A stretch of DNA of 64,000 bases from Octopus sinensis (GCF_006345805.1 NC_043018.1:23250001-23314000); one strand, 5' to 3'; shown: positions 1-64,000, numbered from the stretch's first letter. Notes: generated from the letters alone by a model not told the origin. Made by a program: numbers and translations.

Positions 1-589
1 GCAAGCTGGAGTGGGAGGGGGGCTGCACCAGATTCCAGTCTGATTTGACATGATTTCTATGGCTGGATGCCCTTTCTAATGCCAACCACTCTACAGAATG
101 TGGTGGGCACTTTTATGTGACACCTCACGGGCACTTTTATGTGACACTGCACAGGCTCTTTACACCATCAGAAGGATCGGTCTTAACATTTCTGCTGCAG
201 GGAATGGGTCTTCTTGAGTAGGCCAGGTCCTCTGCCATTTCCTCTATAGTAAGACAAGCACCTGTGCTTGCCCCTCTCCTCTCCCTAATGTTGAGAGTTG
301 AGGGAGCTTTTTCCCTTTTCTGTTCTTTTTGTGTTGCAGCTTAACGAACCTCACTTGTGCTGGTGGTACAAAAAATAAATAAATAAATAAAAAGGGCCCA
401 GTACACATTGTAAGATGATTTGCTTTAGGAAGGACATCTAACTGTAGAAAACATGCCAAGGCTGACGCTGGAGCCTGGCACAACTCTGTGGCTTGCAGGA
501 TCCTGATATACCATCCAACTCATTCCAGCGTGGAAAAGGGATGTGAGATGATGACAATGATAATATATTGTCTATAATATCACCTGGTC

Positions 590-880
590 ACGAGATTGAC
601 CAGACCATCGACTGTTATACATCACTGATCACAATGCACTTTGCATTGTTTTAGCTTTTGAATGTTGCCACCTCATTGGCTTGAGGGAGCAAGATAACAT
701 CTCCTCTGACTGGAAGGGTATTCCATTGCAGGGTGGCACCCATTTACAGCCGGGTGGACTGCAGTGATGTGAAACAAAGTGTTTTGCTCAAGAACTTAAT
801 GCGCAGCTGGTCTGGGGATCGAAACTACGAATTGAAGGTTGTGAGTACGACACACCTAACCACTAGGCCACATCCCCTCA
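590..880 (-). mobile_element. tRNA-derived SINE, CORE-like head plus 'aacaatgc' tail
   Basis: Reverse complement has tRNA A/B boxes and gttcttgagcaaaacac CORE-like body; inverted homolog at about 4665-4935. Confidence 0.7.
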
Positions 881-893
881 CATCTATAACATA

Positions 894-1110
894 TACTCTT
901 TACTCTTTTACTTGTTTCAGTCATTTGACTGCGGCCATGCTGGAGCACTGACTTTAGTCGAGCAACTCGACCCCGGGACTTATTCTTTTGTAAGCCCAGT
1001 ACTTATTCTATCGGTCTCTTTTGCCGAACCGCTAAGTAACGGGGACGTAAACACACCAGCATTGGTTGTCAAGCAATGCTAGGGGGACAAACATAGACAC
1101 ACAAACACAT

Positions 1111-1169
<59 letters not shown>

Positions 1170-1351
1170 ATATATATATACATATATACGACAGGCTTCT
1201 TTCAGTTTCCGTCTACCAAATCCACTCACAAGGCATTGGTCGGCCCGGGGCTATAGCAGAAGACACTTGCCCAAGATGCCACGCAGTGGGACTGAACCCG
1301 CAACCATGTGGCTGGTTTGCAAGCTACTTACCACACAGCCACTCCTGCGCC
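894..1351 (-). mobile_element. Abundant CORE-type tRNA-SINE (family A, OR2-like), full length
   Basis: ggcgcaggagtggctgtgtgg head, cttgggcaagtgtctt core, internal (TA)n, gagtaaaa-type tail; about 20 copies in the window. Confidence 0.85.
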
Positions 1352-2102
1352 TATATAGGAACTTAAAACTAATATCTATGGTTAGAAAAGCAATCCATGA
1401 GCTTTTATTCAAGATAGCTTTACAAACACTCAGTAATAACAAGCGTTAGATTGACGGTAACGATAACTTGAAAAGCCTTATGTGAAAAGAAAAAAAAAGC
1501 AACAACAACAAAAAATGGGGGGGAAATTCTCATATCGCAATAGTAATATATATGAAAGGAATGCCTACAATGGTTACCTAGATTACTTGTTGGCAATATT
1601 TATATTCTGTTCAGCGTTATATTCTCCCGAAATTCAAAAATATATGATCAAATACCAATCAAACACTCAACTGGAGTTCCTAACACATTTTATTTCATTC
1701 CCTCTCTGTCTCTCTCTCTCTCTCTCTCTCATACACTTCCTCTTACACTTTCTAGTTCACATTCCTTCCACACACACACACACACACACACTCTCTCTCT
1801 TAGATTTTCTATTTCATTTTCACTCTTGTTTCTATTCTATTCTTTCTCCCTCCCACCCGCAATATGCATTTCTGTGTGTGTGTGTGTGTGTGTGTGTTTG
1901 TCCTTCTCTCATAACTTTTATACTCGTTCTTTCCATATCTCATCTGTTTTCACACACACACACACACACACTACTATACTTTCTGTATGTATTGAGTGAG
2001 ATGTTGGTTGTGACGGTGGTGGTGGTGGTAGAGGAGGTAAAAGGCCCCTCTTTATTCATTTCCAAATATTTTTTGACAATTTCCTAGCAATGAAATAATC
2101 TT

Positions 2103-2143
<41 letters not shown>

Positions 2144-2686
2144 CGTCCCATTGGTGTGCAGTCACTATATTAAAAAATGAAAGTATTGTCACTATTTTCC
2201 CAACAATTTTCGTCTATTGTGCACGCACGTGTGTGTGTGTTTGAAATAGTAGTTTTAAAAAAAAAACATTCTTTGCAAGTGAGAGGAGTCAAACTTGATG
2301 AAAACAAACCATGGATCATCCCCTCCTCACCTGAGTGCTCAGCTGTATCAATATATCTTCCTCTCTGTTTGCTGTAGTAGTAGTAGTAGCAGCAGTAAAG
2401 TATTATGTGTATGTTTGTTTGCTTACTATTTCAGAGCAAAAATAATGTTTCACTTGTACCCTCCATGTACGGGAACAATAAATAACTAACTCTTAATACA
2501 CACACACATGCACACACTAACTCTGTTATTGGTATTATTGCTGTTATTGTTGTTATTAATGTCATTTTCATGGTCATGCCTAGCCAAATATGAGAGGCAG
2601 GTGTGGCCTTGAACTTCTGTGTTCTGTTTGTTTGTCTCCAACTACATTGTGTTACTATAGAAACCATTGATAATTTTGCTTAATGG

Positions 2687-2755
<69 letters not shown>

Positions 2756-2937
2756 CCATTTAACACTAGTCATTGTACTTCCCCCCTGAACACTGAAGAG
2801 GTAAATTTACAACCTCATGTAATGTTTTCAACTGCAATTATGTAATCATGATGGTAATTTGCTGAAACACATGTATGTTTTCTGGAGCACTGAGCACCAT
2901 ACCTGTTTCTTTAATTTTATATGTGTGTGTGTATATA

Positions 2938-3895
2938 CAGGGTGTCCCAAAAGTGAATGCGTGAAATTTAGGCGCAGGAGTGGCTGTGTGGTAAGTAGCT
3001 TGCTTACCAACCACATGGTTCCGGGTTTAGTGGCACCTTGGGCAAGTGTCTTCTACTATAGCCTCAGGCCGACCAAAGCCTTGTGAGTGGATTTGGTAGA
3101 CGGAAACTGAAAGAAGCTCGTCGTATATATGTATATATATATTAGGTTGTCCCAAAAGTTCGTAAACACTTGCGATGAAGGTAACTATAACAATATAAAC
3201 CCAAACAAACAATTAAAAATTGCATAAAAATTCAAATTTTTGCAAGTGTTTACGAATTTTTGGGACAACCTTATATTTGTATGTGTGTCTGTGTTTGTCC
3301 CCCTAGCATTGCTTGACAACCGGTGCTGATGTGTTTACGTCCCCGTAACTTAGTGGTTCGGTAAAAGGAGCCCGATAGAATAAGCACTAGGCTTACAATG
3401 AATAAGTCCTGGGGTCGATTTGCTCGACTAAAGGCGGTGCTCCAGCATAGCCGCAGTCAAATGACTGAAACAAGTAAAATACTAAATAGTATATAAACAA
3501 TATAAAGGACATAATTGAAATTAGTATGCACCAATCAAATTTTGCAACACCACTACATCACGTATGAAAAATGACATCGCTTAAAATGGCAGTTATTTTT
3601 GGCTTTGCACACCCATGCTCTTCCCAAAACTTGTACCATAACACCCTCGGGGGTTTCAGACCCCACTTCTCTGATTTTTCTATTGATGGTCTCCGGTTTG
3701 TTGATGTAAACCCTCTCTTTCAGGTATCTTTGATTGAGACCTTTTTTTTTTTTTGCCCGGTTATTCAAAGTAGACCCGACACATGGTTCCAGCAAGATGG
3801 GGCAACTGCTCATACTGCAAGAGAAACACTGCAGTTGCTATGGCAGTGCTTTGGAGAGAGAATCATCTCCCACTATGGCAATGTCAACTTGACTA
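2938..3895 (+). mobile_element. Tc1/mariner transposon remnant interrupted by a family A SINE (about 2971-3480)
   Basis: TA|CAGGGTGTCCC terminus; WFQQDGATAHTARETLQLL...FGERIIS transposase motif in ORF 3571-3942. Confidence 0.75.
3142..3273. mobile_element. mariner-type MITE inside the SINE microsatellite
   Basis: About 30-bp TIRs TTAGGTTGTCCCAAAAGTTCGTAAACACTTGC / GCAAGTGTTTACGAATTTTTGGGACAACC flanked by TA. Confidence 0.85.
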
Positions 3896-3987
3896 TATAT
3901 GAGCCATATATGAGTCAGTCAGGCGGTACTGTATATATATGAGCTATATATGAGTCAGTCAGGCAGTACTGTATATATATATATATG

Positions 3988-4281
3988 TGGAGGCGCAATG
4001 GCCCAGTGGTTAGGGCAGCGGACTTGTGGTCGTAGGATCGCGGTTTCGATTCCCAGACCGGGCGTTGTGTGTGTTTATTGAGCGAAAACACCTAAAAGCT
4101 CCACGAGGCTCCGGCAGGGGGTGGTGACCCCTGCTGTATTCCTTCACCACTCTTTCTCTCACTCTTTCTTCTGTTGGCCTGCTTGCTTAGCCAGCGGGGT
4201 GGCGTCATTCGAAGGCTAAAACAATGCGAACGCATTGTGACCAGCGATGTGTAGCAACATCTGATGGTCTGGTCAGTCACA

Positions 4282-4285
<4 letters not shown>
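3988..4285 (+). mobile_element. tRNA-derived SINE (OR1-like head) with 'aacaatgc' tail
   Basis: ggcgcaatggcccagtggttaggg A box, ggtttcgattccc B box; same head inverted at about 17940-18113. Confidence 0.8.
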
Positions 4286-4318
<33 letters not shown>

Positions 4319-6344
4319 AGATTATCTTAGCCTACAGATGAGCTTAAGATCATCTCAACAAAGAAAGGACTTTAAACATCAAAATGTTGAATATAGCTTT
4401 TAATACTCTTGACAACTGGACATGGGGTTTTCAAACTGCTAGAAGCAGTTCTATTGGTTTCTTTTCAAGAACACCTAAAGTATATTCTGTTATTGTTTAG
4501 CCTCAGGTTACAGCCATTTGAGCGAATTCTTACTCAACTATATCTCAGGTGTGACTATCCCCTCTTTTGGTAAAACGTAGCTTATTTAACACTATATTAT
4601 CTAATGTGTACTTTGAATCGTGTCATTGTGAAATGCTGCAATTAGAACTGATATCATTTCTAAATTTGTAAAGTGATGGTTTAGTTCGTAGTTTCGATCC
4701 CCAGTCCAGCTGCATGTTAAGTTCTTGAGCAAAACACTTTGTTTCACATCACTGCAGTCCACCCACCTGTAAATGGGTGTCACCCTGCAATGGAATACCC
4801 TTCCAATCAGAGGAGATGTTATCCTGCTCTCCCTAGCCAGTGAGGTGGCAACATTCAAAAGCTAAAACGATGCAAAGTGCATTGTGATCAATGATGTATA
4901 ACAGTCGATAGTCTAGTCAGTCTCGTGATCAGGTGACATTATAGACAGTTCTTTCGTAGGGTGGGGCGTTGGCTGCTATTTCTAGCAGGTCAAGCTTCCT
5001 CCACTGGTTTCAGTTGGCTGCTGTTCTTGCTCATCCCTTCTATGTCAACTGTTTTCAGGTCATCCTGAAATATCTGTTACCAAGTCATCTTTAGCCTCCC
5101 CATTTTTGCACCTGCTGACAAGTGGCACCCAAATCAAGACCAATTTCAAGTGCTTTTCACCAGCTAGATGATAGAAATATGGCCAGTCACTCATACATGC
5201 AGACACGCGTGAACAGATAGTGTATCTTTTACCTGTCAGTTATTTCAGTGATTTGACTGCTGCCATGCTAGAGCACCTCATTCTAGGGTTCATTTAAACA
5301 AATTGACCCCGGCACTTTTTTCATCCTGATAATTTTTCTATCAGTCTCTTTTTGCTGAGCCGCTAAGTTACAATGTTTTTAAACAAAGCAACACTAATTG
5401 TCAAGTGCCACTAGGGGACAAACATACAAATAAACAAACACACATACACACCAGGCCTCTTTCAATTTATGTCTATCAAATTCACTCACAAGGCATTGGT
5501 TGGCCTAAAGCTATAATAAAAGACAATTGCCCAAGGTGCTGAGCAGTGGGACAGAACCCAAGGCCACTTGGCTGGCAAGCAAGTTTCTTAAGCTCACAGC
5601 CACACCTGCACTTAGTGTGTGTGTGTGATTAGCTAATCTCCCGTCCTTAGTTTCCCATCCATTTTCTCTATACTATGTTATATTGCATGTTCATTGCTTG
5701 ACTGGCATTGGTCATAGTCTTGCTTGATTTAGGCTGACTTGGGGCTAAACCAATGCTCTACAACCAGTGTGCCATGGTGCACTGGTGTGTCACAGGACGA
5801 TGCAAGGCATGCCACAGTGTAACTTGAATATAATTTTTTTCCCCTTATACTTTTAGCTATATTTTTAGTTCAGGTGTGCCGCCGAATTTCGAAAGGAATT
5901 TAAGGGTATCACAAGTGAAAAAAATGTTGCGGAGCACTGGGCCAAACGGCAGCTACCACCCACTGGCACCATCTATTCACTTCAATTGAGCCATTAGCCA
6001 TTAACCATTTCAAGCTCTATTTCACCGCCACAGCCTCACCCCTACCTTGCTTCAGTTTTTACCACAAACCGCTGTTGTTGAACCTATTCTTATTTCCTCA
6101 ATTAATCATTTCTCACTCTCCATTCTTTCTCACCATACATGTAACAACTTGTCGTAATTCCTCCTTTCACTTTCTGCCTTGTTGCTTGTTATTGAAGCAT
6201 TTTGTCTTAAAAGCGTTGTTTATTTATGAAAGACGCAGGTGTGACTGGCTGGTTTAAGAAGTTTGCTTGCCAATCACATAATGGTTTCAGGTTCAATCTC
6301 ATTGCGTGACATCATGAGCAAGGATCTTCTACTATAAAAAAAAA

Positions 6345-6660
6345 AAGCACTCGGTTGGTTACGACGACGAGGGTCCCAGCTGATATCAACGAAACTGCTT
6401 GCTTGTGAAATTAACGTGCAAGTGGCTGAGTACTCCACAGACACGTGTATTCTTAACATACTTCTCAGGGAGATTCAGCGTGACACAGAGTGTGACATGG
6501 CTGGCCCCTTGAAATACAGGTACTACTCATTTTTGCCAGCTGAGTGGACTGGAGCATCATGAAATAAAATGTCTTCCTCAAGAACACATGTCATCAGGAA
6601 TTGAATTCATGACCTTGCAATCGTGAGCCAAATGCCTCTAACCACTAAGCCATGCACCTT
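6345..6660 (-). mobile_element. tRNA-SINE, CORE-like head plus Deu/Nin-like body, inserted into an older family A SINE
   Basis: cacgtgtctgtggagtactcagccacttgcacgttaatttc body shared with 17735-17905; domain naming is tentative. Confidence 0.6.
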
Positions 6661-7368
6661 CTACTATAGACCTGGGCTGACTAGAGATTTATGAGCAGAT
6701 TTGGTAAATGGACTACTGAAAGAAGCCCATTTTGTGTGTGCATGTGTATTTGTGTGTATAGATAGGCCCTATTCTGCACATTTGTATGCATGCATAGGCC
6801 CTATTCTTCTGCATTCTGTATATAGGCAAGCTTTGTTCTCAGTGTTGTATGTCACTCTTATTTCGTCCATTATGTGGACTAAGTTTACATGTGTAAACTT
6901 GACGTGCTTTTTATCTCCACATCCACAAACATGCCTGTTCACTGATTTGATCTCTCCCCCACTACACACTCACACACACACACACACACACACTCTCTCT
7001 CTTTCTCTCCTCTCTTTCTTTCTCTCACTCTGATATTGACACCTGTCTTGTATCCTTTATATCTCCCTGTCTCCTTCAATAACATCCTCTGATTCCTGTA
7101 TTTTCTACTCGCCTACTTTTCTCCCTTCCGTAGGATTTCATCACATCCGCCCCCACTCTCCCATCTCTCCCTCCATTGACTAATTCCTCTTTCTCTGCCT
7201 CCTCATCTTCCTCTCCTTCATATTCTATATGGTTTACATGCTCTGTTGCTGCCTTGTATTTTACTTGTCAACGGAATATTACTTGCTTACTACTTGGTGT
7301 GGTTACACACACACACAAGCATGTACATACATGCAGTCACATGCATGCAGTCACATGCATGCACAGTG

Positions 7369-7405
<37 letters not shown>

Positions 7406-7573
7406 GGATGAGAAAAAGAAAATGGAGAAACTGACATATAGACATCAGTTTATTCAAATCAATATATTATGAAATTCTTATCCCTACAGCCATTTCCATA
7501 GCCAATTAATTCAATTAAGGAAATTAAATTGAATTAAATTAAAATTTTTATATTGAAACTTGTTAATTGGGCA

Positions 7574-7627
<54 letters not shown>

Positions 7628-7767
7628 AAGGTATGTAGAAAAATACAACATGGACAAGAACGTATAACTCTTAGAAGACGATACAATAAACACGGACAGG
7701 ACATTCGAAACCCTCAGTCTTCAGTCAAGAACCGGATCATCGTAGTAATTTCGGCTGATTAATCTTG

Positions 7768-7804
<37 letters not shown>

Positions 7805-7809
<5 letters not shown>

Positions 7810-8113
7810 CACGTAAAAAGCACCATCCGAATGTGGCCGATGCCAGCGCTGCCTTAACTGGCTTCCGTGCCGGTGGCACGTTAACAGCACCAACCGATCG
7901 TGGCCGCTGCCAGACTCCCCTGGCACCTGTGCTGGTGTCATGTAAAAAGCACCCACTACACTCACGGAGTGGTTGGCGTTAGGAAGGGCATCCAGCTGTA
8001 GAAACACTGCCAGATCAAACTGGAGCCTGGTGCAGCCTCCTGGCTTCCCAGACCCCGGTCGAACCATCCAACCTGTGCTATCGCGGAAAACGGACGTTAA
8101 ACAATGATGATGA
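7805..8113 (+). mobile_element. RTE-LINE 3' end / RTE-tailed short element
   Basis: ggcgttaggaagggcatccagctgtagaaac...ggacgttaaacaatgatgatga tail; about 15 similar copies (e.g. 16345-16615, 34870-35190, 48455-48630, 62520-62775). Confidence 0.75.
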
Positions 8114-8249
8114 TATATATCATTTTAGCTGCTTTCTCGTATACAAGCAAAACCATTGCTAGAAAAAATCGTTGAAACGAGGTGGTGTTAATGCAATGTG
8201 AGAATCTTGAGCCCAGGAAAGTTTTGCACATTTTATTACATAATGCTCA

Positions 8250-8420
8250 GCTGTGCTGGCTGGCAGAAGGACCAGATGCCTGGGTACGAACCCTTTTGAC
8301 ATGCCTTTTCAATCCTCCAACTGAGAGGCACACCTTTCCACAAGTTGCACATGTTCTGTTGTGAGCAATGGCCATACCACAATTTACCATGGGTCGATTC
8401 CTGTGAGTTATCTGATGGCT
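8250..8420 (-). mobile_element. Probable RTE/BovB-type ORF2 C-terminal C2H2 fragment
   Basis: CATCGKVCLSVGGLKRHVK in ORF 8247-8483; isolated, with no splice sites. Confidence 0.45.
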
Positions 8421-8671
8421 GACCAGGCCTGCATGACCACAAACCACACACGGACACACACACACAAAGCAACACTCCCTCATTCTCCACTAGTTCATTC
8501 CTTGTAAGCCTTCTCCTAATCTTCTTATCCTTCATTCTCTCTCTCCCTCCCTCAAACCTTGGACAACCACTCTGCACTTGGTCTTATGTGGTTTCTGGTT
8601 CAGTCCTATTGCATGGTACTTTGGGTGAGTGTTGCCTAAGGCCTGGGGCCAACTGCAAGAAGCTCACCATA

Positions 8672-8840
8672 GGCGCAGGAATGGCTGTGTGATAAGTAGC
8701 TTGCTAACCAACCACATGGTTCCGGGTTCAGTCCCACTGCGTGGCATCTTGGGCAAGTGTCTTCTGCTATAGCCCTGGGCCGACCAATGCCTTGTGAGTG
8801 GATTTGGTAGACGGAAACTGAAAGAAGCCTGTCATATATA

Positions 8841-8871
<31 letters not shown>

Positions 8872-9088
8872 GTATGTGTTTGTGTGTCTGTGTTTGTCCC
8901 TCTAGCATTGCTTGACAACCGATGCTGGTGTGTTTACATCCCCGTCACTTAGCAGTTTGGCAAAAGAAACCGATAGAATAAGTACTGGGCTTACAAAGAA
9001 TAAGTCCCGGTGTCGATTTGCTCGACTAAAGGCGGTGCTCCAGCATGGCCGCAATCAAATGACTGAAACAAGTAAAAGAGTAAAGAGT
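8672..9088 (+). mobile_element. Family A CORE-type SINE, full length
   Basis: Near-identical inverse of 894-1351. Confidence 0.85.
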
Positions 9089-9116
9089 ATGCGTGTGATA
9101 TGAATGCATGACTGTA

Positions 9117-9690
9117 CAAGGTGGTATCAAAAAGTTCCTGGACTAGTTCTATAGCATGCCAACAGACGGCAGCACATGGTTGCAAGCCCAGTGAGAGCTG
9201 GCAGTGACCTTCATGAGGCAGAGCGCTAAGTGACATTGCTGTGTTTACTTTGCAAGTTGTGAATTTTGTGCTTTTCTGATCACATGTATGTTGTAGTCTG
9301 CGATTTTGTCATGGATGGGAACAAAGACCCGATGTGAAATTTTGTGTTGAACTTGGGAAGTCTGCTAGAGCGACATTGAACATACTTCGGCAAGCTTACG
9401 GTGATGGGGCAATGGGTTGTATGCAATGTTCTAAGTGGCACAAAGCAGAAGAATGTCCCCGGAAGACAATGATCAATCCGGAAGCCCTACCGTGAGCATC
9501 ATCCTGCAGACATGTGGAGAAAATTCATCAGTTTGTGCGTGAGGATCGTCAGAGGATATTCAATGGCATTGTTGATGTTGTTGGTCTGTCATATGGATCC
9601 TTAAACATGTGGCATGTCTCTGCTAAGTTTGTTCCCTGCCTGCTGACCACTGAGCAGAAAGAACATCATGTCAGTCTGGCTTCTCACACG
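9117..9690 (+). mobile_element. mariner transposon 5' remnant
   Basis: TA|CAAGGTGGTATCAAAAAGTTCC terminus; decayed N-terminus including LGKSA, QAYG, VEKIHQFVREDR and VSAKFVPCLLTTEQK. Confidence 0.8.
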
Positions 9691-9796
9691 TACCCTACAA
9701 TGTTATTCTAAAAATGATAATCAGTTGCATCGACAAAATCTCAAAGTAACAAGATAATGAATGATTAATTCAAAGCAATGTGAATAAATAAATATA

Positions 9797-10024
9797 TATT
9801 ACTTTACTGCCCACAAGGGGCTAAACATAGAGGGGACAAACAAGGACAGACATAGGTATTAAGTCAATTACATCAACCCCAGTGCGTAACTGGTACTTAA
9901 TTTATCGACCCCGAAAGGATGAAAGGCAAAGTCGACCTCGGCGGAATTTGAACTCAGAACGTAACGACAGACGAAATACTGCTAAGCATTTCGCCCAGCA
10001 CGCTAATGCTTCTGCCAGCTCGCC
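9797..10024 (-). mobile_element. Meta-type tRNA-SINE with 17-bp TSD
   Basis: gtcgactttgcctttcatcctttcggggtcgataaa central domain; TSD gtgaataaataaatata at 9780-9796 and 10025-10041. Confidence 0.85.
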
Positions 10025-11187
10025 GTGAATAAATAAATATAAGTGTCCGTGTGGTGCCATGTAGCAGCACCCAGCACACTCTGTAAAGTGGTTGCCATTA
10101 GGAAGGGCATCCAGCTGTAGAAACCATGCCAAATCATACTGAAGTCTGGTGCACCTCCTCCATACACACACATTGGCTTGTCAGCTTTGGTCACACAGTC
10201 CATCCCATGCTAGCATGGACAACAGACGTTAAATGGTGATGATGATACACTTGACTGAATAATTTGAATGCTAAAGGATTAACACAAGAAGTTTGTACTA
10301 GAGAAGCAGAGATGGTATTGGGCAGGTTGGATCGATGGGTTAAGATTTGATTAGAGTGAGATTTGGTTACTATTTCTAGCATGTCAAGCGATCACAATGA
10401 GACCTCTCTCATAGCTTGTCTATTATTAAATACGCCAGCATAGTGTTATGTTCTCGACAAATACACTGTGTAAGCTCTTATTTCAATTTCCTGATTGACA
10501 CACAATATTGGGGAAAGATAGTGCGTTTTCCTCCTAGATTTATAGAACTTGTCTAATATATCTGATGGTGCCATCCATTATTGCTTGTTGTATTAAGAAT
10601 GTTATTAGCCATTTATTTCTGCTGGTGACGATGAAGACGACATGTGTGTGGTAACGATCTACCTATATCTGATTGACTTTCTTGGAAATTTAATGAAAAA
10701 TAACATTGGATGTCGTTTCTTTTCCACACACCTCCCTCTCTTTACACACACACACAGATAGATAGATTGATAGATAGATAGATATACATATACATACACT
10801 TGCATATATAGAAATATATTTGTATAAATAATACAAACACACACACATATTTACTTACACACGCACATACACACACACACACACATACACAAAGTACATT
10901 TATATATAACACATGCATATATAAAATACATCTGTATGTATGATACATACACACATATAAATAAACTGTCAGTATATATGCACACACACATACACACACA
11001 CATGAGAGGGTGGGTGATTGAAAGAGGCCATCAATGCATACATGTCACTATACAAAATGTTTATGTATGTAGATCTGTATTTGTGTGCTTGTGTGTGTGT
11101 GTGTGTTGTGTGTGTGTGTGTATGCATGTGTCTCGGTCTGTTTATGTGTACTTATAGACACCACTCACAGACACACGCATTCCCTAC

Positions 11188-11231
<44 letters not shown>

Positions 11232-11599
11232 GTTTGTGCCAAATACATAACAGGAAGATTTAATATCTTTGAGATAAATAGATATTGAGCAATTTTTATT
11301 TTATAATTTCATACACAAACACAGACCTAGAGATTGTGTGCATATATCTGTGTCTGTGTGTATCTGTGTCTGTGTGTATCTGTGTCTCTGTGTGTGTGTG
11401 TGTGTGTGTTTTGCAGGAATATTGTTTTTTGAAAAACTCAATACCAAAATCTATTATTAACAGGACACATAGTTATGTCTTTGATATATTTATTAAAATT
11501 TTAACGGAAATATAATTTACATATTGAGGTGTATGCTATTGTATTTGTGTGATGGTTTATTCTGTATGCAATTGTATTCTGCGTGTCTGCATGCTATTA

Positions 11600-12060
11600 T
11601 GTATCGTCTGGTAATTTATATATATATATGTGTGTATGTATGTGTGTGTGTATGAGTGTATGTGTATATACATGTGTGTGTGTGTGTGTGTGTATGAGTG
11701 TATGTGTATATACATGTGTATGTGTGTGTATGTATGTATATACTTGTGTGTATGTATGTATATACTTGTGTGTATGTATGTATATATTTGTGTGTATGTA
11801 TGTATATACTTGTGTGTGTATGTATATATTTGTGCGTGTATGTATATATGTGTGTATGTATATATGTGTGTGTATATACTTGTGTGCGTGTGTGTATATA
11901 CTTGTGTGTGTATGTATGTGTGTGTGTATATACTTGTCTGTGTGTGTGTGTGTATATACTTGTCTGTGTGTGTGTGTATGTATGTGTGTGTGTACATATG
12001 GTATTCTATGCATGTAGCTATGTACATATGTAATGGTATTGTAAGTATGTATGGTATGAA
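11600..12060. repeat. Compound (TG)/(TA) microsatellite expansion
   Basis: Iterated tgtgtatgtatatatacttgtg units; source of six spurious ORFs. Confidence 0.95.
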
Positions 12061-12214
12061 TATTTTTTGTTCAGGTATGTTTACATATAAGTCTATGCAT
12101 GTATTTACATGTGTGTGTGTGTACATATGTATATAAAATGTTGCAGATCTCATGTCATCAAAGAAGGAGAAAAATTTCTTCCTTTTTTTTAAAAAATATA
12201 TTCAGGATGTCAGT

Positions 12215-12760
12215 TCTAATATACTGTTTCCCCGTGCCGTTCCCAGATCATCTTTTATGGAGGAGATGATGACATTTGACCATGATTAGCCCTGTTTTAT
12301 TATTTGGAGACAGGGACAGTTGTATATGGTTGGCTGTTTTACAGTGTGACGTAGACAGTTGACTCTGGTCAATGCTTAATGTGTGGAGAGCTCAGTGGCA
12401 TGGTGCGTTGTTGTCGTGAAGAATCCAGTTCTTTGTGCTCTACAGATCTGGTCGCTTTCGCTGAATGTCCTCCGCCAAACACTTCAAAATGTCACAGTAG
12501 AACTCTCGATGATCTGACCCCCGGGGGACAAATTCTCGATGCACAAATGTTTAATGTCAGCAAAAAATTCAGTACAGAAGTTCTTGAGAGAATGAATTGT
12601 GAACACTTAGAGCAATCATGGACAAAGAACTCTCAATTGATGGTCTGACCCTCGGGGGACAAATTCTTGATGCACAATGTTTAATGTCAGCAAAAAATTC
12701 AGTACAGAAGTTCTTGAGAGAATGAATTGTGAACACTTAGAGCAATCATGGACAAACTTT
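12215..12760 (-). mobile_element. mariner transposase C-terminal remnant with internal tandem duplication of about 130 bp
   Basis: Reverse strand LHDNNAPCH motif (mariner LHHDNAP.H); the block actctc..gatctgaccc...caatcatggacaaa occurs twice. Confidence 0.7.
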
Positions 12761-13308
12761 TCCACAAACATGGGATTTTCTGAATGGCACATCTCTGCCT
12801 AGTGATGTGCTGTGTCGCATGTGGCCTGCTTCTTGAAAAAAAGGTTGCCCTTTCCTCAGTTAGAGCATTGGTTTCAATTTGGTGAGTGTTTTGTTTTTGG
12901 AGGCTTTTCTTCCACAGCACTTGACCGAAAAGGTTCCTTGCCCTAAACCAGCTTCATATCCTGGAGTAAACTTAACCACCACATTCTACAGCAGGAGTTC
13001 TCAACCATTTTTTATTCTTGGACTCTTTCGATTACTATTCTCTTCTGTTGGATCCCCATATCTGTTCAATGTTTAAAAACTAGTTTTATAAATGCTTCTT
13101 TTGAAATTTCTGTTTCGTTTTTCACCAGTGCTGCATAAACACACCTGTGATGGTAACATGTAAAAAAGCACCCAGCGCACTCTAAGTGGTTGGCATTAGG
13201 AAGGGCATCCAGCCATAGAAACCACAATAATGTCCAATTGTCTAACCCAGTCCAGCATGGAGACTGGATGTTAAACAATGATCATATGTGTAGGTTGAAC
13301 TATGTTAA

Positions 13309-14066
13309 CCCCTTACCCGGCAGAAACGAATATATGCGTTTTGACCGAAATCGTTTTTTTCTATCTCTGGTGAGTTAACTCGTCAAAAGATAGACTCGCC
13401 AAAATCGACAGCAAACGAGTTCCTTTGTCTATTATAAACTCTTTTTTGACATATACGAGTATATTCGCTCACTTTATATGTCTGGCAGTGACGATTTCTG
13501 CCACCTTTCGCTTGAGTAAGGCATTGAAGACCGAGTATGATTTAGTCACCTGGAGACAGTCGAAGGGTTGGAAGGCACATTTTATGAATAATAAATAAGG
13601 TTTGAAATATACCTCGAAATCACCATTCAAAACATACTCTTTTACTTGTTTCAGTCATTTGACTGCGGCCATGCTGGAGCACCACCTTTTAGTACTTATT
13701 CTATCAGTCTCTTTTTGCCGAACCGCTAAGTGACGGGGACCTAAACACACCAGCATCGGTTGTCAAGCAATGCTAGGGGGACAAACACAGACACACAAAC
13801 ACACGCATACATATATATATACATATATACGACAGGCTTCTTTCAGTTTCCGTCTACCAAATCCACTCACAAGGCATTGGTCGGCCCGGGGCTATAGCAG
13901 AAGACACTTGCCCAAGATGCCACGCAGTGGGACTGAACCCGCAACCATGTGGTTGGTAAACAAGCTACTTACCACACAGCCACTCCTGCGCCTATAGTAA
14001 AATAAAACAATAAAAAATATGTCTGAAAAAATACATTTATTTTCAAAATAATTGTTGGGTAAGGGG
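13309..14066. mobile_element. piggyBac-like non-autonomous element containing a family A SINE (13635-13992, minus)
   Basis: TTAA|CCCCTTACCC ... GGGTAAGGGG|TTAA. Confidence 0.8.
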
Positions 14067-14284
14067 TTAAGCATTGGAGAAAGAAACACAGCTGTGTCTT
14101 GCAATCAATACACCCAAAGTCACATCTCTCCGTGGACCCATAACTCTTTAGCATTCAAATTACTTTGTCAAATGTAACACTTATTTATTCATAAATGCTG
14201 TAGGGGGTAGTTGTGGGGAGACCAGGTTTGCCTGATTTGAACATAAAACAGGTGGAATATTTGGGCTGGAAATGGCTGGTTTAA

Positions 14285-14459
14285 CCCTTTCGTTACCAAC
14301 CCGGCTAAAACCGGCTCTGGCTCTGTAGTATAAATGTTACAATTTATGTTCCTAACACTAGCTTAATGATAACTAAGTTGTTTTACTAAATTCTTTGTTA
14401 TATTTAAAGTAATTGAAAGAAATGCAGAGCATCTCAAAATAAATACGGTAGCGAAAGGG
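14285..14459. mobile_element. piggyBac MITE family 1
   Basis: TTAA|CCCTTTCGTTACC ... GGTAGCGAAAGGG|TTAA; other copies at 47794-48013, about 48033-48135 and 53917-54145. Confidence 0.85.
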
Positions 14460-14703
14460 TTAAATGCTAAAGGTTAAAATACTACTGTGGACCCCTAAAA
14501 GTCTTATATGGACTGTTCTGATGTACAGATGCAGGCATTGGCTTTGTGGTAAGAAAGAAGTTTGCTTCCCACCACATGGTTTCAGGTTTGACCCCCCCCC
14601 CTGCACAACACCGTGGGCAAGTGTCTTCCATTATAGCCTTCAGCTGACCAAATCCTTGTGAGTGGATTTGGTAAATGGAAACCCAAAAAGCCTGTCATAT
14701 ATA

Positions 14704-14922
14704 CAAGAGGTTACTGAAGAGTCCCTGGCTTGAAGGGTGTCGTGAAAAGCCTGGTTGGAGGCCTAACCTTCTGAGTTCTTTTACAGGGCTTAGAAAAACT
14801 GAAGGGCCACTGCAATAAGTGTATGAATCTGAGAGGGGAATATGTTGGATAAAATCATAATTAACTGATCCTCCTGTATTTTCTTTTACCTAAAGCCAGG
14901 AACTTTTCGGTCCCCACCTTGT
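14704..14922. mobile_element. mariner-type MITE inside a degenerate SINE
   Basis: Ends ..ctgaagagtccctggctt / aagccaggaacttttc..; inverted copy at about 24167-24375. Confidence 0.65.
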
Positions 14923-14930
14923 GCATGGGT

Positions 14931-14965
<35 letters not shown>

Positions 14966-15197
14966 TCCTTCCCACCACTTGACAACTAATGTTGGTGTGT
15001 TTTAAGTCCCTGTAAAGTAGCAGTTCAGCAAGAGCTACTGATAGAATGAGTGCCTAGCTTAAAAGCAAAACAAATAAGTCCTTCAGTTTTCCTAAGCCCT
15101 GTAAAAGAACTCAGAAGGTTAGGCCTCCAACCAGGCTTTTGATGATGATGATGATGATTGTGATGTGTCTACTAGCTTTCCTTATATGTCTAATACC

Positions 15198-15429
15198 TAT
15201 TTCTTTATTACCCACAAGGGGCTAAACATAGAGGGGACAAACAAGGACAGACATAGGTATTAAGTCGATTACATTGACCCAGTGCGTAACTGGTACTTAA
15301 TTTATCGACCCCGAAAGGATGAAAGGCAAAGTCGACCTCGGCGGAATTTGAACTCACAACGTAATGACAGACGAAATACGGCTACGCATTTCGCCTGGCG
15401 TGCTAACGTTTCTGCCAGCTCTCCGCCTT
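15198..15429 (-). mobile_element. Meta-type SINE with 11-bp TSD
   Basis: TSD tgtctaatacc at 15187-15197 and 15430-15440. Confidence 0.88.
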
Positions 15430-15962
15430 TGTCTAATACCACCCCATCCCACAAGCAATCATGGTTTCAGTATCCTACAGTTTGTCTCCAACACATACCT
15501 GTCAAGAGTTCTTCAAGGTAAACGAGTACTTACACCTGTTGGTCATCTCTAAGCTTCACTCTCTGTGAGTGGTCAGTTCATTTACTCATTAGCATTTGAT
15601 TCCTTTAGCATTGGTCCCACTGTCAAATGGAATCACTCGTGTAGCTGGGAGGTGGGTCAGTTTGCACTGGGCAGCACTTTGGGGTCTACTGTAGGCAATG
15701 TGTTTTTTTTGTGGGGTCCAGGGGTAGCAAACAGAAGGGCCACCCCAAGCAGCACACACTCTAGCTACGCCAATGAATGTAATGCTTATTTATTCACATC
15801 ATCATCATCATCATCATCATTTAGCGTCCGTTTTCCATGCTAGCATGGGTTGGACGGTTCAACTGGGGTCTGGGGAGCCCGAAAAATCAGTCATGCATGA
15901 CTAATTTTTATGAATGAATAAATAAGCATTACATTCGGTGGTATTGATGATGTTGATGATTG

Positions 15963-16063
15963 TGATGTGTCTACTAGCTTGTCTGATGTGTCTACTAGCT
16001 TGTTTGATGTGTCTACTAGCTTGTTTGATGTGTCTACTAGCTTGTTTGATGTGTCTACTAGCT
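15963..16063. repeat. 21-bp minisatellite, 4 full units plus 1 partial
   Basis: tgatgtgtctactagcttgt(c/t) repeated. Confidence 0.95.
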
Positions 16064-16176
16064 TTCCTTATATGTCTAATACTTAATGCCATTTGAGTGT
16101 TTTTCTTCCAGTTGTCATGCATCTTTCTTGTATTCCTTAAAGCTAATCCATTTTTCTTTCTGTCTTTCTTTTATAG

Positions 16177-16208
16177 ACAAGCAGAAGCTTTGAAGGCAAC
16201 TGTGGCTG
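16177..16208 (+). CDS. SMG7: SMG7 coding microexon (32 nt), (R)QAEALKATVA(D)
   Basis: ttttatag|ACAAGCAGAAGCTTTGAAGGCAACTGTGGCTG|gtatgt; phase 2 to phase 1; resembles human SMG7 RQAEVLKADMTD; splices in frame to the 38842 exon. Confidence 0.88.
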
Positions 16209-16989
16209 GTATGTAACAAATTCTTTAATTATCAACATTATGAAGGTGGTGAGCTTGCAGAATCGTTAGCATGCTGGGCGAAATACTTAGAGGCATTTCA
16301 TCCATATTTACATTCTGTGTTCAAATTCTGCCATGGTTCAAAATTTGCTCTGTCTGGCCCCCGTGTCGGTGGCACGTAAAAGCACCATCCGTTCGTGGCC
16401 GTTTGCCAGCTCTGTCTGGCACCTGTGCGGGTGGCACGTAAAAAGCACCCACTACACTCACGGAGTGGTTGGCATTAGGAAGGGCATCCAGCCGTAAAAA
16501 CACTGCCAGATCTGACTGGGCCTGATGAAGCCTTCCAGCTTCACAGACCCCAGTTGAACCGTCCAACCCATGCTAGCATGGAAAACGGACGCTAAATGAT
16601 GATGATGATGATGACTTTGCCTTTCATCCTTTTCAGGGTCGATAAAATAAGTGCCCGTTGAGTACTGGTGGTGGTGGGGAGTTTCGATGCCCCCTCCTCC
16701 GAAATTGCTGGCCTTGTGTCAAATTTTGAAACCATTATTATTATTATCATTATTAGTATTAAGGTGGTGAGATGGCAGAATTGTTGTTAGCTCGTGGACA
16801 AAATGCTCAGGGACATTTTTTCCAGCTATTTACAATCTGAGTCCAAATTCCACTGTGGTTGCTTGGCTTTTCATCCTTTCAGGGTTGATGAAATAAGTAC
16901 CAGTGAAATACTGGGGTTGATGTAATCAACTAGCCTCCATCCCCCAAAATTGCAGGCCCTGTGCATATATAGGAGAAAGGATTATTATT

Positions 16990-17433
16990 ATTGAGTGAGA
17001 GAGCAGTTCATGCCATCAAAGTGACACTGGGGTAAAATATACGAAGCCCAGTATACCCATCATGACTACCCGTCTGATAAGGGTACACTAGGCACATGCA
17101 TCACAACCATATGTGCGCGACATGGTGATCTCATATCAAAATAAACAGCACATGACCTTGCAGGTGGGGCCCAGTTAGAATTTTCTTCTGGTCGAGTAAC
17201 CCATCCCACTCAAAAGGTCCCTGAATAAGGGTTGTTTAAGGATGTTGAACGAAACACCCATGTTTCCAGAGGTGAATTATTCAAACCCCAAAGAATCCCT
17301 CTCAACACATGGCTATGATGCTCCCCCACTACTTCTGCTCGTGATCAGAGATGCACATATCGTCAGCCACTAAGGGACATGCTCAACTGGTTAAAGTCAA
17401 ACAACTGACAAGCAAATCTGTGTTATTGAGCAG
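16990..17433 (-). mobile_element. 3' end of an unclassified non-LTR retroelement with (TAA)n tail
   Basis: Highly similar second copy at about 55492-56040; both start on the plus strand with (att)n gagtgagagagcagttcatgcc. Confidence 0.65.
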
Positions 17434-17595
17434 ATTATTATTATTGTGGTGAGCTGGCAGAATTGTTAGTAATCTGGACAAAGTGTTTAGTGGTATTTTG
17501 CCCATCGCTACGTTCTGAGTTCAATCTTCATCAGAAAGATGAAAAGTCAATCTTGGCAAAAATTGAGCTCAGAATGTAAAGGTTATTAAGCATTT

Positions 17596-18290
17596 TTCTT
17601 TTACTTGTTTCACTCATTTGACTGTGGCCATGCTGGAGCACCACCTTTAGTCGAACAAATCAACCCTAGGACTTATTCTTTGTAAGCCTAGTACTTATTC
17701 TATCGATCTCTTTTGCTGAACCACTAAGTAGTAGGAAGCACTCCGTCGATTACGATGATGAGGGTTCCGGTTGATCCGAATTAACGGAACAGCCTGCTCG
17801 TGAAATTAACGTGTAAGTGGCTGAGCACTCCACAGACACGTGTACCCTTAACGTAGTTCTCGGGGATATTCAGCGTGACACAGAGTGACAAGGCCGGCCC
17901 CTTGAAATACAGGTACAACAGAAACAGGAAGAAAGAGGGAGAGAAAGTTGTGGTGAAAGAGTACAGCAGGGATCACCACCATCCCCTGCCGGAGCCTCGT
18001 GGAGCTTTTAAGTGTTTTCGTTCAATAAACACTCACAACGCCCGGTCTGGGAATCGAAACCGCGATCCTATGACCGCGAGTCCGCTGCCCTAACCACTGG
18101 GCCATTGTGCCTCCACTGAACCACTAAGTTACAGGGATGTAAACACACCAACATCGGTTGTCAAGTGATGGTGGGGGGACCGACACACACACACAATTAC
18201 ATACATACATACATACACAACAGGCTTCTTTCAGTTTCTGTCTACCAAATCCACTCACAAGGCTTTGGTTGACCCAATATATTAGTAAAT
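17596..18290 (-). mobile_element. Family A SINE interrupted by a second SINE (17735-18113; OR1-like head plus Deu/Nin-like body)
   Basis: Family A sequence resumes at ctgaaccactaagt on both sides of the insert. Confidence 0.75.
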
Positions 18291-19574
18291 CAAAACCAAT
18301 TAACTCCAAGATTTATTTGTTTGACAACTGAATGAATTTAATAAAAGCATCTAAATATGAAACATCATGAAAATTGTTCAAACTGAAGTCCTTCTTAAGT
18401 GACACATTTTTCCATTCGAGTCGATACAGAATTACATACAGATAGTATTTATAGAATTTTGATTTACTGTTGGGTGACTTTCGGCCAACCCTGTATAATA
18501 TATCTTTTTTTTTTTTTTTGTTAAAGACAGTATTATGTAATTTGAGGAAGATTTCACTGATGTTTCTAGCAGATCAATCAACTTTGTGAAGGCTCATTAC
18601 TATAGTTTTTCCAGTTGATTATTTGTGGCTTTGTTCTAGCAGAAAATATTTTTTGATTATTATCTTTGGCAAGATGTCTGTGGAACCATCAAGGTTTCCT
18701 CTCTGAAAGACATCTAAGGTGGCCAGTAAGAGAACACCAGAGAGAGAGAGAGAAAATGATCTAATTTTTTTTAATTCCATATTTTTTCCTCTTTTTTTTT
18801 TGTTTTTATTTAATTTTTTTTTTATCATTAATTGCGATAACTGTATTTGATTTGTATGGAAATTCTATAATTGGCCAAGATTCTTGTAGTGGTTTTTATA
18901 GTTGTTGTTCAGTTAATATTGTTTTCTCTCTATCATCTCCTTAGATTAAACTCAATATGTCTCTTTGAGTATCTTTTGCAAATTGAACAAGTGTTGTTAG
19001 CTGTATGGGGGGGGGGGGGGTAGTTGGGGGTGGAAATAGAAGAAAAAGGAAGATCAAAAAAAGGGGGGGAAATAAGAAAGGAAAATAAAATCTATGGCTA
19101 TTATATTTCTTTGTTGCTGCTTGTGTTAAATGGAACAATTATTAGAGCACGTGTGTGTGTGTATTTGTGCACGTGTGTGTGTTTTCTTAGTAATTCAAAG
19201 TAGTCCCAATGGGTACGACATGGCTTTTATTACCAGAATTTACAATAATTCATTAAATGGATTCTAATAATATTGGATTAGGGACCATACTGACACATAG
19301 CTACACACAATCCTCTACTCCACGTATCAGAAGCCTTAATTCGAGTAATGACTAAGTACTCTTGAAGTAGTTTCTACAGATCCAGCTTTTGAAATCTTGA
19401 TCTGTTGATAATAGGCGTAAGTATGGCTGTGTGGTAAGAAGTTTGCTTCCAAACCACATGGTTTTGGGTTCAATCCTGCTGTGTGGCATCTTGATCAAGT
19501 GTCATCTACTATAGCCCCAGGCTGACCAAAGCTTGCGAGTAGATTTGATTGACAGAAACTGAAAGAAGTTTGTT

Positions 19575-20060
19575 GCGGACAGTTGCATTAACGAATGCCG
19601 AGCTGTAATTGTGGAGGGCACCTGTGGAAGGGGTAGACCCAGGAAGATGTGGGACGAAGTGGTGAGAAAGGATCTTCGGATGTTGGGCCTCATCGAGGAA
19701 AGGACCGGGAGATATGGTGATTTGCTGTACTTGATAAGACACACCAAGCTAAGTAAAATTTCTGTCTTCCATACATACCAGCTTGTCCTTTCTGGTGCCG
19801 GTGCCACTTAAAAAGCACCCGTGCCAATGCTATGTAGACACACCCATCCTGGTGGCATGCTGTCTCCTTGTCTTCTCATTGTGAGAGTTGTAAATGAGTG
19901 TCACGGTCATACAAGCAGTATCGTTCCTTGTCAATAATCTGTGGAAACATATCTGACCATGGAAAACTATTACCTTGCTTTGAAGCAGGTGAGGGTTAGT
20001 GACAGGAAGTGCATCCAGTCATTAAAAAAAAAAAATCTGCTTCAAAAAACTCCGTTGAAC
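19575..20060 (+). mobile_element. RTE LINE 3' fragment
   Basis: VEGTCGRGRPRKMWDEVVRKDLRMLGL, typical of the RTE ORF2 C-terminus. Confidence 0.8.
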
Positions 20061-20083
20061 CCATGTATGATCTGATTCTACCC

Positions 20084-20408
20084 CAGTGGTTCTCAACTGG
20101 GGAGGGGGGTCCATGTGGCCCCTGAGAGTCCATACAAGATTTTGTAGGGTCCACAATAGTATTTTAAGAGTCCATGAAAAAATTTAGCTTTAGATGTATG
20201 TATTGGTATGTACTGCAATAAAATAGGTTTTTTCTCTAACATTTTACGTTGTTCAACTTACAAAAGTTAATGTGTGAAAAACGCAATAGGAATTTTGAAA
20301 GCAGTTCCTACAAAACTAGTTTTTAAGCATCAAATGATTATGGGAGTCCACCAGAATGAAATAGTAATCAAAGGGGTCCATAGATAAAAAAATTGTTGAG
20401 AACCCATG
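20084..20408. mobile_element. hAT (Charlie-like) MITE
   Basis: CAGTGGTTCTCAAC ... GTTGAGAACCCATG; 8-bp near-TSD ttctaccc/ttctacac; relatives at 35691-36457 and about 46525-46878. Confidence 0.8.
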
Positions 20409-20419
20409 TTCTACACGAT

Positions 20420-21348
20420 TCCCTTGATGTGACATAGATGCCAATTTAAAGAATGCCACAGTATTGAAATATGCAGACGACATCAAGCTGTACCTTGAAA
20501 TCAAGAGGACTGATCCTGATGTCTACAACTCTTCCTGCAATCAGACCTAGACACAATGCAGCAATGGATCACAGACTGGCAACTGAAACTGGCTGTGGAC
20601 AAGTGTACTACCATGCATTTTGGGAGAAAAAACCCTGCGTCCACATACTCCCTCCACAACACTGATATCAAGAAATCCTCTTGTGAGCGTGACCTAGGCA
20701 TCACTGTCAGCAGTGATTTGCGTTGGACAAAGCATATCTCTAAAATTGTCAAGAAGGCCGAGGGTGTCTTGGCATCACTCAGCAAGACTTTTGTTAGCCG
20801 CTCTCCAGCTATCTATTTAAAACTGTATACAGCTATGGTACGACCACACTTGGAATTCGCATCATCAGTTTGGAATCCCTATCTTGCTCAGAACATTGAC
20901 CTCCTGGAATCTGTCCAGAGACGTGCAACCAAACGCATACCCTCCATCAGACACCTACCATATTCTGAGCGCCTTGTTTCCCTGGGCATGGATTCACTGA
21001 AGCTTCGGCGTCTGGCGACGGACTTGGTAAACACCCACAAGGTTATCAACCACCTCACCAACAACAACACTGAACACCTTTTTGATCTCCATGTGTCTAA
21101 CACACGTGGACATGCCTACAAAGTCAGAAAACAGCACAGCTCCCATGACTTTCGGAAACATTTTTTCACGCTCAGGGTTGCTGAAGCGTGGAATAAACTG
21201 ACTGCGTCAGTTGTTGACTGCCATGACACTGCATCCTTTAAGGCCCTCATGCTTTCCGAAATCCACCGAAACTACACCTGATTATATATACACTTTCGAT
21301 GAGTTGTAGTGCACCTGAGCACTGTACACAATTATTATTATTATTATT
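20420..21348 (+). mobile_element. 5'-truncated CR1-type LINE (RT C-terminus, 241-aa ORF 20556-21281)
   Basis: YADD at 20470 before a frameshift; ERDLGI, VRPHLEFASSVWNPY, LESVQRRATK, TRGH, FTLRVAEAWNKL motifs; (ATT)n tail. Confidence 0.95.
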
Positions 21349-21803
21349 ACTAGGAAGAGGATGGTCAGGATTATACAATTTTGATCCACACTAGATTCCA
21401 CTGAAAACCATTCAGAATCGTAACAAATGATAAACAAAACTATTAAAATTTTGGCGACCTCTCATAGTGGTGACCCCACAAGATGTGTAAGTAATGTGGC
21501 TGACACTACCGTTTTCTGTTCTTCCTTCAGCTGAGAGCTAGAAAATACTTCAGTCCAGAACAGTTGCTGCTGCGCTGACCCATAACAAAGCTGAAATGTG
21601 GTCAACATTGGAGTATTGCTCACACAATTAGGACAGTGCTATTACCCCTTCCCTATCCTTAGATGGCATCTAAAAGACGGTCATTTGACTGTCAAAGAAT
21701 CAGAACATTGACTATCTAGAAATAGCAGCCAAACCTTCCGTAGCTGTTGTCTTTCCTGTATACACAGGACATATTTCTCTGGTATCCTATGCTTCATATA
21801 TAC

Positions 21804-22205
21804 TCTTTACTCTCTCTTTTACTTGTTTCAGTCATTTGACTGCGGCCATGCTGGAGCACCACCTTTAGTCGGGCAAATCGACCTCAGGACTTATTCTTTG
21901 TAAGCCCAGTACTTATTCTATCGTTCTCTTTTGCCGAACCGCTAAGTGACGGGGACGTAAACACACCAGCATCGGTTGTCAAGCAATGCTAGGGGGACAA
22001 ACACAGACACACAAACATATATACACACACATATATATATACATATATACGACAGGCTTCTTTCAGTTTCCGTCTACCAAATCCACTCACAAGGCATTGG
22101 TCGGCCCGGGGCTATGGCAGAAGACACTTGCCCAAGATGCCATGCAGTGGGACTGAACCCGGAACCATGTGGTTGGTTAGCAAGCTACTTACCACACAGC
22201 CACTC
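21804..22205 (-). mobile_element. Family A CORE-type SINE
   Basis: Near-identical to 894-1351. Confidence 0.85.
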
Positions 22206-22849
22206 TTTTTCTAATGATACACATTCTCCAATCTTTTTATTGACGACAAGAGAGTAATTTGTGACTTATGAAAGGAAAGCTTTATAATACTCAGAATGTA
22301 TGAATCAAGGATTAATTAAGTCTGGAAGCAAGCATGGATGTTTAGGACAAGCTTATTGGAAAATGCTTTCGGCAGGCAAAGGGATTAGTCGCGTCCTACC
22401 ATCTTAGGAAAAAGTATGTTGGATAATGTGGTCTTTGGTTCCTTGTACACAGGAAATGACACACTGGTCATGGTTGGAGTGTCTTTGAACATAGGCCTGC
22501 TCTATCAGAGCTTATCTGAGACTTAACAGCAACAACTGATGAATGCAATATTAAATGCCCTTCCTGTTTTGGATATTTCACAAAGCAGCCGCTGGAGATT
22601 TGAAATCTCAGTTTTTAGTGTTATTTATAACCTCTGGTTACGCCTGATTGAGCAGGTTTATGATCTTATCCTATTTTCTTCAAGCTTAGAATAATCTATG
22701 TCACACTCCTTTCTTTATTCAATGTCTCCCCCCCCCTTTTTTTTTACAAAAACAGTTGTATGGTTAAGAAGCCTGCTTCCCAACCACATGGTTCTGCGTT
22801 CAGTTACACTGCGTGATACCTTGGGCAAGTGTCTTTCACTATAGCACTG

Positions 22850-23257
22850 GGATCTTTTTGGTTTGAGCGGCAGTTTTTTCTAGCGATGTCATATGAAATT
22901 GTCACCCATAATTATGACCCTAGTATTGATCTATTGCATTTCAATCTGTGTTAGGGTTAAGGGTGGGGGAAGGGTATCTTTTTTTCTTCAGAAATGTAAA
23001 TAAACCCAATCTGTTTCTTAAACGAGGGACATATTCATACGGCACAGAATGCTTTTACCTCAGTAGACGTCATTGATTGGTTGAAATTGCAGAAATTGAA
23101 GAAAAAAAAACAACAAATATCTTACAAACTATAGAATTTTCTCAAAGTCAAGAGAAAAAGATGTTTTATAAACACATTCTACCAGTATACGAAGTTTAAA
23201 AGTGTTTAGTTACGCAGAAATTATTTTAAAAAACTGCCGTTCAAACCGAAAAGATCC
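22850..23257. mobile_element. Non-autonomous DNA transposon, Merlin-like, inserted in a family A SINE
   Basis: About 28-bp TIRs GGATCTTTT(T/C)GGTTTGA(G/A)CGGCAGTTTTTT; 8-bp TSD tagcactg at 22842-22849 and 23258-23265. Confidence 0.85.
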
Positions 23258-24708
23258 TAGCACTGGGCTGACCAAAGCCTTGTGAATGGATTTGGTTGAC
23301 ATGAACTGAAAGAAGCTCGTCGTGTGTGTGCCTATGTCACCGCCGCTTGACAACGTGTTTGTATACGTTCTCGCAACTGAGCGGTTCGACAAAAGAGAAC
23401 GATAGCATAAGTATTGGGCTTTGAAATAAGTGTTAGGATCGATTCGTTCGGCTAAATCCTTCATAACGGTGCCCTAGCATGGCCGCTGTCCTATACCTGA
23501 AACAAGTAAAAAATATATGGGAAAGATTTGGTTGTTACTTCTAGCAGATCGAACGACCACGTAGAGGCCACCTTCGGTTGATTCAATGCTCCTGTATCTT
23601 CTAATTGGTGTCTCGTTCGCCTCATAGTAAGAAAGTCTAATCACCAATTGCTCAATGCATGTGAGACTGTTACAATACAAGAACACCAACCATGTTACAC
23701 CATACTATTGGAATACAGGGATCGGTTGTTATTTGCGAATCAGACGTTCACCTCATGTAATTTTTAGGAAAACGAAATTTAATCAAATCGGCGAGCGGTG
23801 TCACGCATGCACAAATACACACACACACGGCAAGTGTCTTCTACTTATAGCCTCGGGCTGACCAAAGCCTTGTGAGTGGATTTGGTAGACGGATATATAT
23901 ATATATGTGTGTGTGTTTGTGTGTCTGTATTTGTCCCCCTAGCATTGCTTGACAACCGATGCTGGTGTGTTTACGTCCCCGTCACTTAGCGGTTCGGCAA
24001 AAGATACCGATAGAATAAGTACTGGGCTTACAAAAGAATAAGTCCCGGGGTAGATTTGCTCGACTAAAGGCGGTGCTCCAGCATGACCGCAGTCAAATGA
24101 CTGAAACAAGTAAAAGAGTAAAAGAGAGCAAAAGAGTATATATGTGTATGTGTGTGCACATATATACGATGCGGTGCTGAAAAGTCCCTGGCTTTGGGTA
24201 ATAGAAAATATAGGAAAATCAGTTAATTTTGATTTTATTCAACATATTCCCCTCTCAGACACACACATTTATTGCAGCGGTCCTTCGGTTTTTTCTAAGC
24301 CCTGTAAAAGAACTCGGAAGATCGGGCCTTCAATCAGGCCTTTCGCGACACCCTTAAAGCCTGGAACTTTTCAAGGCGGAGGTAAAGAAAACGTGCGCCA
24401 CCCGTTTTCGGCGTAACAAAAACCCTAATCCTAAACCTTAAACCTTCAACTCTTACACCCTAACCCTAACGTGTACGTAGTCTTTAATCTAGACAGATTT
24501 CCAAACCTGGGCACCAAACAGTTAATCGTTAATTAACGAAGTTAACGTTTTCGTTAACGATTTAATTTTTAAGTTAACTTTGGAAATCATTATCGGACTA
24601 ATTAACTTCCGTTAAGTGAAGTTGCTACGACGATCTTTAAGCTCAAGGACTTGAAATCCAATTGGGCGTCTACTGTAGCCCCTTAGTCGACGCATTTATA
24701 CCAATACC

Positions 24709-25119
24709 TATTTCTTTACTACCCACAAGGGGCTAAACGCAGAGAGGACAAACAAGGACAGACAAACGGATTAAGTCGATTACATCGACACCAGTGCGTA
24801 ACTGGTACTTATTTAAACGACCCCGAAAAGATGAAAGGCAAAGTCGACCTCGGCGCAATTTGAACTCACAACGTAACGGCAGACGAAATACCTATTTCTT
24901 TATTACCCACAAGGGGCTAAACACAGAGGGGACAAACAAGGACAGACATATGTATTAAGTCGATTACATCGACCCTAGTTCGTAACTGGTACTTAATTTA
25001 TCGACCCCGAAAGGATGAAAGGCAAAGTCGACCTCGGCGCAATTTGAACTCACAACGTAACGGCAGACGAAATACCGCTAAGCATTTCGTCCGACGTGCT
25101 AACGAATCTGCCAGCTTGC
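24709..25119 (-). mobile_element. Two nested or tandem Meta-type SINEs sharing one 18-bp TSD
   Basis: TSD cgcatttataccaatacc at 24691-24708 and 25120-25137; junction at 24892/24893. Confidence 0.88.
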
Positions 25120-25992
25120 CGCATTTATACCAATACCGAAGGGTCGCTCAGTTACACACGACATTGTGTGCGTGTGTGCGCTGTCATTAATTAACTACGG
25201 AAGCACAATACAAATTACATCCCTCCACACACACATGTACTTCCATAGTTAGCGTCAACGTATTTGTTGACTTTTTTGCATGCAAATTAAAAATGATTCC
25301 TCGTAGTGGTTCTGTTGAAAGTGTGGGTGCTTGTCTTAAACTTTAGGGTTCAAAATATAGTGACAAGTAAACGATGACTGTATGAGGTGGTCGTGAGATG
25401 TGCTAAAAATAACAGCTAAATACCCCCTCCCCCCTAAATCACAAGTTTTTTTTTTTTGCTTTATTTTTTTTGCATAGTCGTATGATTTCCCGTGTGTAGG
25501 TCACACATTCTCAAAAGTTTTCTGGAAATTCCTATAAAATAAGGAAGTTATGAGGGGTTAAATGCCGTGCGTAAAGTAGAATTCCGTCCAAATATATTCT
25601 AATGAATACTTTGGGTAATTACGAAAGTGTTTGGTGGTGGTGGTGGGGCGGCTTCAGGAAACTGTTTGATACCTTTACGGTATCACACCACATTGTATGA
25701 GGAACTGCACCAACCCCTATGTCTGTTCTTCTGCCTATATCTGAAACCATTTATCATGGAATCCTTATGCCATTTTAATAAAAAGAAATTGCAGAACCCT
25801 TTTTGTATTTCACAGGCAACGTCTACCACTCCATATTTAATAGAATGAAAACAAAATCTAAAAACAATTAATTATATCTATCTATCTATTTAATTGAATA
25901 TTTATTTATCTATCTACACACGCGCGAGAGTGGATTTGATAGGCGAAAACTGAAAGAAGTCTGGTGTATGTATGTGTGTGTGTATATATATA

Positions 25993-26035
<43 letters not shown>

Positions 26036-26189
26036 CGTGATCACCGTGACCGACCAGGCTATCAGATGTTGCTACACATCGCTGGTCACAATGCCCTTCG
26101 CATTGTTTTAGCCTTCAAATGACGCCACCCCGCTGGCTAAGCGAGCAGGCCAATATATATATATATATAATGTAGTTAGATATTCTTTT

Positions 26190-27062
26190 CTACTCTAGGC
26201 ACAAGGCCCGAAATTTTGGGGGAGTGAGCCAGTCGATTAGATCAACCTCGGTACGCAACTGGTACTTAATTTATCGATCCCGAAAGGATGAAAGGCAAAG
26301 TCGACCTCGGCGGAATTTGAACTCAGAACGTAGCGGCAGACGAAATACCACTAAACATTTCGCCCCTGTGTGCTAACGATTCTGCCAGCTCGCCGCCTTG
26401 AGAGGGGAAAATATTGTTTTTTGCCTTTCATCCTTTCGGGGTCGATAAATTAAGCACTAGTTACGCACTGGCGTTGATGTAATCGACTGGCCCCCACTGC
26501 CCAAAATCTCAGGCCTTGTGCCTGCAACAGAAAGGATTATTGGTAAAGTGACGAGCAGGCAGAATCGTTAGTATGCCGGGTGAAATGCTTAGCAGCATTT
26601 CGTCCGTCTTTGCGTTCTGAGTTCAAATTCTGCCGAGGTCGACTTTGCCTTTCATCCTTCGGGATCGATAAAGTACCAGTGAAACACTGGGGTCGATGTA
26701 TTCGACTAGTCCTCTTCAAAATTTCAGGCCTTGTGCCTTTAATAGAAAGGATTATTATTATTATTATTATTAAGTCGGCATAACTTAGAGTGGCTCAAGA
26801 ACTAAGAGTGTCGTGCTCAGCAGTTACCCATCTTATTTCAAATTAGGTGTGTGTGTGTGTAAGATGGAGGTTCATTTATAAAGACCGGCTGAAATTGTAT
26901 TTGTATTACCAACACACATACATACACATTTCTTTACTACCCACAAGGGGCTAAACACAGAGGGGACAAACAAACAAGGACGCACAAACGGATTAAGTCG
27001 ATTAACTGGTACTTAATTTATCGACCCCGAAAGGATTGAAAGGCAAAGTCGACCTCGGCGGA
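26190..27062. mobile_element. Cluster of four Meta-type SINE copies in mixed orientation
   Basis: Central domain seen near 26290 (-), 26430 (+), 26640 (+) and 27040 (-). Confidence 0.75.
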
Positions 27063-27354
27063 AGCTTCAGGCAGTCCGTAGCAGGTAAAGGAGAACTAAA
27101 AATGGACAGTGTACGAAAAAGAACAATAACAATTTATTGGCATTGAAAGTTACACATTTTTTTTCCATATCGAAGTTACGAGGAAATTCAATAAGCTGAT
27201 AGTTTCTTCATAGCTTACAGCTAGCAACAACTAGTTGCTACATTTTGCTCTCTCGGCTGGGCCAATCTTTTGGTCGAAACATATCTAAGCCTGTATTGTT
27301 ATCTTTCGTGAGGGCCATTCATTCATCCCCACCCCTTCAATAAACACACGCACT

Positions 27355-27720
27355 ATATACTCTTTTTTTTTTACTCTTTTACTTGTTTCAGTCATTTGAC
27401 TGCGGCCATGCTGGAGCACCGCCTTTAGTCGAGCAAATCGACCTCGGGACTTATTCTTTGTGAGCCCAGTACTTATTCTATCGGTCTCTTTTGCCGAACC
27501 GCTAAGTGACGGGGACGTAAACACACCAGCATCGGTTGTCAAACAATGCTAGGGGGACAAACACAGACACACAAACATATACACACACACTTATATATAT
27601 ACATATATACGACAGGCTTCTTTCAGTTTCCGTCTACCAAATCCACTCACAAGGCATTGGTCGGCCCGAGGCTATAGTAGAAGACACTTGCCCAAGATGC
27701 CACGCAGTGGGACTGAACAC
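27355..27720 (-). mobile_element. Family A SINE, 5'-truncated
   Basis: Homology stops at gggactgaac. Confidence 0.85.
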
Positions 27721-28405
27721 GGTTCGTTCTTCACTCATTTATTTTACTGTTCGTATTTTAACCCGTGTCCATTGTCTGAAAATCTTTCGTCACACATCTG
27801 TGACCTCTTCAGTGATGCATTTCGTCCCCGTACATGCCCCTGCCCGCAGAAAACTGTTTAAAAAGAAACTTGGTTTTGGTGGTGTGTGTGTGGAGAAACC
27901 CCCCCACACACGCGCGTAACCTCAACGCCGTCGCTCGAACGATATCTTTAGAAATAGCAACGGCATCTCCCTCAAATCACGCCCTGTCGCCTTTGAAGCA
28001 CACCTACTCAATCGCATCCCCACTTCTGAATTCGTTTCCTCATAACTCTCAGAAAAAATTGATAGTCTTTTAATGAAATTTTCTAAAATACCTTTCAGAT
28101 GACGTAGATTCCGATTATATCGGAATTTAATGCGGAAAAAAAAAATTGGGACGGGGGTGAGGGGTTCCGGATAATTCATACGAGTCGACTTTGTTTCCTC
28201 ATAACTTTCAAGCAGGCAGATATTTTAAAAGTAATTTTACTCAAATACCTTTCAGGTGGTGTATACTACGATTACATCGAAAATTAGTGTGTGTGCTAGT
28301 GGGTATGGTAGGCGCGTACGCATACATACTGATACACGTCACATAATTTTTTCAAAATTTTACTTTCAGTTTGTACATGGTTGTGTTTGTGTACGCGCCC
28401 ATCAA

Positions 28406-28436
<31 letters not shown>

Positions 28437-28502
28437 TTTTTAAAGGTGTAACGTTTATGCTAGTCTTGATAGAATTGTCATATCGGTTCAATTTTAACAA
28501 AA

Positions 28503-28540
28503 CTGTCCGACGAACGGGAACGTGAAACTCCGAGTAACAG
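28503..28540 (+). ncRNA. Minimal type I hammerhead-like motif (Penelope-type) with U4C core variant
   Basis: ctgt-CCGACGA-acg(ggaa)cgt-GAAA-ct(ccg)ag-TA-acag; all three stems pair perfectly; GTA triplet. Confidence 0.65.
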
Positions 28541-29113
28541 GTTTTGTTGAATTTCTGCTGCTTTTAAATAAAGCATATTACTCTACCCCTGGTATTTGAG
28601 TACTCTTTTTTTCCCACCTTGTTTCACATTTATGTGTTTACTCCGGTATATATATATATACATAAATGAGGGTGCAAAATTAGATATTAATTTAATAATA
28701 CCGTCAGTTTAACACCAAGTGACCCAGCACATAGAAACCGCTAGGTTGCAAGGACGCAAACAAACCAACACCGGTTGTCAAGCAGTGGTGGTGGGGATAA
28801 GCATAAACACAAAGACACACAAACCCATAGTACGATGGGCTTCTTTCAGTTTCCATCTACCAAATTCTCTTACAAAGTTTCGGTTGGCATAAGGATTATG
28901 GTAGAAGGTAAGGTGCCACGCAGAGGCAAATGACCCTGGAACCATGTCGTTGGGAATCGAACTTTTTACCTCACAGCCACTGTAATATATCGGATTTGTT
29001 TTATTTTAGTAAATAATTTATGATTTTTTTTTTAATATTAAAAAAAAACAAAACTTTTTTATCTGTTCTATTCTTGCGTGTTACTCCGATTTTCTGTACC
29101 GGAAATTGAAAAA

Positions 29114-29513
29114 TCTTTATATATAAAAGTCAAGTTGTGTGTCTGTCTCCTACGATTTAGATTCCGAACTACTCCCACATTTTGCGGTGCAGTTTAACCA
29201 AAACCGGGTATCTTATAGTCGTGATTCATATCGAGCCCTTCTGGGTATTAGCGCGCGTCTACGATGAGTCTACGATTTTAAAAATAATTTACCATCATTT
29301 TTTTCCATTTTAATGCATTTTTTTGCTATTATATAAGGGAAGTAACTCTCTAAAAATGTCTACGATGAGTCAACGATTTAAAAAAAAATTAGCATAATTT
29401 TTTTCCCATTTTTAATGCATTTTTTTGTTGCTATTTTTTGGCTATAACTCTCTAAAAATGCTTATATAGTTATTTCCCTTACAAACCCGAGCAACGCCGG
29501 GCGATACTGCTAG
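29114..29513 (+). mobile_element. Non-autonomous Helitron
   Basis: A|TC 5' end, subterminal hairpin CCCG-agcaacgc-CGGG, CTAG|T 3' end, no TSD. Confidence 0.88.
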
Positions 29514-29859
29514 TAAATAAATAAAACTGAAACTTTATGAAACTGGACGATCTTATTTATGGCCAGCTGTTTAAACCTCAGGTCAGGTCAGCTCTCATTA
29601 AAGACTTTCCTGCCGTGACTATACTGTCAAAGTCCTAAAAGTACCGTGCACCTAGGTACTCATTTTCCCAGGTGATTTGCTTTCTTTTCACTTTCTGAAA
29701 ACAGCAAGGATGATATGAAAGACGTTTGGTTGCCATTTCCAGCAAATGAAACAGCTACGGGTCACCGATGCACACACACACACACACGCGCACTTGGATG
29801 TGATATCCAGACGAGTGTTTACAGTCATGTTACGGTTGTTTCCCTTCTATTCTGCCTCT

Positions 29860-30260
29860 TTACTTCTCCTTCCCTACTCCTCTTCCTTCCACCTTTCTCT
29901 TTTTCCCCCTCTTCTCCTTCCTCCTCCCACACTTGTTCCTTCCCTTCTTTCTACTCTTCCATTTTTACCTCGCTCTCTTCCTCCTCTCACTCTTCTTCTT
30001 TCTCTTTTACTTCGCCCTCTTCCTTCCCTTCTTTTCTACTTTTCCTCTTTCTCTTCCTCTCACTCTGCTTCCTTCCTCCTCTTTCTACTTCGCCCTCTTG
30101 CTCCTCTCACTCTTCTTCTTTCCCTTCTTTATACTCTTCGTCTTTTACTTCGTCCTCTTCCTTCCCTTCTTCTTTTACTTCGCCCTCTTTCTATTCCTCT
30201 CACTCTTCTTCCTTCCCCCTCTTTCTATTCCTCCTTTACTTCGTCCTCTTCCTCCTCGAT
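29860..30260. repeat. CT-rich low-complexity tract with recurring acttcgccctct motif
   Basis: Polypyrimidine plus strand; source of three spurious ORFs. Confidence 0.9.
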
Positions 30261-30861
30261 AACAAGAGTGGAGGTCGTGTCGTGTTGTGTGTTGTTGATT
30301 TTATGTGATGCTTTGGTAGTGATGGCGGGATATTGTTTTACCCCCCCCCCCAACCCCAGATCGAAAGACGTTCCAACCGTAACCATCCTATCCTGTTTTT
30401 GTCAAGACATTATCAGATTTTTAGATAAACTTATTTTGTTTTAGCAGCTCGAGCGAGCGACTGCCTCTCAATAATCTTATTTTACAATGATGTGATTAGT
30501 GTTGATGACGATTGACGACGTTAGTCCACCCCCACCCCAGATCAGCTCTGGTTGAGGCTTTCCACCCGGAGCCATCCCGCCTTTTCCCTAGGCACAGTAC
30601 CCGTCTACTGTACATTCCTTTTCTAATTCAATGTAGGGAGGTTCGGCTGCTATATAATAGCAATGTCGATTGACAGCGTAGAAGAAGCTCCTTCGTTGGT
30701 TTGTGATGGTGATGATGTCCTAGGTCAACCCTGGTATAGCAGAAAGACCTATGGCTATTGATTATTCCAGCCACGACCCTCCCGCCTTCCAGAAGTAGGG
30801 AACCCGTGACGGAGGTGGTGGTGTTGTTGGTAATGGTAATGGTCGTGGTATGTTGTTATTT

Positions 30862-31023
30862 TGTGAGTTCAAATTCCGCCGAGGTCGACTTTGCCTTTCA
30901 TCCTTTCGGGGTCGATAAATTAAGTACCAGTTACGCACTGGGGTCGATGTAATCGACATAATACTTATGTCTGTCCTTGTTTGTCCCCTCTGTGTTTAGC
31001 CCCTTGTGGGTAATAAAGAAATA
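30862..31023 (+). mobile_element. 5'-truncated Meta-type SINE with 15-bp TSD
   Basis: TSD ggtatgttgttattt at 30847-30861 and 31024-31038. Confidence 0.88.
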
Positions 31024-31841
31024 GGTATGTTGTTATTTAGCTCGGTCAACAGTGATCGAGCAGACAGACCTTTGGTGTCAGGCGTTCCAGCCATGATCAG
31101 CCTGCTTTTTCCCAAAGAAGCATCCCAGGACTACATCGTTTTATGCTTGTCCTTCCTAGTTGAAGGCCATGCACTGTGATTTAGTTGCTTTTTCTAGCAG
31201 GTTGAGCGACCACTACACTTTCGGTTCTTTTATTGTGTTGCTGGTAGTGGCGGTGATGGAATGTTGTTTAACTGCAGGTCAGGTATGGCTGTGTGGTAAG
31301 AAATTTACTTCCCAACCACATGGTTCCGGGTTCAGTACCTTTGCGTAGCACCTTGGGCAAGTGTCTTCTCTAACCCCAAGTTGACCAAACCTTTCTGAGC
31401 TGATTTGGTCGACGGAAACTAAATATATTGTAAAAGTGGTAGTGTGAGTTGAGCGAGATTTGGCTGCTATTTCTAGTTGTCGACTGTAGTGGTCGTGATA
31501 GTAGCGTTAGCCTTAACCTTAACTCCCTTACACGCTTTCTCCTACTCATCCTTCTCTCTTCTTTATACCAGCCACCCTCGCTCCCCTCTTCACTCTTTCT
31601 TTTCCTATCCCTCCCTGTTCCTCTTCCGATCTCTTTCTGTAACTCTTCCCTCCTACTCTCTTTTTCCCCAGTCATACCCTCATACCTTTCCCCTTTCTTA
31701 TAATTCGTATCCTTTCTCTCTTTTCCCCCTCTCATCAGTTTTCTTTTTCTTAATATACTCTCTATCCCGTCACTTCCTCTCCCTACCTTTCTCTCTCTCT
31801 CTATATATATATATATCGTCTTCCCCCCTTATGTGTATATG

Positions 31842-31875
<34 letters not shown>

Positions 31876-32072
31876 GGTACTACTAGCGAACAGTGGTCCC
31901 GGTGCGCGCCCTCGCGCAAGCTAGTCGTGACTAGTCGATCCTGCAACGACTTACGTAGCAAAGTAAATAAAACACAAAAGCACAAAGTAAGGATCAACTA
32001 GTCACGACTAGCTAGTGCGGATGCGCGAGTACGCGCGTGCGTGCACCGGGACCACTGTCCGCCAGTAGTACC
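31876..32072. mobile_element. GC-rich MITE inserted in a (TA)n microsatellite
   Basis: 30-bp TIR GGTACTACT(A/G)GCG(A/G)ACAGTGGTCCCGGTGC plus inner inverted CTAGTCGTGACTAGT(C/T)GATCCT. Confidence 0.85.
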
Positions 32073-32606
32073 TATATATATATATATATATAAATATATA
32101 AAATCTTCAACCCTCTCTTTCTCGTCATCTTTCATACATTTTTTGCCCCCCATTTATTTGTATTCCCCCTAAAAATTCCACCCCAATAGTTTACTCTTAA
32201 CATCACATTGAACTGTCCCCCCCTCTCTCTCTCTCTTCGTCTTCTCTCACTACCACTCTTCCCCAACTCCACACATTGTTTTCGTTCTGTTGCTTCTCTT
32301 GTGGAGACTTCTCTTACAAAGCAGCTGTAGTAGTATTAGTAGTTTCTATTATTGTTATATAGTGATTGTAGCTATATAGTATAGGCGCTGGTGTTGGTGG
32401 TGTCTTAGTGGTGATAATCGTAACTGCGACGGCCGTGGTGGTGGTGGCGGCGGCGGTGGTGGTAATATTCGTATGGCTTGTGGGTAGGAGCGAGCGAGGG
32501 AGGAATGAAATTTTTTAACATATTCCCGTATATAAGCCTTCCATACCAACAGCAACAATAATTTTTCAATCACCAATTACTCGCCCCACCCACGCTACCA
32601 CTGCCT

Positions 32607-32643
<37 letters not shown>

Positions 32644-33019
32644 GCGACTACTGCTGCTACTTGTTATGCATGAGCTATCACCGCTGATAAATAACATCAC
32701 TGGTGATACGGGTGGTGGGTGTAGTAATAGTAGTAATGATGGGGGGGGGGTTCTGTCTTTCTCTACTGCACTTAATTAGTACTGCTGGTTACTTGTACTA
32801 ATCACAACACAAATTAATAATACCACCACCACCACAACACTAACTCAAGTGTCGTAGAAACATTTGCCACGAATACCAATCCAGCAGTAACCCACACAGT
32901 ACCACATCCAGTTTTAGTAGTTACATTAGCACCAGTACCATCTGTCACCACCACCACCACCAGAAACACCACTACCATCTTCACCTCTACCCAGGGTCTC
33001 CAATCTCGGCTCCACACCA

Positions 33020-33260
33020 TTCATGCATGTCTGCGCATGTTTCCTCTTCGCTTGTCATGTTGGACACTTCGTGATATCTTTACGGTTACGCGCGCGGGCG
33101 CGCGGAGTCTCGCTGTGTCCCTACACCCCCCCCCCACCCCCGCCACCGCCCCCCGGGTTTTGTTTAGCGAATGAAATCTTTCCATGCCAGATGTGCGTGT
33201 CCTGTTTTGGTTTTGTTTTTTTTTTTTTTGTTCCGTTTCCCCACCCCCCACTTCTTGTAG
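33020..33260. promoter_or_regulatory. Candidate internal promoter or enhancer (CpG/GC cluster)
   Basis: TGCGCATG, CGCGCGCGGGCGCGCGG and C-runs in non-repeat sequence, at the edge of the CpG-preserved domain. Confidence 0.4.
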
Positions 33261-33479
33261 TTCCTCTCCCACTCCAGTCTGTGTGCCACTGCCAGAGCCA
33301 CAAGGGCCTGGCTAAGATTGTGCAGTAAATGCAACAGCTGCAATAACATGAACGAAAAATGTCATGGTCACCATGATCATCATCATCATCATCACGATCT
33401 GAGCTCTTGTACAAACCCACCCCATTTATTTTTCTACCTGACAACTTGTGTAAGTCTTTCCGCCTACTTGTCCGTCCCT

Positions 33480-33521
<42 letters not shown>

Positions 33522-35928
33522 ACCCCTTTGTTCTGTTTATGTTCTGTCTGTTTCTGTCTATCTTTCCTGTCTGTACCCATTTGTGCCTCTATGCAACAAT
33601 TAGCAACGCAAATTTAAATTCAGAATGATAGAATTATGCAACTTTGGTGCTCCCTTTCTTGACTAAAAAGATCTTGCTTGCTACACATGCTAGAACTCAT
33701 CTATGAAAAAACCTCATTTTCTTTGTCTTCCTGAATATTGCCACCAAAGTGCATCAAGCATCTTAGCTACTTTTTCAGGGCCAGTATTTAACAATGAGCT
33801 ATTAATGATTATCTAAAAGGCTTAAGATCCTTTGTTCTCATATTATCTGTCGCTGTATTCAGAAATATGTCATTCACCATTTGTTTTGTTTCTTATAATC
33901 TTCATATTCCTGCGGTTTCTTCATTTGTCTTTTACTATAACCATCTACCTGATCACTCTCAACCTCTCTCCTGCTTTGGCCTTTCTCTCATACCCTAACC
34001 CCTCGTTGCATAACAAAGTCACCCCACTGGCTAGGTGGGCAGACCAATATTCTCCTTGAACAGAACACTATTCCACCACAGGGTTACCCATTTACAGCTG
34101 AGCGGACTGGAGTAGCATAAAATGAAGTTTTGCTCAAGAATGCAAAATACTACTCAGTCTGGAAATTGAAACCATGACCACAAGGTCATGAGTGCAGCAG
34201 CCTAACCACTAGGCCACACATCCTCACAATTGACATAACCCAATCTCTGCTCTACAAACATGTTGTCATCTCTCTGCCTTTTTCTATTGTTACTTTGATG
34301 GCGTCTATTCCTCAGAATTGGCTCAACTCGTGCCACCGCCACTCATCTCTCCCGCCCTACTCATTCATCTCTTGTCACTCAAGTGACCTCATCAGTAAGC
34401 CTTGTAACCTACAATCCTTACACCAACTGCTGTTCACAATCCTTCCTTCCCAGAGTGTCAATCCTCTGGAATTCCCTCCTCACTCAGGAGTTTTCTATAG
34501 GTGTCAGAATGTCAATGGTATCAGTCTCATTGATTTGCAAGGGCCTATAGCGGTCATGCACACAACCCCTTGCTCTGGATCTAGCAAATACAAGAGAGAA
34601 AAAAAACAAGGTTTAATTTTATCATGACTGTCATTGTTTGAGTGAGTAAACCAAGTTTTATAATTATTCTATGGTTGAGCTACTAACAGTGGAAAAAAAG
34701 CAGCTAGCCATGAATAATATGGGGTCAATTAAAAGCATTTCATTCAAGCCTTAGTTTGTATAAATGTGTGCAAAGTATTTTGTGAAGAAAAACTTCTGTT
34801 GCTCTGAAAGCCGAGCTTAAAACAAGCTACCATATGACTATGCTCTTTTCTGCATTACATTGGTAGAATTAAATAAATTATTGGGGCACGTAAAAAGCAC
34901 CATCTGAACGTGGCCGATGCCAGTACCGCCATGACTGGCTTCCGTGCCAGTGGCACATAAAAAGCACCAACCGATCGTGGCCGTTGCCAGCCTTCCCTGG
35001 CATCTGTGCCGGTGGCATGTAAAAAGCACCCACTACAATCACAAAGTGGTTGGCATTAGGAAGGGCATCCAGATGTAGAAACACTGCTAGTTTTGACTGG
35101 AGTCTGATGTAGCCTCCTGGCTTCCCAGACCCTGGTCGAACCGTCCAACCCATGCTAGCATGGAAAACGGACGTTAAACGATGATGATGATGAGAGTCAA
35201 GCTGAATAGCTTCAGAGATAAGGACATCGGATATCACACTTTGAATCTGTTTGAAGCCTATCGTTATAATCTTCAAATCTAAAGCCTGTAGTTGTATTGA
35301 TCTTAGAGCATAGGCTTTAGACTTGCCTATCTTTGCATGTGGAGACTGGATCTGGCAAACTCTGTGGAAGAAACCTTGATGCCTCAACAGAGAATGTGGC
35401 TGCAATAACTCCTTATGGAATCCAGAGGGCTAGATGAAGCAAGCAAGACATTTGGTCATCCATCTGTCTTCATCCCTTGACTTAGTTTTGTCACTGGACT
35501 GAAGATCTGAAGATGGTCATGGATGAGAAAGTGAGGTTGGCAACGTGCAACTCTTCTTCTCTTTAAATAAAGTCATTACATAAAGTCATCAGTCATCTCC
35601 AGGCTTACCAGATGGTCATCATCAATCTGACAAACATTCATAGCATAAGATTTAGTGGTTTAGGGTCTATAACATAACCATTGCCCAGTACAGTGGTTCT
35701 CAGCTGGAGTCTGTATGGCCCCTGGGGTGCATATAAGATTTTTGGGGGTTCATGAAAGCAAAATAGTAAATTGGGGACCCACAGTAGTATATTAAGGGTC
35801 CATAAAAAATTTTGCTTTGGATGTAATTATTGCAAGAAACAGGTTTTACATAGTTCAACCTACAAAAGTTAATGTGAGAAAAGCAAAATAGGGATTTTGG
35901 AAGGAGTTTCTATAAAACTAGTTTTTAA

Positions 35929-36147
35929 CCCTTTAGCGTTCAGATTATTCTATCAAACGTAATGCCTATTGATTCCCATTGATTTGAATTAATCATGCAT
36001 TATCTCATATCTTCAAGATCTTGATGGTGTAATTATTTAATGTAGAATAACATTGTAGGATAGGTGTGAGAGCCTGGATCTGGTCAGTTTGAACATAAAA
36101 CAGATCAGCTATTTTGGCCGGATATGGCCGGTTTAAATACTAAAGGG
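35929..36147. mobile_element. piggyBac-like MITE family 2, nested in a hAT MITE
   Basis: TTAA|CCCTTTAGC ... CTAAAGGG|TTAA; relatives at about 14140-14477, 48841-49020 and 62803-63023. Confidence 0.8.
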
Positions 36148-37429
36148 TTAAACATCAAATGGCAATGGGAGAAGGGGTACCAGAATAAAATAGTAATCAA
36201 AGGTGTCCATGGATAAACAAAAATGGTTGAGAACCCCTGCTTTAGATGGATGTATTGCAAGAAACAGGTGGGTTTCTTCCTCGAACATTTTACACAGTTC
36301 AACTTAAACAGGTTAATGTGTGGAAAACAAAAGAGGAAATTTGAAAGAAGCTTTTACAAAACTAGTTTTTAAACATCAAATGGCTGTGGGAGTATACCAG
36401 AATAAAATAGTAATCAAAGGGGTCAATAGATAAAAAAAAGATGATTGAGAACCACTGCTCTAGTGCTTATAATACAGGTTTTGGTTGTCCGAGTGTAGGC
36501 TCTGGTTGTTGGGTGCCCTTAGTGTGAGCTTTAGTTGTCGAGTGCCTGTAGCACAAATTGTAATGGTCCTGTGTGTATAGTATAGTGTTTAGAACCTGTG
36601 GGGAAGACATGGTTGGTTGATCAATAACTATAATTGCATTTTTATTGGCATTTACCTTCGAGGCTAAACTGACATTTGAACTTGGGATCTGAGTAACCAA
36701 ATCCAGCTGATATGCGTTAATGACTAAATGAGAACAAATCTCAATTAGTTTGAATGTTCTACTGGTATAGACATGAAGATCTTTAGATCTGGTGACCATT
36801 ATTGAGGCCTGATTTGATGATAAAACCATAGCTGGGGTGCACCTACAGCGCAGGTTTTAGCTGGGGTGCACCTACAGCGCAGGTTTTAGCTGGGTTGTGC
36901 TTATAGTGCAAGCTTCAGCCTGGTTGCACCAACAGCACAAGCTTTAGCTTGACATACTTATAGCATATAATGCAAGCTTTAGCCATGTTGTACTTCTTGC
37001 ACAGGAGTTAGCTGTCCCATACTTTGACTATACTACCACCCTCATTAAGTCGAGCAATGCGATATTTAATTACAAGAAATTGTCGTAAACAGCTGGAGGT
37101 CAAAGTTGATTTAACCTAAATTATTTAAACTCCTCATCTCTGGGCTTCATGTCTAGAACTAGAGATGGTGAAATTTGAGGTCATGTTGTCAATTTCTGTG
37201 AAAGGCACCAGTGTTGTACATGAACTTTCTACAACTGACAAGTCAGTTGTACATACTAAATTATCTTTCATTCTTCCACTAGTAACGTGTCAGTGACCAG
37301 CCCTGCTTCTTTGATACAAAACCCTTTTACTTCACTCTTTTGCATTTAAACTGGCCATATCTGGCCCAAATATTCTACCAGTTTTGTGTTAAAAGTGACC
37401 AAATCCAACATTTCACACCTACCCTACAA

Positions 37430-37580
37430 GGACGATTTCATCTCAATCGAAGGAGAGGGGCTTTCTCCGTCCAGGTTGTGGACCCGTGGAATAAGCTGCC
37501 GGACGAGATAGTGAGGATGCCGATGACCGCTCGGTTCAAAGTCTCTCTTCACCAGAAATGGCCTGAACTCTTTGCATGAA
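37430..37580 (+). mobile_element. CR1-type LINE extreme 3' fragment
   Basis: GRFHLNRRRGAFSVQVVDPWNKLPDEIV in ORF 37340-37579. Confidence 0.7.
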
Positions 37581-37897
37581 CACCCCTGTACATAACTCCA
37601 TGTCCCCCTACATGGCCTTGCTTTTTGCTTTTTGAGCCAAAAAATTAACTTAACATAAAAATATGCAATCACACCATTGAAATTTTGAAGCTACAAAATA
37701 ATGTGTAATTAATTCAAAACAATGTGAAAAAATATGCATTACATTTGACTAAGAAATCTGAATGCTATAGGGTTAAACTGACCATAGCTGGCCCAAATAT
37801 TCTACCTGTTTTAATCAGTATTTTAAAGGGTTAATCATTTTCTAACTATATTTCCATCAAAATACTTTGTATGTTTCTGTCAATTTTAATATGATCA

Positions 37898-38145
37898 CAA
37901 TTGCAGCGTGGAAGGTGTTTGTAAGCCATTTAAGAAACACACAAAAGCCGTTCGATTCACTTCAACATTTAAGTTTAATTTGTCAAAATATTTTCGTCAC
38001 TAAAATCCGCGACCTGTTCACAGACAAAGGTCACAGATTTTAGCGACGAAAATATTTTGACAAATTAAACTTAAATGTTGAAGTGAATCGAACGGCTTTT
38101 GTGTGTTTCTTAAATGGCTTACAAACACTTTCCACGCTGCAATTG
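37898..38145. repeat. Near-perfect inverted repeat, arms of about 115 bp
   Basis: caattgcagcgtggaa...gacct (gttcacagacaa) aggtc...ttccacgctgcaattg. Confidence 0.95.
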
Positions 38146-38841
38146 TTTTCATTCCAGCACACAATCTCAGATCAAGTCACTCGCTATGCGAGTACATCTC
38201 CGTAATATGATCAACAACCCAGAAAAATTCAGTAAAGTTCTTGTCTCCCTCCACTTATTAGGACAGGAGTTGTAGTTGAACTTAATATAAAAGTTCTCAC
38301 CTAAAATTGTATTAGAAGGTATTGAGCCGGTCTCTGTCCTGGTGTCAAAAGGGTTAGTGTTCATATTTGAATTAAAGGCACATAATCTTGACCTCACATC
38401 TCTCTCTCCCTCTCTCCCCCTCTCTCCCGAAAGGATGAAAGGCAAAGTTGACCTTGGCGGAATTTGAACTCAGAATGTAAAGATGGACAAAATGCTGCAA
38501 GGCATTTCGCTCAGCATCCGTTTGGGGTTGATAAATTCTTTTTTTCTATGTGTGTGCATGTAGTATTCATTTACTCATTGTCTGCCCTCCAAACCTATTA
38601 TGTGCACTAATCCTGTACCTCTTAGGTTAACTCTCTATCTATTTTACTCTTTCTCTCTTCCCTTCTCTCTGCATGATATACAGCAAGATTGGAGAAACCT
38701 ACCAACCAACTGTCCAAGGAACATTTACATTTGAATATTAATTATATCGAAATGTTATTAAATATGTTAACACTAGCCGTAGTTAAAAGTAAATCTATAA
38801 ATATTGATTTAACTAAACCCTAAACTTCTTCTCTGTTTTAG

Positions 38842-38959
38842 ATCCTAGCAAGAATGTGTCTGAAGTTTGGGTATCACGTCAAAAGCTGGAGGATCTTTAC
38901 AAGAAGCTGCTGATAATGGATTTAGAATATGCTTTGGACAAGAAAGTGGAACAAGACCT
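38842..38959 (+). CDS. SMG7: SMG7 exon (118 nt), DPSKNVSEVWVSRQKLEDLYKKLLIMDLEYALDKKVEQD(L)
   Basis: ctgttttag acceptor, gtaagt donor; DLEYALDKKVEQDL matches the SMG7 signature as I recall it. Confidence 0.97.
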
Positions 38960-39085
38960 GTAAGTAACGTCTTTGGACACTTCTTTTACCCCTGTCTTAT
39001 TGTCTGCATTCTGCTTAAACATCTCCTTTCTGGGGACTTTTCTGTGCATTTCGTATTGGAGGTGTGTGTGTTATATATGTATATA

Positions 39086-39256
39086 GGCGCAGGAGTGGCT
39101 GTGTGGTAAGTAGCTTGCTTACCAACCACATGGTTCTGGATTCAGTCCCACTGCGTGGCACCTTGGGCAAGTGTCTTCTACTAAAGCCTTGGGTCGACCA
39201 AAGCCTTTTGAGTGGATTTGGTAGACAGAAACTGAAAGGAGCCTGTCATATATATG

Positions 39257-39301
<45 letters not shown>

Positions 39302-39493
39302 CTGTGTTTGTCCCCTCAACATCACTTGACAACCAATGCTGCTGTGTTTACGTCTCCGTAGCTTAGCAGTTCAGCAAAAAAAGACCAATAGAATAAATAC
39401 TAGGTTTACAAAGAATAAGTTCTGGGGTTGATCTGCTCAACTAAAGGCGGTGCTCCAGCATGGCCGCAGTCAAATGACTGAGACAAATGAAAG
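39086..39493 (+). mobile_element. Family A SINE
   Basis: Starts 127 nt after the 38959 donor. Confidence 0.85.
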
Positions 39494-39760
39494 AAAATAT
39501 GTATATGTAACAACAGATAGATAATGTGTCAATCCACTGCAACTGTTTCCAACGAATTTTGAATTGATTAATGAGACATTACATCATCATCATCATCATC
39601 ATCGTTTAACGTCCGCTTTCCATGCTAGCATGGGTTGGACGGTTCAACTGGGGTCTGGGGAGCCCGAAAGCTGCACCAGGCCAGTCAGATCTGGCAGTGT
39701 TTCTACAGCTGGATGCCCTTCCTAATGCCAACCACTCCGAGAGTGTAGTGGGTGATTTTA

Positions 39761-40030
39761 TGTGCCACCGACACAGGTGCCAGATGAGGCTGGCGAACGG
39801 CCACGCTCGGATGGTGTTTTTTATGTGCCACCGACACAGGTGCCAGACGAGGCTGGCAGACGGCCACGCTTGGATGGTGTTTTTTGTGTGCCACCGACAC
39901 AGGTGCCAGACGAGGCTGGCAGACGGCCACGCTCGGATGGTGTTTTTTATGTGCCACCGACACAGGTGCCAGACGAGGCTGGCAGACGGCCACGCTTGGA
40001 TGGTGTTTTTTGTGTGCCACCGACACAGGT
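39761..40030. repeat. 63-bp minisatellite (about 4.3 units) inside an RTE-tail element (about 39583-40050, minus)
   Basis: Unit starts at 39761, 39824, 39887, 39950 and 40013. Confidence 0.95.
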
Positions 40031-40275
40031 GCCAGACGAGGCTGGCGAACTAGAAAAAAACATTTTCACCAGAGGAATATCTGAACCACAATATTTGGCT
40101 ATTGATATACTCAGTCGGGTACAGTTAACTGTGTACATAACTTGAATATTTTTTCTACCTGTACTTTGGTACTCACATACGCATTCCTCTATTTTTGTTG
40201 TGTACACATTTTACTTTTTGACCCGACCTGGTGCCTTACCATTTAAGTGCCTGGTTCACTTGAATTCTGATCTAT

Positions 40276-40309
<34 letters not shown>

Positions 40310-40545
40310 CCATGCCAGCATGGAAAAAAAAGGACATTAAATGATGTTGATGATCGACTTAATCCATTTGGCTGTCCTTGTTTGTCCTCTCTCTGTGTAA
40401 CCTCTTGTGGACAGTAAAGAGATAAGTAAACTGTAGTTAGTGTGTGTGTGTGGTGGGTACAGACACTAAAATATGAAGAAATCATCATCATCATTTTAAT
40501 GTCCTCTTTTACACACACACACACACACATATGTATACACACATC

Positions 40546-42960
40546 ATCATTTAACGTCTGTTTTCCATGCTGGCATGGGTTAGACAGTTTGACAGGAGCT
40601 GGTAAGGCCAGGGGCTGCACCAGGCTCCAGTTCTCTGGCATTGTTTCTATGGCTGGATGCTCTTCCTAGTGCCAACCACCCACCAGAGTGTACTGGGTGC
40701 TTATTTACGTGGAACCAGCACCAGTACTTATTATGTTGCAGTTGCACCTGTGTAAATTCTGCTGTGGTAGATGGGTCTTCTTGAGGACAGCAAGGCACCA
40801 AATATATTGGTCCTTTGTCATCTCCTTCATAAGTTTCTGCATGTTGAGATCGGCCTTCAGTACTTCAACTTCATCCCATGTCTTCCTCGGTCTCCCTCTT
40901 CCACTAGATCCATCCATTTTATGGGATTAGCACTTCTGTATGAAACTGTTGACATCTATACGCATCACATGACCGAACCAGCACACTCTCTTGCACACTG
41001 CATCTAGTTCCTTTTGTGCCCAACTTTTCTCTCAATACCCTAGTGCTCTGTTGCACATGTACAGGGTCAGGCAAAATGATCTGACACATTTGTAGGTTAA
41101 ATAAAAGGCAAATGAAGTAAAGAAACAAAAAAGTGTTTTTATTTTTGAAAAGTACATATAATGCCATTTTGTTTCATTATGTTTTAAAAATTAAATCAGT
41201 CAAATGGGATCCATTATTGTCCACACACTGTCGTTGCACATCCAGTGGAGCAGTCTAGCTTCATTCCTCTCTAGTCTTCACATGCCCTCTGCATTCACGG
41301 ACCACATCTCACTACAATGTAGCATTACTGTTCGTATACATGTATCTTACAACCTTCCTTTCACTCGGAGAGAGAGAGAGAGACCTTTGGTTGCCAACAG
41401 AGGTGAAAGCTCTCTGAATTTTTTACATCTTATTTAAGCAATTACACTTTCTGTACATCCTCCCCTACTGCTAATCAGGTTTCCTAGGTAGCAGAAATTA
41501 TCCACTACCTCTAAAGAGCCTCTGGTGCAGTTGAGGAAATCAATTTTCTGAGTATCTGTAGTTTTTATGGAATTCCTGCTCATACTTTTCCCACATATCA
41601 AGCAGGGCCATTTACCTGTTGGGAGAAGGGTCCTGTCCCTTCTCTTGCTTACTAGAACCTTAGTTTTTGCTAAGTTAATCCTAAGACCCATTGATTCCAG
41701 GTTTTGCTTCCACACCTGGAATGGCTTTTCTAGTTTTGTTACAGAATCTGCTATGAGAGCAAGATCGTCAGCATATAGCAGTTCTCAGGAGTAGCTGGTC
41801 TTGAATTCCTCTTCTATGGCCTGGGGGGATGATGATGAATAGGAGGGGACTGTGAACTGAACCCTAATGAATACCTACCTGTACACTAAATTCATCACTG
41901 TACTCATGCTTAATTCTCACCTTACTGACAGAACCTCTTTGCATGGCTTGTACAGCTTTCACAAGCCACATGTCTACCCCTAACCTCCACAGTGGTGTTT
42001 TCTGTCAAAGGCTTTCTCCAAGTCAACAAATACCAACTACAATGGTTTGTTCTTTGCCAAATACTTCTCTTGAAGTTGTCTGACTATAAAGCATCAATAG
42101 TGCTTCTCGCTGGCACAAAGCCAAGCAGCATTTCATCTAATCTGATTTTGTTACAAATTAATTGGGTTATAACTCTTTCTGTAACTTTCATGACCTGGTC
42201 CAGCTATTTAATACCTCTTTAATTACTTTGATCTAAAGCATCTTCCTTACCCTTATAGCAGCTGACTATAATACTGCTATACTGGTCATTTGGGGATGAC
42301 GCCTTCCTGAATAATCTGATTAACTATATGGGTAACCAGACCATATCCCACTCTGCCAGATATTCTAAGCATTTCAGTTGTGACACCCGATAGACTTGGG
42401 TCTTCATATCCTTAATTGCCTTATCTATCATACTGCCGTCAACACAAATAGCTGGTCCCTCTGTTGAGTTTACATAGGGGAGATTCTTTTTCCCATTCAT
42501 AGTAGCACTTCCATGCCTCTTTCTTTGCAGAGTCACTAGCACAGTGAGCATACCATTGTCCATCCATACACACTTCTCTCTGACACACTGTCTAACAATC
42601 CAGAGCACCTCAAGTCTGTAATCTTATTACTGTTAAAAATTGGCAAGCCTCTTTCTGCTTCTGCCCTTGCTAGATAAACCTGTTACATAGCTTCCCTTTT
42701 GGCTACCTGATATAGCACTTTTGCTGTTTCCATTTCTCTGATATTACCAAGCCTGTCTCTTCACTTGTATGGCCCTTTCTACCTCACTGTTCACCATCAG
42801 GTCACTCTCCATCTGACAGATTTTGCTCCATCCACAGATTTGGTTTACAGCCTTCAGAAGGTTGTCTTGTGAGAACTTCCAGTTGTCCTCTACATTATAC
42901 ATCACAGCCTCCTCTTATTTCTCATCAAATGCTTCAATCAGAATGTCTCTAAAACTTTTG
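40546..42960 (-). mobile_element. Degenerate RTE-clade LINE (ORF2 remnants plus 3' UTR)
   Basis: WKQNLESMGLRINLAKTKVL..GKWPC, LEVVDNFCYLG..GGC and GRGRPRKTWDE motifs with frameshifts; ends in the tgatgatg tail. Confidence 0.88.
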
Positions 42961-43107
42961 GGTGGTTGGGGTTAGGAAGGGCCTCCAGCTGTAAAAATCC
43001 TGCCAAAACAGTCACAGAAGTCTGGTGCAGGCTTTTGCTTGGCTGGCTCCTGTCAAACCATCCCACCTATGCCAGCATGGAAGGCAGCTGTTAAATGATG
43101 ATGATGA

Positions 43108-43144
<37 letters not shown>

Positions 43145-44396
43145 AATGAGGGGACAAACAAAAGAAAGAGGCAATCAAACACAGTGTACGTATGCACAGG
43201 TATGACTGTATGGATGAGTTTGCTTCTCAACCCTGTAGTCTAGGGTTCAGTTCCACTGCAGAATAAATACCTTAAGCAAGGTGATGGTGCCATGTAAAAA
43301 GCACCCAGTACACTCTGTTAAGCAGTTGGTGTTAGGAAGGGCATGCAGCTGTAGAAACCAGGCCAAAACAGACTATGGGACCTGGTGTGGCTCCTGGCCT
43401 TACCAGCTCCTGTCAAGCTGCCCAACTTGTGTCAGCATGGTAAAATGGATGTTAACCCTTTGGAAACAGAGCCTCATTTGGAATTTCAATGCCAAGAAGA
43501 CGGAGCCCTTTTCACAAGCCTTACAAAGGGCAGGCACTTATTTAAAAAAAAAATAATAAATAAATAAAAAATAAAGTAATTCACCGATATAAAACTTTAT
43601 ATATTCTTGTAGGAAATTGAATGAACTAGTACAAAAGTGCTGATTTATCGGCTGAAAATTTCTTCCATTCATCATAGACTTTTCAGCCGATTGATTAATC
43701 AGCCCTGTCATCTCCTAAGGGTTACATGATGATGATGATGATGATTATGATGATGTGCACACACATATATAATTACCTTGTTAGAGTCACTTTGCAGAAA
43801 AGAAACTCACATATTCCTTATATTTTCCGTCTTTGTATTATCATCATTCACTTGGTTTACTAATCAACTAATCGTTTGATCAATTAGTTGGTTCATAAGA
43901 GGCTTTTCATCACTGCCTTGAGACTTCCATCAGCTTCTCTTCTGCTAGAAACAGTCAATTGGCAGATAATAATAAAAAGAAATAAAATATATCCAGTGTT
44001 TGTGTGTGTGTGTGTGTGTGTTTGTTGGCTTCTAACATCTGTTTCAATGCTTGGTTTCATATCAAGAATCTTGAAAAATGAATACATTAATATGAATGTT
44101 GTGTGTGTGTGTGTGTGTGTGTGTTGTTGTTGTTGGTGGTGGTGGTGGTTAAGAAACATAGTTTCAGGTTCAATCCCGCTGTATGGCACCTTCAACATAT
44201 CTTCTACTATAGCCCTAACCTGACCAATGCCTTAAGAGCAAATTTGGTTTATGGAAACTATATGGAAGCTTGCCATATATGTGTGTCTATCTGTCTCTGT
44301 GTGTATCCCCCACCAATTACTTGACAACCAGTGCTGGTTTGTGCACACCCTCTTAACTTAGCAGTTTGGCAAAAGAGAGATCAATAGAATAGTTAC

Positions 44397-44792
44397 TCTT
44401 TACTCTTTTACTTGTTTCAGTCATTTGACTGCGGCCATGCTGGAGCACCGCCTTTAATTGAGCAACTCAACCCCGGAACTTATTCTTTGTAAGCCCAGTA
44501 CTTATTCTATCGGTCTCTTTTTGCCGAACCGCTAAGTGACGGGGACATAAACACACCAGCATTGGTTGTCAAGCAATGCTAGGGGGACAAACATACACAC
44601 AAACACACACACACATATATATATATATATACATATATACGACGGGCTTCTTTCAGTTTCCGTCTGCCAAATCCACTCACAAGGCTTTGGTCGGCCCGAG
44701 GCTATAGTAGAAGACACTTGCCCAAGGTGCCACGCAGTGGGACTGAACCCGGAACCATGTGGTTGGTAAGCAAGCTACTTACCACACAGCCA
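44397..44792 (-). mobile_element. Family A SINE, tail-to-tail with an older plus copy (about 44150-44400)
   Basis: Full body; lies about 325 nt upstream of the 45118 exon. Confidence 0.85.
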
Positions 44793-45117
44793 CACCAGGC
44801 TTTAAAAACAACAAAAAAAAGTACTGGGACTAATTTGGTTCCTAAACCCTTCAAAGTGGTGCACCAGCATGGCCACATTCTTATGAGTGAAGCACAAAAG
44901 AACACACACACATACATAGGAACAAAATGCATTTGACATTTGAATGCATAACGGTAAGGAAACAGCTCGGAGTTGGCTTCCGTATTCACCACATGTGTCA
45001 GCATTTTGTTCCTTTACTTTCTCTCCTATCTCTCCACTCTCACCTCTCTCTTCTCTGTCATTGTTTTATTTATCCACCCCAATATGCTAATTGTTGCTGT
45101 TGTTGTTTTCTCTCCAG

Positions 45118-45178
45118 GTGGAACCATGCTTTCAAAAATCAAATTAACACCCTTCAAACTCAAGCTAAGGACAATCAG
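45118..45178 (+). CDS. SMG7: SMG7 exon (61 nt), WNHAFKNQINTLQTQAKDNQ
   Basis: tctctccag acceptor, gtgagg donor; contains the Lys equivalent to human K66 of the phospho-UPF1 binding pocket. Confidence 0.97.
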
Positions 45179-45345
45179 GTGAGGGTATGGACGCATCTTT
45201 TATATATATTTTTTATTTTTTTACATCCTATTGTGTTCTTTTTTTTAAAGAAATACTTTTACCTATGGCCTTTGAGATCAGTGACGAAAAGTTACTGGAA
45301 AAATGATATAAGTATTTGCATTGGGACCCCTTTCATCGAAAACCG

Positions 45346-45404
45346 GTGATTGTCGTACGCTGATGACAGGTCAATACCTAGAAACTGCAGTCCGTGCGTA
45401 TCAC
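45346..45404 (+). ncRNA. Type I hammerhead ribozyme motif, intact core, intronic and sense to SMG7
   Basis: Stem I CGTACG/CGTGCG plus distal GTGAT/ATCAC; core CTGATGA (45360-45366); stem II AGGT-CAAT-ACCT; GAAA (45381-45384); stem III AC-T..A-GT around palindromic CTGCAG; GTC cleavage triplet ending at 45392. Confidence 0.8.
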
Positions 45405-48400
45405 TTAGGTTGACGAAGGAAGGATGACCTCCCTTTGGAAATACCTTAAGGGCACAGAAAGTGCGCCTAAAGCCAGCTGGATGAGATGTTCTCCTGGGGC
45501 TACAAGCTACAGTAACACCCACCCTTAGTGGTTAGCCATATTGAGATGGCAAATATACCCTCCTTTTTTTTCTATTTATTAAAGAGATACAAAAAAAGAT
45601 GCTTTTTTTTGGTGTACTCTTAGAAGAGTGGGAGTGGGGACAATTTCGTCTTGCTTGTGGTGGTGGTGGTGGTGGTGGTGGGTAGAATCAGAGGAGGTAG
45701 GGCCCTGTAAAAGGTGTTAACTGTAAGGTGTATAGGTAGTTGAAACAGAGGGGAGAGGACCATGTGAAGAGGTTGCAGAATCAGTGGAATGGTCAGAAGG
45801 TTCTGTAAAGGGTGGTGGCTTTCAGAACGAGTGGAGTGGAGGACAAAATTCCTTCTGGTGTTCATGTCTTGCATTCACCCTCTAAGTAAAGATCCCCTTC
45901 AGAATAGACTTTGATATCTCATTCTTCTTGAATCTATAGAATAAATTTACCCACCATATTCTGGGTCCAGTTTAATCAACTATTTATCCCCATTAGCTCT
46001 AATTTCAGTTAAAAAATATATTTATTAGCAACAGAGGCAATAATAATACCAAGAGGTAATATTTATCCCCACTCAAACATGGTTGTTATGTTAGAACAAA
46101 CTATACTGCATGAGATAGCCTGAGAGAAACTCTCACATTGACTTCTTGGTCATATGGACCCGGGCGCTGGTGTCACAATTAGTTAGTTATCTTGTTAAAA
46201 ATATATATATATATATTAGTGACGGGGGCAGTAATAATACCAAAAGCTAATATTTATCGCCACTTGAAAGTTGATGTTCTGTTAGAACAAACTATACTGC
46301 GGTAGATACCATGAGAGAGACACTCATATTGGCTTTTGGTGTAAAATGCACTTTTGTTTATATTGCTGGTGGGGAGATAAATCCCTGCTACCTCCAGCAC
46401 CAAGACCACCAGATCACTTGATTTCAACCTTGTTTGGTCTTGTCAATGACGGCCACTCAACTTCTAGAGGCAGCAGTGATTCTTTTCCCTGCCAGTATTA
46501 TATAGATTGACAGTGCCAGAATAGGCGGTTCTCAACCATTTTTTACCTAAGGACCCCTTTGATTAGTATTTTATCTTGGTGGACCCCCATAGCCATTTGA
46601 TGCTTAAAGATTAGTTTTATAGAAACTTATTTCAAAATTCCTATTTTGTTTTTCACACGTTAACTTGTCGCAGGTTGAACTGTGTAAAATGAGAAAGAAA
46701 CCACGCTGTTTCTTGCTTCAAATACACCCACAGTAACATTTTTTTTCACGAACTCTTAAAATAGTACTGTGGATCTCCAACTTACTATTTTGCTTGCGCA
46801 GACCCCAAAAGTCTCACATGGACTCCCAGGAGTCGTATGAATCCCAGGAGTCATATGAATCCCAGTTGAGAACCACTGACCTAACATAAAGCCACCCCTC
46901 TCAAAGTACACCCCACCTCAACACTCCCCACACGCCACACACACTTGTGAAGGCTTGTCATGCAAGTTACCAGTTCACCTCACTGGTGCCAGCGCTATGC
47001 AAAACATTCCCACTTCGCTCTGTAAAGTGGTTCTCAGCAACAATTCGAGACAAAAGTATTTTATGAGATGATTCAGTGGTTATAGTGTCGGGCTCACAAT
47101 CAATGAAATAGTGAGTTCAATCCTCAAACCGGACTGTGTGTTGTGTTCTTGAGCAAGACCCTTTATTTCTCGTTGCTCCAGTTCACTCAGCTGTTGAAAT
47201 AAGCTGCGATGTCACTGGTGCCAAGCTGTATCAGCCTTTGCCTTCCCCTTGGTGTATAGAGGGGAGGCTGGTATGCATGGGTGACTGCTGGTCACCCATA
47301 AACAACTTTGCCTGGACTTGGGCCTCAGAGAGGAAACTTCTAGGTGCAATCCCATGGTCATTCATGACCAAAGTGGGTCCTATTCCTTGACACATTTTTT
47401 CCAGCTGGAATAACTATGTATCCTGCTTTACAACGAAATACCTGTTACTGTCCCCCCCACCATTGTACTTTGACCATCCCATCACTTAGAATAACACCTC
47501 CTCCCTCACTACCCCGCTCCCCAGATGAGGTTGTTTTGTCTTGCAAGTTACTTGGTGACCTGACTGGTGCCAGTGCTATGTAAAAAATGACCCAGTCTAT
47601 TCTGTAAGGTGGTCAGTGTTAGGTAAGAATGCCAGACATAGAAGCCATGCCAAAAGCAGACATGGAGTTTGGTGCAATGTTCGGGCATGCCAGTTCCTGT
47701 TGAACCATTTCACCCATTCCAGTACAGAAAACACGTGTTAAAGAAACAAATTCAAAATAGATAGAATTGTAGGTTCTCTGTTGTGTTGTTTAACCCCTTC
47801 GTTACCAACCCGGCTGAAACCGGCTCTGGCTCTGAGTACAAATGTCTTGTTTTCATAAGTTTTGAATTAAAATCTTCCACGAAACCTTAGTCACAATTTA
47901 TGTTCCTAACACTAGCTGAATGATAACTAAGTTATTTTACTAAATTCTTTGATATATTTAAAGTAATTGAAAGAAACACAGAGCATCTCAAAAGAAATAT
48001 GGCAACCAAAGGGTTAACAAATGCTTAATTTACCCCTTTCAATACAAAACCAGCTGAAACCACCTCTGGTTCTGTAGTACTAATGTTTTGTTTTGAAACA
48101 CAGAGCATCTCAAAATATATACAGTAACGAAAGGGTTAATAAATAACACAATTGATTGGCAAGAAATAACAATAGGGTTTCAAGTTCTCTCAGTGGGTCT
48201 GTCATTGCTTTTTATTTCTGTCTCAAAACCAGTGTTTCTAATACCTTAGAGCAACTTCCCAGTAAACACAGTGTAGGTTGTGTAAACACAAATAAAGCCA
48301 AATGGCTTCTAATTCAGCAGCAGAGCTTTTGTTCTTGTTCAACTCCTCAGCTCAGTCATGATGGTCTTTTCAGAATTGAGCATTGTGTATCTAGGAATAC

Positions 48401-50105
48401 ATTAACCCTTTTGTTACCATATTTCTGTTGAAGTATCCTGTCTTTGTCTCAATTCATCATCATCATCATCATCATCGTTTAACGTCCGTTCTCCATGCTA
48501 GCATGGGTTGGACGGTTCAACTGGGTTCTGGGAAGCCAGAAGGCTGCACCAGGCCCAGTCTGATCTGGCAGTGTTTCTACGGCTGGATGCCCTTCCTAAC
48601 GCCAACCACTCCATGAGTGTAGTGAGTGCTTTTTTTTGTCTGAATTAATTTTGTCTCAATTAATTTTGAAAATAATGAGGAATACAAATTAACATGGAAT
48701 TTTAACAGATTTTAATTTAGATCAACTTTAACACACAGAATTTGTATCATAAGACTGAAGGTGGTTTCAGGTGGGTTTGTATTAAAAGGGTTAACCAAAG
48801 TCTCCTTTTTTTTTTTTTTTTTTTCATGGTAGTCAGGTTGAAACCTTTAGCACTCAGATTATTCTGTCAAATGCAATGCTTATTTATTCACATTGTTTAG
48901 AATTCATCATGCATTATCTAATTGCGTTTCAGACTTCAGTGATGAGATTTATATTTAGAATGGCATTGTAGGGTAGGTGCAATAAGCTGGATCTGGATGG
49001 TTTAAATGCTAAAAGGTTAATTTGATGGCAGTTTGGCTGCCATTTTTAATACATTGAGCAACCACAAAGAGCAAAGATAGGGAACCCCTTGCTTGCAGAT
49101 GAAATTTTTCTAGCATCAACATTTTCACCCTTCCACTAACAAAATCTCTAAGTGTTTGAGTTACATGAGAAGGCTTTAGGGTAACCATTTATTTGGGTTC
49201 AGTCCCACTGCATAGCACCTTGGGCAAACATCTATTGTAGCCCTGGTCTGACCAAAGTCTTGTGAGCAGATTTGGTGGATGGAAACTGAAAGAAGCCCAT
49301 CGAATATATGTGTGTGTATATGTATATAAGTGTATGCATATGTGTATGAGTGTGTGTGTGTATGTATGTATATATACTTTTTTTAATTAAAGCTGTAAAA
49401 ACATGATGTTTTTGTAGGTTTAATAAAAAAGCCTATTACTCTACCTTTGGTAATTGAGTACTATATTTTACCACTTTGTTTTGCATTCATATACTTACTT
49501 GTATGTGTGTGAGAGTCACTGTCTTCTTGTCTTCACATCACATGATGGTTAGAAGCAAGTTCATGCAAATGGTGTCCAAGGGGAAATATTTCCTTATTTG
49601 GAAACGGGTGAGGGTCAGTAACTGAAACGGCATACAGCCCTGAAAATTCTACCTCCACAAATTCCATCTGACCTGTGCAAGCTTTGGAAAAGTGGATGTT
49701 ACGAAACGAAAACAATGACACCCAGTGAATTGCGAGAATGAAAACAATGACTCGCATTGTCATTCTTATTGTTAGTGCCTGGTAAGAAGTTTGCTTCCCA
49801 ATCACATGGTTATGAGTTCAGTCCCATTGTGTGGCACCTTGGGCAAGTGTCTTCTGCTATACCCTTGGGCCAACCAGTGAGGCCACAGCCTAATGGCTGA
49901 AATGTGTAAAAGATAAAAGGAAAGATGATCCGGCAGATTTGAACATGATTATATTAATCACTGTTGTATCTCATCATTGGAGAATAACTTCTCTTGTACG
50001 ACGAATGTTTTTAATTTCCTTCTGTGACTCCAGTTCGTGCCGATGTTATAAAATCAGTGATAATTTTGAGTATTGGCCATTTTTTTTATTCTCTTTTGTT
50101 CCCAG

Positions 50106-50177
50106 AATCCAAAAAGACTCGAAGTGCAAGCCAGCCTCAATCTGTTCCTTGAAACAGCAAGTGGGTTCTACCTTCAG
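50106..50177 (+). CDS. SMG7: SMG7 exon (72 nt), NPKRLEVQASLNLFLETASGFYLQ
   Basis: ttgttcccag acceptor, gttagt donor; phase 0-0; resembles human NPNRSEVQANLSLFLEAASGFYTQ. Confidence 0.96.
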
Positions 50178-50299
50178 GTTAGTACAATATTAATTGTCTG
50201 TTTTGACAGTAACGCACACCCTGTGAAACACCACAACACTCTTATGATATATATTCAATGGCTCTCCACGATTCACTGTGACCCTTCACAATGTTTTGT

Positions 50300-50950
50300 A
50301 GCACTCCATAACAGAGCATAACAACCCATAACACCCAACAACAATCCACGCCACCCCACAACACTCCATAACACATCTCAGTGCTCCATAACCTGCCACA
50401 TTGCTCTGTAGCAAATCCCCAATTCTCCATAATGCCTTACAACCTTCCATCACACTCCACAACACATCACAACATTCCGCAACACGCCACAACACCCTGC
50501 AGCACCCTGCAGCACACCGAAGCACCCTGCGACACACCACAGCACCCTGCAACACACCACAGCACCCTGCGACATGCCACATCACCCTGTGACATGCCAC
50601 AACACTCCATGGTACTCCCCAACACCCCATAACATGTCTCAATGCTCCATGGAACATCACAACGCTATGATGTTGATGACACTGTGATTCACTGTACAAC
50701 ATTTTGTAACACTCCACATGATAACACAACATGTTACAACACTCTGTGGCACTTAATGGCATTCCCTGATTCTCCATAACACTCCACAACATTTTTGTAT
50801 CCCTACGAAACACACTACAACACTATGAAATACAATGGCACTCCATAGTTCACCCTAACACCCTGCGGAATTTTGTAGCACTACATAATGCACAACAGCA
50901 CTGCAGGGCATTCAGTAGCACTCTGCAATTTACCATGACACTCCCGCAAT
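50300..50950. repeat. Degenerate CA-rich minisatellite (cacaacactcca / gcaccctgc units)
   Basis: Short quasi-periodic units; source of spurious ORFs. Confidence 0.8.
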
Positions 50951-51038
50951 GCTAGTTCTGCACAAGTGGATCCTTATGACATGGAATTAACAAACAAATA
51001 TTAACGAGCTATGAATTTGGAAAATTTTTAAAGCATTA

Positions 51039-51204
51039 GGCGCAGGAGTGGCGGTGTGGTAAGTAGCTTGCTAACCAACCATATTGTTCTGGGTTCAGTC
51101 CCACTGCGTGACACCTTGGGCAAGTGTCTTCTACTATAGCCTCGGGCCGACCAAAGCCTTGTAAGTGGGTTTGGTAGACGGAAAACTGAAAGAAGCCCAT
51201 CGTA

Positions 51205-51254
<50 letters not shown>

Positions 51255-51472
51255 TGTGTGTGTTTGTGTGTCTGTGTTTGTCCCCCTAACATTGCTTGAC
51301 AACCGATGCTGGTGTGTTTGGGTCTCCGTACCTTAGCGGTTCGGTAAAAGAGACCAATAGATTAAGTACTGGGTTTACAAAAGAATAAGTCCTGGGGTTG
51401 AGTTGCCTGATTAAAGGTGGTGCTCCAGCATGGCCGCAGCCAAATGACTGGAACAAGTAAAAGAGTAAGAGT
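51039..51472 (+). mobile_element. Family A SINE
   Basis: Full length. Confidence 0.85.
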
Positions 51473-51841
51473 ATTAGGACAAAACTATCTGAAATAATTA
51501 AATACAACTCATTAAAGAGACCAACAGAATAAGGACCAGACTGCAAAAAAATAAATTACTGGGGTTAATTTGTTTGACTAAATTGTTGAAGGTGGTGCCC
51601 CAGCTTGGCTTCAGTCCACTGACTGAAACAAGTAAAAAATAAAAAGACAAGACACTATTGAAACAATATTAGTCATCGTCTAAATATTTCCATATCCCCT
51701 CCCTGTATAATTATTTACAATTAATTACTTTATTAACTATTTCGTGTTGATGGCATATCTATTATGACACACAAACCAAAGCACGAACGCCTGCTCTTCC
51801 ACACCCGTTCATTTATTCTTCCATCTCTCGTTCTTTTCCAG

Positions 51842-51920
51842 TTATTACAGCTACTATGTACGACCTTCAAGCTGGACCTGCCTTTCAGGCGGAAATCTTC
51901 AGCTTACGGAATTATAAAAG
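51842..51920 (+). CDS. SMG7: SMG7 exon (79 nt), LLQLLCTTFKLDLPFRRKSSAYGIIK(E)
   Basis: ttcttttccag acceptor, gtaaga donor; resembles human LLQELCTVFNVDLPCRVKSSQLGII. Confidence 0.95.
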
Positions 51921-52089
51921 GTAAGAATAAATCTTTGTAACACCAACTGTGTAAAGCCATGTGTGCTAAGGCTCAACAGCAATAGCTGTTGGGGCTTTGT
52001 CGGGGTTGGTTAATAAGAAATGGTGCAATGTTTTGTGAACAAAAATCTTATTAGCTACTAAATCTTATCTACTTTTTGGGGTTTTTTTT

Positions 52090-52888
52090 CATTCTACTTG
52101 TCTCTCTTTCTCTCTCTCTCTCATTCTTCCTCTCTACCCCATCTCATTCTTCCTCTCTACCCCATCTCATTCTTTCTCTCTGCCTCCTCTTTCTTTCTCT
52201 CTTTGTCCCCTCTCATTCTTTCTCTCTTTGCCCCCTTTCATTATATCTCTCTCTCCTGCCCCCTCTGTTTTTCTCTCTTTGCCCCTCTCATACTTTCTCT
52301 CTTTGTCCCTTCATTCTTTCTCTTCCTGCCCCTCTCTCATCTCTCTCTTTGCCTCCTTTCATTCTTTCTATCTGCCTCCTCTCATTTCTCTTTGCCCTCT
52401 CATTATCCCTCTCTCTCTGCCCCCTTATTCTCTCTCTCTATGTCCCCTCTCATTCTTTTTCTCTCTTTGCCCCCTCCCCCTCATTCTTTCTGTCTGCCCC
52501 CTTTCATTTCTCTCCCCCCCTCATTCTTTCTGTCTGCTCTCTCTCATTTCTCTTCCCCCCCTCATTCTTTCTGTCTGCTCCCTCTCATTTCTCTTTGCCC
52601 TCTCATTATCTCGCTCTCATTCTTCTCTCTCTCTCTCTCTCTCTCTGTCCCTCTCATTCTTTCTCTCTTTGCCCCTCTCATTATATCTCTCTCTCCTGCC
52701 CCCTCTGTTTTTCTCTCTTTGCCCCTCTCATACTTTCTCTCTTTGTCCCTTCATTCTTTCTCTTCCTGCCCCTCTCTCATCTCTCTCTTTGCCCCCTTTC
52801 ATTCTTTCTATCTGCCTCCTCTCATTTCTCTTTGCCCTCTCATTATCCCTCTCTCTCTGCCCCCTTATTCTCTCTCTCTCTGTCCCCT

Positions 52889-52925
<37 letters not shown>

Positions 52926-52970
52926 TCATTCTCTCTCTCTCTCTCTGCCCCTCTCATTCTTTCTCTTTAT
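52090..52970. repeat. Polypyrimidine minisatellite of about 0.9 kb with an internal duplication of about 235 bp
   Basis: ccctctcattctttct units; block at about 52205-52440 repeated at about 52648-52880. Confidence 0.95.
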
Positions 52971-53760
52971 CAGCTGGCTGCCCTTCTTACTGCCAACCAC
53001 TTTACAGTGTGTACCCAGAGCTTTACTCATGCAGTTTGCAAGTCTCAAAACCAGGGGGTGGGGAATGGGGAGAGTCTTTATATTACCAGATGAGGGTTAA
53101 GGTATAAGGGAACTGGGTGGGACAGAGCAGGTTCTTGTAGGGGAGCTAAATGACTCCTTACATTTAAGGAGGAGGAAGGAATCGTTCATAGCCGCTATGT
53201 CCAGTTGGTACCTTGAGGTGTGAGGCTAGTAAGAGTGGGGACAACGAAACTCTGTGGGTGGGGGATTACAAGAGTGTATGGGGATGGGGTGGATGAAAGA
53301 GGAGAGGAAAGGGTAACATCTGTAAGAACTGGGTGGGGTTAAAGGGTGGATATGGGGATGAGAATTGTCAAGGGTGTCTGAAATTGGAGATAGAGGGGTA
53401 CAATAAGCAAGCAGTAATAGGATAGGTGGGGGTGGGGGTGGGGATACAAGATGGAGATGATGTGTTTGAGTAGGGAACAGTTGAGGAAGAGAGAGGAAGC
53501 CGGGTGAAGTGCATAAAGGGAGAATTCAATGGTCCTGTGTAGGGATGGAAGAAATCAGTGTCTTGTATGGATGTAGAGAATAATATCAATGGATGAGAAA
53601 ATGTAGAATCAGCAGGCAGAGTAGTGCAGTGGGAGTGATACATGTGTACACCCGGCAGTGTATGGAATGTTTTAGTTTTCATATTGTATTTGGTATAATC
53701 TTTTAATTTATGAAAATAATCTTAATCCAATTTTTTTTTTTTTTCTTTCCTATCTTGAAG

Positions 53761-53853
53761 AGAAAAATCCTTTAAAAGCGAAAATCACTCCTCCCAAAAA
53801 GAACTCCTGTTTCTACATCTGTCAGCATTGCCTTGTTCATTTGGGAGATATCG
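53761..53853 (+). CDS. SMG7: SMG7 exon (93 nt), KNPLKAKITPPKKNSCFYICQHCLVHLGDI(A)
   Basis: long T tract then ttgaag acceptor, gtaagt donor; YICQHCLVHLGDI is the SMG7/EST1 motif. Confidence 0.97.
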
Positions 53854-54179
53854 GTAAGTACAGTCACAGCATTACACATAATACCTGTAGAACGGCCCAT
53901 GGTGCTGTTGCTTTAACCCTTTCGTTACCAACCCGGCCAAAACTGGCTCTGACACTGTAGTACAAATGTCTTGTTTTCATAAGTTTTTCATTAAAATCTT
54001 CCACCAAACCTTAGTTGCAATTTATGTTCTTAACACTAGCTTAATGATAATTGAATTATTTTACTAAATTCTTTGTTGATGATGATGATTTAAAATAATT
54101 GAAAGAAACACAGAGCATCTCAAAATAAATACAGTAACGAAAGGATTAAATTGTCTTTCAGAAATAATGTATTAGTATC

Positions 54180-55480
54180 AATGTAATTGATTAAACCTTT
54201 CCCCAAATTTCAAGCCTTGTGCCTCCATTAGAAAGTTCAAATGCTGCCTTTCATCCTTCCAGGGTCAATGAAATAAGTACCAGTTATGCACTAGGGTTGA
54301 TGTAACCGATCAGCCTTCTCCATCAAAATTTCATGCCATGTGTCGATAATAGAAAGGAATGAAGCTGGCAGAATCATTAGCATGCTGGACGGAATGCTTA
54401 GCGTTATTTCTTCTGTCTTCATGCTCTAAGTTCAAATTCTGGCGGGGTTGGCTTTGCCTTTCATCCTTTCGGAGTTGATGAAATAAGCACCAGTTATGCA
54501 CTGGGGTTGATGTAATCGACTATACCCTCTCCCCTACAATTTCAGGTCTTGTGCCTACAACAGAAAGGATTATTATTATTATTATCATTATTATTAAGGC
54601 AGCGAGATGGCAGAATCATTAGCACACTGAGTGAAATGCTTAGCAGTATTTTGTCTGATGCTACGTTCTGAGTTCAAATTCCGCCAAAGTCAACTTTGCT
54701 TTTCATCCTTTCGGGGTCAATAAATTAAGTACCAGTGAAACACTGGGGTCGATGTAATCAATTATCACCCTCCCTCAAATTTCAGGCCTTGTGCCTTTAG
54801 TGGAAAGGATTATTATAATTAAGGGCTGATGAGCTGATAGAATTGTGAACACATCACACAAAATGCTTAGAGGAATTTTTTCTGTCTTTACGTTCTGAGT
54901 TCAAATGCCACTGAGCTCAACTTTGCCACTCATCATTTGGGGTTTGGCAAAATAAATACCACTTGTACGTTTGGGTCAACGTAATCAACTGCCCTCTCCT
55001 CCAAAATTTCCTTGCTTGTACTTGTAGAAATTTTAAAGGCGGCGAGCTGGCAGAATCGTTAGCATGCCTGGCAAAATGCTTAACAGTATTTCGCTCATTG
55101 CTACATTCTGAGTTCAAACTCCACAGAGGTTGACTTTGCCTTTCATCCTTTTGGAGTCGATAAATTAAATACCAGTTGTGTACTGGGATTGATCAAATCA
55201 ACTGGTCCCCTCCCCTCACTAAATTTCAGACCTTGTGCCTATAGAAGAAAAAGATTATTATTATTATTATTAAGGGGATAAGTTGGCAAAATGCTTAGTG
55301 GTATTTTGTCTGCTGCTATGTTCTGAGTTCAAATTTCGCTGAGGTTGACTTTGCCTTTCATCCTTTCGGAGTCGATAAAATAAGTACCAGTTGAACACTG
55401 GGGGGGTTGATATAATCGACTTACCCCCTTTCCCAAAATTGCTGCCCTTGTGGCAAAAATTTGAAACCATTGTTATTATT
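54180..55480 (+). mobile_element. Head-to-tail array of about six older Meta-type SINEs
   Basis: Repeated gcagaatc..ttagc heads, gcctttcatcc..gataaa domain and (att)n tails, all in one orientation. Confidence 0.85.
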
Positions 55481-56042
55481 ATTATTATTATTGAGTGAGA
55501 GAGCAGTTCATGCCATCAAAGTGACGGGTAAAATATACGAAGCCCAATATACCCATCATGACTACCCGTCTGATAAGGGTACACCAGGCACATGCATCAC
55601 AACCATATGTGCGCGACATGGTGATCTCATATCAAGATAAACAGCATATGACCTTGCAGGTGGGGCCCAGTTAGAATTTTCTTCAGGTCGAGTAGCCCAT
55701 CCCGCTCAAACGGTCCCTGAATAAGGGTTGTTTAAGGACGTTGAAAGAACCACCCATGTTTCCAGAGGTGAATTATTCAAACCCCAAAGAATCCCTCTCA
55801 ACACATGGCTATGTTGCTCCCCCACTACTTCTGCTCGTGATCAGAGATGCACATATCGTCAGCCACTAAGGGACATGCTCAACTGGTTAAGGTCAAGCAA
55901 CTGACTAGCAAATCTGTGGTATTGAGCAGAATATTTGCTGCAGCCCATCTTTTATACCAAGACAAAACAATTTACATGATAACAGTTCCAATCAGTTAAG
56001 ATCAGAAGGCATGAGAGCCACTGCCTGGTACTGCATCAGGAC

Positions 56043-56079
<37 letters not shown>

Positions 56080-56205
56080 CATTATTATTGTGTTCATCAT
56101 TCTGTTGAGATTGTTGATGGCAGACCTTGTTTAGAATTGTTTTGTTTATATTGATTATGTGTTCAGTTTTATTGAATCATAATTGAAATGTCGTTATCGT
56201 TGTAG

Positions 56206-56277
56206 CTCGTTACCGCCAAGAAGTGGATCAAGCACAAACATATTACTGGCATGCTGCTAATTTAGTACCATCAAATG
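56206..56277 (+). CDS. SMG7: SMG7 exon (72 nt), RYRQEVDQAQTYYWHAANLVPSN(G)
   Basis: gttgtag acceptor, gtaagt donor; completes the GDIARY motif containing the Arg equivalent to human R163. Confidence 0.97.
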
Positions 56278-56344
56278 GTAAGTTAAAGAAGGGTTGACTG
56301 TATATCTAACAACAGTACACTGTCTTTGTATTTTTAACTCTACA

Positions 56345-56382
<38 letters not shown>

Positions 56383-56643
56383 ATCTGTGCGTGTAGGTCT
56401 ATTAAACTTCAAAGTTTAATTTTATTTGTAAAAGTTCAATAAATGTATAATCTGCTAGACATGTTAAATAATCTTTAACATTAATGTTAAATGGTTACTG
56501 TATGTAAACTGATATTTAAGCAATGTGTTCCAGGTTCAGTTCCACTGCGTGGCACCTTGGGCAAGTGCCTTCTACTATGGCCTTGGGCTGACCAAAGCCT
56601 TTTGAGTGGATTTGGTAGACAGAAACTGAAAGAAGCCCATTGG

Positions 56644-56675
<32 letters not shown>

Positions 56676-56682
<7 letters not shown>

Positions 56683-56839
56683 TATTAGAGACAAAACCAC
56701 TATTTTGCAAAACAAACAAGGAAAGACTTAATCAATACATAAAATTTTATTTTTTGACTATTTATTAAAATTTTATGTATTGATTAAGTCTTTCCTTGTT
56801 TGTTTTGCAAAATAGTGGTTTTGTCTCTAATAATATTTT
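56676..56839. repeat. Perfect inverted repeat (arms of about 74 bp) inside the microsatellite of a family A SINE (about 56510-57140)
   Basis: aaaatattattagagac...cataaaatttta / taaaattttatg...gtctctaataatatttt. Confidence 0.95.
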
Positions 56840-57815
56840 ATAATATTTTACTATAAAATTGGATTTAATCCTAAATCTGATTTTCTCCCTGTAAATTTGG
56901 ATTTATTCCCTAATATTTATTATTATATATATATATATATATTTGTGTGTCTGTGCTTGTCCCCAACATCACTTGACAACTAATGTTGGTGATTTTATGT
57001 CCCTGTAACTTAGCGAATCAGCAATAGAGACTGATAGAATAAGTACTAGGCTTGCAAAGAAGTCATCCTGGGGGCGATTTCTTTGACTAAAGGCAGTGTT
57101 CCAGCATGGCCGCAGTCAAATGACTGAAAAGAATAAAAGAATATATGTATATGTGTGTGAACCTTACAAATAAGACAAGGGACTGAGATATGTGGTGCAT
57201 TACTGTATTCAAGAAGACCCACCCACCACAATAGAATGGAGACCCTAAAACCATTGGGCCATGTAAAAAGAACCACTTTGTGGAGTGGCTGGCATTAGGA
57301 AAGGCATCCAACTGTTGAAATCAAGCCAAAACAGACTATAGAACTTGGTGTGGCCCCAGGCCTTGCCAGCCAAGTCAGACCATCTGACCCATGCCAGCAT
57401 GGAAAACACACACACACACACACTGTATTGCCTCGTATTTATTTATATGTTAATCTTGACATCCCTGCTGCAGAGAGTTCCGCCTAGCAAATTACTTTAT
57501 TTGCTAATTTAGAGTTCGAAACCATGGTCCAAGAGAAAGATGGAAAATGTTTTTATTTTTCATTCCCTTCAAAATTTATCCCTAATAGGGGTTTGGATTT
57601 TGGCTGCTCCTTCTAGCGTGCTAGGTGTCCTATGATGGTCACCTCATATGTGTTTAAATGTACAGTGTATTTATACGAATAATATATAGTCTATTGACTA
57701 GTTTTCTACATGCTAGGTCACTGGTAGTAAAAATTTGTAAAATTTTTCCCTACCCTGATATTTATATATATATAATATAAATATATGCATATATACATAC
57801 ATATATGTACATACC

Positions 57816-57846
<31 letters not shown>

Positions 57847-58758
57847 TATATATATACACACATGCATATATGGGTACAGGTCATCAAAAAAACCTTGAAC
57901 ATAATGAGAAAGGAAAACATCAAAACAAAAACATAGAAACGAACTTTTTGGGGAACATTGGAAAAAACAAACAGAGAAATGAGACATGCAACAAAAAGAA
58001 TATTCCCCTTCTTCAGTTGTCCCTGTTTCATCTACTCCGCATTTCGAAGGCAAGGACAATATATAATATATATATATATATATATATAAGAAATTAAAAA
58101 AGGAAAATATGCACACTTACATAGTTTTAATATAATTTTTAATATATCGACTGGTTTCGCTATCGCTATTCATGATCATGAATAATCGTGGGGATAATCG
58201 AAATTCCTCTTTTCTGTTACTACTACTATTTATATATATGTATATGCATGAAGCCATAGAAACCATGCCAAATCAGATTGGAATCTGGTGCAGCCACTTG
58301 GCTTACCAGCTTTGGTCAAACTGTCCAACCCATGCGAGCATGGACAGTGGACATTAAATGATGATGATGATAGTGAGGGTGCATGGTCTAATGGTCTGGG
58401 TGTTGTGCTCATGAAAGCAAGATTGCAGAGTGGTGCGTTCTTGAGCAGAACACTTCACCTTCTATTGCTCTGTGCTCGCTTCAACACTTGATGTGTGGTG
58501 CACTGTGCACCTGTTGAGGAGACGTCAATTTGAAGGAGAGAGTGAGCTACTATGCTGCAGAAACATTTGATCACTATAAACAAAATGTCATCAGTGCAGG
58601 TTGTTCAGCATGAAATTGCAGGACCCTCATCTGTTGTTTTTTTTTTTTTTTTGTCTTTTTTTATAGGAGAATCCAACATGTGTGTTTGGGGTGTATGTAG
58701 AGAAGCATTTATACAGGAAGACATAAACCAATTTTGTTTCTGTTGATTCAATTTTCAG

Positions 58759-58912
58759 GTCAACCCTACAACCAGCTGGCCATACTTGAGGCAGCCCGTG
58801 GTAACAAGCTGACCACAGTGTTTTATTACATCCGCAGTTTAGCAGTGAGGCATCCCTTCCCTGTGGCTGCTACCAACCTTGAGAAGTTCTACAGCAAACT
58901 TGCCAAAGACTC
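58759..58912 (+). CDS. SMG7: SMG7 exon (154 nt), QPYNQLAILEAARGNKLTTVFYYIRSLAVRHPFPVAATNLEKFYSKLAKD(S)
   Basis: attttcag acceptor, gtatgt donor; GQPYNQLA...FYY.RS.AV..PFP.A.TNL EST1-family motif; visible in track ORF 58734-59150. Confidence 0.98.
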
Positions 58913-58984
58913 GTATGTTTCACTTCTAAGTAACCTTTGCCCTCTTTTATCTTCTGCTCTCTCTATATATAATATATATGTATG

Positions 58985-59026
<42 letters not shown>

Positions 59027-59117
59027 TTCAAAATTCATTCAAAATGTGACCACGTGTGTACCATTGGCGATTTTTTCCCCCTCCACCTTCCCTTCCTTGG
59101 ATCTTTCCTTTTCCTAT

Positions 59118-59151
59118 GTTTCTGACAAAGAGCTCCACTCGAAACGTTAAA
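59118..59151 (+). ncRNA. Degenerate minimal hammerhead-like motif in a Penelope-like repeat end
   Basis: gttt-CTGACAA-a-gagc(tcc)actc-GAAACGTT-aaa; G8 and one stem II base changed in a CpG-decay pattern. Confidence 0.5.
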
Positions 59152-59609
59152 TCCGCCTTCTTTCTTTCCTTTCCTGAGTGTCCAATAACACTATATTTGT
59201 TCCACGTCATCGTGTTGTGTTTTCTTGTTTGGATTAACTTTATTGATATATATATATATATATATATATATAGGTTAATATTCTCCAAAGCACGTCTCCC
59301 TTCTCCTCGAAATTATCACCCATGCAAGGGTCATTACTAATTTCTTAGGTTCTTATGTGACATTTGGCTACCCTGGTAACTGTTCCTCTGGAATTTTCCT
59401 TGTAAATTAAACACACACACACACTTTCCTCACCTTTCATAACCTGTTGTATTTGTCTTGCCCGACCCACATCTTGGCATGAATGCTAAAATGTTGAACA
59501 AAATGCTTCTGTGGCATTTAATAGCACTCTGTTTTGATATTGAATCTTGCTTGGGCTGGCTTTACAATTCCTTCTTTTGAGGTCAATAAAGTAAAGTACC
59601 AGCAAGTAG

Positions 59610-59965
59610 TTTTCAAACTCCACCCGTCTAACACCCGTGGACATGTTTACAAAGTCAGAAAACAGCACAGCTCCCATGACTTTAGGAAACATTTTTTCAC
59701 GCTGAGAGTTGCTGAAGCATGGAACAAACTGCTGGCATCAGTTGTTAGTTGTTGGAGCACTGCATCCTTCAAAACTTCCATGCTTTCTGAGATTCGCCAA
59801 CACTACACCTGATTTTCTCCCCTCCATACACACACAAACATGTATGTGGCTCATACATTGTTCGCTTTCCAGACATTTGTACATTACTGCATATACTTTA
59901 TATGCACTCTCTGACAAGTTGTGGTGCACCTGAGCACTGTATACAATAATTTCATTATTATTATT
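59610..59965 (+). mobile_element. CR1-type LINE 3' fragment, same family as 20420-21348
   Basis: SNTRGHVYKVRKQHSSHDFRKHFFTLRVAEAWNKL and the same 3' UTR ending in (att)n. Confidence 0.92.
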
Positions 59966-60934
59966 ATAATAGACTGACATTTACACAGTGATCTTGCAGA
60001 ATTGTTGGCTATCAGACAAAATGCTTAGCAGCATTTCTTCAAGCTCAGGGGTTCCCGACCCCCTGCGGGGGATCCCGAAGCCTTGGCAGGGAGGTCTCGT
60101 AGCCTTGCTAGAGGTGGCTTGGGATAATATTAATTTCATAAAATGTAAATCAAGCTGCTGATAGTAAGTGGGGCTCATGAGGGTTTCAAGCTTTTGCATA
60201 AGGGACCACGAGTGCAAAAATGTTTGGGACTGTTGTTCTAGCTGTTTATATTATGAGGTCAACTTTGCCTTTCAGCCTTTCCAGGTGATAAAATAAGTGC
60301 TAGTTGAATAATGAGGTTGATGCAATTGACTTGCTGGCCTTCTACTAAAATTAGAAACAGTTGTTATGGCGGCAGAATTGGTAAACCAGTGGACAGACTG
60401 CCTTGTGGTACTTAGTTACGTTTAGTTACCTCCTTGATTTTGTTCTGTGTTCAAATCCTGTTGATGATTACCTTCACCTTTCAATTTTCCAGAGTTCATA
60501 AAATCAGTACCAGTTATATCCTAGGTCAATCTAATCAGTTGTCTCCATATCTTTAAATGTGGTGCTTCGTTTTGATTGGAAGAATCATTATAGTATTTGA
60601 CAAAATGTTTTGCATTGTTTGTTCTTACTGTCTACTTTCTGAGTTCAAATCCTACCAATGTTAACTGTGCTTTCATTCTTCTGGGCTCCACAAAATAAAT
60701 TACAACCCTACAACAAGGGTCAGTTTATATCCACCCTGTATACCCATCGACTTCTTTCTGACACTCCCCGAGTGTATACCCTTCAACATCATTATTAGCC
60801 CTCTGTAATATTTTATACCACTCCCTTTTTGTATACCTTCCACTATCATTGTTATCCCTTTTTTTTTTACTTTGCCTTGACATTCTCTTTTTATACCCAC
60901 CTTCATTGTTGTTATCCCATCTCATCTGTTACAG

Positions 60935-61017
60935 GACTGACTTCAAAGGCAAGCTGTCGATGAGTGAGCTTATTGCGGCCTTTCTCCAGTTCCACGCCCT
61001 CATACACCTCAAAGCTG
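60935..61017 (+). CDS. SMG7: SMG7 exon (83 nt), TDFKGKLSMSELIAAFLQFHALIHLKA
   Basis: ctgttacag acceptor, gtagga donor; phase 2-1 continues the frame; resembles human WGVSDFIKAFIKFHGHVYL. Confidence 0.9.
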
Positions 61018-61049
61018 GTAGGATGCAAATTTGTTTTTATATTCCTTAA

Positions 61050-62135
61050 CCCTTTCGTTACTATATTTCTGACCAAATTACACCCCTTATGTGTTTCAAT
61101 TAATTTCTAACGTAATCATAAATTTAGTCTGGTTTCATTAAACAACTATAACTTTTTTATTTATCGATATATCAATCTGATTTTTGGAAGATAATTTAAT
61201 GAAATATTCTCAACCAATTCTATACTATAATTTTTGTTACAAAGTGACTCTAATTGCAGGTAGATACAGGTAAATTCCACAAAATATAAAATTATTAAAA
61301 TTTTGTTCAAACATCGCTATAGAAAATGGGTTATTAGCTAATATTCAATTGGGTATACAACAAAATTTTACGATAGAATTTGTTATTCTGGGTAACTTTC
61401 TGATACCCATAATAATATTTACGGCAAAATAGTCTTAATTTCATTTAAGGTTGAGGGAAACCACAAACTATCGTTTCTTTTGCTTTGTTTACGTTTAGCG
61501 TAACGGTTCATCTCCGCTGTAATGATTTCAAATAGGCTCATTCGAAAAAGTAAATAGAAATAGTCTAAGGCTTTACTCTTCTGGGAAAGTCTGTGGCTTG
61601 GTCCAGTTTCTTCAGAGAAATCACCGAAAGAAACAGTTTTTAAATTTTCACTCCATTCAGGTGCCAATTCGTTTTCTTTATCGCTATCGGAGATCTCAGA
61701 TTCACTGTTTTCACTTTCGGAAAATGAAACATCAGATTCATTATCAAATACCACATGCTTTTTTTTTTCAGTCATAGAGTTAGATTTATGAAGGTCTTCA
61801 GTAGAAAATCCTTCGAATTCTGACTCGCTGCTTGATATAATGAAATTCGTATCCATTTTTTGTCAGAATTACAAATTTTGAAAACACAATAGGAACAAAT
61901 TTCGGAAAAAAATCTCCCAAAATTCAAGGAATTAAAATTACACTTCGATTATTGTACAAAACTGTAGTTGAACTGTTTACGAAGTATAATACGTGTTTTC
62001 ACGAATGTACTGAAGAGATTTGCTCTGATATTATCATTTAAATATGAATAGGTAAATTCGGGCGGCTTTGGGCGGTTTGGTTTCATAAACCAAAATTTTG
62101 TTCGGGCGGCTTTGGGCGGTTTGGTAACGAAAGGG
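61050..62135 (-). mobile_element. Internally deleted piggyBac transposon with transposase N-terminal remnant (ORF 61419-61856)
   Basis: TTAA TSDs; 12-bp TIR CCCTTTCGTTAC; acidic N-terminus then W..F..GP..LDYF.L..I..EMNRYA..W..T..EIK; 25-bp subterminal direct repeats at 62057 and 62101. Confidence 0.92.
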
Positions 62136-63029
62136 TTAATACTTTTATATTCCTAAATAATCTACAAGGAAAGAGAAGTGGGTAGATAATTATGTAAGAT
62201 TAGTAGGGTTAAGTAAGATAATTGATTCATTGCTTAATTAATGTTTGGAACATAATTGAACAAAAGGCATGTGTTAGTATGTTAGAATGGTGTTTGGAAC
62301 ATAGCAAAAGACAAATATATATATTGTTGCATAAAGATAGTGTTTGGCCCATAGCTTATCAAAAGACATTGTTTATATTAAGATGGTGTTTGGAAGATAA
62401 TGAGACCCTTATATATTAACATATTAAAACAGTGTTTGAAACAGGACAAATATATATTGGTACAAGATGACGGTATTTGGAAGAATCAAAATCGAAATCA
62501 ATCAACATCAATGGAAATTGTAGCTGTGATTACCAGTGCCGGTGGCACGTAAGAGAACCATCCGAATGTGACCATTGCCAGCGCCACCCCAACTGGCCTC
62601 CGTGCCGGTGGCACGTAAAAAGCACCATCCAATCGTGACCATTGCCAGCCTCGTCTGGCCTTCGTGCCGGTGGCACGTAAAAAGCACCATCTGATCGTGG
62701 TCGTTTGCCAGCCTCGTCTGGCACATAAAAAGCACCCAATACACTCACGGAATGGTTAGCGTTAGGAAGGGCACAATTCATTTTGTGCCCCATTTCTTTT
62801 AACCCTTTAACATTGAGATTATTCTGAAAAATGTAATGCTTTGTCATCCACATCGTTTTTAATTAATCTTGAATTATTTTGTTGCTTTGAAAATTACAAT
62901 GATGTGATTGTGTATTTTATAATGGCATTGCCGGGTAAGATGTGATAGGCAGGATCTGGCTGGCAAGAACATAAAGCTGGTAGCATATTAGGGCCAGATA
63001 TGGCTGGTTTAAACACTAAAGGGTCAATT

Positions 63030-63212
63030 CTCATTTTTCATCAACAGTTCCGACAAATCGGTCAAGGCATTGACAATGCTAGCAGAATGTTGGCAAGAAG
63101 TCACGGACAACGAAGGAGAATGTATTATTGACTGTGTTAAAATTGTTGATGAAAAATAAGGATTAAAATAATGGGAGAAAAGAAAAGAACGAATTTCTCT
63201 GACAGCCCTGTA
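63030..63212 (+). mobile_element. mariner 3' fragment
   Basis: AECWQEVTDNEGECIID resembles the mariner C-terminus; ends cagccctgta. Confidence 0.65.
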
Positions 63213-63597
63213 CATAACAAGGCTGGTCTATATAGCGTATGTGTATGTATAATGTGCAGATCTACATATTCTAATCTTTGTAGAAATGGTGTATCAGAGA
63301 CAAAATATTTGATAGGATTAAAGTACTAGATAACTGACATAATCATAATTTCACATTCATGATCAAGGTAGATAACTCTGCTTGATCTCAAATATAAACC
63401 AACGCGAGAAGTCTTAACGTTGTGCATGTAATCTAGACATATGTATACTATGTGCACATAGATATGTGATTACTATATATATATGTGTGTGTATGTGCAT
63501 GTATATAATAAATATATATATATATATATATATAGTTGAAAAAAGATTAGAGATCTATACAAATGAAATTTTTACATATAAAAGATGGATACAGTTC

Positions 63598-63667
63598 TTT
63601 GACGGATATTTGTCCTCGTCTTGTTTGTTGTTAACCCCAAGATTCCGAGTTCGTTTCCAGGCAGTGA

Positions 63668-63702
<35 letters not shown>

Positions 63703-63832
63703 TCGGAAAAATACCTTAGGAATGAGAACCCAGGTTTGAAATTCCCCCAGGACATCTGATGAAGACTGGAGGTGTACATCAGCTGAAACACTGTGTTAAC
63801 AACAAACAAGATGAGGACAAATATCCGTCAAA
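63598..63832. mobile_element. Penelope-like terminal fragment with inverted arms of about 38 bp
   Basis: tttgacggatatttgtcctcgtcttgtttgttgttaac / gttaacaacaaacaagatgaggacaaatatccgtcaaa, enclosing a hammerhead-like motif. Confidence 0.6.
63751..63797 (+). ncRNA. Degenerate minimal hammerhead-like motif in a Penelope-like repeat end
   Basis: gacat-CTGATGA-a-gactg(...)cagct-GAAAC-act-gtgtt; core intact but stems II and III are eroded. Confidence 0.5.
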
Positions 63833-64000
63833 TGTAAATAATAGAAGATGGACGTGGAAACAACAGAGAAATAAATCTAAGACATTTGATGATGAAATTC
63901 ATCTTATCATTACCAGTAATATTCTATATTTTCTTTATATAATTTTTAAGAGTGGCATACGTGTGAAGCATTTCCAAGTCGGTGACAATAAGGGTATCCA

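What the first reader, a model, noticed from the sequence alone, without database searches (positions are those of the whole stretch)
45346..45404. Intact-core type I hammerhead ribozyme in the sense strand of an SMG7 intron
Seen: GTGAT-tgt-CGTACG-CTGATGA-c-AGGT-CAAT-ACCT-a-GAAA-CTGCAG-TC|CGTGCG-t-ATCAC. All conserved core nucleotides and a GUC triplet are present. Stem I has 6 bp (one G-U), an asymmetric internal loop and 5 more bp. Loop II reads (U)CAAU(A), resembling the loop-bulge tertiary contact of fast Schistosoma-type hammerheads. Deviations: a C-A mismatch closes stem II, and stem III is a short palindrome (CUGCAG) that may need a dimer. It is a solo copy, keeps several CpGs in CpG-poor surroundings, and the predicted cut lies 214 nt into the intron. 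Known: conserved intronic hammerheads exist in amniote genes, and retrozyme/Penelope hammerheads occur in invertebrates. Inference: co-transcriptional self-cleavage could affect splicing or abundance of an NMD factor, or this is a young retrozyme-like insertion.
Basis: partly seen in the sequence, partly recalled or inferred. Interest (0 to 1): 0.85.

Follow-up and report, generated by a model that had tools for sequence, protein, structure and literature searches.

The report
Retroelement-type hammerhead ribozyme in octopus SMG7 intron
A real hammerhead self-cleaving RNA motif of the kind carried by animal "retrozyme" or Penelope-like mobile elements lies in an intron of an octopus-like SMG7 gene; it looks like a single, slightly damaged mobile-element copy, not a device that regulates the gene.

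Summary
It lies on the sense strand of an SMG7 intron (45179/45185-50105), with the predicted cut at 45392/45393. All core nucleotides and the type I layout typical of animal hammerheads are present: 6-bp helix I, a 3x1 internal loop, a 4-pair helix II and a 2-bp helix III with a palindromic loop. My descriptor found only this site in the window and none in 45 Mb of simulated sequence.

A metagenome contig (L001) carries a tandem ~530-nt repeat whose hammerhead is the closest intact relative found. That relative has a proper G10.1-C11.1 pair. Here the position is a C.A mismatch.

Rfam hammerhead models do not detect the site. A model built from four tested retrozyme hammerheads gives only 15.6 bits. 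The motif caps a 140-nt hairpin that is more stable on the sense strand. As a monomer it prefers a non-catalytic fold; as a dimer it forms an 8-bp helix III.

A second, unrelated hammerhead (U3-A8 core variant) lies 1 kb downstream on the opposite strand.

Verdict: a solo copy of a hammerhead-bearing retroelement, probably a weak cleaver. A host function is neither shown nor excluded, because orthologous introns could not be fetched. New member of a known kind; modest interest.

The parts
45354..45398 (+). Hammerhead #1 catalytic domain (type I). Helix I 5' strand 45354-45359; core CUGAUGA 45360-45366; C45367; helix II AGGU 45368-45371, loop CAAU 45372-45375, ACCU 45376-45379; A45380; GAA 45381-45383; helix III/loop 3 ACUGCAGU 45384-45391; C17 45392; helix I 3' strand 45393-45398.
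   Evidence: Read directly. Only descriptor hit in the window; 0 hits in 45 Mb simulated sequence. Model R1 gives 15.6 bits, E 0.041. 35/43 identical to the L001 tandem-repeat hammerhead.
45392..45393 (+). Predicted self-cleavage site, 3' of C17 in the GUC triplet.
   Evidence: Inferred from the hammerhead numbering. Not tested experimentally.
45309..45448 (+). Long imperfect hairpin that extends helix I, with the hammerhead at its tip. This is the minimal extent of the inserted element.
   Evidence: MFE -47.7 kcal/mol, z -4.24 on the + strand, against -36.7 and z -1.58 on the - strand. The 301-nt context gives z -3.83.
45118..45178 (+). SMG7 exon upstream of the host intron (..LWNHAFKNQINTLQTQAKDNQ). 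An alternative donor 6 nt downstream would end the exon at 45184.
   Evidence: tblastn; splice sites read; alignment to A. hians SMG7.
50106..50177 (+). SMG7 exon downstream of the host intron (NPKRLEVQASLNLFLETASGFYLQ).
   Evidence: tblastn; acceptor and donor read.
46406..46452 (-). Hammerhead #2, a separate and unrelated element, antisense to SMG7: CCGUCA UUGACAA GACC AAACAA GGUU GAAA UCAAGUGA UC UGGUGG. It has the U3-A8 core covariation, G.U at 10.1-11.1 and a 3-bp helix III.
   Evidence: Best hit of model R1 in the window, 22.7 bits, E 3.4e-4. Rfam HH9 is the only family reported, 15.7 bits, far below the gathering score of 52.
46365..46495 (-). Long hairpin carrying hammerhead #2 at its tip.
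   Evidence: MFE -55.7 kcal/mol, z -4.87 on the - strand and z -4.82 on the + strand.

Best explanation
Positions 45354-45398 are a genuine type I hammerhead ribozyme motif of the lineage carried by animal non-LTR retrozymes and Penelope-like elements. It sits at the tip of a ~140-nt RNA hairpin (45309-45448) that was inserted, in sense orientation, into an intron of an Octopus-like SMG7 gene.

In its home element such a ribozyme cuts multimeric transcripts 3' of C17. The C17 2'-OH attacks in line, leaving a 2',3'-cyclic phosphate and a 5'-OH. Two neighbouring copies usually pair their palindromic helix III to form the active dimer.

This copy is alone. Its helix III has only 2 bp. The helix II junction has C.A where the nearest intact relative has G10.1-C11.1. 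In the SMG7 pre-mRNA it is therefore most likely a poor cleaver or inactive, and a passenger with no host role.

Shown: the motif, its architecture, its gene context, the strand-specific hairpin and the existence of an intact tandem-repeat relative.
Inferred: retroelement origin, weak activity and lack of host function.
For: - Motif and helices read directly. Unique descriptor hit in the window; 0 in 45 Mb simulated.
- Architecture matches the published definition of canonical metazoan hammerheads: helix I 6 bp, helix II 4 bp, helix III 1-2 bp with a small palindromic loop, acting as dimers (PMC4209133).
- The same 6-bp helix I plus 3x1 internal loop with a 3' U occurs in the axolotl Ax353 and Ax330 hammerheads. 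The same 2-bp plus palindromic tetraloop helix III occurs in mussel Mg353. I parsed these from PMC7229834 Suppl. Table 2.
- Relative L001: three tandem ~530-nt units, 94% identical to one another, each with a hammerhead sharing the core, the unpaired C after A9, GGUC, CUGCAG and GUC|CGUGC. R1 scores it 26.1 bits. Its circular monomer folds with z -4.2.
- The hairpin is far more stable on the sense strand.
- The monomer MFE is a non-hammerhead fold (-18.1 against -11.1 kcal/mol; helix II pair probability ~0.07). The two-copy cofold adopts the double hammerhead with an 8-bp helix III (-39.1).
- A second, unrelated hammerhead hairpin lies 1 kb away on the other strand. The intron therefore collects such elements.
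- Precedent for a mismatch at the base of helix II: axolotl HHR_Amex2 (U.U) cleaves 22% in 1 h as a monomer and much better as a dimer (PMC7229834).
- Hammerhead_1 loci are already reported in a cephalopod genome: 235 in the giant squid (PMC6962438).
Against: - No Rfam hammerhead family reports the site even at E<=10 on 81 nt. L001 and hammerhead #2 do get weak HH9 hits.
- R1 gives only 15.6 bits. A site that lacks GAAA (58554-58600) scores the same.
- No other copy was found in the window, in 41 kb of other Octopus DNA plus 21 kb of other cephalopod DNA, or through a protein-level search with a translated frame. Repeat-family membership is therefore not demonstrated.
- No tandem arrangement. 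No significant target-site duplication. No RT or endonuclease ORF nearby.
- Only the ribozyme, not the flanks, resembles L001.
- Sense orientation, closeness to the 5' splice site, retained CpGs and the strand-specific fold would also fit a selected RNA.
Confidence: 0.65

Rival explanations
1. Domesticated intronic ribozyme. Like HH9 and HH10 in amniote introns, the hammerhead is kept by selection. It cleaves nascent SMG7 pre-mRNA about 210 nt after the exon and so tunes splicing or the level of this NMD factor.
For: - Sense strand, close to the 5' splice site.
- Intact catalytic core.
- CpG observed/expected 1.12 in the motif against 0.32 in the intron.
- Hairpin stable only on the sense strand.
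- Precedent: type I hammerheads conserved in RECK, CTCL and DTNB introns of amniotes (PMC6155905).
Against: - C.A replaces the G10.1-C11.1 pair that the nearest intact relative has.
- The monomer misfolds and helix III needs a partner.
- No Rfam hit.
- The CpG excess is not extreme (8.7% of windows).
- A neighbouring antisense hammerhead element argues for a passive landing site.
- Conservation is untested.
- From general knowledge, slow intronic ribozymes barely affect splicing (exon tethering).
Confidence: 0.07
2. Remnant of a Penelope-like element insertion complex. The two hammerheads on opposite strands (45354-45398 + and 46406-46452 -) are what is left of pseudo-LTRs of truncated, inverted PLE copies.
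For: - PLE hammerheads lie in pseudo-LTRs. Pairs on opposite strands 100-700 bp apart, and the U3-A8 core variant, are described for PLE-derived motifs (PMC4209133).
- An unpaired nucleotide after A9 is a PLE-hammerhead trait, and C45367 fits it.
- PLEs often carry an inverted truncated copy (PMC8557442).
- No hammerhead was found in 62.6 kb of other cephalopod DNA, so two within 1.1 kb looks non-random.
Against: - The flanks of the two hammerheads share no similarity in either orientation.
- No RT or GIY-YIG remnant in the intron ORFs.
- Hammerhead #1 has the canonical (retrozyme-type) helix III and loops, not the minimal PLE form.
- The spacing is ~1 kb.
Confidence: 0.15
3. A member of a still active small retrozyme family. 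The ~140-nt hairpin, or a larger unit, is transcribed (here within the SMG7 pre-mRNA), self-cleaves, is circularised by a tRNA ligase and retrotransposes.
For: - Retained CpGs and a strand-specific rod-like fold.
- Invertebrate retrozymes are 170-400 nt, highly self-paired and highly expressed (PMC7229834).
- The dimer fold is favourable.
Against: - A single copy gives one cut only, so no unit-length RNA can be released.
- The helix II junction is defective.
- No other copies were seen in the DNA available.
Confidence: 0.1
4. Chance resemblance: a sequence that happens to satisfy a hammerhead descriptor.
For: - Weak covariance-model scores.
- Genome-wide scans of gigabases can yield a few descriptor hits by chance. 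My rough estimate is ~1e-10 to 1e-9 per position.
Against: - 0 hits in 45 Mb simulated sequence.
- Features outside the descriptor: the 3x1 loop geometry shared with tested hammerheads, a palindromic loop 3, the long sense-specific hairpin, and 81% identity over 43 nt to a tandem-repeat hammerhead found with a 24-base pattern whose chance expectation I estimate well below 1.
Confidence: 0.03

Closest known systems
Type I hammerheads of metazoan non-LTR retrozymes (coral Amil224, mussel Mg353, axolotl Ax353/Ax330; Cervera and de la Pena 2020, PMC7229834)
   Same: Identical core. 6-bp helix I followed by a 3x1 internal loop with a 3' U (as in Ax353 and Ax330). 4-pair helix II. Helix III of 2 bp plus a palindromic tetraloop (as in Mg353 and Ax353). 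A mismatch at the base of helix II has a precedent (U.U in Ax353). GC below 50%. Self-paired flanks.
   Different: Not in a tandem array. No second copy seen. C.A at 10.1-11.1. Flanks unrelated to any retrozyme sequence available here. Copy number and circular RNA unknown.
Metagenome tandem repeat L001 (JGI11756J13266_100240), an uncharacterised retrozyme-like array
   Same: The hammerhead is 35/43 identical: ACGCUGAUGAC, GGUC, the AUA of loop 2, GAAACUGCAGUCCGUGC. Both have unpaired nucleotide(s) after A9 and the same helix III palindrome.
   Different: L001 has two unpaired nucleotides (CU), then a proper G10.1-C11.1 and a 6-nt loop 2. Its units are ~530 nt and tandem. The rest of the unit shows no similarity to the window. 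Its host organism is unknown.
Minimal hammerheads of Penelope-like elements (Cervera and de la Pena 2014, PMC4209133)
   Same: An unpaired nucleotide between A9 and helix II. Palindromic 15.2-16.2 and loop 3. Mostly solitary, heterogeneous copies. Pairs on opposite strands. The U3-A8 core variant (seen here in hammerhead #2).
   Different: PLE motifs typically lack helix III and the loop-loop geometry, have a longer helix II (6-8 bp) and keep G10.1-C11.1. No PLE ORF is present here.
Amniote intronic hammerheads HH9/HH10 (RECK, CTCL, DTNB; Rfam RF02275/RF02277)
   Same: A type I hammerhead in the sense strand of an intron of a protein-coding gene. The HH9 consensus has the same layout (seen in the alignment).
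   Different: Those are deeply conserved and match their Rfam models. This site gets no Rfam hit, its conservation is untested, and its helix II junction is defective.

Membership tests
Hammerhead ribozyme, type I | Conserved core C3 U4 G5 A6 N7 G8 A9 / G12 A13 A14 / A15.1-U16.1 / H17 | tested here: met
   All present at 45360-45366, 45381-45384, 45391 and 45392.
Hammerhead ribozyme, type I | Three helices around the core, with helix I open-ended | tested here: met
   Helix I 6 bp, helix II 4 bp, helix III 2 bp. Found by the descriptor. Helix I pair probabilities >0.9.
Hammerhead ribozyme, type I | G10.1-C11.1 pair closing helix II (highly conserved) | tested here: not met
   C45367 opposite A45380. 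The nearest relative, L001, has G-C. A natural precedent for a mismatch here exists (U.U in axolotl HHR_Amex2).
Hammerhead ribozyme, type I | Helix I bulge and loop 2 geometry for the tertiary contact | tested here: inconclusive
   The geometry (6 bp, then a 3x1 internal loop; loop 2 UCAAUA if the U-A pair opens) equals that of Ax353 and Ax330. Whether the specific contacts form cannot be judged from sequence.
Hammerhead ribozyme, type I | Match to Rfam hammerhead clan models (RF00163, RF02275 and others) | tested here: not met
   No hit at gathering score nor at E<=10 on 401 or 81 nt. As a control, the clearly genuine L001 hammerhead also stays below gathering score (24.9 against 52 bits).
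Hammerhead ribozyme, type I | Site-specific self-cleavage | not testable with these tools
   Needs in vitro transcription or end mapping.
Metazoan non-LTR retrozyme | Short tandem repeats (150-450 bp), each with a type I hammerhead | tested here: not met
   Single copy. No tandem array.
Metazoan non-LTR retrozyme | Low GC and a highly self-paired RNA | tested here: met
   GC 0.45-0.47. Hairpin z -4.24, specific to the sense strand.
Metazoan non-LTR retrozyme | Multicopy family in the genome; circular RNA expression | not testable with these tools
   The source genome is not searchable here. There are no copies in 41 kb of O. sinensis and O. vulgaris DNA.
Penelope-like element pseudo-LTR hammerhead | Association with an RT plus GIY-YIG ORF flanked by direct repeats | tested here: not met
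   No Pfam RT or endonuclease in the seven intron ORFs of at least 70 aa. No flanking direct repeat beyond chance.
Amniote-type domesticated intronic hammerhead | Conservation at the orthologous intron position across distant species | not testable with these tools
   The A. hians and cuttlefish SMG7 genes span 100.6 and 169 kb, so no DNA was returned.

The most novel reading that the evidence does not exclude
The hammerhead is an octopod-specific domesticated ribozyme whose regulated, possibly factor-assisted or dimer-dependent, co-transcriptional cleavage of SMG7 pre-mRNA sets the level of an NMD factor. This would be an invertebrate counterpart of the amniote HH9/HH10 intronic ribozymes.
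Probability: 0.06. Interest if true: 0.75.

Novelty: new member of a known kind. Interest (0 to 1): 0.3.

Why it matters
Hammerheads of retrozymes and Penelope-like elements are already known to be widespread in animal genomes, molluscs included, and Rfam-type hits have been reported in a squid genome. One more copy is therefore not surprising.

Three things give it modest value:
- It documents canonical and U3-A8-variant type I hammerheads in an octopus genome, embedded in ~130-140-nt hairpins that Rfam's thresholds miss.
- It offers a natural C.A variant of the 10.1-11.1 pair for testing how much that pair matters in a tertiary-stabilised hammerhead.
- It is a sense-strand intronic copy in an NMD gene. 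If it proved conserved, it would be the first invertebrate example of a domesticated intronic hammerhead.

Tried and rejected
- Rfam, at gathering score and at permissive E-values: no hammerhead at the site.
- blastn of 45200-45700 against the window: only low-complexity matches.
- Exact look-up of two ORFs next to or over the motif: not on record.
- HMMER search of 1.84 billion representatives with the minus-frame translation across the motif: only spurious bacterial repeat proteins.
- Pattern scans:
  - viral contigs: 0 hits;
  - prokaryotic genome contigs: 0 hits;
  - first metagenome pattern: 0 hits; the second gave L001.
- Orthologous introns:
  - The SMG7 search with a 207-aa query returned only short, non-cephalopod proteins.
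  - Repeating the query four times recovered full-length cephalopod SMG7, but the gene ranges exceed 100 kb, so no DNA was returned.
  - L002 holds only a C-terminal SMG7 exon region of a decapodiform-like contig.
- Target-site duplication: the 45236-45256 / 45570-45590 repeat is not above the background of this low-complexity region; ~7.5 such matches are expected.
- Hammerhead-like string at 27778-27812 (-): no helix I or III partner. Rejected.
- 58554-58600 (-): CUGAUGA with helices I and II but AUCA in place of GAAA, and no stable context (z +1.27). A relic or chance; left open.
- MAFFT alignment of the seven hammerheads misaligned the cores, so no pair counting was done on it.
- The repeat next to hammerhead #2 (46527-46700, five other copies in the window) ends before the hammerhead and is unrelated to it.

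Full report
**1. The observation**

In hammerhead numbering:
- core C3-A9 = 45360-45366 (CUGAUGA);
- G12 A13 A14 = 45381-45383;
- A15.1 = 45384, U16.1 = 45391, C17 = 45392.

The predicted cut is therefore between 45392 and 45393.

The helices are as follows:
- Helix I has 6 pairs (45354-45359 with 45393-45398, one U.G). A 3x1 internal loop follows (UGU opposite U), then six more pairs (45345-45350 with 45400-45405).
- Helix II is AGGU/ACCU with loop CAAU, flanked by C45367 and A45380, which cannot pair.
- Helix III is A-U plus C-G around UGCA. ACUGCAGU is a perfect 8-nt palindrome.

**2. Gene context**

tblastn with a recalled human SMG7 sequence places SMG7 exons on the + strand at 38859-38960, 45119-45178, 50106-50177 and further downstream. 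I read the splice sites directly. The spliced N-terminus is 98% identical over 245 aligned positions to Argonauta hians SMG7. The motif is thus in the sense strand of the intron 45179-50105, 214 nt from the donor. The A. hians protein carries two extra residues (VR), which correspond to a donor 6 nt further on. With that donor the distance is 208 nt.

The window is Octopus-like:
- A LINE ORF has its best hits in O. sinensis and O. vulgaris.
- The window shares 89 megablast repeat matches (79-98% identity) with loci from those two genomes.

**3. Is it more than chance?**

I wrote a type I descriptor: 6-bp helix I, CUGANGA, helix II of at least 4 bp with an optional mismatch at its base, GAAA, at least one extra helix III pair, and UH.
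- It finds only this site on both strands of the window.
- It finds nothing in 45 Mb of first-order Markov sequence with the window's composition.

Covariance models are much less favourable:
- No Rfam hammerhead family reports the site at gathering score, or at E<=10 when only 401 or 81 nt are searched.
- I built model R1 from four experimentally tested retrozyme hammerheads whose sequences are printed in Supplementary Table 2 of PMC7229834.
- Searched over the whole window without filters, R1 gives the site 15.6 bits (E 0.041). A site that lacks GAAA (58554-58600) scores the same.

So the case rests on the descriptor, on features outside it, and on a relative. It does not rest on model scores.

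**4. Features outside the descriptor**

*(a) Architecture.* It matches the published definition of the canonical metazoan hammerhead: helix I 6 bp, helix II 4 bp, and helix III 1-2 bp capped by a small palindromic loop, working as a dimer (PMC4209133). Parsing the four reference sequences shows:
- The same 6-bp helix I plus 3x1 internal loop with a 3' U in both axolotl ribozymes (UUC/U and UGC/U, against UGU/U here).
- The same 2-bp plus palindromic tetraloop helix III in mussel Mg353 (ACGCGCGU) and axolotl Ax353 (ACACGUGU).

*(b) Hairpin.* The motif caps a long imperfect hairpin, 45309-45448.
- On the sense strand it folds at -47.7 kcal/mol (z -4.24).
- On the opposite strand it reaches only -36.7 kcal/mol (z -1.58).
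- This fits an element shaped at the RNA level.

*(c) Folding as monomer and as dimer.*
- As a monomer, the thermodynamic optimum is not the hammerhead: -18.1 against -11.1 kcal/mol, with helix II pair probability about 0.07 and helix III about 0.
- Two copies cofold into the double hammerhead with an 8-bp intermolecular helix III, at -39.1 kcal/mol.

**5. A relative**

A 24-base pattern spanning the helix I-proximal bases, the core, helix III and the cleavage site found one metagenome contig, L001.
- It holds three tandem units of ~530 nt, 94% identical to each other.
- Each unit carries AGCACG CUGAUGA cu GGUC CAGAUA GACC GAAA CUGCAG UC CGUGCU.
- R1 scores these 26.1 bits.
- Rfam's best family is HH9 at 24.9 bits, still below its gathering score of 52. 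Rfam thresholds therefore miss this lineage in general.
- The unit-length circle folds with z -4.2.

The L001 hammerhead is 35/43 identical to the finding. Beyond the forced pattern, this includes the unpaired C after A9, GGUC and the AUA of loop 2. The rest of the unit is unrelated to the window.

The comparison is informative. The relative has unpaired nucleotides after A9, a trait noted for Penelope-type hammerheads. After these it has a normal G10.1-C11.1 pair directly abutting G12. The finding has A-U at that position plus an extra A before G12, which is equivalent to a C.A mismatch. Its helix II junction is therefore aberrant relative to the nearest intact relative.

A mismatch there is not necessarily lethal. 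Axolotl HHR_Amex2 has U.U at that position. It cleaves 22% in one hour as a monomer, and far better as a dimer.

**6. A second hammerhead**

The best R1 hit in the window is not the finding. It is 46406-46452 on the minus strand (22.7 bits, E 3.4e-4): CCGUCA UUGACAA GACC AAACAA GGUU GAAA UCAAGUGA UC UGGUGG.
- It carries the U3-A8 covariation of the core, described for Schistosoma Penelope-like elements.
- It has G.U at 10.1-11.1 and a 3-bp helix III.
- It sits at the tip of a ~130-nt hairpin (z -4.87).
- HH9 is the only Rfam family reported there (15.7 bits).
- It lies in the same intron, 1 kb downstream, antisense to SMG7.
- It has no sequence similarity to the first element.
- The repeat next to it (46527-46700, five other copies in the window) ends before it.

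No hammerhead was found by R1 in 62.6 kb of other cephalopod DNA. Two within 1.1 kb is therefore unexplained. Two possibilities are a Penelope-type composite insertion, or a preference for the local microsatellites.

**7. What could not be established**

- Copy number in the source genome is unknown. There is no other copy in the window. There is none in 41 kb of O. sinensis and O. vulgaris DNA. A protein-level search with a translated frame gave none.
- The element's boundaries are unknown. A candidate flanking repeat is not above background.
- No tandem array and no RT or endonuclease ORF is present.
- Conservation in orthologous introns, the decisive test for a host function, could not be run. 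The A. hians and cuttlefish SMG7 genes span 100.6 and 169 kb, so no DNA was returned.
- CpG retention is real but modest: observed/expected 0.94 in the hairpin against 0.32 in the intron, and 8.7% of windows have as many CpGs.

**8. Interpretation**

The most likely reading (about 0.65) is a solitary copy of a hammerhead-bearing non-autonomous retroelement. It is retrozyme-like and related to the ribozymes of Penelope-like elements. It landed in sense orientation in an SMG7 intron.

In its home context the ribozyme processes multimeric transcripts, normally as a dimer through the palindromic helix III. Here it has no partner, a 2-bp helix III, a competing monomer fold and a broken 10.1-11.1 pair, so cleavage of the pre-mRNA should be slow or absent. 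From general knowledge of intronic ribozyme insertions (exon tethering), slow cleavage has little effect on splicing.

In vertebrates, retrozymes are reported to be depleted from introns (bioRxiv 10.64898/2026.07.22.740005). That fits with such copies being tolerated only when harmless.

The rivals are:
- a Penelope-type composite with the second hammerhead (0.15);
- a member of a still active small retrozyme family (0.10);
- a domesticated regulator of SMG7 (0.07);
- chance (0.03).

**9. Novelty and verdict**

Type I hammerheads in animal retroelements are well known:
- 235 Hammerhead_1 loci were reported in the giant squid genome.
- Mussels carry about 5000 copies.

This is a new member of a known kind. 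It has a natural C.A variant at 10.1-11.1 and a neighbouring U3-A8 variant as minor points of interest. Interest 0.3. It would rise sharply only if the motif proved conserved in orthologous SMG7 introns.

Noticed in passing
window 46406-46452 (-), hairpin 46365-46495: A second type I hammerhead motif with the U3-A8 core covariation (UUGACAA), G.U at 10.1-11.1 and a 3-bp helix III, at the tip of a ~130-nt hairpin. It lies in the same SMG7 intron, antisense, 1 kb from the finding, and is unrelated in sequence. It is the best hit of my retrozyme-hammerhead model (22.7 bits), and Rfam HH9 gives 15.7 bits.
   Followed up: partly
window 58554-58600 (-): Hammerhead-like string CCUGCA CUGAUGA CAUU..AGUG AUCA .. 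UC UGCAGC. Helices I and II and the first core box are present, but GAAA is replaced by AUCA, and there is no stable context (z +1.27). It is either a decayed relic or chance.
   Followed up: partly
L001 1-1154 (metagenome contig JGI11756J13266_100240): A tandem array of ~530-nt units, each with an intact type I hammerhead, from an unidentified organism in an environmental sample. It looks like an undescribed retrozyme. Its hammerhead stays below Rfam's gathering scores.
   Followed up: partly
window 46527-46700, 20231-20404, 36286-36453, 35844-35928, 36148-36235, 12997-13125: A ~175-190-nt interspersed repeat family ending in ..AAAAAATGGTTGAGAACC (75-85% identical copies). One copy abuts the hammerhead #2 hairpin but does not include it.
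   Followed up: partly
window 46016-46144 and 46207-46335: A local direct duplication of ~129 nt (81% identical, spacing 191) separated by an (AT)8 run, just downstream of hammerhead #2 on the minus strand. No other copies in the window.
   Followed up: no
window 45179-45186: Two possible donors for the SMG7 exon (GTGAGG at 45179, GTATGG at 45185). The Argonauta hians protein includes the two residues (VR) encoded between them, which suggests alternative or species-specific donor use.
   Followed up: no
window 20556-21281 (+) and 59534-59812 (+): LINE-type reverse-transcriptase C-terminal ORFs (best hits are Octopus sinensis and O. vulgaris 'jockey-like' proteins, 75-79% identity). Pfam finds no domain in them.
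   Followed up: partly
window 61419-61856 (-): An ORF inside an SMG7 intron with a weak, sub-threshold match to the piggyBac-type transposase family DDE_Tnp_1_7 (16.3 bits against a cut-off of 22.4).
   Followed up: no
tool behaviour: the search for homologous proteins returned only proteins up to about 1.7 times the query length. Full-length cephalopod SMG7 appeared only after the 243-aa query was repeated four times.
   Followed up: yes
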